Made by a program: the position numbers and the translations under genes
In this document: positions 1-64,000 of the stretch, in pieces
Layout of the letters: every line of letters starts with the position of its first letter
How positions within the stretch are numbered: the stretch's first letter is position 1
The notes under the pieces: generated by a model
Databases searched by the model: none
Told to the model about the DNA's origin: nothing
The model's input: only the letters and a program-made list of their open reading frames with translations
Source: Basidiobolus meristosporus CBS 931.73
Taxonomy: Eukaryota; Fungi; Basidiobolomycota
Assembly (NCBI GenBank): GCA_002104905.1
Contig: MCFE01000193.1
Coordinates: 72,595-136,594 of the forward strand
DNA: 64,000 bases
Reading direction: 5' to 3'

Positions 1-2396
1 TGAAGCCATTATAAACTTTTTTTAAGTTATCAACTAAGTTGGGGATTGTAGCTCAATAGTTTTCCCTTGACAAGCTTGAGGCTTTATTCCCCTTTGCATT
101 AGATTAGTCAAAAGACCCAGTGTTCCTAGCAAGCTTTTGCCAGAGGTTATTGCACCCATTGAACACCCCACATACATTCACACTTGAGAAGTGATGACTG
201 TATTTTGCCCTTTGGACTTATACACCACCACAACAAGGTACTCTTGTGAGGAGTGTTGGTGTAGTTTAGATTGATGTGCACTGGCATGCTGAAGTTGCAA
301 GGGATGGTAAGGAATCCAGCTAGGCATGCTGGTGCAATCTAGACAATGTTGCTTGCGGACTGTATTTTTCCTCTTGAAGCTTACCTTTGGACTCCTCAAG
401 GTATTCACTTACCCTCTGTCTGATACTTTGGAACTGTTACCTGGATGAGACCTGTGTATATTGCTCTTAGAAGCCACTTTGCTCTACTAATACATCACAT
501 AATACAATAGTCATTTGAGGCAAAAACTCATTCAAAATCTCTTTGGTTCCCAAAGTCAAGGCACAAACAGACATGCCAGGCCTGTACTGGGCAAACTGCG
601 CGCAAAATTGTTCCCACATGGCTTCCTCATCAAATCCCCTCACTCTCTGCTCATTCTTGATTTCAATACTTGTCTTGTTATATATCCTCTTACATATATC
701 CACTGGCATCTTGATGTAGAACTCATGCCACAGCTTTCTACATAGGTTCTTCCATCTCTGTCAACTCTCCAAGGTATCTAGTTCAGCTAGATTAATGAGT
801 GGTGCTCAAATATCTGTATGAAGGCTCATCATAGATACTTGGGCCATACTGAAATCATTTGGCAAGAACTCAAACAGATCCAACATCAACTTTTCTAGTC
901 TGGACCGTGCTTGTGAGCTGGGGGATGGCTTTTGTCTGGGTTAAACTAAAGATGAGTTGAGACTTGGTATAGGGACCATAGTAATGGATTTGGATGCTTA
1001 TACAGTAGAGTATTGGCATTAACCTGGTCTTATATGAAATATATATGAAAACTAATGTTATTGTTGAGTTTTCCATATATTATGCATGAGGCTTCTCAGA
1101 TTGCATTGACATGGATCAGATCACATCAACTGAGGATTTCTTATTTGATTTTAGACTTGTGAGTACAGCATCAATAAAAATACCCAGTCATTGTTTGAAG
1201 ATGATTTTTGCAACATAATGATGGGATACATGGCAATTGATGGAGATTTAATCTAAATGCATTGAAGAGCAGATAAGTAAAGCAGATTGTGCTAAATCAA
1301 TTCAATTCACCTCAGCCCAATCATTTACCAATTGTAATATGACTTACTCATCTGAATGATATTCTCTCATCAGTGCCATCACTACCACTGGATTTCTGTT
1401 TGAGACACTAGAGGAGATCTATACCAAGTACTGTGGACCATCTACTCCAACCTACTCAGGGAGATCCCTTATTAAGCTTCTCTGCTATTACAAGAACTAT
1501 TGCCCAACAAGGTTTCATACCACAATACATAGCAAAAAAAGTCCTAGAAGCTTTCATTCCCAGCTCACAGCAATGGAGAACTACCTTGCAGAGGGTATGA
1601 ATGACTTAGTACAAGCTTGGAATACTAGGTTCAGAAGCTCCAATAGACTTCTATATCCCAGAGTGCTCAGCAACCGGTTTGGTATAAGGAGTATTTTGGA
1701 TACCTTCCCAGTCAGGAGTAATATACCTTCTAGAGGGCAGAGGCACTTTTATTCTGGCAAGTACAAGGCACACTGTGTGAAGTTTCAAGCACTGTCTGAC
1801 ATTGAGGGTAACATCATCTGGTTTTGTGTGCCATTTGCTGGAAGTAGGCATGACAAAGCACTCTGGGTAGAGAATCATCCAGAATTCAGTAGAGGGGCAA
1901 AATGTATGGCAAACTTAGCTTATATAGGAGAGGATTGTCAGAGATTAGGTTGTATTACAGCTTATTGGAAGCCAAGGAATGATATGCTTAGCAGGAAGCA
2001 GAAGCTCTATAATGTGATATTTAATCACTTCAGAGTGAGGATAGAGCATACATTTGGATATCTGAGGAGATTGAGCATATTGGCAAGTAAATACAGAGGA
2101 AGGTCAAATATAGGAGAAAGCAACAGAATAATTAAAATAGTTAAAATACTTATCAATGCACAGTATATTCATACAAGAAGACATCCACAGAGAGAAATGT
2201 GTCTGGAGCATTATGAAGAGTAAATAAAGTCAGAAAAGCACTACTCTGAGTAAAATAAGTAAGATTAAATAAAATTACCAGTAACTATATCCTACCACTG
2301 GCATTATGGTAGAAATTATAGTACCAGATAGTGCCAGATTGATCTAGCACTGTAAGCATGCAGGCACTATGTGGCACTATCCAAGGGAACAAGTCT
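1..2396 (+). mobile_element. Degenerate PIF/Harbinger-ISL2EU (PHIS)-type DNA transposon, right part (left end outside the window or unrecognisable)
   Basis: Contains a DDE_Tnp_4-like ORF. Ends in GTGGCACTATCCAAGGGAACAAGTCT (2371-2396), 23/26 identical to the right terminal inverted repeat of the MITE at 12341-12366. Confidence 0.65.
1573..2223 (+). pseudogene. DDE_Tnp_4-like transposase, probably inactive (5' part decayed, second catalytic Asp reads Asn)
   Basis: Motifs ILDTFPV, YSGKYKAHCVKFQ, GSRHD, ANLAYIG (usually AD.GY), YN..F...RVRIEHTFG. Confidence 0.8.
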
Positions 2397-2818
2397 ATAC
2401 TCTATGATACTGATATGCTACAGATAGTAACACAAACATTGGTAAGGTGTCAAGGATACCCATGTAGGCTGTTGTCTAATGTAAGTAAATCTATTAATCA
2501 CAAACATTAAAATATATGTGATAACTAATGATAATTGCCAATTAGAATGAATAGTATATTTAAATAAAACTAGTATTATATGCACAGAAGAATGGGATAG
2601 TACTGTTAAGATAAAATATGAAAAAGCATACTATAGTGGTGTATTGATAAACCTTTATATGAAGTATATGTTTAAACTGCACACCCCATAAAGACCAGCC
2701 AGCCATGTGTATTGGCCAGTCAAATCCTCCAAAATAAATGTAGATGCCATTAAGACTGCCTCAACATCAAGCATACCTAACAGAAAGAGTGTCAAAACAC
2801 TGTCAAGTTTATTACTAT

Positions 2819-2843
2819 AGACTTGTTCCATTGGATAGTGCTG
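2819..2843 (+). repeat. Isolated left terminal inverted repeat of the same DNA transposon/MITE family
   Basis: AGACTTGTTCCATTGGATAGTGC matches the MITE left end AGACTTGTTCCGTTGGATAGTGC at 11634. Confidence 0.6.
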
Positions 2844-3088
2844 TATGGTGCCTGCCTGATTATTTAAAACAGATAAATTGTACTTGTTTAAATTAATGGG
2901 TGATTTAAAATAAAAAATGTAGCTAAGAAATAAAATAATTGCATAATGGATATAACAAGCAATAGACTCTGATAAATCTAATTATTTTTTATTATCATGA
3001 AATAATATATGCATTAATAATATTATATATTTTATTCCATATTTACAATTGCCATCATACCAACTTGGATTTAACAGAACTTTTTAAT

Positions 3089-3475
3089 AGACTTGTTCTG
3101 TTGGATGGTGCCAAATGATGCCAGAGTGTGCCAAGAAGGCCAAGTGAGCCTATACTGGCCACAGAGTGTGAAATACAGCTCTGCACATTCATGCAAAGCA
3201 GCCCCTGTGTTTCACCCATTGAGCTGGAGAAAATCTATTTTTTGACCTTTCTTTTTGGATCAACATTGTTCAGGATGTGTGAGAGCATAGAAGGACTGAA
3301 GACATGCATCTGATACTCAGTACCCATGGCACTCTGAATCTAGCTCCTGTGGCTTGTATCATGTCACAAAAATGATTGGCACTATCTTGGTCCACTGGTA
3401 CTATCAGGCACTATTTTTAAATATTAGCCCTAAAGTAAGACCTATATAAAGCACTTATAGTGCCAGATAGTACCA
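3089..3475. mobile_element. Truncated foldback MITE (one arm plus central spacer)
   Basis: Homologous to the arms of 11634-12366. The central spacer is in the opposite orientation. Stops at the copia LTR sequence. Confidence 0.75.
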
Positions 3476-4728
3476 TAGGTTAAGGAAGGTCCCAAGAACA
3501 TGTGTGCAAATTTTGGGGCTGTTTGGACAACTTTGAGAATTTTCATGTTCTGGGTACCTGGTATTTTGGTGAAAATGTTCTAAGTAAATCCCAACAAGAA
3601 ATTTGGTCAGTATTCTCTAGGATTTGAAGGTAGTGATCTAAGTGACTAAGTTAGGTGAATATTTAGATGGAATTGCAAACTTTTACAACACTCCCAGTAA
3701 GCTAAATGTTCATACTGACTAGTCCTAATTTTGACCTAAGATATTCAAGCTTGTCTCTAACTAATGGTTTGGTAAATATGTCTGCAATCATTTCATCTGA
3801 AGGACAGTGAACTGAGCTAACTAAGTTATTCTCTGTAGCTTTGTGCATGAACCAATGTCTTATATCTATGTGCTTAGTTCTAGCATGAAAAGTTGGATTT
3901 CTACCTTATTGTATACATCCTTGATTATCTTGAAATAAAGTAAGAGGAGTTTTTTGACAGAGGCCTAAATCTGTAAAAAGCTTTCTTAGCTGTATTGCTT
4001 TTTTGGTAGCTTCACAGGCTGCCATGTACTCTGCCTCTGTGTTAGGAAGTGCTATGATTGGTTGCTTTCTTGAGTTCCATGAAATTGCTCCTTTACAGTA
4101 TAGACAGGTGTATCCTGTGGTGGATACTCTGTCTTCCAAGTTTTGTCCCCAATCAGCATCAGAGTATCCCACAAGATCCTGTTCTGAATCCTTATAAGCA
4201 TATCCTAAGCAGATATCAGCAGTTCCTTTTGGATATCTAAAAATCTGCTTAACTGCGGCAATATGATCAGATCCATAGCTCTGATTATGCTAGCTTACAA
4301 CTCCCACTGAATATGAGATATCTGGACGTGTTCCAAGCATGATAAACATCAGACTGCCAACCATAGATTGATAAGGAAAGTCAGGGCTTTCAGATGGCAC
4401 CAAGCTCTCTTGATTTGGCTGAGTTTTGACCAAGTTGAGGTTTCACTCCTTTGGGGCAGCTGCCAGTTTACAGACTTCCATTTGATACTTCTTTAGTATA
4501 TCTTGAATTTACTTGGATTTGTGTAGGGTAATAGTCTGGGTACATCTGTCTATGGAGAACTTAATTCCTAAGTAGTAACTAAGTACTCTTAGATCAGACA
4601 TCTTGAACTCCTTAGATAGGCTGGATTTAGTTTCTTCCAATGTTTCTAGGTTATTGGCGGCTATAATAAGATCATTCACATATAGAGCTAATAGAACTGG
4701 ATCTGCTCTATCTGGCTTATAGTATATA

Positions 4729-5249
4729 TGTTATGAATAGACACAAGGCAGGATGAAAAGCTAGGCATGGCAGGAAAGGACTTGGGTGTGGACCATCAAG
4801 GCAAGGCAGGATTCAAGGCAAGGCTGTTTATTCAAGACCTGTGTTTATCAGACTGAGGAATACTTAAGGGGGGATAGGACTATATATACTTTTTGGCTAT
4901 ATTGATGCCGAGAGATGTTAGCTAATACTAATGGGGTTGTGGGGTGAGGCACAGCAATGGTGCTGGGGATAATGACATAGATGACATGGTACTGAGACAG
5001 GATGGGGAAATGGATTGGGTCACCTGATCATGTGACTAAGTCATGTGACCTGGTATTTCCATATATGGTACTGGACTATAAAAAATACAATGGAAAGCTT
5101 CCATGGAATGTTCCATTGTGTAACAATGATTTGGAATGGTCAGGAACTTTCTGGAAGGTGGTAGAAGGTTCCGGAAGGAATCTCTTAGAAATTGAGCTGG
5201 GAAGCTGAAACTTGGCATGGGTGTTCATGGTTGTCATGTGATCATGACA
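4729..5249 (-). repeat. 3' LTR of the gypsy element (521 bp)
   Basis: Near-identical to 10917-11420 apart from a 17-bp internal duplication. Confidence 0.95.
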
Positions 5250-5670
5250 CTATTCTCCTCTTCCAGGCGGAGCTCTGTTTCCCTTTGGGGCAGGTTTTGC
5301 AGGATATTGTTGGTGGAACTGGGTAACTAGTTCTTGACAATTAGTGAGATGTGTAGCTGGTTCCCATGTTTGGTCACTTGGGCCATAACCAATCCAGTCT
5401 ACTAAGTAGTACAGCTTTGACCGGATATACTTGGAGTCTAGAATCTGTTTAACTTCAAATTCTTGATGTTGGTCAACCTGGATAGCTTGGGGCTTTGCTT
5501 CTTGCCGGTTTGGCAATGTGTTCCTACAATACGGCTCCAGGAGGGACACATGGAAAGTATCATGGATTTTCATACTTGCTGGTAACTGTAGCTGATATAC
5601 TATAGGGCTAAGCTTCTTCTTGATCTTGAAGGGACCAAGTTTCTTGAAATCCAACTTGTCACAAGGGCGG

Positions 5671-6473
5671 TGTGGTAGGGTAAACATACCTCCCACAGAC
5701 AAGTTTACTCATATAGTCATTATGATATACTTATCCATATTTTATCTTATCAGTATTATCCCATTCTTCTTTTGCCCATATTATCAGTATTATCCCCATA
5801 TGATGTTTACCCTGATTAGTTATTAGCATTAGTTATCCCAGATGTTATTCAGCTTTGTGATCAGTATATGTATCTATATAAGGCAAGTACCCGCGTCAGT
5901 ACCCGTGACACATGACCTAGGTCTGTGTTACCATCTCTACCATTTCAATACCATATATGGTATTTCTATGTTGCACAGGTTTCAGACTACTGATTCCTGA
6001 TTGGTTGAGAGTGCTGTGCCTTTTAGAACCTTCCAGGACATTCTTGGCATATTTTAGCTCATAGTGATGTCATCAAGAGTTCCACTGATACCTAGAATCT
6101 TCTAGAACCTTGTCATTAGTAATCGCTTGGCAATCAGGAAAAGTATTTAAGGGAAAGCAATCCCTCATCAATAAATCATCCCTTCTATCAGTAACACTTC
6201 TACCTTATTGATTAGCAGTTGATCACTGCACCTGCCTTCAACAGTACATCTCAGACCTGCCATCAAGGAGCTTTTCAGGGTAGTGCACAAGACACACAGA
6301 GGCCTTTGGAGACACTTGGAGCACCTAGGAAGCTAGAGAAGCAGGAGCTTTTACCATAGAGACATACTGACAAAGACACCAGCAGTTTAGACCCAGAGGT
6401 TATTGGACCTATCAGACACCTCACACACCTTGAGTTGTGTAGCTTCTCCCAGGAGTACCTCTACACCACCACA
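5671..6473. mobile_element. Solo LTR (803 bp) of an unrelated LTR element
   Basis: Termini TGTGGT...ACCACA, 4-bp TSD GCGG (5667-5670 and 6474-6477), no coding content. Confidence 0.85.
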
Positions 6474-9400
6474 GCGGTTGGTGCTGATGTTTCTTCTGAG
6501 CAACCATACAGAATCTCCTTCATGAAGATCAGGGCTGGGATGCCGTTTTAGATTGGCAAATTTCTTGTAGCTTTCCTGAGCTAAGAATAGCTCTTCCTTA
6601 AGGGTGCTCTGGATGTCCTGGATTGCTTGGGCATGTTCAGCCGCATGTGGGCTCATTGGGTTTGTTGGAATCTGGGTATCAAACTGAGGGTGGAATCCAT
6701 AGTTTGCATAGAATGGTGTAAAACCGGTTGCACTATGACTTGAGTTGTTGTAGGCAAACTCAGCAACAGGGAGTAGGTCAACCCAATTGTCTTGCTGGTA
6801 ATTGATATAGCACCGGAGGTATTGCTCCAGAATCTGGTTGATTCTTTCAGTCTGGCCATCAGACTGTGGATGGAAGGCAGTAGAGAGCTTGACTTGAACA
6901 CCAAGGTATTGCATGAAGTGTTTCCAAAACTTGGACACAAACTGTGGGCCTCTATCTGACACAATATCACTGGGGATACCATGAAGGCGGAAAATATTCT
7001 TCAGGACTAAAGCAGCAGTTTCTTTTGCATCAGTGTTCTTACAGCAAGGGATGAAGTGAGCCATCTTGGTCAGCCGGTCAGCCACTACAAGTATAGCATT
7101 GAAGCCACATGACTCAGGGAGGTCAGTAATGAAGTCCATAGATATAGATCTCCATTGGTGTTCTGGGATAGGCAGGGGTTGAAGAAGTCCATAGGGCTGG
7201 TGTCTGGCTGGTTTTGCACGGTTGCAAATATCACAAGTCAGAATGTACTCTTTGATAAGAGTTATCATTCTAGGCCACCAGAAATCTCTTTTGATAGCAT
7301 TCAAGGTTTTGGCAGTACCAAAGTGGCCTGCAGCCTTTGAATCATGCCGAGACTTAATGATGTCTAGCTGGGTGGCAAGGTCTGGGACATAAAGCTGCTG
7401 CTTGTGGTAGATGAGGTTGTTTACCAAATGCAGGTTCTGGATGTTTGGGAACTTGGGAGGGGGCCCAACTGGGGATTCCAGATATTTCTTGATGCTGCTG
7501 GAAGTCATATCAGAGGCCTGGGACTCTGATATCCTTACTAGGAATGAAGGGATGACAAGCCTTGAGGACTGGGTGGCAAGAATCTCAAAATGTTTCTTGC
7601 TCAGCAATGGGTGTTCCATTTGCCGACAGGCATCATCTCCCTCTTCCAGGGCATATTCCTTTTTTCTGGACAGGGCATCAGGCTTTCCTTGCTTTGCACC
7701 AGGTCTATAGGTGATAGTAAAGTCAAAGCTGGACAGGAAGAGTGACCATCTGGCTTGTCTCCGGTTTAGTACTTTGGAAGTTGCAAAGTACTCAAGGTTC
7801 TTATGGTCACAGAAGACTTTGATTTTGTGTTTAGCACCATCCAGGTAGTGTCTCCATTGCTCAAAGGCTACAATGATGGCAAGCAACTCCTTATCATAGA
7901 TATCATAGTTGATCTCTGCAGGGGAAAACTTCCGAGAGTAGAATGCAATGGGGTGCAACACATTGTCCTCATCATACTGGGAGAGTATGGCACCAAGGGC
8001 AAAATCAGAAGCATCAGTCTCCACTATGAATTGCTTCTCAAGGTCAGGGTGGGCAAGCAGGGGGGCCTTCAGGAAAGATTTCTTAAGTTGGTTGAATGAG
8101 GTGGATTGCTCCTCATTCCAGGCAAAAGGTGTGTTCTTCTGGGTTAGCTTTGTCAGAGGGGTGACTATCTTGGAGTAGTTGGCTATGAACCTGCGATAGA
8201 AGTTGGCAAATCCCAGGAAGGATTGTACTTCCTTGACTGAGCTTGGAGTTTTCCAGGACTGGACTGAGTCAACTTTCTTTGGGTCCATTCTTGTTCCCTC
8301 AGGGCTGATGAGGTAACCAAGAAGTTCCACTTCTCTCTGGTCAAATTCACACTTCTCTAACTTGGCATAGAGACCGGCAGAGTCTAGTTTTCTCAATACT
8401 TTCTTGACATGTTCATCATGTTCATCTTGGCTCTTGGAGTATATGAGAATATCATCAAGGTAGATTACCACAAACTGGTCAAGGTATTCACGGAATATAG
8501 CATTCATGAGGTGTTGAAACACAGCAGGGGCATTGGTTAGGCCAAATGGCATTACTTTGTACTCAAAGTGACCATATCTTGTGCAAAAGGCAGTTTTCCA
8601 TTCATCACCAGGCTTGATTCTGACAAGATTGTAAGCTCCTCTCAAGTCTATCTTGGTGAAGACTTGGGCAGCAGATAGCTGATCCAACAGTGTGTTGATC
8701 AGGGGCAGGGGGTAGCGGTTCTTGACTGTGATCTTATTCAAAGCACGGTAGTCCACACACATTTTGAGGGTGCCATCCTTCTTCTTGACAAAGAGGATTG
8801 GGGCTCCAGCAGGTGATTTGGAGTGCTGAATAAAACCCTTCTGGAGGTTTTCTTGAATATAACCATGGAGTTCTTTCAACTCCGGCTGGGAGAGGTTATA
8901 TATTGGGCCAAATGGAGGGACTTTTCCATCTTCAAGGTCAATAGGGCAGTCATAAGGCCGATGGTCAGGGAGGAGTTCTGCTTTCTTCTTGTCAAAGACA
9001 TGGGCAAACTCTTGGTACTTGGCTGGTATGTTTGCTGAGGGGGCTCCTTCAGCTGGCAAGGTATCTTGGGCTGTTGAACTGTTGGCAACAGTCTTTTCAC
9101 GGTTATCAGGGTCTGGAGACTTCATGGAGTTGACTTGGTGGGATCTGGTGAATGACAGGATCTTGGATTTCCAATCAATACTTGGATTGTGATAAATCAG
9201 CCATGAACTTCCAAGCACAATAGGATAGTGTGGTGAGTTGATGATGTTGAAGGCGATTCTTTCTTGGTGGGCAGTACTGGACAGCTGGAGTAAGCATGTT
9301 TCATGGGTAACGGCACCAGAGGAGAGTGATCTTCCATCAATAACTTCTACTTGGACTGGACAGGATTTCAAGGTAACAGGAATAGAGTGCTTCTGGACAA

Positions 9401-9560
9401 AGGCTTGGTCAATGAAACAGGATGAAGCACCGGAATCAATCAGGGCTAGGGCTGGGACAGGCCTGGAGTCAGGGATCTGGATTTTGACAGGCATTCTCAA
9501 GGACTGGATAGATTTTGTGGCAAAGGAAGATTCTTGGATATGCTGGATTTTCATGGGTGG

Positions 9561-9605
9561 GTCCAGTTGCAAGCCTGTCAGTGCAACTGGACATTGGAGT
9601 TTCCC
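9561..9605 (-). promoter_or_regulatory. -1 programmed ribosomal frameshift signal (gag to pol)
   Basis: Slippery G GGA AAC (9605-9599), 6-nt spacer, perfect 11-bp hairpin GTCCAGTTGCA/TGCAACTGGAC. The pol frame is -1 and open from the heptamer. Confidence 0.85.
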
Positions 9606-10540
9606 AACAGATCTGAATCGGGTTGGTTACTGGAGGACTGCATCAGCTTGAGGCTGGACTTCTTGTTGGGGCAGGACTTGGCAAAGTGACCTGGTTGGCC
9701 ACAGTATAGACAGAGGTTGGCTTGTTGACGTCTGGACTTTTCACTCTTTGATAGTTTCTTGTATTTGACACTATCAATCTGCATAGGATCTTCTGGAGTG
9801 ACTTGGGGAGCAGGAAGGGCTGGGACTGCAACAGGAATGTGTCTTTGACGATTCTTTTGCTTCTTCTGGAATAGTCTGTTATCACACCGGATTGCCTGGT
9901 GCATAGCTTCAACCAATGTATCTGGATCTGGGAGTGTGAGTAGCAGATCACAAACTTCATCATTAGGGCCATCTTGGAATTGGCTTATCAAGGCTGCTTG
10001 ACCCCAGGAGCTGAGGTCACTGGAGAGTTGTCGGAATTCTGAGGCATAGGCTGATGCTGGTTTGTTCCCTTGTTTGAGGGTCTTGATCTTGTTGGCAGCA
10101 GTTCTGGCTTGGTCAAGGTTACCAAATGTTAGCTCCATTTCAGTGAGAAATGCTTGGTAGTCTCTGAGTAGGGGAGAGTTGGTCTCCACTAATGGGGAGA
10201 ACCACTTGAGAGCTGTACCAGTAAGCAGGTTGGAGATGAAACCAACTTTGGCCTGGTCAGTGGGGTACCGGTTAGGCTGGAGTGCAAGATTATTCTTCAC
10301 CATGTTGATGAAGCCACAGAATTCATTCTGAGAGCCATTGAACTTGGTAGCAGGAGTATACTTGGGTTCTTGGTAGACTGGGACATGGCTAGTTTGCTGG
10401 ACACTTTGGTTCTGGAACTGAGCAAGAGTGTTTCTGAGGTCTGCATGGTCTTGCTGCAGTTGGGTAAAGGCAGCCATGAGCTGGGCAAAGTTCAGCTCTA
10501 GGTTGGACATGGTAGCAGAGGAAGGCGGATGAACTTGCAA
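9578..10540 (-). CDS. Gypsy Gag, 320 aa
   Basis: Retrotrans_gag-like core (KFNG, LLTGTALKW, LKQG...AYASEF) and CCHC knuckle CLYCGQPGHFAKSC. Confidence 0.92.
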   Translation of the reverse strand: MQVHPPSSATMSNLELNFAQLMAAFTQLQQDHADLRNTLAQFQNQSVQQTSHVPVYQEPKYTPATKFNGSQNEFCGFINMVKNNLALQPNRYPTDQAKVGFISNLLTGTALKWFSPLVETNSPLLRDYQAFLTEMELTFGNLDQARTAANKIKTLKQGNKPASAYASEFRQLSSDLSSWGQAALISQFQDGPNDEVCDLLLTLPDPDTLVEAMHQAIRCDNRLFQKKQKNRQRHIPVAVPALPAPQVTPEDPMQIDSVKYKKLSKSEKSRRQQANLCLYCGQPGHFAKSCPNKKSSLKLMQSSSNQPDSDLLGNSNVQLH

Positions 10541-10903
10541 GGAATACTGGAATATACTAAACTAGATTGTGGGTTTGTAAAGCCACTAGTATGTCAAGAA
10601 TACAACTATTGAGCCACAATCCCCAACTTAAATAAGTTAGCGTCACTTCAGAAGGTACTGGTTTCAACGCCCTTTGATAGAGTATTGTACTAAAGCTTCC
10701 AATACTGTAACAACTGTAAACTCCACCAGCAGGGTAATAAAGTGAATGCAGCTTTGACCAATAGTTTTACAAAGATAAAGTATCTTTGCCTTTATAGGAC
10801 AAGACTAGGGAAAGATGATGGGTGATACTTACGGTGAGTATTCCTTTTACAAGTTTTCTTCAAACTTTGGACAGAAGGCAGGGATCCACAGGTAAGTCAG
10901 GAG

Positions 10904-10916
10904 AGTCTGATAAAAC
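10904..10916 (-). promoter_or_regulatory. Self-complementary primer binding site (Tf1-type)
   Basis: PBS GTTTTATCAGACT pairs over 11 nt with LTR AGTCTGATAAA (11025-11015), which lies about 27 nt downstream of TATATATA (11059-11052). Confidence 0.75.
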
Positions 10917-11420
10917 TGTTATGAATAGACACAAGGCAGGATGAAAAGCTAGGCATGGCAGGAAAGGACTTGGGTGTGGACCATCAAGGCAAGGCTGTTT
11001 ATTCAAGACCTGTGTTTATCAGACTGAGGAATACTTAAGGGGGGATAGGACTATATATACTTTTTGGCTATATTGATGCCGAGAGATGTTAGCTAATACT
11101 AATGGGGTTGTGGGGTGAGGCACAGCAATGGTGCTGGGGATAATGACATAGATGACATGGTACTGAGACAGGATGGGGAAATGGATTGGGTCACCTGATC
11201 ATGTGACTAAGTCATGTGACCTGGTATTTCCATATATGGTACTGGACTATAAAAAATACAATGGAAAGCTTCCATGGAATGTTCCATTGTGTAACAATGA
11301 TTTGGAATGGTCAGGAACTTTCTGGAAGGTGGTAGAAGGTTCCGGAAGGAATCTCTTAGAAATTGAGCTGGGAAGCTGAAACTTGGCATGGGTGTTCATG
11401 GTTGTCATGTGATCATGACA
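10917..11420 (-). repeat. 5' LTR of the gypsy element (504 bp)
   Basis: TG...CA, matches 4729-5249. Confidence 0.95.
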
Positions 11421-11633
11421 ATATACTATAGTCAGCATTACTTCTTTTGAAACTCAAAGATTCCAAATAAGAATCTATCTTGCAATTCCAGGCTCTCAGT
11501 GATTGTTTGAGACCATATAGTGACTTTTTCAGTTTTCAGACCAAATTGGGGTTATCTTGGGCAACAAGCCCATCAGGATGGTCCATATACATATCCTCAT
11601 TAAGTGATGCATTCAAAAATGCAGTTTTGCATT

Positions 11634-12366
11634 AGACTTGTTCCGTTGGATAGTGCCACAATGAGCCATGAGTGCCAAATAGTGTCATTGCGTGCCAGAG
11701 AGGCATAGCAGACCTAAACTTGGCCCCAGAGTATGAAACATAGCTCTTCATCTTCATGCAGAGCAGCCCCTGTGTTTCACCTATTGTGTTGGAGAAAATC
11801 CATTTTTTGACCTTTTTTTTTGGATCAGTGTTGTGTATGATGCATAAGAGGACAGAAGGACCAATGACATGTATCTGGTACTCAATACACATGGCACTCT
11901 GAATCTAGCTCCTGTAGCTTGTATCATGTCATAAAAGTGAATGGCACTATCTTGGTCCACTGGTACTATCTGACACTATAAGTGCTTTATATAGGCCTTA
12001 CTTTAGGGCTAATATTTAAATATAGTGCCAGATAGTACCAGTGGACCAAGATAGTGCCATTCACTTTTATGACATGATACAAGCTACAGGAGCTAGATTC
12101 CGAGTGCCATGGGTATTGAGTACCAGGTGCATGTCTTCAATTCTTCTGTGCCCTTACACATCCTGCACTACATTGATCAAAAAAAAAGGTCAAAAAATGG
12201 ATTTTCTCCAACACAATAGGTGAAACACAGGGGCTGCTCTGCATGAAGATGAAGAGCTATGTTTCACACTCTGTGGCCAAGTTTAGGCTCACTTGGCCTC
12301 CCTGGCATGCTATGGCATCATTTGGCACTCATGGCTCAATGTGGCACTATCCACCGGAACAAGTCC
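11634..12366. mobile_element. Complete foldback MITE (733 bp, ~345-bp inverted arms, ~40-bp spacer), probable 3-bp TSD ATT
   Basis: AGACTTG...CAAGTCC ends. ATT at 11631-11633 and 12367-12369. The empty site restores the length of the copia RT sequence. Confidence 0.88.
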
Positions 12367-15099
12367 ATTCATTTGATTAATAAAAAACTTGTATTTGGCT
12401 GCAATAGCCATTATCAATCTGATGGAATTAAACTTGCCTACCAGTGCAATGGTCTCAGTATGGTTAGTTCCCTTTGTTTGAGAGTATCCTTTGTCCACAA
12501 GTCTTGATTTGTATCTATCAATTGTGCCATCAGCTTTGTATTTTGTCTTGAAGACCCATCTGCATCCAATAGACTCTTGGTTGATTGGGAATTTGACCAA
12601 GTCCCAAGCTTAATTTTCCATCAGGGCCTGATATTCCTCAGTCATTGCAGATCTCCAAGACTTTGTCTGAGGGCTATTTAGGGCCTCTTTTACAGTATGG
12701 GGTTCATCAATATGGACAATATGGACTGATTAGGCATAGGCTAACTTTGTACCCTCATTGCTGAAGTAATTTGGGCTATTTCTTGCCCAATTGGATCTTT
12801 GGGCATTTGATACTAGAATGATCACTTCTGGGATATTCCTGGGCACTGATTCTGGCTGAACCACAGTTGTAGAGACCTCTGGAGTGAAAAACATTCATTG
12901 TTTTGCCCTGATTCAATCCTGAAAATTTGTGGACTTGAGATCAAATATTTATCATCATCCAATGTCATTTTTTGTGAAAATTTGGAATTTTCATCAAACA
13001 GCACATCCCTGGACTTGATTAGCTTCTTTGCTTTGGTATTGTTGAGTCTGTATGCTTTACTTTCATTGCAGCAACCCAATAATATGTATTTTACACTTTT
13101 GGCTCAAATTTTGACTGATTTCCAGGCAGTTTGTTGGCAGATGCTGTGCACCCAAATATTCTTAGATGTTCTGCACTTGGTCTGTACCCACACCATGCTT
13201 CAAATGGAGTAGAATGACAAAGTATTCTGTTATAACTCCTATTTTTAAGGTATACAGCAGTGGCAACAGATTCCACCCAAAAATCATGGGATAATTTTTG
13301 ATCATGGATCATGGATCTTGCCATATCAATTATTGATCTGTTAGCATGTTCTGCTACTCCATTTTGCTGTGGGAAGTATGGTACAGAGGTCTAATGCTTT
13401 GTCCCATGAATTTTGCAGAAGTGCATGAGGAGTTTGGAGGTATATTCTCCACCATTGTCAGCGTATATTCTCTTGATTTTTCACCAGTTTCTCTCTCCAC
13501 CATGACTTTAAACTCCCTGAGCTTAGACAGAGCTTCTTCCTTTCTCTCCATGAAGTAGCCCTATGTGTATCTTGTATAATCATCAATCAAAGTGATCATA
13601 TTTTTCATCCTGTCTAAGAATAAATTTTGTATAGGTCCACAGAGATCTGAGTCAATTAGATCTAATTTTTTCTTTGTTTTGATTAACCCAGTGCTCTTGA
13701 ACAGTTGTCTGGCTTGTTTCCCATATATGCAGGCTTCACAATGCTCCAAACTAGCTGGGTGATCAATTTTCACTCCAGAAATTAGCTGATCTTTGACCAT
13801 TTTACACAAATAATCAAAATTGATGTGCCCAAATCTCCTGTGCCAAAGCATTGGTATTCCTTCATGTAAGTTACCTATATTGGCTTCCAAATATGATGGA
13901 ATATAAGTCAACTTGTATAGATTCTTATCTCCGATACCCAAAGTAATATGGGCACCATTTTGATCAGTGATCTTGCATCCAGAATTGTCAAAGTTGAAAC
14001 TGTGTCCTTCTGCAGTGGCCTTGCTTACAGATAGTATGTTCTTGGCTATTTCTGGTACATAGAGTACTTCTTTAAAGGTCAGTGTATGGCTTCCTTCACT
14101 GCTTCTAAGGTCTACTTGGCAGGTTCCTTCTCCCACTGTATCAAGTGTTCTATTGTCACACATGAAAACCTTCTTAATTGGAATTTCTTGATATTGGGTA
14201 AAAAGTTCTTTTTGGTGTGTAAAGTGTTGAGAAGCTCCAGGGTCAATATACCACGTCTGAGAATCCTTGTTTGTGGTCATATTTAGTGCAGATATGGATA
14301 GTCTATCTTCAGTTGTTACAGCATTTCCATATTCAGGCTTTTTCTCCAGACTATCTTTCTTTTTGAAGCTCAGGTCTGATGTGTGTCCTTTCCTTTTGCA
14401 GTAGTTGCAAAATAGGTTGCTGTTGCCTTTGTAGGGTATTGGGTACCTCCTTTGTTGGTTATCATTGCTTATTGAAGCATTTTCTTCTTCCTTCTTATTG
14501 GTGCTTGATTTTCTTAATTTTTCATCCAAGAGCCTTCCATATATGTAATTTAAGGCCAAGTCTTTGGTTCTGGACACTAGGGCTGATTCAATGCCCTGAA
14601 ACTTGTCTGTCAGGCTATTCAGGATGGTAACTATCATATCCTCATCAGTAGTTGGTATGCCCACAGATTCCATTTAATCTACAAGCAGGGTAATTCTGTT
14701 AATTAGATTTTTCATTTCCTCTCCTGGCTGCATCTTTGTAGTAAAATATTTTTATCTCAGATACATTTTCTTAGCAGCTGAACATGGCTGGTAGGTGTCT
14801 TTTAATACCTTCCAGGCATTCTTTGCCATTTTTGCTCTTGAGCATTGAATTAGCAATTTGTCTTTAACATTAAGGCAAATGCAGTTAAAGGCACATGGTT
14901 CTTTCTTCTGGTACTATGCGGCTTCCTCTCCTGCATTTTTAGTAGGGCATTCTTCTACCATGACAATATCCCAAAGGCCTCTTTTTTGTAGCAGCATCTT
15001 CATCCTCACCTTCCACACCTGGTAGTTAGATCCATCCAACTTTTCAGCAGAGGAAAAAGTTCCAGTAATAGCAGTGGTAGACATTGCAGAGATTGACTG

Positions 15100-15115
15100 C
15101 TTGGGGCCCATAACC
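15100..15115 (-). promoter_or_regulatory. Copia PBS of the half-tRNA-iMet (Hemivirus) type
   Basis: GGTTATGGGCCC immediately follows the LTR and is complementary to the anticodon stem-loop region of initiator tRNA-Met. Confidence 0.75.
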
Positions 15116-15464
15116 TCTTGTAAGAGTCTTGGAGATATTGGAAGGGACTGGGAGAACAAATAGATTATGTGGTTTTCACATAATGATTCATTGAATGTAA
15201 AAGTAGTATTTAAACTTTTACTTGGTCTTGGCATTACAAACACATAGAATAGGTTAAGGAAGGTCTCAAGAACATGTGTGCAAAGTTTGGGGCTGTTTGG
15301 ACAACTTTGAGAATTTTCATGTTCTGGGTACTTGGTATTTTGGTGAAAATGTTCTAAGTAACTCCCGACAAGGAATTTGGTCAGTATTCTCCAGGATTTG
15401 AAGGTGATGATCTACGTAACTAAGTTAGGTGAATATTTAGGTGCAAATACAAGTTTTTACAACA
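15116..15464 (-). repeat. Copia LTR (349 bp) shared as 5' LTR of copy 1 and 3' LTR of copy 2
   Basis: PBS on one side and PPT (GAGTGGGAG on the minus strand) on the other. Homologous to 21729-22077. Confidence 0.9.
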
Positions 15465-18400
15465 CTCCCACTCAGCTAAATGTTCATACTGACTAGTCCT
15501 AATTTTGACCTAAGATATTCAAACTTGTCTCTAGCTAATGGTTTGGTAAATGTGTCTGCAATCATTTCATCTGTAGAACAGTAAACTAAGTTAACTAAGT
15601 TATTCTCTATAGCTTCACGTATGAAATGATGTCTAATATCTATGTACTTGGTTCTAGCATGAAAAGTTGGATTTCTACCTAATTGTATACATCCTTGATT
15701 ATCTTGAAATAAAGTAATAGGTGTTTTTTGACATAGGCCTAAGTCTGTAAACAGCTTTCTTAACCACATTGCTTCTTTTGTAGCTTCACAGGCTGCCATA
15801 TACTCTGCCTCTGTGGTGGAAAGTGCCACGGTTGGTTGCTTTCTTGAATTCCATGAAATTGCTCCTTTACAGTAAATAAAGGTGTATCCTGTGGTGGATC
15901 TTCTGTCTTCTGAATTTCATCCCCAATCTGCATCAGAGTATCCCACAAGATCTTGTTCTGAGTCCTTATAAGTGTATCTTAAGCAAATATCAGCAGTTCC
16001 TTTTAGGTATCTAAAAATCTGCTTAACTGCTGCAATATGATCAGATCCATAGTTCTGATTATGTTGGCTGACAACTCCCACTGAATATGAGATATCTGGA
16101 CGTGTTCCAAGCATGATATACATCAGACTGCCGACCATAGATTGATAAGGAAAGTCAGGGCTTTTAGATGGCACTAAGCTCTCTTGATTTGGTTGAGTTT
16201 TGACTAAGTTAAGGTTTGTCTCCATTGGGGTAGCTTCCAGTGTACAGTCTTCCATTTGGTACTTCTTTAGTATATCATGAATATACTTGGATTGGCTTAG
16301 GGTGATAGTCTGGGTACTTCTGTCTATGGAGAACTTAATCCCTAAGTAGTAACTAAGTTCTCCAAAATCAGACATCTTGAACTCCTTAGATAGGCTGGAT
16401 TTAGTTTCTTCCAATGTTTCTAGGTTATTGGTGGCCATAATAAGATCATCCACATATAGAGCTAATAGAACTGGATTTGCTCTATCTGGCTTATAGTATA
16501 TACTATAGTCAGCATTACTTCTTTTGAAACTCAAAGATTCCAAATAAGAATCTATCTTGCAATTCCAGGCTGTTGGTGATTGTTTGAGACCATAGAGTGA
16601 CTTTTTAAGCCTGCAGACCAAATGGGGGTTATCTTGGTCAACAAACCCATCAGAATGGTCCATATACATATCCTCATCAAGTTCTCCATTCAGAAATGCA
16701 GTTTTTACATCCATTTGATGAATAAAAAACTTATATTTGGCTGCAATAGCCAATATTAATCTGATGGAATTAAACTTGGCTACCGGTGCAAAGGTCTCAG
16801 TATAGTCAAGTCCTTTTGTTTGAGAGTATCCTTTGGCTACAAGTCTTGCTTTGTATCTTTCAATTGTACCATCAGCCTTGCATTTTGTCTTGAAGACCCA
16901 TCTGCATCCAATTGATTTTTGGTTGATTGGAAATTTGACCAAGTCCCAAGTTTGATTTTCCATCAAGGCCTGATATTCCTCACTCATTGCAGATCTCCAA
17001 AACTTTGTCTGAGGGCTATTTAGGGCCTCTTTTACAGTCTGGGGCTCATCAATATGGACTGAATAGGCATAGGCTAAGTTTGTACCCTCATTGATATAGT
17101 AATTTGGGCTATTTCTTGTCCAATTGGATCTCCAGGCATTTGATACTGGAATGATCACTTCTGGGATATTCCTGGGCACTGATTCTGGCTGAACCACGGT
17201 TGAAGAGTCCTCTGGAGTGAAAAAATTTTCATTGTTTTGCTCTGATTCAATCCTGACAATTGGTGGACTTGAGATCAGATTTTTGTAATCATCTGATGTC
17301 ATCTTTTGTGAAAATTTTGAATTTTCATCAAACAACACATCCCTGGACTTGATCAGCTTCTTTTCTTTGGTATTGTAGAGTCTGTATGCCTTACTCTCAT
17401 TGCAGTAGCCCAAAAATATGCATTTTACACTTTTTGGCTCAAATTTTGACTGATTTCCAGGCAGTTTTTTGGCAGATGCTGTACACCCAAATATTCTTAG
17501 ATGTTCTGCACTTGGTCTGTATCCATACCATGCTTCAAATGGAGTAGAATCACAAAGTATTCTGTTATAACTCCAATTTTTAAGGTATACAGCAGTGGCA
17601 ACTGATTCTGCCCAAAAATCATAGGATAACTTTTGATCATGGATCATAGATCTTGCCATATCAATTATTGATATGCTAGCTTGTTCTGCTACTCCATTTG
17701 CCATGGGGAGTATGGTACAGTAGTCTCTTGCTTTATTCCATGAATTTTGCAGAAGTGGATGAAGAGTTTTGAGTTATATTCTCCACCATTGTCAGAGCGT
17801 ATTTTCTTAATTTTTTCACCAGTTTCTCTCTCCACCATGGCTTTAAACTCCCTGAACTTAGACAGAGCTTCTTCCTTTCTCTCCATGAAGTAGACCCAAG
17901 TGTATCTTGTATAATCATCAATAAAATTGATTAAATACTTCATCCCACCTAAGGATAAATTTTGCATAGGTCCACACAGATCTGAGTCAATTAGATCTAA
18001 TTTTTTCTTAGTTTTGATTAACCCAGAGCTCTTGAACAGTTGTCTGGCTTGTTTCCCATATATGCAGGCTTCACAGTGCTCCAAATTAGCTGGGGGATCA
18101 ATTTTCACTCCAGAAATTAGCTGATCTTTGATCATTTTACGCAAATAATCAAAATTGATGTGCCCAAATCTCCTGTGCCAAAGCATTGGTGTTTCTTCAT
18201 TTAAGTTACTTATATTGGCTTCCAAGTATGATGGAATATAAGTCAACTTGTATAGATTCTGATCTCCGATGCCCAAAGCAATATGGGCACCATTTGATCA
18301 GTGATCCTGCATCAAGAATTGTCAAAACTGAAACTGAGTCCTTCTGCTATGGCCTTGCTTACAGAGAGTAGGTTCTTGGCTATTTCTGGTACATAGAGTA

Positions 18401-19207
18401 CTTCTTTAAAGGTCAGTGTATGGCTTCCTTCACTGCTTCTAAGGTCTACTTGGCAGGTTCCTTCTCCCACTGTATCAAGTGTTCTATTGTCACCCATGAA
18501 AACCTTCTTAATTGGAATTTCTTGATATTGGGTAAAAAGTTCTTTTTGGTGTGTAAAGTGTTGAGAAGCTCCAGGGTCAATATACCACGTCTGAGAATCC
18601 TTGTTTGTGGTCATATTTAGTGCAGATATGAATAGTGTATCTTCAGTTGTTGCAGCATTTCCATATACAGGCTTCTTTTGCTGATAATCTCTCTTTTTGA
18701 GACTCCAGTCTGATGTGTGTCCTTTCCTTTTGCAGTAGTTGCAAAATAGGTTGCTGTTGCCTTTGTAGGGTTTTGGGTACCTCCTTTGTTGGTTATCATT
18801 GCTTATTAAAGCACTTCCTTCTTCCTTCTTATTGGCGCTTGATTTTCTTAATTCTTCATCCAGGAGCCTTCCATATACGTAATTTAAGGTCAAATTGACA
18901 GTTCTGGACTCTGGGCTGATGCAAGGCCCTGAAACTTGTCTGTCAGGCTATTCAGGATGGTAACTATCACATCCTCATCAGTAGTTGGTATGCCCACAGA
19001 TTCCATCTCATCTACCAGCAGGGTAATTCTGTTAATTAGATTTTTCATTTCTTCTCCTGGCAGCATCTTTGTAGTAAAGAATTTTTGTCTCAGATACATT
19101 TTCTTGGCAGCTGAACATGACTGGTAGGTGTCTTCTAATGCTTTCCAGGCATCCTTTGCCGTTTTTGCTCTTGAGCATTGAATTAGCAATTAGTTCTTAA
19201 CATTAAG
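15116..19207 (-). mobile_element. Ty1/copia copy 2, 5'-truncated in gag, with frameshifts and an in-frame TGA after YSDADWG
   Basis: ORFs 18890-19189 (gag), 18312-18893 (gag/PR), 17689-18276 (INT), 15917-17704 (INT-RT, YVDD), 15476-15829 (RNase H). Confidence 0.92.
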
Positions 19208-22200
19208 TTCAGGGAGCTTAAAGCCATAGTAGAGAGAGACACTGGTGAAAAAATCAGGAAAATACGCTCTGACAATGGTGGAGAATACACCTCAAACTCT
19301 TCATCCACTTCTGCAAAATTTATGGGATAAAGCAAGAGACTACTGTACCATACTCCCCACAGCAAAATGGAGTAGCAGGACATGCTAACAGATCAATAAT
19401 TGATATGGCAAGATCTATGATCCATGATCAAAAATTATCCTATGATTTTTGGGCAGAATCAGTTGCCACTGCTGTATACCTTAAAAATTGGAGTTATAAC
19501 AGAATACTTTGTGATTCTACTCCATTTGAAGCATGGTATGGATACAGACCAAGTGCAGAACATCTAAGAATATTTGGGTGTACAGCATCTGCCAAAAAAC
19601 TGCCTGGAAATCAGTCAAAATTTGAGCCAAAAAGTGTAAAATGCATATTTTTGGGCTACTGCAATGAGAGTAAGGCATACAGACTCTACAATACCAAAGC
19701 AAAGAAGCTGATCAAGTCCAGGGATGTGTTGTTTGATGAAAATTCAAAATTTTCACAAAAAATGACATCAGATGATTACAAAAATTTGATCTCAAGTCCA
19801 CCAATTGTCAGGATTGAATCAGAGCAAAACAATGAAAATTTTTTCACTCCAGAGGACTCTTCAACCGTGGTTCAGCCAGAATCAGTGCCCAGGAATATCC
19901 CAGAAGTGATCATTCCAGTATCAAATGCCTGGAGATCCAATTGGACAAGAAATAGCCCAAATTACTATATCAATGAGGGTACAAACTTAGCCTATGCCTA
20001 TTCAGTCCATATTGATGAGCCCCAGACTGTAAAAGAGGCCCTAAATAGCCCTCAGACAAAGTTTTGGAGATCTGCAATGAGTGAGGAATATCAGGCCTTG
20101 ATGGAAAATCAAACTTGGGACTTGGTCAAATTTCCAATCAACCAAAAATCAATTGGATGCAGATGGGTCTTCAAGACAAAATGCAAGGCTGATGGTACAA
20201 TTGAAAGATACAAAGCAAGACTTGTAGCCAAAGGATACTCTCAAACAAAAGGACTTGACTATACTGAGACCTTTGCACCGGTAGCCAAGTTTAATTCCAT
20301 CAGATTAATATTGGCTATTGCAGCCAAATATAAGTTTTTTATTCATCAAATGGATGTAAAAACTGCATTTCTGAATGAAGAACTTGATGAGGATATGTAT
20401 ATGGACCATCCTGATGGGTTTGTTGACCAAGATAACCCCCATTTGGTCTGCAAGCTTAAAAAGTCACTATATGGTCTCAAACAATCACTGAGAGCCTGGA
20501 ATTGCAAGATAGATTCTTATTTGGAATCTTTGAGTTTCAAAAGAAGTAATGCTGACTATAGTATATACTATAAGCCAGATAGAGCAAATCCAGTTCTATT
20601 AGCTCTATATGTGGATGATCTTATTATGGCCACCAATAACCTAGAAACATTGGAAGAAACTAAATCCAGCCTTTCTAAGGAGTTCAAGATGTCTGATTTA
20701 GGAGAACTTAATTACTACTTAGGGATTAAGTTCTCCATAGACAGAAGTACCCAGACTATCACCCTTAGCCAATCCAAGTATATTCATGATATACTAAAGA
20801 AGTACCAAATGGAAGACTGTACACTGGAAGCTACCCCAATGGAGACAACCTTAACTTAGTCAAAACTCAACCAAATCAAGAGAGCTTAGTGCCATCTAAA
20901 AGCCCTGACTTTCCTTATCAATCTGTGGTCGGCAGTCTGATGTATATCATGCTTGGAACACATCCAGATATCTCATATTCAGTGGGAGTTGTCAGCCAAC
21001 ATAATCAGAACTATGGATCTGATCATATTGCAGCAGTTAAGCAGATTTTTAGATACCTAAAAGGAACTGCTGATATTTGCTTAAGATACACTTATAAGGA
21101 CTCAGAACAAGATCTTGTGGGATACTCTGATGCAGATTGGGGATGAAATTCAGAAGACAGAAGATCCACCACAGGATACACCTTTATTTACTGTAAAGGA
21201 GCAATTACATGGAATTCAAGAAAGCAACCAACCGTGGCACTTTCCACCACAGAGGCAGAGTATATGGCAGCCTGTGAAGCTACAAAAGAAGCAATGTGGT
21301 TAAGAAAGCTGTTTACAGATTTAGGCCTATGTCAAAAAATGCCTATTACTTTATTTCAAGATACTCAAGGATGTATACAATTAGGTAGAAATCCAACTTT
21401 TCATGTTAGAACCAAGCATATAGATATTAGACATCATTTCATACGTGAAGCTATAGAGAATAACTTAGTTAACTTAGTTTACTGTTCTACAGATGAAATG
21501 ATTGCAGACACATTTACCAAACCATTAGCTAGAGACAAGTTTGAATATCTTAGGTCAAAATTAGGACTAGTCAGTATGAACATTTAGCTGAGTGGGAGTG
21601 TTGTAAAAATTTGTATTTCCACCTAAATATTCACCTAACCTAGTCACTTAGATCATTACCTTCAAATCCAAGAGAATACTGACCAAATTCCTTGTCAGGA
21701 TTTACTTAAAATATTTTCACCAAAATACTGTTGTAAGAGTCTTGGAGATATTGGAAGTGATTGGGAGAACAAGTAGATTATGTGGTTTTCACTTAATGAT
21801 TTATTGAATGTAAAAGTAGTATTTATACTTTTACATGGTCTTGGCATTACAAACACGTAGAATAGGTTAAGGAAGGTCCCAAGAACATGCGTGCAAAGTT
21901 TGGGGCTGTTTGGACAACTTTGAGAATTTTCATGTTCTGGGTACTTGGTATTTTGGTGAAAATATTCTAAGTAAATCCCAACAAGGAATTTGGTCAGTAT
22001 TCTCTAGGATTTGAAGGTGATGATCTAAGTGACTAAGTTAGGTGAATATTTAGGTGGAAATACAAACTTCTACAACAAATACCAGGTACCCAGAACATGA
22101 AAACTCTCAAAGTTGGCCAAACAGCCCCAAACTTTGCACACATGCTCTTGGGACCTTCCTTAACCTATTCTACGTGTTTGTAATGCCAAGACCATGTAAA

Positions 22201-22301
22201 AGTATAAATACTACTTTTACATTCAATAAATCATTAAGTGAAAACCACATAATCTACTTGTTCTCCCAATCACTTCCAATATCTCCAAGACTCCTACAAC
22301 A
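19204..22301 (+). mobile_element. Ty1/copia copy 3, an inverted partial duplicate starting mid-integrase, with 3' LTR
   Basis: ORFs 19405-20859, 20889-21146 and 21234-21587 are nearly identical to copy 2. PPT at 21590-21598. LTR 21599-21728 plus 22078-22301. Confidence 0.92.
21729..22077 (-). mobile_element. Solo copia LTR inserted in inverted orientation inside the 3' LTR of copy 3
   Basis: TG...CA ends, 5-bp TSD AATAC (21724-21728 and 22078-22082). Confidence 0.9.
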
Positions 22302-22592
22302 GTTTGCACTTGATCAACTATGGGAAGTAAGTGTTGCATATAGATTTTGGATGGTTTTGGCAGAGCATACACATAGAATAAGCTGAGGAAGGTCTCAAAA
22401 GCAAGTGTGCAAAGTTTGGGGCTGTCAGGACAACTTTGAGAAGTTTTATGTACTAGATACCCAGTGTTTGGATGAAAATATTCCAAATTCATTCAAGTAG
22501 AGAATTTGCTCTAAACTCTCCATGAGTTGTCAACATTGATCTAAGTGGCCAATTTAGGTATGTATATTGGTGAAATTACAAACTTTACAACA
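22302..22592. repeat. Diverged LTR-like remnant related to the copia LTR
   Basis: Patchy similarity (GTGTGCAAAGTTTGGGGCTG..GACAACTTTGAG, ends TTTACAACA). Confidence 0.5.
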
Positions 22593-24214
22593 ACAACCAC
22601 TAAGTACTATCTACCATATAGGCAATTCAGGTAACAATGGGATGTTAAGAGCCCACCATTGGCTATCTGAGAGGCACAAGAATTTCAAGCTTCCTATATC
22701 ATAACAGTCTTGTGTGATATTGGTTGGATCCACTTGCAGGACCAAATTGCTCCTCATAGGGGAGATTCAGTCCTGGTATGTCAATCATGGTACTCTGGGC
22801 ATTTCAGGCACTACTTTGGGACATTAGTTGTAACTCACTTGAGTATGTGGACCTTTGGCAAGCATTGGTATGCTTGGACATTGTCCAAAGTATATCCATA
22901 ACTACCAAGAGCAAAGTAGCATGCCCATTATAGCAAGAAAGCTTGACATTACTCAAGTTTTTTAACTTATGTCAATATTGGAATAACTCAGGAGCAAATG
23001 CTCTATGGCTGATTTATGAGATTGTCTATAAATCAAGATCTCCAGCATATTTCACACTTGTTGGTATGGGATGGAATTCCTTTCTGTTATCTGTACTTCA
23101 CCAGCAAATCAAATTTTCTCCCATTTCATTGGTGAGCAAGAAGAAAAAAAGTGTGGCCAGCAGGCACTCTGGCTGGCCACTGGTGTATTATTAACAGCAC
23201 AAAATTAACCTGTCAGTGTGGATAGGCTCCTACTTATTGAAGTTAACAAGTAACTGATATGTTTTTACACCATTCTTTATGAAAAATCTCATAGTTGGGA
23301 TTCATTGGATTTTTAGCTAGTACTCAGCTGGTATTTCTGCTTCAAATTTGCAGTTGCCATTTTTTGTGAAAGTACCAAGCAGCTGATTACCAAACTTGGC
23401 ATGAATGCTAGTTGGCCTAGTCACCTCCTGGACAGGAAGTCTGCTTGTCTGCTGTGAAGTCAGTCCTGAGATATCAACAGTGGTTGCTTTTGAGACAGAA
23501 GGAATTTAGCTGATGTTATGATAGTATTCAGCTGGCCTGTTCTTAATTTGCTTCTTAGGGATTCTGGTCAAGCTCTAACAACCACACATCAAGTAAAGTC
23601 CCAGAAGCATGTTTGCAAAACTGTGGGGACTTTTGGATAGCTCCAGGATCTGTTAAGCTCTGGAAACTTGATATTTTGGTGAATGCTCCTAGTGAATCAT
23701 GACAAAGATCTTTTGTAGTATTCTTAAGGGTGTGTATGCCACAGTTTATGTAATTTAGCTAATAAATCAATGGAGGCAATTAAAAGATTTATAACCATCT
23801 TAACTTCCAGGCTTGGCGATTGTATCCATCTGGCATTGCCGCATACTGGAAAAATTCTGCCTGTGGCAATTGTAGAAATTGCAGGGAGCAGTGGTTTGGG
23901 CTACACAGCATGTTGCGAGTCATAGCACAAATCAACACTAATGGAAGAACAAGAGTGGTAAGCGATTTTCACTGAGCAATTTATTGGGCTTTTAGTGGTT
24001 TGAAAGGTTTTGCCTAATCTTGGCAAAGTAAACACATAGCTTATGCTTGAAATGACTTCAGGAGCATTTGTGGGTGCTTTTGGACAACTCTGTAACTCCC
24101 ATACTCTGGGAACTTGACATTGCGGTGAGAACAAGATAAGTGAACCCCATCAAGGAGCTTGGACTGTTGCAATATTCTGAGGAGTATTGGAAGTGATATG
24201 GAGAGCTAGAGGAT

Positions 24215-24660
24215 TTACATGTTATTCACTGTTTTGACAGGTTGATCGAAGATATTTTCAGTGAGCATAGTGCAGTCACTGAAGACCACAAGGTACTTGG
24301 AGTGGCCAAACCCCACATGTCTCATGAGTTCAAGCTGCGCATGCTTGGTGAAGTCCGTGTCCAGGTTGGGATAGATCTTTTTCAGGATCTATGCGACCAG
24401 ATATTTGCTTCCTAACTTATCTACCATATCAACAGAGCATATTGCCATCGGAAAGACCATTAGGTTTGGCTCGGACGAATATCTGGTCAGGTGCTTCGTA
24501 AATTTTCGATTTCCACCCGAGTATTTCCATCTACTCCCACCGATCGAGGTTTTGGTTGGCATCTCTAGAAAATCCACCCCCCCTCTCTCTTAGCAGTCCC
24601 CAAACCAGTGGATAGGCGGTTCATCACATTGGCTCGTCGGGTGGTGTGTGCATTGGGCAT
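24215..24660 (-). CDS. Possible small multi-exon hypothetical protein (~100 aa)
   Basis: A hand-built 4-exon GT-AG model gives an open frame ending ILKKIYPNLDTDFTKHAQLELMRHVGFGHSKYLVVFSDC.... It lies where CpG-rich sequence begins. No homology recognised. Confidence 0.3.
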
Positions 24661-25265
24661 CTCTAGTTCGCAACCGTGCCAAGATTTTGCTCGTCAACCA
24701 GGCAGGTTCTTGGTTCCGGGGGGTGATTCTTGGGGACGGTTACGCCTCCACCCCGTCTACATATCAACGGTATCGTGGCACTCTCAACCATTGCAAATGG
24801 CGGCGGGATGAGAGCGTGCTTGGCTTATGAGGAAGTTTGCTGAGTGACTGCGTATCCAATATGGTAGTTCACTATGATAAGGTAGCGGATTTCAATTTTC
24901 CAAGGGTGATAAGGTTTATTCAAGCGCCTGGAAGTGATTCGGAACAAAAGGGGGGCAGATCTTCACCGGTCTGCTATTGGGGTGGAGTAGAAGTGGTCCC
25001 ACACCCGTAGAACCGATATCACAGCAAAAAAAGGGGGGTGGCATCATATATGAACAGCGGGATCCGTAGCAACCGTATTGGTATTCGCCGGTTGGGTTGA
25101 TTGAGAAAACAAGAAGCGCCGATCGAAGAAACCTAAGCCCATGGCCCAGTCTCAACAAGACCCTCCCAACACTATAACCTAACCAACGGGCTCTATGTGT
25201 AGGTGGCAGGCTATTCCGAGGTGGAGGTGGAATCTTTTGGGCGACAAGGGAAGGGACCTACCCTC

Positions 25266-26202
25266 CTACAGGGTGACACCCCAGTAGAGCCCCACCACCA
25301 CTCCGAGCGTCAATAACCAACGTGCACCCTGGGCGTTCACGTGGCCAGCGGAGCGAAGGATCGCACACCGGGGATCCAGCGTGGTGGAGTCCACGGTCGA
25401 CGCGGTGAAAGTCACCTTGGCATCGGAGCAGTACCCCTGACACTGATGGAACCGAGCGCTGGTGCATTTGGACTCCGCCCTGTACAGGGTGTCATTGAGG
25501 GAGCCTCGGTCCTCCTTACCCCTGATCTCCACCCACATGGAAAGTCGGAGACCGGAGCAGTCGAGGGAGAGGGAGTAGTTGTCGGGGATGTCTGCCCTCG
25601 GGTCCAACACCTGCTCCCTAAGCGCTCGGGTCATGCCGTTGTAGAGGGAAACGATGTCTTCGGTACCCTGCCAGTTCGTATGGCTACCCCCGAAGGAGCA
25701 GTAGTTCGACCTGGTAGATTGGAGGGGACCCGTCACACCGGGCGTTGGGGAGAGACCGGGATCCGATGCACCGATTGGATAGGTGGTGGTGGTGGTGGCA
25801 GGGGCCAAGGCGCTTGACGACTGCATGCTATACCAGCTGCAATATTTCGTGATCTGGGCAGGTGCGTAGGATTTGTCAGAGTCGGGACATCTGGCGACAC
25901 ACTGGTTCATCTCGGATTGGAACTTGGTGAAGGAGGGATTCGACGGATCGCACAATATGGGACCGAGCTTTTCCGGGGGGAATTCGGGGCCGGATCGGTA
26001 TGGATGGGCCTGTCGTAGTAGTCGCTCGGCGATATCCTAGCAATCCGGGTCAGTACTCTGCTCAAGCATACCCCCGCCAATCTCTTACCTCAGCGCAATC
26101 CTCCACGCACTCTCCTAGGTCGTCGTCGAAGGGGAAGCCCATTCCCTGCGCAGTCAGGGTCGAAAGAGTCAACAAACTCGCCAGTATGACGGGGTAACGC
26201 AT
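25266..26202 (-). CDS. Secreted, Cys-rich, probably GPI-anchored protein (~294 aa, 2 exons)
   Basis: Exon 1 (26202-26089) encodes signal peptide MRYPVILASLLTLSTLTAQG. The 52-nt GT-AG intron joins it in frame to the 25266-25955 ORF. Thr-rich linker and hydrophobic C-terminal tail. Confidence 0.7.
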
Positions 26203-26692
26203 TGCTTGGTGGTGTGGTTATTTGCGTCCAACCTAAGATCCATCCAGATATATACTCCAAGTCTGTAGATTGCATCCGGAATCGGTTAGATTTAGGAGCC
26301 ATGGTCGGCACACCCATCCACCCAAACGCCCAGCCAATACTCCCGAATTCGGGGTTGGTTCTGCTTCATTCGATCGGTGATATGGAGTTTATTGATGTGG
26401 GTAGAATCATTTGGAAATCGAGGTCTCACCCCAAATCTTTGTGATTCGTCCCAAGCTGGCATTGTGGTTCACTCCAGTGATGGTCAGTGTGATCTACCCT
26501 CCACGTGAATCACCGCGCACCAACTACACCAAGTCTCCCCAGCGAGCACTCGAGTTGAACACCAGGGGGTGGTCATGTGATGGAGGAAAAGGTTTATTCC
26601 GCCGGAAGAAGGATGCGGGGGGAAGGGGGAAGGGGGGATGAAAATTATGTTACAAACGAGGGAGAAGTGGACCCGAAGGGTGTGTGCAGGAC

Positions 26693-28091
26693 CTATTTCT
26701 TTCGCTGGTTCAGAGATCGAGACTGGGCTTGGGACTGGGACTGGGACTGGGACTGAGATTGGGATAGGGAAGGTAGCGGAGGCGAGGTCCTCAGTTTGTT
26801 GATGATTGCTGGGACTTTGTCTTCCTTGAAGTCGCTCCAGAATTCGTAGAGGGTGATCAACTCCTGGGTGATCTCCACGATCTAGGACGTATGAACGAAT
26901 GATTAGGTTTTCCAGGAAACACGCCAAGCTGTTGACGAACTTACCTGCTCGATTTCCACCTGTAGGTCCGCAAACCATTGTCGCATATCCCTCTTCTCCA
27001 CATGCTCGGGGTACAGGGAGCACATTAAGTAGATGGCGGCCAGGGCGATCATGTGCGGCGGGTACAACAAGCACAGATTAGTGCGATAGCTGTCGTTGAC
27101 GATAAACCTTGGAAACAAAACCCCAGTCGATTAGAAAGGACGTTGAGGTTCGGATCAGAGTGGCAGTAGAAATGCTTACCACGCGGTCTGCAGACAGGAC
27201 CTTCCCAGCTTCAAGTCAGCCATATATCTAGGGTAAGATGGAGATGAACGAATCAGCGACGATCCCAGATATACACACGTTTGCCCCGAGGTCACTTACA
27301 TGGAGAGTGACCGGTATGGGTGGAAGATGATCAGATGGAACTGGAGATCTTCCAGCAGGTAAAACTCGCACTCGGCCAGAACATGATGATCGTAAGGAAA
27401 AGGGATGGCCTCCCTGGGCTCTAGAGTATCGGGCCAAGAGTTACCATCTGAGGGGGAGAGCTCAGGTTACCTCGCGGCAATAGCAAACACTTACCCAGCA
27501 GCATGTTCTTGGTCTCGTGGACAATGGTCCGAATGTGATGGGGAGATTCCTCAATCTTACACGCCAGATACATACACGTCGATGCCACCAGGTACGGATC
27601 GATCACACGAAAACTATTTCTAAACAAAGTGTAACACCCAAGTAAGCAACCGAGGGCCAATACCAAAGCGACCTTGTTCGAGTGATAAAGTCCCCTTACT
27701 TGGCGTAGAACCGTTTGAAATACACCAAGGCGGTGGCGGTGACCTGTTGACGTAATTGCAGCCTTTTACCTAGCTTGTGCATCACTGTCGAAGTCGCATT
27801 AGACTCTATAGAGAAAGGGCTGGGCCAGCGCCAAACCTCGTCCACGCACGGGCCCCGCCTAACCAAGTGGAAACGAAGACTCACGGTTCGCGAAATAGAT
27901 CTCTATCCGGAAAATATCCGCCGCCTCGGCGTACTGCAGGTCCTCCAGCTTGTTTTTCTGCAGGGAAGTGCGATCTAACTTCCAGTATTTACTAGGAACG
28001 CGTCGAGAAGATACGATTAGAGCCTGGTTCGCAACAAAGCATGAGTTGAAGAGGAATACAATTGTGAGGAATCCCAGTAGTTCGCCGCCAT
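26693..28091 (-). CDS. SSN8: Cyclin C (Mediator kinase module), multi-exon
   Basis: N-terminus MAANYWDSSQ. Exons encode LGKRLQLRQQVTATALVYFKRFY, DPYLVASTCMYLACKIEE, FIVNDSYRTNLCLLYPPHMIALAAIY. Ends in an SQ repeat. Confidence 0.93.
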
Positions 28092-28477
28092 CGTTGTCTG
28101 GCTTGTAGTTGAGCGTGGAAAGGGTTAGGGGCGTTAAGTTGGTTGATGTGGGACAATCCCCAAGAACAATGTGATTCGCATGGAGCTTGCTCACTGGAAC
28201 GGAATTGATCGCAGTTAGGGTTGGGTTGCTAAGCAAAATGATTAAATTCCGGCCAGATTTGATGATTATTCGGTGCAGATGAGAGTAGATCTACGAGCCA
28301 GCAAAAACTGGCAAAAACTGGCAAAAACGGGCGACAACGCGCAAAAACCAGGGGTCATCACCAAAAAAGGCGAAGTAAAAAAAAGAAAAATACCCTGGAC
28401 TGGGATGGAAGTGGATCTAACAAAAGGGGTGGGCGAGGACTGGTGGATCCTTCTCCTTTGCAACCATCGAGATTAAG

Positions 28478-28862
28478 ATGTCTGCCGAACAAGCTATTGT
28501 CTACGCTGCCCTCATCCTCCAAGACGACGGTGTTGAGATCACCGTAAGTTCTTGATTCACCACCATGCTGCATCGGTGTTCCCCGTTTACTGACTGTCTC
28601 CCTTTAGGCTGATAAACTCACCGCCCTCACCAAGGCTGCCAACGTCGAAGTCGAGCCCGTCTGGGCCTCTCTCTTCGCCAAGGCTTTGGCCGGCAAGAAC
28701 CTCGGTGACTTGTTGATGAACGTTGGTTCCGCTGGTGCCGCTCCCGCCGCTGCTGGTGGTGCTGCTGCCGCCGGTGCTGCTGAAGATGCTCCTGCTGCTG
28801 AGGAGAAGGAAGAAGCCAAGGAAGAGTCTGATGACGATATGGGCTTCGGTCTCTTCGATTAA
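28478..28862 (+). CDS. RPP1: 60S acidic ribosomal protein P1 (2 exons: 28478-28543 and 28608-28862)
   Basis: [14 protein letters not shown]|[24 protein letters not shown], Ala-rich hinge, C-terminal [13 protein letters not shown]. Confidence 0.96.
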
Positions 28863-29226
28863 GCAGATGGTTGTATTCATCCCGATCTCTTAACCAACAA
28901 ACCAACAATAAATATTGCCTTTGTGCTATTCACGCGTCTCGCAATCGCCCTTTGTTGCTCATTTTCCTCGTTCCTCAATGGATGGGTGGAGTCGGAAAAG
29001 ATTCAGGCTGCAACACCAATGCCAACTCCATTACACCTCGCTAGACCAATCCTTCATCGAGATCGAAGTCCAGAGTAGATCCCGATCTTTTCGGGAAATA
29101 CGGAAATCGGCTGATCTCGGTTAGTTGAAAGCTAAAATCCCCCCTTTTTAAGTGTCAGCTGGTTACTCTCTAATACCGGTGGACAGCCGACACGTTGAAC
29201 AGACCGCCTCCCACTAGACAACGAAC

Positions 29227-29999
29227 ATGTTAGAGAACTGGTCGTACACGGACATCTTTTTCCTACTGGCTCTTCCTGTTCTGCTTCATTTCACCTTGAC
29301 GAAGCTGTGGTTTTCCAAATACGCAAAGTCCGGCAAGAAGGTAAGATTCAGTGGGAAAGACCAGGTAGTTGAGCACGAGGCCGGGGAAGAGAAGGAGGGC
29401 GAGACCGCCGAGGAGAACAAGAGCTCGGATGGGAATGAGGCTACCAAGTAAGTGTCCCCCCCCGGAACCTCCCTGTGAACCTTCTTCCCTGACAATTCCA
29501 ACCGAAAGTGAGAAGAAAAAGCGAGAGTTTCCTCCGTTGAGGCCACCCGAGGATTACCCGTTCACCGCGAAGGAGCTGGCCAAATTTGACGGCTCCGATC
29601 CGGAACTCCCGGTCTATGTAGCCATCAAAGGAGTGGTGTTCGATGTCACTTGGAACAGAACCGCCTACGCACCGGGAAGCGGTTACCATGTGTTTGCCGG
29701 CAAAGATGCCTCCAAAGTAACCCGCTTCTCCCATTTCCACTGCGGACAAAACGACTCATCCGTATTTCCTAGGCACTTGGAATGAGCTCACTAAAAGCCG
29801 AAGATTGCACTGCAGACTACAGCAGCCTGAATGACAAGCAGGTAAACAACCACCTTTCCTTTTCCTTTTCTTTGGGTTGAAACCCTCGCTGACCAACCCC
29901 TACTCTAACCTAACTGGTAAACAGAGAGAAACCCTAGATGGCTGGTACAAATTTTTCATGAAGCGGTACAGTATTGTTGGTCGGGTTACTCAAAACTAG
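29227..29999 (+). CDS. Membrane-anchored cytochrome b5-like heme/steroid-binding protein (Dap1/MAPR family), ~4 exons
   Basis: N-terminal TM helix, then FTAKELAKFDGSD...VYVAIKGVVFDVT...YAPGSGYHVFAGKDAS. Last exon LDGWYKFFMKRYSIVGRV. Confidence 0.88.
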
Positions 30000-31551
30000 A
30001 GAAATTTCGAATCACGCACTTGTGAAGCGACAATAAAGCACCCTCCTGAATAAAGTGGACTCTTTAAAATGACGCAGCGGTTGCATGCCGGACAATGGTC
30101 ACTTCTTTAACAGAGCGGAGGCATGTTTCGGCCAAACCATAGTCATGCTGCCATATAGTTTGTTGGATACTGACCATAGATCAGATTGCTGCTGCTATAG
30201 TACGCCCACTACGCAACTAGTTGTCAATATTTAGCAATTTGTTTAAAATAGCAAACCAATTCGGCATGTACACATCCAATAAAAAACGGATATTTTGGAT
30301 GGAATTTTTAGGGTGTGAATTGTCATCAGGGCTAGGGTTTAGGCGGGATTTTCTTGGTCATATCACTGTGACATTGCCTTACCAGGGATGATTTTTTTGG
30401 TGAGTGACAGTTACGGTGAAATCCAGGGAACCAATGCTATTGGCCACCTCCCTGTTGAAGAATTGTTAATCCTTCTGATTTAGGTTGGCGATCCCACTAA
30501 TTCACCCATCTATGCTTGGATATTAATGGTGCCAGGTTCGCGGATATTGACATAGGTATGCGCAATACTGGCAAATTCATCTAGAGTTTAAAGAGGGACT
30601 TTTACTACAAATATCCCTGGAGCAGTCTTAAAGGCCAGTAATGTAGATAATTTAATGGAAATCAGATCAATTAGCGGATTCCTTGACAATCTATTCCAAA
30701 AGCGGGCTCAACCAATCAACAAAAGTCCAGCACTCGATTTTGTACAAGGGTGGTCAAGACCCTACGCATAGAATCAACAACATTGTGGTGGATATTGGTT
30801 GCCATCAATCATGCAACTGGCTGGCCAATTGTACGAGCAGCAATGAATCCAGAGTACCAAGAGATACGGCAAAATCACTCTTATGGGGCATCAGAAATAA
30901 AGATGACATGCGTAAACGTACCGAACGAGAATTGGAGAAATTAAGACACCACCGCCAAGTAGCGGAAGAAGCTCAGAAGCAGGTAGCAATGAAAATGCAA
31001 CTACACTGAAACCAAGCAGTAAAAGAACGGAAGGATGAGCTGAAGAAAGGAGACCAGGCATGAATCCGGAATCAAGCGCGAATGAAATTTATGTCAGTTT
31101 GACTGGGTCCCTTCAAGATTACTCGAAAGATGCAGCTTGGAACATGTCAGCTAAAGGAACAGAATGGTCAAAATTTATAGGAATTATATCACGGCAATTG
31201 CCTTACAAAGGCATCATACGACATACCAAGCCGAAGAAGAGCGAATCCAGGAGAATCCTCAAACTTAAGAAGGGAAGAATGTCAAAGACAATACGAATCA
31301 AAGGCAACAAGTGAAATATGCACTGATTATATGAAGGCTGATCCGAAACAACACTATATAAGCATCTAGATAAGGGTCCAGTATTACACAGATATAACAC
31401 TACCACAGCTCTGGAGCAGAACAGAGTCGTATCACTTTAGTAAAATAAAGTGTGTCTATTAAACATGTCGAAATTATAAATGGACGCTGGAACATTCAAG
31501 ACAGGCTTCTTTTGGATACTTGATGGATCAGATTCCATAATTTTCCAGATT

Positions 31552-31623
31552 GGCTCAATGGTCTAGTAGTATGATTCCTCGTTCGGGTCGAGGAGGTCCC
31601 GGGTTCAATTCCCGGTTGAGCCC
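31552..31623 (+). tRNA. tRNA-Pro(CGG), intronless
   Basis: Acceptor GGCTCAA/TTGAGCC, anticodon stem CCTCG/CGAGG with loop TTCGGGT, T-arm CCGGG-TTCAATT-CCCGG, T4 terminator downstream. The D-loop reads AG at the usual GG. Confidence 0.9.
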
Positions 31624-32166
31624 GGTTCACTTTTGCCACTGTTTCATGGAAAGCATCTCCAGCCAGCGCATTGAAACGAATCCCACGGATGGTCCACTTT
31701 CTGGAACACGTGGTGGGTGGAGATTCCAGGTGCCGAGTAGTTGTTGAACAGATTCATTCTGGAGGAGAGTTTCCGCAGTGTCGAGTGCCTTCGCTTCCCT
31801 CTACCATGGTAGGGATCCTTCGGGGAATGGTTGGACTCCCATATGTACCTGGATGTCCGTACTTCGACGGGCTCCCGTTTCGAGAAAAAGATCCTCCCCC
31901 GTAGCTCCGCAATTTCATCTAAGGCTGGATGACTGGCACCTTCTCAGAAGCCAATCTCTCATTCAATATATGTATAAACACGCTCTAGGCAGTCATTCCG
32001 TTGACTACAGATTACAGATTGAAGAATAGAGGTGAAGCCACATACTTGGTGGGTTTAAGACTTTCATCTTCGGCAATAACTCGGTAGTTTTACCAAACGG
32101 CACATTGGTGATCAGGAGACTGACTACGCCGATGGTTTTTTTTGTGGGTGGGGGTTGTCGTATGTG

Positions 32167-32313
32167 AGATTTGCCCTTACCACTCGTGTCTACCCAACAC
32201 TTCATAGCTCAACCCAAGTCACTCTGAACCTGGCTAAGGGCCAGAGCGTCTTGGTTGAGGAGATGACTCTATGGCCTATAACTGATCGTGCTTTTCTAAA
32301 CCGCGACAAATAA
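32167..32313 (+). pseudogene. 3' fragment of the GH32 gene
   Basis: Near-identical to the last ~45 codons of 43798-45613 (FALTTRVYPTLHSS...LNRDK*). Confidence 0.9.
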
Positions 32314-32733
32314 ACCAGAATATCTTTTGACTTGGTCATTCCCCGCCACAATGCAATGCCTCAGATTAAGCAATCAATTTTAGTTTACACAGGCTGTAGC
32401 GCATTTTGTGTGATTTGCTGGAGGGAATGCATAATTGCGACTGACCAAAAATAGATCGTGTCCCTAATTTAGGTGCAATAGTGGACGCAACGGCACAAAT
32501 AAGGCTGGATCAGTGTCGGCAACCAGTTCCAACCTTGAACACTTGGGTCAAATCAACGAGTGACAACACAAGCATGAGATCGGACGCGCCAGGAAGAACC
32601 TTCGATGAATTAGCGCATCACCATATGGAGGTAGATTGTACTGAACCTTCGATATTATTAATGGTTCACCGGCTCTATAAAAGATTCCTTGCTGCACCCA
32701 CCTAGTATCATTACCACTACCACTACCATTACC

Positions 32734-33414
32734 ATGAATTCTGAATTACGCGCCAAAGCCTTCCTTTTCGACCTGGACGGCACGCTAGTCAATACAATCG
32801 CCGCTGCAGAGAGGCAGTACACCATCTGGGCCACTAAACTCGGGATCGACCCCAAGCCGGTGGTTGAATACTGCCACGGGGTCAGAGCAATCGAGGTGAT
32901 GCAAAAGTTCGCACCCAAGGGGGCGAAGATCACCATTGACGATGCCAACGAGTGGGAAACTGGGTTCAGCAATGATTCGGAAGGGGTCTTCGTACTCCCG
33001 GGCATACCAGAGCTCCTGAAGAAGCTTCCCAAACACCGCTGGGCTATTGTTACTTCGGGCGTCCGTGCCATGGCTGAAGCAAGACTACGGCAAATGGATC
33101 TTCCTGTTCCTGACGTATTCATCACAGCAGACACCGTAACCCATGGAAAACCTCACCCCGAAGGATACTTGGCTGCCGCATCCAAGCTTGGTTTCAGGCC
33201 CGACGAATGCATCATCTTCGAGGATGCACCGGCCGGAATCGAGGCAGGAGTTAGCGCCGGGATTCGCACTATCGGTATCACCACTAGCTACAAGCCAGAA
33301 ACCCTCCACAAAGCGAATGTTCTCATCGATGATTATCATGACATTCTGGTGGAAAAGTCGGCCAACGAGGAGGAGTTTGAAATCAAGGTGCTAAGAAACA
33401 GAAGATCGGATTAA
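32734..33414 (+). CDS. HAD-superfamily sugar/polyol phosphatase (GPP1/DOG1/YfbT-like), intronless, ~226 aa
   Basis: Motif I FDLDGT, II IVTSG, III GKPHPEGY, IV FEDAPAGI. Likely start is the ATG at 32734. Confidence 0.9.
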   Translation: MNSELRAKAFLFDLDGTLVNTIAAAERQYTIWATKLGIDPKPVVEYCHGVRAIEVMQKFAPKGAKITIDDANEWETGFSNDSEGVFVLPGIPELLKKLPKHRWAIVTSGVRAMAEARLRQMDLPVPDVFITADTVTHGKPHPEGYLAAASKLGFRPDECIIFEDAPAGIEAGVSAGIRTIGITTSYKPETLHKANVLIDDYHDILVEKSANEEEFEIKVLRNRRSD

Positions 33415-34573
33415 ATCGCAAACCGCAAACCACAAACCACAAATCACTAATGGTACATCGTGCATCGCAAATCCCCAAGTAAATAGAGTCATATGGCGGC
33501 TTCCTACTGGCCGGAATCAATTTTGTGGCCAGATCAAGATTCATTGATCCATGATGAAAACCAAATTAAAGGACAAGGCATTGCTTGTGCTGATTAGTAT
33601 TTATCATCGGAATATTGTGCCTAGCCACTCTGGCGGACTCCAGGGTAAGCGATTTCACTGACTGAAACTAGGCACGCGGTAATCGATATTGATGGGTGTA
33701 AAGGCTTGCAAATGGCTCTCTCTTCCACGGAGTATCTATCTTGCGACTCCGAAGCAAAGAGCCTCGAAAACATGGTAGGAGGACGCGAGGCTGCTGCCCA
33801 CAATCCGGCAAGAAACGCTCGGTAATTTTATCAAAAGAGTAGAGTTACCACAAGGAATCTAAGGGATCAGGATGCAAACACGGGTGTGCTGAAGAGCGAT
33901 GAAATGGGTTGTTCACTTGGAATAGAAAGTGCAACAAGTACAAGCGAAATCGTAAAAATCGTGAAGAATTAGTGCAAGCAGTTGCAACCAAAATTCGGAC
34001 GGACATGGGGGGTTGTTGTTGATACTACGTCACTTGTTCCTCGCCCCAAGTTACAACGAATAGAACCCCTTGCTGAGAGTCCTTATTTGAGCTACATATA
34101 TATACATAAGCATCACGTGCGCAATATGGTTGGTAAGCCAGCTGATATGACTGTGTGGCATATGTGTGGAGGTGATGTGATGTGATGTGATGGCATGAAG
34201 AGTAGGAGTCGGACTGCACCTGGAGGAAAACTCCATCGTTGGCTAATCTAGTGGTACATCACTCTACTTGTCTGAGCATAGTCACCACCAGATGCGAGTC
34301 GAGTTTCCCGTATGGACAGCGGATCGCTGCCCACGTCATTCTAGCTAACTGAGTCAAATGCGAACTTTAACTGAGGTTAGATACGCAATGTTCTATAGCG
34401 GTGATGTCAAAGGGAATAGGTACTGAGCATACAAGGCTGCCTCCGTTCTTTGGCTGAAACTAAACACGCAACACTCGATTTCCGTGATGTCATAGGAAAT
34501 ATCGAACGAGTACATAAACTTGGCACAGATCTCCGGGCACTGCAGAGTATCTATCTCATAACTCGGAAACAAC

Positions 34574-34759
34574 ATGGAATACGAAGGAAAGAACCCCGGG
34601 AACGTTGAAGGAGGATTCAAAGCAGCCGCGCACAACCCCAACGTCTCAGCCGAGAAGCAACAAGAGTCGCTAGATAAGGCATCCCAGATCCACGAAGAAC
34701 GCACTGGCAAACCGCTGAAGGAGCAGACCATTGAAAAGGAATCCAAGGATTCGAAATAA
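34574..34759 (+). CDS. con-6: Con-6-like conidiation/desiccation protein, copy 1
   Basis: KNPGNVEGGFKAAAHNPNVSAEKQQES matches the Con-6 repeat consensus (KNPxNVxGGxKAxxHNPNVS). Confidence 0.88.
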   Translation: MEYEGKNPGNVEGGFKAAAHNPNVSAEKQQESLDKASQIHEERTGKPLKEQTIEKESKDSK

Positions 34760-35468
34760 AGATAAGGCACGCTGCAATATGTGCGCTGATTAGGGAAGAA
34801 ATACAAAGGGATTCATTCGGATTCTGGAGATCTAGGCGTCCATCGTTTTGCTTGGTTCCTCGATGATGTAATAAATACAAAAGTACGCACCTTTTTATTA
34901 GCACTTTCAAACCTTCTGGTATCATAGCTCTGTGTCCAAGTGAACATCCAAGCCAAAGCCAGGCATGAGCATCATTCAAATCTAAAGTGTTATCGTGTTG
35001 GATTATGAGTATAGGCGATAATTAATGCACTTATACTGTAGAGCGCTTATATCGAACTTCAATCAGATGCATGATATCGTTGTTAAAGCATACTGCCCAC
35101 GGAGAAATAAAGAGGAAGAGAGGATGAATAACGCACCAATAGGCCACAGATATCAATCGCACTCCAGGCCAGATGCGGCATTCTTATTCATTTTTTCCGA
35201 TTATTGCACTTGTTGACCTCGATCATACATCGCGTATCGGTCAAATCCGATCAGACAAACCGTGGCGCAAATGATTTAAGATACCAAAGACTACGCTGAT
35301 CTGCACTGTGGATATCGATCGAATCAAGCCGATGGCATAATGTCGCTGAATGAATCTAGTCATGAAGCACTCATCATTCATGATGTCACCAGAACCGCAC
35401 GTCGAGTATATAAGTCTACAAAAGGTTTCCTGCTCTACAGAACATCTATCCAGCAACCCAGAAACACC

Positions 35469-35654
35469 ATGGACTACGAAGGAAAGAACCCCGGAAATGT
35501 TGAGGGAGGCTTCAAGGCTGCCGCCCACAATCCCAACGTCTCAGCCGAGAAGCAACAAGAGTCACTAGAGAAGGCATCCCAGATTCATGAAGAGCGTACC
35601 GGCAAACCGCTGAAGGAGCAAACCATTGAAAAGGAATCCAAGGATTCAAAATAA
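35469..35654 (+). CDS. con-6: Con-6-like copy 2
   Basis: 61-aa paralogue, starts MDYEGK. Confidence 0.88.
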   Translation: MDYEGKNPGNVEGGFKAAAHNPNVSAEKQQESLEKASQIHEERTGKPLKEQTIEKESKDSK

Positions 35655-36453
35655 ACCTCAGATACACTACGAAGTGTACATTGAAATCTCAGTTGCCATT
35701 TCGCTTGTGTCTTGACCAGAGAGGCTGGCTTTCGCCCACAAAAGAAATGGGAGGCTTGAACTAGTAGGGAACAATAGAATGATGAAATCACTTGTCTAGT
35801 GCTCAATCAAGCCGAAGTGCCTTCGAGTTCCCAGAACCAATGGAATACGAAAATATGAGTAGCTCTCACATATTTGGTTGTGTACTTGGAGTTTAGTGAG
35901 GTACAACTACAATGCATTCTGATGCGAATACAGCTGCTCATGGTAACCTTGGATGGTGAAGGCCCTGGTGATGCAATTACTAGGCGTTTATATCAGGGAG
36001 AATAGGTTGTTGCAGATGGTGATCCACGTAAATTAAGTATGTGAAGCCGAGTGTGAAGCACCAGCCCAGCCACAATCTTGTATAAGATTAGGGAGTCATC
36101 AATAGAGACTCCAACTGATTTGGCATGGTCATCTCGTTGATCGTTACTATGTTTGACCTTGATCATCAATTGTGTACCTGACATAATCATCTCATCAATC
36201 GTGTATTTATTAGTTCTGATCATGACGTTCCTTCGAAACAGTGGGTGATGATGCAGCTCAGTTATATCCCGCAGTCGTCGTGATCTTTACACTAAGGATC
36301 AATCGTTCAAACCGTCGTTGACAAGGATCAGACACTGAACCCATGACACTATCAAGACCAGATTCTGATGCCATAGGGAGTATTGTTCGTGTATAAAAGT
36401 CAGTCAAAGATATCATCTACCACAGATCATTTCTCTAATAGCTCAAAAACATC

Positions 36454-36639
36454 ATGGAATACGAAGGAAAGAACCCCGGAAATGTTGAAGGAGGATTCAA
36501 AGCCGCCGCCCACAATCCCAACGTCTCAGCCGAGAAGCAACAAGAGTCACTAGAGAAGGCATCCCAGATTCATGAGGAACGTACCGGCAAACCGTTGGAG
36601 GGGCAGACCATTGAAAAAGAATCCAAGGATTCAAAATAA
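36454..36639 (+). CDS. con-6: Con-6-like copy 3
   Basis: Intact 61-aa paralogue. Confidence 0.88.
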   Translation: MEYEGKNPGNVEGGFKAAAHNPNVSAEKQQESLEKASQIHEERTGKPLEGQTIEKESKDSK

Positions 36640-37637
36640 AACTCAGATACACTACGAAGTGTTCATTGAAAATTCAATTGCCATACTCATGTTAAAGCTC
36701 TAGAGGTAGGCCTTTTCCCGCAAAAGAAATGGGAGTCTTGATCGAGTGCGAACGATGCAATGCTCAAATCACCATCATAGTACCCAATCAAACCGAAGAG
36801 TTTGGGAGTGTTGAAAACAATGGAGTACTAAAATATGAGCAACCCTCACGTGGTTCATTGTGTATCTGGGGCTTGGTGAGTTACAACCATAATGCATTCT
36901 GATACGAATGCAACTGTTCATGAATACCTTGAAAAGTGAAGGTTTCGTTAGCGCAATCACTGAGCACATATCAACGAGAGTAAGGTATCACCGATGAGTA
37001 TGCAGGAAAATTCATGTAAGCAAAGCCAAGTATGAAGTACATCCTCCTCCAAAGCTTATCCATTAATGACTACTCTAGCTGAATTTGTTCGTCCATTATG
37101 TTTACATTCTAGAGGGTGAAGGCTTGCGGTGGTGCAATCACTTGGCACATATGCTAATGGCTGTAGGATATCGCCGATGGGAGCCCATGAAGATTTAGGT
37201 AAGTCAATTATGAAATACAACCCACTGCAATGCTTGGTCATCAATGGTGACTCCAGCTGGATTTGTTCGCCCATTGCTTCCAAGTTCAATAAGGTTACAG
37301 CATTCCCTCGATCTGAGATTGTGGTAGTTTACACCTTAAATGATGTTGTGATGCGAGTGAAGTGTCATCCATTGAGACCCTTTGTGGGTATAATCTTTTC
37401 ATCGATCGTGTACTTGTTGATTCCGATCGTCGTGCTCCTTCGATCTGAGGGGCGCTGACATGACCTTGTTGATGTCCGCAGTCATCGCGATCATCACGAT
37501 CTGTACCCTGGGAATCGATCAGTGCAAACGTCTGACGAAGACTAGACATTGATGCCATAGGGGGTAAGGTTCATGTATATAAGCTTGTCGAAAGTACCTT
37601 CTTCCACACATCATTTCTCCAATAACTCAAAAGCATC

Positions 37638-37823
37638 ATGGAATACGAAGGAAAGAACCCCGGAAATGTCGAAGGAGGACTCAAGGCTGCCGCTCACAAT
37701 CCCAACGTCTCAGCCGAGAAGCAGCAGGAGTCACTAGAAAAGGCATCTCAGATCCATGAAGAGCGTACCGGCGAGCCGTTGAAGGATCAAACTATTCAAA
37801 AGGAATCCAAGGATTCAAAATAA
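37638..37823 (+). CDS. con-6: Con-6-like copy 4
   Basis: Intact 61-aa paralogue. Confidence 0.88.
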   Translation: MEYEGKNPGNVEGGLKAAAHNPNVSAEKQQESLEKASQIHEERTGEPLKDQTIQKESKDSK

Positions 37824-38546
37824 AGACAAAATACGCTCTAACGTGCGTGCTGAATAATGAAAGAACTTGGGTCAATATTGGCAATGTGAACCTTCCTAAT
37901 TACCAAAAAAATAAGAGTCGTAACTGGAAATAGCAGTCTTGCCAAAGAGGGGAATTCATTGAAAGGGGTTCAGTAGGGTTCTGGAGACGTAGGCTCCTCG
38001 ATCATAAGATGGATGCAACTCAACGGATATTTTACGAATCCTTTCAAACCTCTGGGTCTTATAATTAACAATGTCCAAGCGGGTGCCTGGGACAAAAAAG
38101 TACGCCAATATCGTGTAGATATGAGGAATAATCGTGCTGAAGTAGAGACAAGTATTTACACATGTAGTCAAGTACCAATTAGGTGAAAGATATTATTCTC
38201 AATGCCATATTTATAGAGATGAATAATGCACCAATGGGGTGCAGAAATCAATCATACTTTGGACCAGATGCGGCATTCTTATTTATTATTTCCGATTATT
38301 GTACTTGTTGACCTCGATCATGCATCGCGTCTTGGTCAAATCTGATCAGACAAACCGTTGCGTAAATGATCGAACATACCCAAACCTATTCCGATCTGCG
38401 CTGTGGATATCGATCGTGTAAAGCCGACAGTATAATGACACGAAGTACTCACCATTCATGATGTCATCAGGGCCATAGGCTGAGTATATATTCTTGGGAA
38501 AGGCTTCCTCTTCTGCAGAATATCTATCCAGCAACCCAGAAACACC

Positions 38547-38732
38547 ATGGAATACGAAGGAAAGAACCCCGGGAACGTTGAAGGAGGACTCAAGGCTGCC
38601 GCACACAATCCCAACGTCTCAGCCGAGAAGCAACAAGAGTCACTAGAGAAGGCATCCCAGATTCATGAAGAGCGTACTGGTAAACCGTTGGAAGGGCAGA
38701 CCATCGAAAAGGAATCCAAGGATTCAAAATAA
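38547..38732 (+). CDS. con-6: Con-6-like copy 5
   Basis: Intact 61-aa paralogue. Confidence 0.88.
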   Translation: MEYEGKNPGNVEGGLKAAAHNPNVSAEKQQESLEKASQIHEERTGKPLEGQTIEKESKDSK

Positions 38733-39346
38733 AATTCATGCACACTGTCAAGTGTACCTCAAAACTTCAGTTACTATGTTACTTGCGTGGAATAAATAAA
38801 TACGTGTATCCTTCGCTTAGTTAATTGTATATTTGGGGCTTGGGGAGTTACAACCACAATACATTCTGATGAGAATGCAGCTGCTCATGATAACCTTGGA
38901 AAGTAAGAGCTTCGGTAGCATAATCAATTGGCATATATCAATGACAGTATAGCCGATGGGAATCCATGTAAATTCAAGTATGCGAGGTCAAGTGGCATGC
39001 ACCAGATTAGCTACTGTCCTATATGAGACTTAGGAGTCATCAATTGAGACTCTAGTTGACTTGAGTTAGTCATCTCATCGATCATGGCACTAATTGACCT
39101 TGATCGTCGATTGTGTGCATGTCATAGTCATCTCATCGATCGTGTATTTATCAGTTCTGATCACAACGTTCTTTCAATCTGGTAGGTGCTGATGCAGCTC
39201 TGTTATATCCCGCAGTCGTCAAGATCTTTGAAGCATGGATCGATCGAAGATCAGGCGCCGATGCCATAGAGAGTAAGGCTCGTGTATATAAACCAGTCAA
39301 AGGTAGCTTATCCCACAGATCATTACTCTAATAACTCAGAAACATC

Positions 39347-39532
39347 ATGGAATACGAAGGAAAGAACCCCGGAAATGTCGAAGGAGGACTCAAGGCTGCC
39401 GCTCACAATCCCAACGTCTCAGCCGAGAAGCAACAGGAGTCACTAGAAAAGGCATCTCAGATCCATGAAGAGCGTACAGGCGAGCCGTTGAAGGATCAAA
39501 CTATTCAAAAGGAATCCAAGGATTCAAAATAA
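39347..39532 (+). CDS. con-6: Con-6-like copy 6
   Basis: Intact 61-aa paralogue. Confidence 0.88.
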   Translation: MEYEGKNPGNVEGGLKAAAHNPNVSAEKQQESLEKASQIHEERTGEPLKDQTIQKESKDSK

Positions 39533-40213
39533 AGACAAGGCACGCTCCAATGCGCATGCTGATTATTGTTGCAAACCTTGTCATTGAATATGTATAAATC
39601 CATTAAGTGGTCGGATTCCACACATTCATGTGGGCCTTGCATAATTCATCCTTAGTCCACCCACCATTATAACATAACAGAGTTGCGAGAATTCGAGATT
39701 TGTCAAGCACCTAAATCTCAGTATCTGATTACGAAAGCGAGAATGCAAGCAAAATACGAACTTGCATATCAAGTATAAAGAATAATCGTGTTGAGGTGTG
39801 AATTTAAGCCATTGTTGAAGCACTGATCCTATACGTACGAATGTGTGTAGTCAAGCTCAGATGGATAAGAAAGCAACAGAAAAAAAAGGCGACTGACTTG
39901 TCAATAGGACTAATATGTTACCACACTTCAGGCCAGACGCGACATTCTTATTGATTGTGGATGTCGATCGTACATTGTGTATCAGACAAATCTGATCATA
40001 CTAACTGCTGTGCAAATGATCCAACATACCCAAAGATATCCCGATCTGCACTGTGGATATCGATCGAGTCAAGCCGATGGCATAATGTTGCTGATTGAGT
40101 CTAGTCATGAAGCACTCATCATTCATGATGTCACCAGAACCGCAGGTCGAGTATATAAGTCTACAAAAGGTTTCCTGGTCTACAGAATATCTATCCAGCA
40201 ACCCAGAAACGCC

Positions 40214-40399
40214 ATGGAATACGAAGGAAAGAACCCCGGAAATGTTGAGGGAGGCTTCAAGGCTGCCGCACACAACCCAAATGTCTCAGCCGAGAAGCAA
40301 CAAGAGTCACTAGAGAAGGCATCCCAGATTCATGAAGAGCGTACCGGCAAACCGCTGAAGGAACAAACCATTGAGAAGGAATCCAAGGATTCAAAATAA
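40214..40399 (+). CDS. con-6: Con-6-like copy 7
   Basis: Intact 61-aa paralogue. Confidence 0.88.
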   Translation: MEYEGKNPGNVEGGFKAAAHNPNVSAEKQQESLEKASQIHEERTGKPLKEQTIEKESKDSK

Positions 40400-42865
40400 A
40401 ACTCAGATACACTACGAAGTGTACATTGAAATCTCAGTTGCCATTTCGCTTGTGTCTTGACCAGAGAGGCTGGCTTTCGCCCACAAAAGAAATGGGAGGC
40501 TTGAACCAGTAGGGAACAATAGAATGATGAAATCACTTGTCTAGTGCTCAATCAAGCCGAAGTGCCTTCGAGTTCCCAGAACAATGGAGCACTAAAATAT
40601 GAGCAACTCTCACCTGTCTGATTGTGTACTCGGAGTTTAGTGAGGTACAACTATAATGCATTCGAGTGTGAATGCAGCTGCTCATGGTAACCATGGAAGG
40701 TGAAGGCCCTGGTGGGGCAATTACTTGGCGTTTAAGTCAGGGAGAGTAGGTTATCGCAGATGGAAACTCTCACTCAACATATGTATAAACACGCTCTAGG
40801 CAATCATTCCATTGACTACAGATAGAGGTGAAACCACGTGCTTGGTGGGTTTTAAACTTTCATCTTCGGCGATACCTGAGTAGTTTTCTAAACGGCATAT
40901 CGGTGGTATGATCCTCAATAAAAGGTGGCCTTGAGGAGTACTCCGAATTCTGAGCATCTGCTGATCCACATGACTTTTGTAGCCTGCTTAGGTTACGGAC
41001 CAGGATGGTACTGGGTTCATCACCCGATACCTTAATATCCAACTCCGTGTGTTTATCTTAAATCTCCTACCCTTCCAGGATGTATGTTTTCTTCTGGTGG
41101 TCAGGAGATCGATTACGCCAATTCGCTTTTTTTGCGGGGGGGGTTGTCATATGGGAGAAGAGTGTGTCTCGGCAATGTGGTTGCTGATGAGATTTACTCG
41201 TTTTCGGTCTTGTTCATCAAATTTTGACAAGCTAACCACAGACCTACCCCCTGCTATGCAAGCTGCATCGATGGTGAAAGTCGACTAGGCTCTTCAAACA
41301 AGGTGGGAAGTGACATCTGGTGGGATGGTGGAATATGCTGGAGTAGATGGGGCAGATTATTACCTGCATCGCAGTAGATAGCACTCGGCTATTAGCCTAG
41401 AACGGTTTCGACATCCTCCAGCAATAGCATATCCTGATCTAAACAATATTCTCCCTGGAATCGTGTCTACCAGGCTATGTGCACAGCATGCAAGGATCCA
41501 TTTTTTTCGCCAGAACGTGGCGGCGGGTCCTGTGATGGAATCAAAGAACGGTTCAATTTCCCGAGATCTGTGTCGTTGTAATTGGATTTCTCGGTGCCAG
41601 CCAACAACCACATTGTTTCAATTTCTGTGCGATGCGAAATGCATCTCCCAATTACAGGAACGGATGCGTTGCAATTTCCCCTGGAAACTGGGTCCTGATA
41701 GGTGGGCCCGCTAGATCGGAGCTGGCTAAGGAATCTACATATCCGATTCGGATCCGATCGTATCGCGCGCAAATCAGTGTCATGATGGATGAAGGTGGGT
41801 CTCGTGAGTGAGTTCTGATGATTCGACAAGTAGGCGTTCTAAGAATGTGGAAGCAGGTTCAAGATAGGAAGTAATGTGCGCTGGGTTAAGTATTATTACC
41901 TGTAACCATGTTTGGTAAAGGCAATGATGGTAAGTTTTTATATCGAACTGGGTGGCCTATACGAAGGTAAATTTCACTCGGGTACTCCTACGTAATGTTG
42001 ACTGTCGAATGTGTTGCTCGCTTGCTGGAATTTTGGGTGGTAATGTTTCCGCTTTGCACTTTTGAAGACTTCATGTGCTACAGGGAATCAAATTGTATTG
42101 CTGATGATCACTGAGAACGCAGAACATATGTGCTGTAGACTGGGGTTATGGTCCCTGTATCTGCATGCGGGCAATACGAGGAGATAGTAGGATACATAGA
42201 CTCCATCACACAAGAAATTCCCAAACATGAAGCCAATTGATGGGAATTCAGTCCGTTTGTTGCACCAAGTTCTCTTGTCTGAGATTAGGAAATGCTGGGT
42301 CTAGGATGATTTGTATGTGATTGCTCAACACTAGCGAGAAGAGGCATTTGAGATATGGATTCATCACCGTTTAGGCCTTATTCGAGCCACGTATAGACAC
42401 TTAGTGTGACGCTTGAGTTGACACACACTTGACACTTCATAGTTCAGTGTTACCCAAAGTGAAAATGTAAGGGTCGATCTACTCAGTCAGGGCCAATAGC
42501 TAGCCAGAGCACGTGACGAAGCTACATGGTAAATGAGTCTCGACCAAATAAGTGGCACCATCGATTCCGTTAGCATCCATCACGGTTATCAAAGTGAAGA
42601 GGATGGCTACCTGGTAGTCAATCGAGTTTCCACCACCTCGGAAACGCTTACACTCCTCCGGTAATTGGTCGTCCCTTCGCCACAATACAAGCAGTTGGAT
42701 CCTCTTATCTATCAATCCAAATTGGTTAGATTTTGGGCTGGATTAGGTAGAGTGAAATCAAGGTTTCAGAGTGGGTTTCACTTCCCTCGAAGGAAATCCA
42801 GGCTACGTTCATTTTTTGGTTAATAGGCAACTAAATCAAGCAGATGTGGTTCATTCTACCTGAAG

Positions 42866-42941
42866 TTCGGTGCACAACTGATCTTGATAGATAGGGACGC
42901 TTTTTCGGTGCACAACTGATCTTGATAGATAGGGACGCTTT
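42866..42941. repeat. 38-bp direct tandem duplication
   Basis: TTCGGTGCACAACTGATCTTGATAGATAGGGACGCTTT x2. Confidence 0.9.
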
Positions 42942-43797
42942 TATCAGAGAAGTGAATCTGGTGGCTCCTAAATTGGCGCACTAAACTTCGTCGCTAAGGG
43001 CGTGCCACTTTATTTGATTGTAAGGAAGGGTGAGCCCAGATTAGTCCAATTCAGACCGCAATTAGTCCGTTGTTGACCAGGGATTTGTTGTCTTGACCAG
43101 AATCTGAAGGTTGAAGGTTAGAAATGTCACTTGATACTATCTAACCGCTGAATCATTCACTTACTGAATAGTCAATATTAAATGAGTCTAGTACCCCTGA
43201 TTGCCCGCAAAGGCTTCAACAGCCTCACTTGGTTCGTGACCAGGCTCCATGATGCGTCGTTAAGGCATCCAAGATCCTGGTGACCTTGTCGACTGTCAGC
43301 TCCGTGAGGATAGAAGCCCACTCATTTTGCCCAATAGGGCAATTTACGATTGTGTGCGTGGTTTTCGAATGGTGCTGTTTATTCAGTACTCTACAAGGCT
43401 TTATGTGCACCCGTAGTGTGCTGATATCCTAAAATCTCATCGCATAGCTACATGTAATAGTATACAAGTGTTATCAGACAAAGAACCCACAAAATCATAG
43501 GGCCCATTTTCCTTACTCCACAAGGGAGCGTTCTAGGTGGTATCGAAGCCTGAGAGAATATAGATTAGGTATGATCAGTCCAGGGTGAAGCTTAGGATTG
43601 GGTGAGTGTAAATCATTTCCATAAGCATATATTAATCTTTCTCCGTTTACTAATACTACGTTAGGATAAGTGCCGAAGTGGATGGTGGCAGATGTGCCTG
43701 GTTTCTTGACGCGTAAAAACTCCACTGTCCTACTTCCTAGTTGGCGGTCATCTAACATTATATAAGACCCGACAATCTACATGAATCAATATTCAAA

Positions 43798-45613
43798 ATG
43801 TGTTTCAGATACTTGTCTTCCAGCTTGCTCCTCCTTGGCTCTTTGGCGTTGGCTGCGGACCACCTAGGAAAGCCTGGGTCCAAATTCTCAAAATACAGGT
43901 AAGCGAAAGCGTGCGCACGTAGCAGTACGGATATCTACTAAACAAGACCATTATAGACCGACCTACCACTTTCAACCGCCAAAGAATTGGATGAATGACC
44001 CCTGTGCACCCATGAAGACCCCGGATGGAAAGTACCATCTTTTCTATCAATACAATCCCTACGATGCGATTTGGGGAAACATGACTTGGGGCCATGCGTC
44101 CTCCTCTGATCTGATCCATTGGGAAGACGAAGAAAATGCTCTGGAGTCCGACCAGCCCTACGACCACCTTGGTATCTTCTCTGGTAGCGGAATCACCAAG
44201 GGCTATCAAGGGAAGCCAACCGTTGGTTATACTGCAGTATCGAAGCTTCCCATCTCTTGGAAGATCGACTACCCGTTAGATGCAGAACAGCAAGCACTCG
44301 CATATACAGATGACAATGGGGCCACTTGGCAAAAGCTAGGCGTCGTCTTGCCTACACCACCTGATGTCAACAGAACCGGTTTTAGAGATCCTTTTCTGTT
44401 CCGTAGCTCGACCTTCGACTCGTTGTTAGCTGGTAGCAACCGTAGTTTGGAGAATATATACATGACCATTAGCGGAGGGACCAATGCCACCACGAAGGGA
44501 GGAAGGCTTTGGCTGTACAAATCCCAAGACTGGATCAACTGGGAATTACTCCCTGCTCCGTTCTATGGAGCTGCTGGAGACCAGCCTCTCAACAAGTTCT
44601 CAGAGTATACTCTGGGTCACAACTGGGAGATGGCCAACTATTTTGTCTTGAATGAGGAGGAGAAAGCCAACCAATGGCATACGGTCATCATCGGGGTCGA
44701 AGGAAACAGTAAGTACAACACCATCCGCTGGCCTATTTGGGCTATGGGACGTATCCAAGCCAATAACAACAGCATCGAGTTTGTACCAGTCATCAGTGGT
44801 ATACTCGACAATGGGATCGACTATGCGGACAATTCATTCTACGATCCTGCCACAGGGCAGAGGATTTTGTGGGGCTGGGTCACTGAGGATGATTCGGAGA
44901 ATCTCCAGATCCGCAAAGCCCAGGGATGGTCGGGCATGCTAACTGTACCTCGAGAGATCTTCCTCTACCAAAAGACCGGGGTCTTCTACACCAACCAACT
45001 CCAAAGCCACATAGGAGGCCTCGACTTCACCTGGGATGAGACGCAGCAGACCAATGTCATCTCAACCCTAGGCATTAGACCAATCAAGCAGCTAGAACAT
45101 CTTAGAGATCAGGTTGATGTAGAGCTTCATGACTTCGAATTGGGGCATTCGGACACCACCCCCTATATTACTTCCGGAAAGCGTAGCTACGAAATTAGCG
45201 CGGTGTTCGATTTCTCCAAAGACCCAACCGCTCAAGCGGGGATCACTCTGATGAGATCGGAGGATGGAAAAGAAGAGACGACTATCCTGTATGACCCAGT
45301 GACCGCGAACATGACCATCACTCGTAGTAGATCCTCCTTGAACCCGCTTTACGCCAACACTACCCAATGGGGTACGTTCCCACTCTTATACACCGCCGAT
45401 GGACTTGAGAAACTGGAGTTGCGAGTGTTCGTTGACAAATCCATCATTGAAGTGTTCGCTAACGATCGATTTGCCCTTACTACTCGTGTCTACCCGACAC
45501 TTCATAGCTCAACCCAAGTCACCCTGAACCTGGCTAAGGGCCAGAGCGTCTTGGTTGAAGAGATGACCCTCTGGCCTATAACTGATCGTGCTTTTCTAAA
45601 CCGCGACAAATAA
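43798..45613 (+). CDS. Secreted GH32 beta-fructofuranosidase/inulinase-like enzyme (~585 aa; exons 43798-43898 and 43957-45613)
   Basis: Signal peptide MCFRYLSSSLLLLGSLALA, then RPTYHF..PKNWMNDP, WGHA, FSGS, FRDP, NWEM (acid/base) and a C-terminal beta-sandwich (LELRVFVDKSIIEVFAN). TATA box at ~43759. Confidence 0.93.
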
Positions 45614-46030
45614 ACCAGAATATCTTTTGACTTGGTCATTCCCCGCCACAATGCAATGCCTCAGATTAAGCAATCAATTTTAGTTTACACAGGCTGTAGC
45701 GCATTTTGTGTGATTCCCTGGAAGGAATGCATAATTGCGACTGACCAAAAATAGATCGTGTCCCTAATTTAGGTGCAATAGTGGACGCAACGGCACAAAT
45801 AAGGCTGGATCGGTGTCGGCAACCAGTTCCAACCTTGAACACTTGGGTCAAATCAACGAGTGACAACACAAGCATGAGATCGGACGCGCCAGGAAGAACC
45901 TTCGATGAATTAGCGCATCACCATATGGAGGTAGATTGTACTGAACCTTCGATATTATTAATAGTTCACCAGCTCTATAAAAGATTCCTTGCTGCACCCA
46001 CCTATCATTACCACTACCACTACCATTACC

Positions 46031-46690
46031 ATGAGTTCTCAATTACGCGCCAAAGCCTTCCTTTTCGACCTGGACGGCACGCTAGTCAATACAATCGCCG
46101 CTGCAGAGAGGCAGTACACCATCTGGGCCACTAAACTCGGGATCGACCCCAAGCCGGTGGTTGAATACTGCCACGGGGTCAGAGCAATCGAGGTGATGCA
46201 AAAGTTCACACCCAAGGGGGCGAAGATCACCATTGATGATGCCAACGAGTGGGAAACTGGGTTCAGCAATGATTCAGAAGGGGTCTTCGTACTCCCGGGC
46301 ATACCAGAGCTCCTGAAGAAGCTTCCCAAACACCGCTGGGCTATTGTTACTTCGGGCGTCCGTGCCATGGCTGAAGCAAGACTACGGCAAATGGATCTTC
46401 CTGTTCCTGACGTACTCATCACAGCAGACACCGTAACCCATGGAAAACCTCACCCCGAAGGATACTTGGCTGCCGCATCCAAGCTTGGTTTCAGGCCCGA
46501 CGAATGCATCATCTTCGAGGATGCACCGGCCGGAATCGAGGCAGGAGTTAGCGCCGGGATTCGCACTATCGGTATCACCACTAGCTACAAGCCAGAACCC
46601 TCCACAAAGCGAATGTTCTCATCGATGATTATCATGACATTCTGGTGGAAAAGTCGGCCAACGAGGAGGAGTTTGAAATCAAGGTGCTAA
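46031..46690 (+). CDS. HAD phosphatase copy 2 with a 1-nt deletion altering the C-terminus (possible pseudogene)
   Basis: Near-identical to 32734-33414. GAAACC becomes GAACC at ~46596, after motif IV. Confidence 0.8.
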   Translation: MSSQLRAKAFLFDLDGTLVNTIAAAERQYTIWATKLGIDPKPVVEYCHGVRAIEVMQKFTPKGAKITIDDANEWETGFSNDSEGVFVLPGIPELLKKLPKHRWAIVTSGVRAMAEARLRQMDLPVPDVLITADTVTHGKPHPEGYLAAASKLGFRPDECIIFEDAPAGIEAGVSAGIRTIGITTSYKPEPSTKRMFSSMIIMTFWWKSRPTRRSLKSRC

Positions 46691-46712
46691 GAAACAGAAG
46701 ATCGGATTAAAT

Positions 46713-46768
46713 CGCAAACCGCAAACCGCAAACCGCAAACCGCAAACCGCAAACCGCAAACCGCAAAT
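46713..46768. repeat. (CGCAAAC)x8 minisatellite downstream of HAD copy 2
   Basis: 7 perfect units plus 1 variant. Only about 4 imperfect units at the paralogous site ~33416. Confidence 0.9.
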
Positions 46769-47892
46769 CACTAATGGTACATCGTGCATCGCAAATCCCC
46801 AAGTAAATAGAGTCACACGAAGGCTTCCTACTGGCCGGAATCAATTTTGTGGCCAGATCAAGATTCATTGATCCATGATGAAACCAAATTAAAGGACAAG
46901 GCATTGCTTGTGCTGATTAGTATTTATCATCGGAATATTGTTCCTAGCCACTCTGGCGGACTCCAGGGTAAGCGACTCCGCTGACTGAAACTAGGCACGC
47001 GATAATCGATATTGATGGGTGTAAAGGCTTGCAAATGGCTCTCTCTTCCACCGAGTATCTATCTTGCGACTCCGAAGCAAAGAGCCTCGAAAACATGGTA
47101 GGAGAACTCAAGGTTGCTGCCCACAATCCGACAAGAATCGCTCGATAATTTTATCGAAAGAGTAGAGCTACCACAAGGAATCTAAGGGCTCAGGATGCAA
47201 GCACGGGTGTGTTGAATAGTGATGAAATGGGTTGTTCACTTGGAATAGAAAGTGCCCCAAGTATAAGCAAAGTCGTAAAAATCTTGAAGAATTAGTGCAA
47301 GCAGTTGCTAACCAAAATTCGGACGGACATGGGGGGTTGTTGTTGATACTACGTCACTTGTTCCTCGCCCCAAGTTACAACGAATAGAACCCTTGCTGAG
47401 AGTCCTTATTTGAGCTACATATATATACATAAGCATCACGTGTGCAATATGGTTGCTAAGTCAGCTGATATGACTGTGTGGCATATGTGTGGAGGTGATG
47501 TGATGTGATGGCATGAAGAGTAGGAGTCGGACTGCACCTGGAGGAAAACTACATCGTTGGCTAATCTAGTGGTACATCACTCTACTTGTCGTGAGCATAG
47601 TCACCACCAGATGCGAGTCGAGTTTCCCGTATGGACAGCGGATCGCTGCCCACGTCATTCTAGCTAACTGAGTCAAATGCGAACTTTAACTGAGGTTAGA
47701 TACGCAATGTTCTATAGCGGTGATGTCAAAGGGAATAGGTACTGAGCATACAAGGCTGCCTCCGTTCTTTGGCTGAAACTAAACACGCAACACTCGATTT
47801 CCGTGATGTCATAGGAAATATCGAACGAGTACATAAACTTGGCACAGATCTCCGGGCACTGCAGAGTATCTATCTCATAACTCGGAAACAAC

Positions 47893-48078
47893 ATGGAATA
47901 CGAAGGAAAGAACCCCGGGAACGTTGAAGGAGGATTCAAAGCAGCCGCGCACAACCCCAACGTCTCAGCCGAGAAGCAACAAGAGTCGCTAGATAAGGCA
48001 TCCCAGATCCACGAAGAACGCACTGGCAAACCGCTGAAGGAGCAGACCATTGAAAAGGAATCCAAGGATTCGAAATAA
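47893..48078 (+). CDS. con-6: Con-6-like copy 8
   Basis: Paralogue of copy 1, including its upstream flank. Confidence 0.88.
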   Translation: MEYEGKNPGNVEGGFKAAAHNPNVSAEKQQESLDKASQIHEERTGKPLKEQTIEKESKDSK

Positions 48079-48822
48079 AGATTTGATACATTGCTCGGTA
48101 TTTACTAAAAGTCCGTGACCAGCAAGTAGGATAAGATACAGGAAGAGTATAGATGGACAAAAATTATGTATATGGTCTTTAGCTACAGATGTTCTACCTT
48201 GCGTAGATGGAATTTTCGGTTAGCGTGGCATATAAGTCGAAGCATGAGATATCAGCCTTTGCCAGCAAAACTACCGGGATTAGGGAACATCGAAATATTA
48301 TTGATCACTTGTGTAACGCTTGAATCAGCAAAATACTGGTGTAATTTGGGTTCGGTACGTTGCAAACATATGGTGTTCCAATGGGTATATCAATATTATA
48401 TGTCAAGACATTACTAGTGCGATCACTTTGCATATATGTAAATGAGAGAAGGATGTTGCTGATATAAAACGAGGAATATTAAGAGAAGTATGAAATACAA
48501 CATTCAAGTGTAGTTATGACCGAATGTACGGTTGTGATAAGAGTGGAGTGTCGTCTATAGAGACTAGCTGATTTTTCCTGTTACATCTATTCATCAACCA
48601 CGTACCAATTTCTCCCAATCTCAGTGATCCTTCGATCTGGTGGGTGGTGACATGACCCTGCTGTGTTCCGCAGTCATCGCGATTTGTGCACTAGAGATCG
48701 ATCAGTGCAAATACCGTGGAAAAACACTGGACATTGATAACATAAGGAGTAAGGCTCGTGTATATAAGCTTATCAAAGGTACTTTCTTCCGTAGATCGTT
48801 TCTCTAATAACTCAAAAGCACC

Positions 48823-49008
48823 ATGGAATACGAAGGAAAGAACCCCGGAAATGTTGAAGGTGGACTCAAGGCTGCCGCTCACAATCCCAACGTCTCAGCC
48901 GAGAAGCAACAGGAGTCACTGGATAAGGCATCCCAGATCCATGAAGAGCGTACAGGCGAGCCGTTGAAGGATCAAACTATTCAAAAGGAGTCTAAGGATT
49001 CAAAATAA
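48823..49008 (+). CDS. con-6: Con-6-like copy 9
   Basis: Intact 61-aa paralogue. Confidence 0.88.
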   Translation: MEYEGKNPGNVEGGLKAAAHNPNVSAEKQQESLDKASQIHEERTGEPLKDQTIQKESKDSK

Positions 49009-49746
49009 AGACAGACACACTTCGAAGCGTATGCTGATTAATGAAAGAACTTGGGTCAATATTGGCAATGCTAACCTTCCTAATTACCAAAAAAATAGAG
49101 TCGTAACTGGAAATAGCAGTCTTGCCAAAGAGGGGAATTCATTGAAAGGGGTTCAGTAGGGTTCTGGAGACGTAGGCTCCTCGATCATAAGATGGATGCA
49201 ACTCAACGGATATTTTACGAATCCTTTCAAACCTCTGGGTCTTATAATTAACAATGTCCAAGCGGGTGCCTGGGACAAAAAAGTACGCCAATATCGTGTA
49301 GATATGAGGAATAATCGTGCTGAAGTATAGGCAAGTATTCACACATGTAGTCAAGTACCAATTAGGTGAAAGATATTATTCTCAATGCCATATTTATAGA
49401 GATGAATAATGCACCAATGGGGTGCAGAAATCAATCATACTTTGGACCAGATGCGGCATTCTTATTTATTATTTCCGTTTATTGTACTTGTTGACCTCGA
49501 TCATGCATCGCGTCTTAGTCAGATCTGATCAGACAAACCGTTGCGTAAATGATCGAACATGCCCAAACCTATTCCTATCTGCACTGTGGATATCGATCGA
49601 GTCAAGCCGATGGCATAATGTTGCTGATTCAGTCTAGTCACGAAGCAGTCACCATTCATGATGTCACTAGGACCATAGGCCGAGTATATAAGTTTACCAA
49701 AGGTTTCCTGGTCTACAGAATATCTATCCAGCAACCCAGAAACACC

Positions 49747-49932
49747 ATGGAATACGAAGGAAAGAACCCCGGAAATGTTGAAGGAGGACTCAAGGCCGCC
49801 GCGCACAACCCCAACGTCTCAGCCGAGAAGCAACAAGAGTCACTAGAGAAGGCATCGCAGATTCACGAAGAGCGTACCGGCAAGCCGCTTAAGGAGCAGA
49901 CCATTGAAAAGGAATCCAAGCATTCAAAATAA
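49747..49932 (+). CDS. con-6: Con-6-like copy 10
   Basis: Intact 61-aa paralogue. Confidence 0.88.
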   Translation: MEYEGKNPGNVEGGLKAAAHNPNVSAEKQQESLEKASQIHEERTGKPLKEQTIEKESKHSK

Positions 49933-50887
49933 AGATCGAACACGCTCTCTTATATGAATTGAAAACGCGAATCCCTATAATGTAGAAATACAGTAATCTT
50001 TCATTTGGAGTTTGAAGTTGCAGGTAGATTTTACATGGAAAACGTTATGATAAATGTATCCCAGTTCGTGGAATGATGGCATTGAGAAACAAAATAGCCC
50101 AGAGCTATCAGTCATTTTTGACAATAGAACACCATCGTCCAACCAAGGCTAAAGGGACCGAAAAGCCTCAGAGTGCCATTACTCCTCACTCTCTTAGTAA
50201 AGCGAGATATTGTGATCGTGAACAATGTACGTGGCTTTTCCTTTAAATTTCAGGTACCATACCACTTAAAATTACCATGTGTATCCTTCATTTGTTTGAT
50301 TGTGTATGAGTTTGGTAAGTTACAACAATGATCTATTCTGATAAGAATACAGCTGCTTATGACAACCATGGAAAGTGAAGGCTTCGGTGGTGCAATCAGT
50401 TGGCGTATATGTCTATGACAGTAGTATATCGCCGATGGGGGCCCATAAAATTTAGGCAAGTCAATTATGAAATACAACTCAGTGCAAAGCTTGGTCATCA
50501 GTGGTGACTCCAGCTGGATTTGCTCGCCCAGTGTTTTAAAGTTCAGTAAGGTTGCAGTACTCCCTCAATCTGGGATTGTGGTAGTTGACACCTTAAGTGA
50601 TGTTGTGACGTGAGTGAAGTGCCATCCATTGAGACCCTTTGTTAGCACAGCCTTTTCATCGATCGCGTTCTTGTTAGCTCCGATCACAGTGCTCCTTCGA
50701 TCTGAGTGGTGATGACATGACTCTGCTGTGTTCTGCAGTCATCGCGACCTGCATACTAGGGATCGATCAGTGCAAATGCCGTGTAAAAACACTGGACATT
50801 GATGTCATAAGGAGTAAGGTTCGGGTATATAAGCCAGTCAAAGTTGTCCTCTTCCATGCACCATTTTTCCAATAACTCAAAAGCATC

Positions 50888-51074
50888 ATGGAATACGAAG
50901 GAAAGAACCCCGGAAATGTCGAAGGAGGACTCAAGGCTGCCGCTCACAATCCCAACGTCTCAGCCGAGAAGCAACAGGAGTCACTAGAGTAAGGCATCCC
51001 AGATTCATGAAGAGCGTACAGGCGAGCCGTTGAAGGATCAAACTATTCAAAAGGAGTCTAAGGATTCAAAATAA
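50888..51074 (+). pseudogene. con-6: Con-6-like copy 11, 1-nt insertion creating TAA
   Basis: CTA GAG TAA GGC versus CTA GAG AAG GCA in intact copies. Confidence 0.8.
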
Positions 51075-51771
51075 AGACAGACACACTCCGAGGTGTATGC
51101 TTATTAATGAAAGAATTTGGAAAAAATCAGAGATCTTAACCTTGACTAGTAGGAAATATTTCGAATGAAATTTAGCCAGATGCTTGACTGACATTGAGGC
51201 TTTGCTTTTTGAAGATCTCACTAATAGTTATGTGCATACCAAGCGCGAGAGGAAAAAGCAATGAATAATGGGGATATTATAGGGCTTTTCAGGAGTTTCA
51301 TGGGTGTTTTGGTCGAAGGCAGGTTATGGTGTTTGATGGTTTATTACCTAATACTTCAAAGTATGAATCCAGTCTAATGATGTGCTTGGGTATCGCTGAG
51401 GGCTGTACTTAGTAGTATCGATTTGAAGAATTGACGAAACAAACGAAATTGAATACATTTAGTTAACATTCAGGTTCTTATTCCTCGCCTGTGATTGAAC
51501 TCCTTGTTACACTTGCTCACCTTTACTGTACACTGTGTATCAGTCAAATCCGACCAGACTAAATGTTGCGCAAATGATCGAACATACCCAAAGCTACCCC
51601 GATCTGCACTGTGAATATCGATCGAGTCAAGCCGATGGCATAATGTCGCTGATTGAGTCTAGTCACGAAGCAGTCACCATTCATGATGTCACCAGGGCCA
51701 TAGGCCGAGTATATAAGTCTACCAAAGGTTTCCTGGTCTACAGAATATCTATCCCACAACCCAGAAACACC

Positions 51772-51933
51772 ATGGAATACGAAGGAAAGAACCCCGGAAA
51801 TGTTGAAGGAGGACTCAAGGCCGCCGCGCACAACCCCAACGTCTCAGCCGAGAAGCAACAAGAGTCACTAGAGAAGGCATCCCAGATTCATGAAGAGCGT
51901 ACCGGCAAACCGCTTGAAGGAGCAGACCATTGA
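51772..51933 (+). CDS. con-6: Con-6-like copy 12, frameshifted tail (ends KPLEGADH)
   Basis: 1-nt insertion near the 3' end. The Con-6 motif is intact. Confidence 0.75.
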   Translation: MEYEGKNPGNVEGGLKAAAHNPNVSAEKQQESLEKASQIHEERTGKPLEGADH

Positions 51934-54729
51934 AAAGGAATCCAAGCATTCCAAATAAAAAGCAGACACATTATTCAGCGTGTGCTGAAAGCACTAATTG
52001 AAGTAGTAGTTGTATCTCCACTAGAGCGCTGTTGTTGGCTTTTAACTAGTGCAGTAATTCATTTGGCCATATGCGTAGGCTATGAGTATTAATTAAGCAC
52101 AGTTTTTGGGATAAGACAGATGATGGTAGTGAAACCATATCGTCGATTATGCATCAGTAATCCTCGAAGCTACCGGAAATCAATTCGTAACCCCATCCAT
52201 TTGACCAAGTGCACTCATATGAACTTGGCTATTTGGCAGGTGACATGTAGCTTTTTGGATTGCTTGACATATGTTTTAGCATGTTAAGATACTATCATTT
52301 TGTACAAACCAAATTGATGGGTTTTCCTCATTTTTCCATTCGCACATACCTCTCATATTGGCCTTAAGGCTATGCATAGTTGAAGGAGCAGAACATCACT
52401 ACTATTGCTGCATAAATAACGATGATAATACCTTACTCCATCACCGTGGTTGATTGCACCAGATTAAGAAGTGCCAAGTTTGCGTTTCCCGAATGAAATA
52501 CGAGTGCGCTCTCCAAACTTCGATCTTTTGTCCGAGGCTTGATTCCGGGCACATTTGTCCGCCAAATAGGCATATATTACCTATGAGCAGCTTACAGTCT
52601 CTCCTTCATCCATGCCATAGCTGAAAGCTGTATGGCCCCAAGAGTACCCGGGAAAAAGTATTTTCTAAACAATACTTCACATGACATATCAAGATACCTA
52701 GTGTTGAGCACAGGCTTGTATGTGCCTACCTCAAGCGCTACCATAGTAAGTGAAAATACTCTAGGTAAAGAATTTGCAATGATTGCTAGAATTTCATTGT
52801 TGATGACTTATGGAATGCGAAACAAGGAAATCAATGGGAAAATGAAACATTCTCACAAGGTGCAGAAGATACGACAATGTAAAAACCGAAGTGTTTCTTA
52901 CAAGTATCCCTAGGGCTGCATTCCCATACTGAGGGTAACACAGGTGGTGTACACAGGCTGAAATATATGTCCATACCTTGGTCACTCCCTCTGTATATTT
53001 GTGAACTGCGCGGCGCTCAACAATGATATCATGGATTTGGACGAATCTCAACTCTGTACAACGCGTGTGCGAAAGGAACTAACGGGCCTGTTGTGGATCG
53101 CATAGGCTCTCATACAAACTCTTGGTGAATCGCACCGGATATTACCGGGTGTAACATCCACAAAACCTTGACACATGTTAAAAAGCTGGTATTTGGGTGG
53201 TTGGGAAGACAGGCCTTTATTGTGCTACCAACCACTACGGAGACTGGTGTTACTTGTTCACTGACATAGAGTGAGATGATCTTGTTGCAGGGGGCTTGCG
53301 CTAGAACATGATTGCGAGTACGATCAGTGCCAACAGCGCAAACCAATGCTGGTGTACCATACTATGCCAAGAGCGACAAAACTGCTGGCTGATTTTTTAC
53401 CATTCGTCTATACTCTGTGCCATTTGGCTCATGAAAAAGTGCAAGTGCAATGTATTCTTAAAACTGTGTGAATTCGTTTGAACGTGTTACCGCTTTGAAA
53501 ATCGTTGCTTCAAATAACCATCCAATTCTATACTTAGACAAGCCTGCTATAGTAAGATTGAAAAGGGGTTTCTACCTATTATGCTTTGGCAGGAGCCACG
53601 GGAAAATCTTGTCGGCCAGATGTCTGTATTACATCATTCAATAAGTGGAGAGGAGTACATCTTTGTGACCTACTATTTTAATCACTGGATTTTCTTCCCA
53701 AGTTGCATTTGTTGTCACTATATCAAGTGTTCTGTGTCACCTTTGAATCCAAAAGCTACCATTGAGTGACACTAGTCGTCCAGCTCCCATTATTGGAGCA
53801 AGATGTTATGCAGGCTAGATCCATGCTTTTTACCGCCTTCGCAGGATACTCTACTATAGCCAGAATAAATATTCGCCATCAATGGTAATAGCGGCTTGGA
53901 GCTCAATTAGGTGGTCTCATTAAATCGAATTGGGCTGCTGTTTGATGCAGAAGACCTGAAGAGCTTGTTACCCATTGTAACATCCGGATAACAGATAAAC
54001 ATATTAAACCTGGCTGCATATTTATGTACAACAAATTCAGATATGACAGCACTGATTGACTCGGGAAACGCTCCATTTGAAGGTATTGGCAAGCTTGCTT
54101 ACATATCGTGTGCTGAAGTAGTCAGGGTTTCGAATCAATAGATGGTGGTGAAGAGTGCCTATTACGCTAACATTCCGCATTTAGCACATATATTACCTTA
54201 GCACTAGGTACTTATTACTGGGATATTGGATTTGCATAGGTATTTAAGTCATTCAATTAAAATACGGCTACTTGAATGCGAAGACTAAGAGTTACTTGAG
54301 AATAGCACTGAACGCAACAATGGATGGTGAGAAAGTAATTCAAGTATCCTCGCTATACTAGACAAAAACGTCCAAAGTTCCTGTCTGTATAGAGCATCAG
54401 AGGCACTGCGTAAATCAACATGTCGTGAGAATAATTAGTTAATACTTATTCATGACCATACATTCCTCCTGACAAAGTCGGCCAAAAACATAGGCATTGG
54501 CTATGACAAAGTTTACGAGTGATGATCAACTAATTGTTTGGCATGCTAAAAACATTTTCATCTTCTGTTTAATTGATAGATGCCGGACCTGCAGTAGGCG
54601 ATAGGGTAGCCCTTATATTGGGAGCAAACATTGTCTATTTTTTTTTGATATAAACATCATTTTTATTGCAAAATTCTGTTCATACGAGTGTCATGGTAGT
54701 ATTGTATTGTAGAATAAAGTAGATGCTCG

Positions 54730-54951
54730 TTAACAGTCTGAAAATTCTCCAAACCCTTGGCAGCATCTGTCAAACTTTTGAACTTTGCTAGAGGAGCTCA
54801 ATGAGCATTTAGACTTGGAGTAGCTTCCACCAGATGGGCCACAACAGCTCTTTGTGTAGTCACTGCCCCCATAATAGCAGCGGCAGGTGGCAGCTTGAGC
54901 AACGGTAAGGAGAGAAAGACCAAGGAAAAGGCTGGCGAGAGTGAATTTCAT
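54730..54951 (-). CDS. Small secreted cysteine-rich peptide (73 aa, 8 Cys)
   Basis: Signal peptide MKFTLASLFLGLSLLTVAQA. Cys pattern CxC..CC..C..CC..C. Confidence 0.8.
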   Translation of the reverse strand: MKFTLASLFLGLSLLTVAQAATCRCYYGGSDYTKSCCGPSGGSYSKSKCSLSSSSKVQKFDRCCQGFGEFSDC

Positions 54952-55449
54952 CTAGAGTTCAAGTTAGCGGTGAATTTGGGAAAAAGAACTGATAAACAGT
55001 ACCTTGATTGCGGTTTTGATTAAAGTGCTGTTTGGTTCCTGCTAAGCTCGATTTTAAATACGCTAGATGGTGATTGAAAAGTAGTTTGTGTTGCAGTTCG
55101 GTAAAATTCAGCATGCAATCTACTTATTTTGTAAGATACTTGATATATAAACTTACATGTATCTAGAAAGGGTTATTGTTTCGGCACAACCGTGCGTAAC
55201 TTCGGATAAATACCTGCTGGAACTCTAATATCAGTTACTAAATCCTGTGTCACTCACCAGCATTCTGGATATTTACATAGAGTTGCGATTCCTAATCCTT
55301 GTACGCCTTTCCCCGGAATACGTATTGATGACCCGATTTGAGTGGTATGAAGATGCAGTGCTAGAGGGCTTCCGGATAAAAGTGCCCGCAGCTTCCATTC
55401 AAGAAGATATAAATACCCAAACTGAAGAGATTGTTCATCAGATATTACC

Positions 55450-56787
55450 ATGAGAGTCAAATCATCCCAAGTCTCAAGAAAGGATTTGCTTCTTGTAATC
55501 CCTGCTCTACTCCTCGCTGCTACTTCAGCAGCCGCAAAGTCTTTTCCGCTCAATGATGGAGTGAACCTTCGTGCCGGTCCAGGAACAAGCTATGCTGTGG
55601 TAGGATCCTTGAAAGCAGGAAATTACGTAGACATTGTATGTCAAGAGGCTGGTCAAGCTATTGGCGGATACAACATTTGGGACAAGCTCTCAGATGGTAA
55701 ATGGGTCTTCGATAAGTATGTCGAGACCGGAACCAAGCTTGTACCTGGAATCCCCAAATGTTCCCAGACTGGAGGAAATAGCGGCGAAAACATATTCCCC
55801 ATTAATGATAATGGTGTGAGAGTTCGCTCCGGCCCTGGTACTGGCTTTTCCCAAGTAGGAACCCTGAACAAAGGTGACCGCATAACCATCCAGTGTCAAG
55901 GTATCGGAGAGTCAGTAAACGGCTATAATGTCTGGGACAAGCTCGCCAACGGTAACTGGGTATTCGATAAATATGTGGAGACCGGAAGCAAGTTTGTATC
56001 AGGCATTCCAAAATGCGGCAATGGTAGTGGTAACGGCGACAATACCTTTCCTATCAATGATAATGGTGTGCGTGTCCGTTCAGGCCCTGGAACTAGCTAC
56101 TCCCAAGTAGGAACTCTTAACAAAGGAGATAAAGTGGCCATCCAGTGCCAAGGAACAGGTGAATCGGTGAACGGTTATAATATATGGGATAAGTTGACCA
56201 ACGGCAACTGGGTCTTCGATAAATATGTGGAAACTGGAGGCAAATATGTACCTGGAGTACCCAGGTGTGAAGGCGGGGACAGCGGAAACGGAGGAAACAC
56301 CAATAATGGTGGAAACGGTGGGTCCAATAATGGTCACATCAACCAAGCAGGATTGGATTTAGTGAAGAGCTTCGAAGGCTGGTTCCCCAATTTCTACATT
56401 GACCCTGTAGGCATCAAGACTGTAGGCTACGGGCATGCCTGCCACTCTGACCCTACTGGTTGTGCCAACATCCATCCTCCTCTCAGTGTTGCCCAAGGAG
56501 AAGATCTGCTTCGGAGAGACATGGCAGAGTTTGAGAAATGCGTTAGCGGTCAGATCTCAGTGCCCATCACCTCCAACCAATTCTCAGCGTTGGTGTCATT
56601 CTCCTTTAATGTGGGCTGTGGTGCTCTTCGTAATTCCGACATGCGCAAGTTCATTAACCAAGGGAACAACAAGTCAGCAGCGGCCGAATTTGGACTTTGG
56701 ATACATGGGGGAGGAAAGGTTCTTCCTGGATTAGTCCGTAGAAGAAAAGCTGAGCGCGATCTTTTCTGTTCTGGTATAATATGCTAA
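55450..56787 (+). CDS. Secreted lysozyme: three SH3b-like cell-wall-binding repeats plus a GH24 (phage-type) muramidase domain, intronless
   Basis: 3 repeats of V..R.GPGT....VG.L..G...WDKL..G.WVFDKYV. Catalytic E-x8-D-x5-T (FEGWFPNFYIDPVGIKTVGYGH), SFSFNVG, and C-terminal LPGLVRRRKAE. Confidence 0.92.
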   Translation: MRVKSSQVSRKDLLLVIPALLLAATSAAAKSFPLNDGVNLRAGPGTSYAVVGSLKAGNYVDIVCQEAGQAIGGYNIWDKLSDGKWVFDKYVETGTKLVPGIPKCSQTGGNSGENIFPINDNGVRVRSGPGTGFSQVGTLNKGDRITIQCQGIGESVNGYNVWDKLANGNWVFDKYVETGSKFVSGIPKCGNGSGNGDNTFPINDNGVRVRSGPGTSYSQVGTLNKGDKVAIQCQGTGESVNGYNIWDKLTNGNWVFDKYVETGGKYVPGVPRCEGGDSGNGGNTNNGGNGGSNNGHINQAGLDLVKSFEGWFPNFYIDPVGIKTVGYGHACHSDPTGCANIHPPLSVAQGEDLLRRDMAEFEKCVSGQISVPITSNQFSALVSFSFNVGCGALRNSDMRKFINQGNNKSAAAEFGLWIHGGGKVLPGLVRRRKAERDLFCSGIIC

Positions 56788-57083
56788 GGCTAATGGTCTG
56801 GATATTCGATTCGGTAGTCACATCTATTTTTCCCCAGCTATTTGAATTGCAACTTACCGGAATAAACTCTATCCATCATATTTGATCTGCCTGCAGCATG
56901 TGTGTTTTCCCATTAATTTCCTTGCTTGTTGAGAGTCAAGCCTGTATCAAAGAACTCATATTACTGATGGCTATTGACTTTACCCCTCAACTCAGATCAG
57001 TACTGGTGATCTGTACACCCGGTATTTCCACAGAGATTTAGGATCAGGGGGAGGGAAAGTTACCTGCATGGTGCCACCTTTAT

Positions 57084-58175
57084 TTAGGGGGCGACAGTCA
57101 CCAACAGGTGAAATCTTTATTTCAGTTGAAATAAAGAAGCCAGCACTACTGTTGTAGCTTTGATACAAGAGTGTGTAGCTGAGGGGAATTTGCAGGTAAG
57201 TTAATAAGAAGTGATGATAGCCCTTCAGTGCTCAAGACACTGTTCAGTGGGAAGGGGGGTAGCAAGAGAGGTAAGAATGACTTGTGAACAACATTAATGA
57301 GGGGAATGTGATAAGGATTGATATTCATCATAAAGGGAGTGTGCTGCTTCAGATATTGCTGCCAAAGGTCTGTCAAGTACTTCAGGTAGGCCAACTTGGG
57401 TTTTTATGACTGCAGAATATATTGAGCAAACTCCTTGACTTCAGGATCTCCAAGTATAGTTCTCCAGCAGGAGCCAGGTGTAGTGTGATGTGTTCTCTTC
57501 CAGGCCTTAATCAGTGGGTAGTTGCAGTGGTGAAGTCTGAGATATAATCTGGTTCTAAGCTAGAGAAGTCTGATCTTATATGGCATAAACCCAAAAGCAC
57601 CAAGAATAGCATGTCTGTAGGGGCATTCAGGCAAATTAGGTACCAAGGAGGTAATGCACCATACTGCAAACTTGTCAAGCTTAGTGCAGTCTCTAGAAGT
57701 AAGAGAGAAGTGGTAAGCCAAATTCCAGGACAGGGAAGACAAATTGCTTGAGTAGAAGCAGGCAGCTGGGAGCTGAAGTTGTAGGAGGAGTAACAGCCAG
57801 TAGCTTGTGGAGTGCCTGTCTTGCCAGGATAATTCTCTTCTTCAGGTGTGCTACAGAGTCTAGTCCAGTAGGAAGGAAAGGAAAGCCAAGATATGTAGCA
57901 GAAACCTGAGCAGGTAGAGTGGTGTTCTCCAAGTTGATGGGAGAGCCCAAAGGTACTGTCTTTGCAATGGAAAGCTGAAGATTATTCTTCTGCAGATACT
58001 GGTGGATGGTCTGGGAGTCTTGTTGCACATTGGAGGAGGATATTCTGATGTCATCAGCAAAGAGAGTAACCAGGCAGTCAGCTGAGAGTCTTGGGAAGTC
58101 AATCAGGAAGATGGCAAACAGTATAGGACCAAGCACAGAGCCTTGAACCACTCCATTAGGAACTGAGAACACAGC
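57084..58175 (-). mobile_element. Telomeric retro-unit U1: 5'-truncated, decayed LINE-type RT (family A)
   Basis: GVVQGSVLGP and FADD motifs. Frameshift near 57705 and nonsense near 57405. Shared 3' tail at 57084-57142. Confidence 0.9.
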
Positions 58176-59100
58176 TTAGGGGGGAGAGAAAGTCACCAAG
58201 GTAGGTGAAATCTTTATTTGATTGCAGACAAGTCCAACTACAAATAAAGAAGCCAGCTGGGAATAGAAGATTCCCAAAGTAAACACTAAATTGAATATGA
58301 ATAAATCTAAGTTAAAGCTAAGGCAGTATCCCAGAGTACACTGGAGTTCATGTTCATGGGGGAGTGAAGTAGATAAGCTTGAGATATATAATAATCTTTG
58401 AGGAAGTGGGTAACAGCAGGTGAAGGGGAGTTTTTGATAAGTGAAGTGAATCTTGAGAGCAGAGATTTCTCTAATGAGAAGGTCTTGTAAACTGGAGAAT
58501 CAGGAAACTCTTTAAAGGCATGGTCAGTAGGTTCCCAGTAAAACTGGTCAGAGACATTTTGAGAGAACTCTTTAGCAATACTTTTGTCAAGTACTACCTC
58601 CAAAGTGTGATTGTTGATAAATCTCATGTTAACAATCTTGGATAAATTGTAACCTTGTTGCTTGAGATACATCCTATGCTCAGATATAGGAATGAACTCC
58701 ACATTGGCAAAGTAGCAGACAGCCCAGTCAGTAGCAGGAGTCAAATCAGAAGTAGCAGGAAACTTTCTTTTAGTCTTGGGAGGAGCAGCAGGATGTCTTG
58801 AGGAAGCAGGAACAGGCTTTTTGACAGCTTCAGAGTAGGAAGAGTGAGCAGGAGCAGATGATTCTTGGGGAGTCTTGTTGACAGGAACAGCTGGCAGAGA
58901 GACAATAGATTCTTGAAGATCAGAGAAGGCAGAAAACAGCTTTTGAACTTGTTTCTTGAGTAAAGCATTTTCAGCTTCAACAAGTGCATGCCTTTCCTCA
59001 AGGAAGGAAATTTGAAGGGAATGGAGTGAAGGCATAAGAAATAAGAAGAAGAGGGTGAGATGGGGTGGGTGGGTGGGAAAATTAGCAGGGAGAAGAGAAG
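58176..59100 (-). mobile_element. Telomeric retro-unit U2: ORF1-only unit
   Basis: Has its own 3' tail motif at 58176-58256, a single ORF, and no RT sequence. Confidence 0.8.
58307..59035 (-). CDS. Putative LINE ORF1/Gag-like RNA-binding protein (242 aa)
   Basis: ATG at 59035 after a pyrimidine-rich leader. N-terminal coiled coil, P/S/A-rich linker (SYSEAVKK), then an alpha/beta segment (VCYF...L...GY....I....F.....LEV) that looks RRM-like. The ORF1 assignment is inferred. Confidence 0.65.
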   Translation of the reverse strand: MPSLHSLQISFLEERHALVEAENALLKKQVQKLFSAFSDLQESIVSLPAVPVNKTPQESSAPAHSSYSEAVKKPVPASSRHPAAPPKTKRKFPATSDLTPATDWAVCYFANVEFIPISEHRMYLKQQGYNLSKIVNMRFINNHTLEVVLDKSIAKEFSQNVSDQFYWEPTDHAFKEFPDSPVYKTFSLEKSLLSRFTSLIKNSPSPAVTHFLKDYYISQAYLLHSPMNMNSSVLWDTALALT

Positions 59101-60902
59101 GGGTTAGGGGGAGACAGTCACCAACAGGTGAAATCTTTATTTCAGTTGAAACAAAGAAGCCAGTGCTACTGTTGCAGCTTTGATACAAGAGTGTGTAGCT
59201 GAGGGGAATTTGTAGGTAAGTTAATAAGAAGTGATGATAGCTCTTCAGTGCTCAAGACACTGTTCAGTGGGAGGGGGGGTAGCAAGAGAGGTAAGAATGA
59301 CTTGTGAACAACATTAATGAGGGGAATGTGATAAGGATTGATATTCATCATAAATGGAGTGTGCTGCTGCAGATATTGCTGCCAAAGGTCTGTCAAGTAC
59401 TTCAGGTAGGCCAGCTTGGGTTTTTCTGACTGCAGAATAAAGTGAGCAAACTTCTTGACTTCAGGATCTCCAAGTATAGTTCTCCAGCAGGAGCCAGGTG
59501 TTGTGTGGTGTGTTCTCTTCCAGGCCTTAATCAGTGGGTTGTTGCAGTTGTGAAGTCTGAGGTATAATCTGGTTCTAAGGTAGAGAAGTCTGATCTTATA
59601 GGGCATAAACCCAAAAGCACCAAGAGTAGCATGTCTGTAGGGGCATTAAGGCAAATGAGGCACCAAGGAGGTAATGCACCAAACTGCAAACTTGTCAAGC
59701 TTAGTGCAGTCTCTAGAAGTAAGAGAGAGAAGTGGTAAGCCAAATTCCAGGACAGGGAAGACAAACTGCTTGAGTAGAAGGAGGCAGCTGGGAGCTGAAG
59801 TTGTAGGAGGAGTAACAGCCAACAGCTTGTGGAGTGCCTGTCTTGCAAGGATAATTCTCTTCTTCAGGTGTGCTCCAGAGTCTAGTCCAGTAGGAAGGAA
59901 AGGAAAGCCAAGATATGTAGCAGAAACCTGAGCAGGTAGAGTGGAGTTCTCCAAGTTGATGGGAGTGCCCAAAGGTACTGTCTTTGCAATGGAAAGCTGG
60001 AGATTATTCTTCTGCAGATACTGGTGGATGGTCTGGGAGTCTTGTTGCACATTAGAGGAGGATTTTCTGATGTCATCAGCAAAGAGAGTAACCAGGCAGT
60101 CAGCTGAGAGTCTTGGGAAGTCATTCAGGAAGATGGCAAACAGTATAGGACCAAGCACAGAGCCTTGAACCACTCCATTAGGAACTGAGAACACAGCTGA
60201 TTGCTCACTTGGGTGCAGAATTCTTGCTTGTGGATCCAGAAACAGAGACCTGACAAGGAGGGTGAGAGAGGTACTGGAGAAGCATTGCAACTTGGACCAA
60301 GGCAGATTTCTGTCAACTGAATCAAAGGCCTTAGTAATATCAAACAGAACAGAGGGATACTTGCACTGGAGAGAGTGATCTTGGCTAAGTATGACTGCAT
60401 ATTCCAAGGAGAGGCCAGGAACAAAGCCAAACTGTGGAGGATGAAACTTGAGGGAGTCAGAGTAGAGCTCCTGAGCAAGCAGAAGCTCAAACACCTTTCT
60501 GCAGGTGGGCAGCAGAGATATTGGTCTGTAGGAGCTAGGATCCAGGTGCTTTCCTTTACCCTTGTACAGTGGCAGAACATTTGCAAAGGACCATTTCTCA
60601 GGAGTAGAAAGCTGGGCTGAGCATTGCTGAAACAGTGGAAGCAGAAGTGCAGACATGGCCTTGGTACTAGTCTTCAGAAGCTCATAAGAGATTGTGTCCA
60701 CACCTGGAGCAGTAGAGTTGGGAAGCCTCTTGAGCACATTATGGATTCTCCTTTGATCAAGTGCAAGTGGGATGGGCAGAGTCTTGAAGTCAGGATGAAA
60801 GCCAGCAGTTGAGTACTGTTTTGTAGAGAAGAAGATGTTAGCCAGCTGTTCTGTTGAAGGTAACTTCCTGGAAGAGGGCCTCATTGCTCTGTAGAGTCTT
60901 GA
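59101..60902 (-). mobile_element. Telomeric retro-unit U3: 5'-truncated family-A RT with one nonsense codon
   Basis: Near-identical to U5. GAA to TAA at 59648-59646, with ORFs 59646-60902 and 59166-59606 in the same frame. Confidence 0.92.
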
Positions 60903-61426
60903 TAGGGGGAGGAAAGTCACCAAGTGGTGAAATCTTTATTTACTTATGACAAGTATCTAAAGAAGCCAAGTTAATCTGAAGTTATTCCTAGAAAGCTAGG
61001 TCTGAGAGATATCTTCCTGGTAAGCCAGGTCTGAGAGTTGAGAAGCCAAGTGGTACTATATTTCCTAGTTAGCTAGGTCTGAGAGTGGTTTCCTGGAAAG
61101 CCAGGCCTGAGAAGTGAGAATCTGAATATATCTGAGCTAAGTTATACTGGTTTGCGATAGCTGAATTGTGGCCGGAATGGCCAGTAGACTGGGGGAACTG
61201 AGATGTATTTCTGGGCGATCACTGGCGAAATTTACTAGGCAAATCTGGCCAATTAGCATTTCAAGGATTTCAGCCAATCAGAGCCTTTACTTTGCCCGAT
61301 GGTTGATCAAGCCATCTCCCAATGAGCACACATCAATTTATTAATCAAATTTTGCTGGATCCAGGATTTGAACCCACAACCATAAGTATGGAAGGGTTAG
61401 GGATAACCACAAGGCTAAGTGTTCTT
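60903..61426 (-). ncRNA. Telomeric retro-unit U4: non-coding, SINE-like (tRNA-type A/B boxes at the 5' end, LINE-type tail at the 3' end)
   Basis: A-box-like TAGCCTTGTGG (61417-61407) and B-box GGTTCAAATCC (61374-61364) at tRNA spacing. No T4 run on the sense strand. Shared tail at 60903-60968. Confidence 0.65.
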
Positions 61427-63397
61427 GGTTAGGGGGGGAGACAGTCACCAACAGGTGAAATCTTTATTTCAGTTGAAACAAAGAAGCCAGCGCTACTGTT
61501 GTAGCTTTGATACAAGAGTGTGTAGCTGAGGGGAATTAGTAGGTAAGTTAATAAGAAGTGATGATAGTTCTTCAGTGCTCAAGACACTGTTCAGTGGGAA
61601 GGGGGGTAGCAAGAGAGGTAAGAATGACTTGTGAACAACATTAATGAGGGGAATGTGATAAGGATTGATATTCATCATAAAGGGAGTGTGCTGCTGCAGA
61701 TATTGCTGCCAAAGGTCTGTCAAGTACTTCAGGTAGGCCAGCTTGGGTTTTTCTGACTGCAGAATAAATTCAGCAAACTTCTTGACTTCAGGATCTCCAA
61801 GTATGGTTCTCCAGCAGGAGCCAGGTGTTGTGTGGTGTGTTCTCTTCCAGGCCTTAATCAGTGGGTTGTTGCAGTTGTGAAGTCTGAGGTATAATCTGGT
61901 TCTAAGGTAGAGAAGTCTGATCTTATAGGGCATAAACCCAAAAGCACCAAGAATAGCATGTCTGTAGGGGCATTCAGGCAAATGAGGCACCAAGGAGGTA
62001 ATGCACCATACTGCAAACTTGTCAAGCTTAGTGCAGTCTCTAGAAGTAAAAGAGAGAAGTGGTAAGCCAAATTCCAGGACAGGGAAGACAAACTGCTTGA
62101 GTAGAAGGAGGCAGCTGGGAGCTGAAGCTGTAGGAGGAGTAACAGCCAGTAGCTTGTGGAGTGCCTGTCTTGCTAGGATAATTCTCTTCTTCAGGTGTGC
62201 TCCAGAGTCTAGTCCAGTAGGAAGGAAAGGAAAGCCAAGATATGTAGCAGAAACCTGCGCAGGTAGAGTGGAGTTCTCCAAGTTGATGGGAGTGCCCAAA
62301 GGTACTGTCTTCGCAATGAAAAGCTGGAGATTATTCTTCTGCAGATACTGGTGGATGGTCTGGGAGTCTTGTTGCACATTGGAGGAGGATATTCTGATGT
62401 CATCAGCAAAGATAGTAACCAGGCAGTCAGCTGAGAGTCTTGGGAAATCATTCAGGAAGATGGCAAACAGTATAGGACCAAGCACAGAGCCTTGAACCAC
62501 TCCATTAGGAACTGAGAACACTGGTGATTGCTCACTTGGGTGCAGAATTCTTGCTTGTGGATCCAGAAACAGAGACCTGACAAGGAGGGTGAGAGAGGTA
62601 CTGGAGAAGCATTGCAACTTGGACCAAAGCAGATTTCTGTCAACTGAATCAAAGGCCTTAGTAATATCAAACAGAACAGAGGGATACTTGCACTGGAGAG
62701 AGTGATCTTGGCTAAGTATGACTGCATATTCCAAGGAGAGGCCAGGAACAAAGCCAAACTGTGGAGGATGAAACTTGAGGGAGTCAGAGTAGAGCTCCTG
62801 AGCAAGCAGAAGCTCAAACACCTTTCTGCAGGTGGGCAGCAGAGATATTGGTCTGTAGGAGCTGGGATCCAGGTGCTTTCCTTTACCCTTGTACAGTGGC
62901 AGAACATTTGCAAAGGACCATTCCTCAGGAGTAGAAAGCTGGGCTGAGCATTGCTGAAACAGTGGAAGCAGAAGTGCAGACATGGCCTTGGTACTAGTCT
63001 TCAGAAGCTCATAGGAGATTGTGTCCACACCTGGAGCAGTAGAGTTGGGAAGCCTCTTGAGCACATTATGGATTCTCCCTTGATCAAGTGCAAGTGGGAT
63101 GGGCAGAGTCTTGAAGTCAGGATGAAAGCCAGGAGTTGAGTACTGCTTTGTAGAGAAGAAGATGTTAGCCAGCTGTTCTGTTGAAGGTAACTTCCTGGAA
63201 GAGGGCCTCATTGCCCTGTAGAGTCTTGATACTGTTCTTGTGATAGAGTTGGAAGATTGCAGAGGCAAAGATCTCATAATATGATCCCAGAGCTGAGTAT
63301 GCAGAGTGTGGTGAATTGCCTTGGAGTGGTGTATTGCTGTCAGGAGGAGTTTCTCTGTTTTTGGGTTAGGGAAACTCAGGTAGCTTTGTTGTAGGGC
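61427..63397 (-). mobile_element. Telomeric retro-unit U5: longest family-A RT copy
   Basis: 3' tail at 61427-61490 and an uninterrupted ORF. Distal end joined to (TTAGGG)2-3. Confidence 0.92.
61493..63277 (-). CDS. Non-LTR (LINE-type) reverse transcriptase, 594 aa from ATG, no endonuclease visible
   Basis: APGVDTI, W....V.P.YKGKG, YRPISLL, QFGF, FDITKAFDSV, GVVQGSVLGPILF, FADD, YLG. The frame stays open upstream to 63397. Confidence 0.93.
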   Translation of the reverse strand: MRSLPLQSSNSITRTVSRLYRAMRPSSRKLPSTEQLANIFFSTKQYSTPGFHPDFKTLPIPLALDQGRIHNVLKRLPNSTAPGVDTISYELLKTSTKAMSALLLPLFQQCSAQLSTPEEWSFANVLPLYKGKGKHLDPSSYRPISLLPTCRKVFELLLAQELYSDSLKFHPPQFGFVPGLSLEYAVILSQDHSLQCKYPSVLFDITKAFDSVDRNLLWSKLQCFSSTSLTLLVRSLFLDPQARILHPSEQSPVFSVPNGVVQGSVLGPILFAIFLNDFPRLSADCLVTIFADDIRISSSNVQQDSQTIHQYLQKNNLQLFIAKTVPLGTPINLENSTLPAQVSATYLGFPFLPTGLDSGAHLKKRIILARQALHKLLAVTPPTASAPSCLLLLKQFVFPVLEFGLPLLSFTSRDCTKLDKFAVWCITSLVPHLPECPYRHAILGAFGFMPYKIRLLYLRTRLYLRLHNCNNPLIKAWKRTHHTTPGSCWRTILGDPEVKKFAEFILQSEKPKLAYLKYLTDLWQQYLQQHTPFMMNINPYHIPLINVVHKSFLPLLLPPFPLNSVLSTEELSSLLINLPTNSPQLHTLVSKLQQ

Positions 63398-63880
63398 TTA
63401 GGGTTAGGGTTAGGGGAGGGAAAGTCACCAAGTTGGTGAAATCTTTATTTGAGTTAAGAACTAATCTAGGTACAAATAAAGAAGCCAATTAAGAGGTCTA
63501 GAACCTCTCTAATAAATAATCTAATTTATGTTTTGTTTCATCTCTAATGTTTGTTTCAATAAAGTAAAGCTCATCAGGGGTAAATATAAAATTCAGGGGT
63601 TTTGGGGGAAGTACAAATTGTAGATGTTTCTGATCAATATAATCCAAGACTGGAACCCAGCCTGGGATTAGGTATAGTAGGAAAGGTGTGTGGACTTGTA
63701 AGTAGCTCTGCCACATAGATCTTAGATGGTCCTGAGCCAGTAGTCTTGGTTTCTCAGCTTTTTGAAGTTTTGAAGCAAGCTCTGTTACTACAGCAGAGCC
63801 AACCAGGGTGTGCCAGCAAGAAGATTTCAGGGAGGAGTTAGATTGAAGCCATTGTTTGATGGAGGGGTTATGTGATTTCT
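63398..63880 (-). mobile_element. Telomeric retro-unit U6: 3' fragment of a second, diverged RT family (B)
   Basis: The open frame 63881-63498 reads NPSIKQW..SSCWHTLVG..EKPRL..WQSYLQVHTPF..LPPKPLN, which aligns with family A NPLIKAW..GSCWRTILG..EKPKL..WQQYLQQHTPF..LPPFPLN. Tail motif at 63410-63487. Confidence 0.85.
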
Positions 63881-64000
63881 GGGTTAGGGTAGGGTTAGGG
63901 TTAGGGTTAGGGTTAGGTTAGGGTTAGGGTTAGGGTTAGGGTTAGGGTTAGGGTTAGGGTTAGGGTTAGGGTTAGGGTTAGGGTTAGGGTTAGTTAGTTA
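63881..64000 (+). repeat. Telomeric (TTAGGG)n tract, about 18 units
   Basis: Perfect hexamers with one TAGGG and one TTAGG variant. The last 11 nt are degenerate. Confidence 0.97.

Follow-up and report, generated by a model that had tools for sequence, protein, structure and literature searches.

The window analyzed here, a stretch of 64,000 nt, finishes at a contig end, and its last ~7 kb form a one-way stack of retroelement copies from four families. Direct reading bore out the original prediction of six head-to-tail units that separate the last gene from (TTAGGG)n and have the C-rich strand as their sense strand, but the array begins slightly further in than proposed, with a relic tail at 57031-57083 (minus strand). 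This innermost fragment (unit 0) is of the RT-B/ORF1-only type and has a decayed stem (GTTACC...GGTGCC); blastn matched it to the RT-B tail at 76% over 55 nt (E 2e-4) and to the U2 tail at 86% over 35 nt. The six units, also on the minus strand, follow outwards. U1 (57084-58175; tail 57084-57141) is the 3'-terminal 1092 nt of an RT-A LINE, 5'-truncated and with a broken frame, and U2 (58176-59103; tail 58176-58254) is a non-autonomous ORF1-only element truncated within its first 5' monomer. U3 (59104-60902; tail 59104-59161) is the 3'-terminal 1799 nt of RT-A, 5'-truncated and with one frame break, and U4 (60903-61428; tail 60903-60967) is a full-length SINE of 526 nt. U5 (61429-63397; tail 61429-61488) is the 3'-terminal 1969 nt of RT-A, 5'-truncated with the ORF2 frame (RVT_1) open, and U6 (63398-63880; tail 63410-63486) holds only the 3'-terminal 483 nt of an RT-B LINE, with three TTAGGG units before the tail. 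Finally, a telomere tract of ~19 TTAGGG units on the plus strand (63881-64000; Tandem Repeats Finder period 6, 19.2 copies) reaches the contig end. Four of the previously proposed tail starts were retained (57084, 58176, 60903, and 63398), and two were shifted, from 59101 to 59104 and from 61427 to 61429. Identity to 29 other RT-A copies was lowest for U1 among the three RT-A units of this array (median 96.8%), with a median of 98.25% for U3 and values of 98.1-98.3% for U3 and U5 together.

On the plus strand, all six units open as had been described, with (T)TAGGG, one to four further G residues, and one common tail, which continues through a spacer of 5-7 nt into GTCACC-loop-GGTGAAATCTTTATTT ... 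AAAGAAGCC. The GGTGAAATC core was found on this strand in six of six tails, and its sole other match in the window is a bare 9-mer at 30415. Read as RNA, the tail comprises an AU-rich hairpin with AAUAAA, a 5-bp hairpin (UCACC-loop-GGUGA), a C-rich spacer, and CCCUAA. In an alignment of 12 tails from at least six families, 96.7% of cells were paired; covariation was seen as a single pair showing GC, AU, CG, and UG, and most other pairs were invariant. The sense strand folded better than the antisense strand (z -3.5 versus -0.9), and both the alignment and the pair counts showed the tail to be common to the SINE and its partner LINEs. The reported absence of poly(A) between units also stood, with no A/T runs at the six window junctions or at the ~90 junctions sampled from other contigs. 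A search of 56800-64000 against Rfam (E up to 1) returned no match to a ribozyme, hammerhead, or tRNA model.

A full-length RT-A copy encodes an ORF1 of 511 aa and an ORF2 of 917 aa that contains a reverse transcriptase (RT) domain (RVT_1, E 2e-22), and U5 retains a 594-aa ORF at 61493-63277 with the same domain (E 2.7e-24). Other RT-A copies extend beyond the limit of U5 at 63397 into the endonuclease (EN) domain, ORF1, and the 5' UTR. Copies of the U6 type (732 first-look candidates) were 98-100% identical, and other RT-B copies likewise continue further. The ORF2 proteins of RT-A and RT-B share 46% identity over 909 aa, identity falls to 28-35% for the nearest relatives outside the group, and the best solved relative of the RT is human L1 ORF2p (E 2.6e-11). 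Variable 5' truncation, the lack of LTRs, and an ORF1 upstream of ORF2, as in LINEs, were all observed. RT-A and RT-B are two sister LINE lineages, each with an ORF1 and an ORF2 that joins a putative EN to the RT. The N-terminal match of ORF2 to Exo_endo_phos_2 was weak (E 2e-4), both Pfam EN matches falling below the curated cut-off, and a sequence search of the EN region alone against the PDB gave no match. The EN model had a pLDDT of 57.6 (below 50 for the N-terminal 79 residues); its top Foldseek matches were L1 EN, APE1, ExoIII, and TRAS1 EN, with E-values of 3e-3 to 2e-2, none reaching 0.001. The motifs GDxNxPHPEN, RCVDW, and SDH do not vary between lineages with 36-54% identity, and the position that by eye corresponds to the catalytic Glu of other APE enzymes is Asp here. 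C-terminal of the RT, Pfam returned nothing and no restriction-enzyme-like endonuclease (REL) domain was detected.

The U2 ORF (58307-59035, minus strand) encodes a 242-aa protein predicted to have a long N-terminal helix, a disordered linker, an RRM-like domain, and C-terminal helices. Specifically, the AlphaFold model places a helix at residues 6-47 and a beta-alpha-beta-beta-alpha-beta domain at residues 106-172 (pLDDT ~90). Structural matches to RRM domains reached Z-scores of only 6-7 and Foldseek E-values of 0.02 or weaker, none at 0.001; L1 ORF1p was missing from the structural hits of this model, and Pfam gave no match to the protein. At the sequence level the U2 protein is a distant ORF1 homologue, with 35% identity over 162 aa (E 6e-21) to the C-terminal domain of its RT-A counterpart. 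We retrieved 494 first-look candidates of the U2 type, of which the scored copies span positions 6-925 at 95-98% identity, and the frame was open in 12 of 12 distinct copies. Other U2 copies run on into tandem 5' monomers of 101 nt that carry a TATA box (12.9 monomers at one locus), and the element has a favored 5' end. Its 3' UTR, leader, and 101-nt monomers are its own, being found neither in RT-A nor in the RT-B copy examined.

U4 carries a B box GGTTCAAATCC at 61364-61374 of the plus strand, an A-box-like TTAGCCTTGTGG at 61407-61418, and an internal CCCTAACCC at 61394-61402. By eye, TTAGCCTTGTGG and GGTTCAAATCC, ~30 nt apart, agree with the Pol III box consensus at 10 of 11 positions each. 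The description of this unit as tRNA-headed was nonetheless not upheld, since neither ARAGORN nor Rfam called a tRNA in the array, the head lacks a cloverleaf fold, and only the A-box-like and B-box-like motifs are present. The 5' end of the SINE, ...GTGTTCTTGG, was common to copies from at least 12 junction contexts, and the SINE body matches no LINE of the system outside the tail. The proposal of four unrelated cargoes thus survives in part: the elements are separate, but the RT-A and RT-B ORF2 proteins are 46% identical and the U2 protein matches RT-A ORF1.

Across the genome, the tail core occurred 1566 times in forward and 144 times in reverse orientation, with 0 matches in controls. TAGGG lay within 13 nt upstream of 1471 forward and 121 reverse cores (~93%). 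Likewise, the tail pattern given in the original prediction retrieved 1424 forward and 121 reverse matches, far beyond chance, against 0 for the reversed control. In the 29 contigs examined, every tail copy lay within 22 kb of a contig end and in the correct polarity; on contigs of 170-345 kb, forward tails were all found in the last 22 kb or less and reverse tails all in the first 18.3 kb or less. In these contigs the expectation of a TAGGG-preceded tail restricted to chromosome ends in a single polarity therefore holds. Relatives with 66% RT identity were present in five other public samples, where the same tail is followed by CCCTAACCCTAA and then by the next unit. An assembly artefact was ruled out, since the architecture recurs in hundreds of contigs here and, in other samples, in short-read contigs too.

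The ~90 junctions sampled from other contigs comprised 52 distinct break points, 33 of them clean. At 29 of the 33 clean junctions the sequence overlaps the telomere repeat, in phase, by 1-4 nt (mean 1.64 nt, p 5e-14), which supports priming by base-pairing. No more than nine in-phase telomeric letters preceded the G-run of the tail at 43 of the 52 break points, and in many cases truncated element sequence was joined directly to the tail's own TTAGGG; 2-5 in-phase repeats were present at some junctions, and irregular repeats or filler at 19 of the 52. We also observed micro-units, 11-120 nt long; three of these are RT-A units of 120 nt in tandem that differ in their junctions and share one truncation hot spot. 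One identical junction context was seen at two loci, so that arrays also spread by duplication between ends. The lengths of 16 RT-A units were too few to separate erosion from abortive copying.

We assign a probability of roughly 0.7 to the reading that the DNA comes from a Basidiobolus-type fungus, that the window finishes at a real chromosome end, and that this end was built by repeated cDNA addition from a telomere-specific non-LTR consortium of RT-A, RT-B, the ORF1-only element, and the SINE. One enzyme is probably able to copy all four families onto chromosome tips, so that the ORF1-only element and the SINE would be mobilized in trans as dependants of RT-A and RT-B. The anatomy of the array, its terminal position and polarity, the separateness of the families, the conserved tail, and the junction microhomology are direct observations. 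In the proposed mechanism, ORF2p would recognize the two-hairpin tail in the manner of "stringent" LINE RTs, and the RNA-terminal CCCUAA and C-run would pair with a DNA 3' end carrying a few telomere-like letters. Either a chromosome end that is short or eroded or the cDNA just made on the preceding template could supply this priming end. The RT would then copy the RNA outward, with frequent abortion giving 5' truncation and occasional restarts on another RNA, after which telomerase would cap the new end with TTAGGG. The array alone had already prompted the proposal that the C-rich 3' end of the RNA pairs with a G-rich 3' end of DNA; the junction microhomology speaks for it, but the proposal overlooked the conserved, putatively APE-like EN, and a conserved EN in autonomous elements would be unexpected if priming needed only a free end. 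The short telomere tracts between units and the recurrent micro-units also fit RT template switching or the healing of eroded ends.

A tentative alternative, which we regard as possible, is that multi-unit stacks arise mainly in single events. The RT would leave one RNA, often before its 5' end is reached, for the telomere-complementary 3' end of a second RNA with a tail, thereby concatenating several units on a single primer. Non-LTR RTs are known to jump between templates, and the microhomology at clean junctions together with the micro-units, including the tandem 120-nt RT-A units, are in its favor. The same is true of the SINE 5' ends that are intact beside the next tail, which argues against erosion between additions. 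However, U1 is more diverged and decayed (96.8%) than U3 and U5 (98.1-98.3%), which suggests additions spread out in time, although this comparison involves three units only.

Somewhat doubtful is a route like that of TRAS and SART, in which the APE-like EN would nick the G strand within TTAGGG and start target-primed reverse transcription, the distal repeats being lost or re-made; the elements would then insert specifically into telomere repeats and not add themselves to ends. Conservation of the EN motifs between such divergent lineages suggests purifying selection; the L1 and TRAS1 endonucleases are among the best fold matches, TAGGG precedes 93% of tails, and some junctions have 2-5 in-phase repeats. 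Yet most units lack repeat tracts on both sides, with at most nine telomeric letters at 43 of the 52 break points, many are joined directly via 1-4 nt of microhomology despite a terminal tract of ~19 units here, and the innermost units adjoin non-telomeric DNA. The TRAS and SART elements of Bombyx are similar to the present ones in being two-ORF APE-type LINEs beside canonical telomere repeats. Their retrotransposition requires the 3' UTR (PMC4700185, PMC7265360) and, for SART1, poly(A) (PMC7265360), and they are reported to sit at a fixed position inside TTAGG tracts as mostly full-length copies with poly(A) (PMC4700185). In contrast, the copies described here have no poly(A), are heavily truncated, and have junctions mostly without flanking tracts, and the break points given above do not show the fixed-site insertion between two stretches of telomere repeat that is typical of TRAS and SART.

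It is improbable that the arrays are old and that recombination between chromosome ends, break-induced replication, or unequal crossing-over, and not ongoing retrotransposition, is now their chief means of spread. The identical junction context at two loci points in that direction, as do the Cnl1 arrays of Cryptococcus, which expand and contract, possibly by recombination (10.1101/2021.08.11.455996). Against it stand the 52 distinct break points among ~90 junctions, the identity of 96-99% among copies, the open ORFs in RT-A, RT-B, and all 12 ORF1-only copies, and a truncation spectrum typical of LINEs. Finally, we consider it very improbable that a single ORF1-EN-RT element gave rise to U2, U4, and U6 through internal deletions, as the common tail and the homology of the U2 protein to the C-terminal domain of LINE ORF1 might suggest. 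U2 and U4 are discrete, each with its own reproducible 5' end. The U2 protein is only 35% identical to RT-A ORF1, and the 3' UTR, leader, and 101-nt monomers of U2 have no counterpart in RT-A or the RT-B copy examined. The SINE body is unlike the LINEs outside the tail, and U6 is no more than an RT-B copy truncated at its 5' side.

Among natural systems, telomere-specific retrotransposons serve as the chief model of chromosome-end building by non-telomerase RTs. On the one hand, the arrays described here are like those of HeT-A, TART, and TAHRE in running one way, head-to-tail, with 3' ends towards the centromere and variable 5' truncation, in combining an RT-encoding element with a Gag-only partner (HeT-A being comparable to U2), and in a promoter arrangement that permits transcription of 5'-terminal copies. 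On the other hand, the Drosophila elements have oligo(A) ends and have wholly replaced telomerase repeats, whereas here we found telomere-complement ends, a TTAGGG cap, and a SINE. To our knowledge, APE-type telomere-specific retrotransposons have so far been described in insects, and those of fungi have another type of endonuclease. MoTeR, which has a non-autonomous partner, FoTeR, and Cnl1 are similar in being fungal non-LTR elements in telomere-associated arrays. Arrays of Cnl1 are 5-80 kb long (10.1101/2021.08.11.455996, PMC12857005), and all three belong to the CRE/SLACS group, with one large ORF and a C-terminal restriction-enzyme-like endonuclease (PMC12857005). Membership of the CRE clade was ruled out here by the presence of two ORFs and by an ORF2 with only a weak N-terminal EEP match and RVT_1 and no C-terminal REL. 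Gladyshev and Arkhipova are reported to have put forward, in 2007, the idea that retroelement RNA ending in the telomere complement anneals to the G-rich overhang. Annealing of this kind is what the present elements would have in common with Athena and Coprina, EN-deficient Penelope-like elements, from which they differ in RT class, having a LINE-type RVT_1 and a putative EN domain; Penelope-like membership was rejected, as there was no Rfam hammerhead (E up to 1) and the RT aligned best with L1 ORF2p. Stringent LINE-SINE pairs, such as UnaL2/UnaSINE1 of eel, are dispersed in the genome, unlike the present families, which are confined to chromosome ends and have a telomere-complement terminal repeat.

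Our literature search found no published description of this system, and the combination of two APE-type LINE lineages, a Gag-only element, and a SINE at chromosome ends, under a TTAGGG cap and with one structured telomere-complement tail, appears to be new. It would allow template choice by stringent LINE RTs, priming at uncut ends, and the recruitment of dependants to be tested in a culturable fungus. More speculatively, and with considerable doubt on our part, telomerase and the consortium might maintain Basidiobolus ends jointly, the former providing the cap and the latter rebuilding cap-less ends, for which any 3' end carrying 1-4 telomere-like letters could serve as primer. Each family would have evolved a telomere-like seed near its distal (5') side, namely in the RT-A 5' UTR, the SINE head, each U2 monomer, and the invariant TTC-CCT-AAC-CCA codons of ORF2. 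Were this the case, the seeds would make each new end again a substrate for telomerase or cap proteins, and the system would represent a stable intermediate between telomerase-only and Drosophila-type telomeres, including the first telomere-specific SINE. The many telomeric contigs also bear on the unusual karyotype and the assembly problems in Basidiobolus.

The end of the contig carries a chromosome-end retroelement consortium, a reading that we regard as real and well supported. The last gene is separated by some 250 nt of unique DNA from a G-rich stretch of head-to-tail units (GC skew 0.23-0.31). The stretch extends to a closing array of about 19 TTAGGG units, which reaches the contig end and thus the window end (G000:C472:72595-136594, in our notation for the B. 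meristosporus assembly and its contigs). Read on the plus strand, every unit opens with (T)TAGGG, 1-4 extra G's and a spacer of 5-7 nt, followed by GTCACC-loop-GGTGAAATCTTTATTT ... AAAGAAGCC. Reading of positions 56500-64000 placed the plus-strand starts of the units, U1 (innermost) to U6, at 57084, 58176, 59104, 60903, 61429 and 63398, no more than 3 nt from the positions first noted, and showed that the unit junctions lack runs of A or T. A seventh, decayed tail (57031-57083) was identified by sequence comparison. All ORFs with homology in the array are carried by the minus strand. The last gene before it (55450-56787, plus strand) is intronless; its 445-aa product combines a Phage_lysozyme domain (E 2e-38) with three bacterial SH3_3 domains. 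It looks like a gene of bacterial or phage origin.

The tail pattern originally proposed gave 1424 forward and 121 reverse matches in the 89.5-Mb assembly and 0 matches in the reversed control. A slightly looser core gave 1566 forward and 144 reverse matches, of which 1471 and 121 were retained when TAGGG was required at most 13 nt upstream. Terminal location was checked in the 29 contigs carrying the first 100 tail matches listed. Among these matches, all forward tails on contigs of 170-345 kb fell within the last 7-22 kb (322,937-344,689 in C1, 345,098 nt; 253,746-261,260 in C2, 264,164 nt; 162,379 in C58, 170,903 nt), reverse tails (C27 and C80) were confined to the first 18.3 kb, and contigs of about 20 kb consisted mostly of array. 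Since tails lie near contig ends with consistent polarity, and none was found in the window outside its last 7 kb, the dispersed, randomly oriented copies that would speak against a telomeric system were not encountered in the 29 contigs sampled. Telomere repeats were absent from the left ends of all 20 contigs sampled there: 19 were unique sequence and C80 begins inside a copy of the LINE RT-A. Together with the excess of forward tails in the assembly, this indicates that most telomeric contigs have their telomere on the right, probably as an assembly convention.

One LINE, RT-A, accounts for U1, U3 and U5, which are all copies truncated at the 5' end. The 5' part of U5 is 99% identical to 30 other copies, most of which extend past the U5 break. 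A full-length copy (L062) comprises, in sense order, a 5' UTR of about 190 nt, ORF1, a 15-nt spacer, ORF2 and the tail. Its ORF1 (511 aa) has a zinc-ribbon-like CPNC...CKC motif, a coiled coil and a C-terminal domain, while ORF2 (917 aa) matches RVT_1 (E 2e-22) and has human L1 ORF2p as its best solved relative. A second LINE, RT-B, is represented by its final 483 nt in U6. In a longer copy (L083), RT-B ORF2 (921 aa) is 46% identical to that of RT-A over 909 aa, and the C-terminal domain of ORF1 is clearly related. We read the N-terminal part of ORF2 as a predicted APE-like endonuclease (EN) kept under selection. The Exo_endo_phos_2 match at RT-A residues 83-197 is weak and below the cut-off (E 2e-4), and the EN was modelled poorly (pLDDT 57.6), although the top matches of the model are L1 EN, APE1, ExoIII, TRAS1 EN and R1 EN. 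The GDxNxPHPEN, RCVDW and SDH motifs are invariant in an alignment of six lineages. What we take, by eye, to be the site of the catalytic Glu of L1 EN falls in a conserved LIDV, where it is Asp. Identity to a panel of 29 RT-A copies was 96.8% for U1, also the most decayed, versus 98.1-98.3% for U3 and U5, which would fit older units lying innermost among these three units.

The ORF1-only element U2 represents a discrete family, whose scored copies are 95-98% identical to the 925-nt query over almost its full length and whose 242-aa ORF is open in all 12 distinct copies compared. Its match to RT-A ORF1 is limited to the C-terminal domain (35% identity). Past the cut point of the window copy, other copies continue into tandem 101-nt monomers (12.9 in L068), in each of which a TATAAAT, read by eye, precedes the favoured 5' end (sense ...CCTTCTCTTCTCCC) by about 35 nt. 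This layout would let a terminal copy retain its promoter, as mouse L1 monomers do. The protein model, built from a six-sequence alignment, has a long helix at the N-terminus (6-47), a disordered linker, a confidently modelled beta-alpha-beta-beta-alpha-beta domain (106-172, pLDDT about 90) and C-terminal helices. The matches in structure searches were RRM-type domains, with Z 6-7 and a Foldseek E of 0.02 or weaker; such values suggest kinship but do not reach the level of proof. By language-model features, the ORF1 C-terminal domain adjoins unnamed Mucoromycota protein clusters. A (GGAT)n/CCATCCATC motif near the 5' end is common to the RT-A 5' UTR (L062 4700-4745, plus strand) and the U2-family monomers (L068), and might serve both as a promoter or as a binding site for a factor.

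U4, the SINE, is a 526-nt non-coding unit with B-box and A-box-like motifs, and its 5' end (...GTGTTCTTGG, plus strand) was seen again in at least 12 junction contexts. An intact tRNA in U4 was unsupported by ARAGORN, Rfam and folding. Because no more than three consecutive T's were seen in the SINE tail, Pol III would be expected to read through it. The sole ARAGORN call in the window, a tRNA-Pro(CGG) gene at 31552-31623 (plus strand), is unrelated to the SINE head. As U2 and U4 are discrete families with their own recurrent 5' ends, we rejected the possibility that all cargoes are fragments of one element. The four cargoes are therefore separate families. The earlier description of them as unrelated goes too far, since the LINEs RT-A and RT-B form sister lineages and the U2 protein is a diverged ORF1. 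At least two further families bear the tail, with spacers ATGATC/ATGATA and stems ATCACC-AAAG/ACAG-GGTGA (L024 ~1531-1591; L081 100-163; G000:C25:161831, C27:5725, C45:4399 and 17833).

Twelve tails were aligned as sense RNA, from RT-A, the SINE, the ORF1-only family (three loop variants), RT-B, two further families of this genome and, for three tails, other samples. The two helices were 96.7% paired, versus 38-57% once partner columns were slid. The pair that closes the long AU-rich helix takes the forms GC, AU, CG and UG. Most other pairs are invariant, so both the sequence and the shape of the tail are conserved. Folding was better in sense (z -3.5, -2.3, -1.8, -3.6) than in antisense (-0.9, -1.2, -0.2, -1.8), and a sense G-U pair of the RT-A tail is an A-C mismatch on the antisense strand. 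AAUAAA lies inside the long helix, about 33 nt ahead of the terminal CCCUAA.

We placed 52 distinct break points on reference copies. At 33 of them the parent sequence is followed directly by telomere letters in phase, and these by the tail. Parent and telomere repeat share 1-4 letters at 29 of these 33 (mean 1.64), against a chance expectation of about a quarter (binomial p 5e-14). At most 9 in-phase telomeric letters precede the tail G-run at 43/52 break points and 12-32 at the other nine, whereas the terminal tract is ~19 units long. Three tandem 120-nt RT-A units have differing junctions, all at one GTAGGTAAG(TTA) site, and SINE 5' ends are intact where they adjoin the next tail. Besides these 120-nt units, the micro-units include tail stubs of 11 nt, 20 nt and about 5 nt, which are evidence of aborted copying and subsequent re-priming; the 20-nt stub, of SINE type (GGAGGAAAGTCACCAAGTGGTG), lies between two units at L062 178-230. 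The junction microhomology, short tracts, micro-units and intact SINE 5' ends point to pairing of a 3' end with the CCCUAA/C-run of the incoming RNA. Candidates for this 3' end are a chromosome end that is short or eroded and, in a template switch, the nascent cDNA. The predicted priming at telomere ends draws its support from junction anatomy, and the rest of the mechanism we infer.

Every family also has a telomere-like seed towards its 5' (distal) side (window 61394-61402 and 63363-63371; L062 4625-4640, plus strand; L068 2396-3687): TTAGGGTTAGGG in the RT-A 5' UTR, GGGTTAGGG in the SINE head and GGGTTAGG in each 101-nt monomer of the ORF1-only family. In ORF2, F-P-N-P is encoded as TTC CCT AAC CCA by RT-A, by RT-B and by at least two other-sample relatives, with variation at neighbouring synonymous sites; a third such relative likewise has CCCTAACCC. 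These seeds could nucleate telomerase or cap proteins at new ends.

As a telomere-specific LINE system with non-autonomous partners, the consortium is of a kind already known; its unusual features are the partner set and a structured tail complementary to the telomere. MoTeR, FoTeR and Cnl1, the fungal telomeric non-LTR elements reported to date, are members of the CRE/SLACS group whose restriction-like endonuclease is C-terminal (PMC12857005), in contrast to the APE-like one predicted here. Subtelomeric Cnl1 arrays span 5-80 kb. TRAS and SART share the APE type, but bear poly(A) and insert within repeat tracts (PMC4700185, PMC7265360). HeT-A/TART/TAHRE offer a precedent for a Gag-only partner such as U2, and UnaL2/UnaSINE1 for a tail hairpin common to a LINE and a SINE (PMC1636434). 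Literature searches on Basidiobolus telomeric retrotransposons and on telomere-specific SINEs turned up no description of this system.

RT homologues 52-83% identical occur in metagenome or other assemblies, and B. meristosporus CBS 931.73 proteins were the only named close matches. Contigs from five runs carry an element with an RT 66% identical to that of RT-A, its own ORF1 and the tail ...AAATAAAGATTTCACCTGTTGGTGATTGTCACCCCCTAACCCTAA. The other-sample tail variant (spacer TGACA followed by ATCACC) is absent among the first 100 matches listed for B. meristosporus, and the element therefore probably derives from a different Basidiobolus-like genome. In one of its sequences (L086), the tail ...AAATAAAGATTTCACCTGTTGGTGATTGTCACCCCCTAACCCTAA is followed by the 3' end of another tail-bearing unit.
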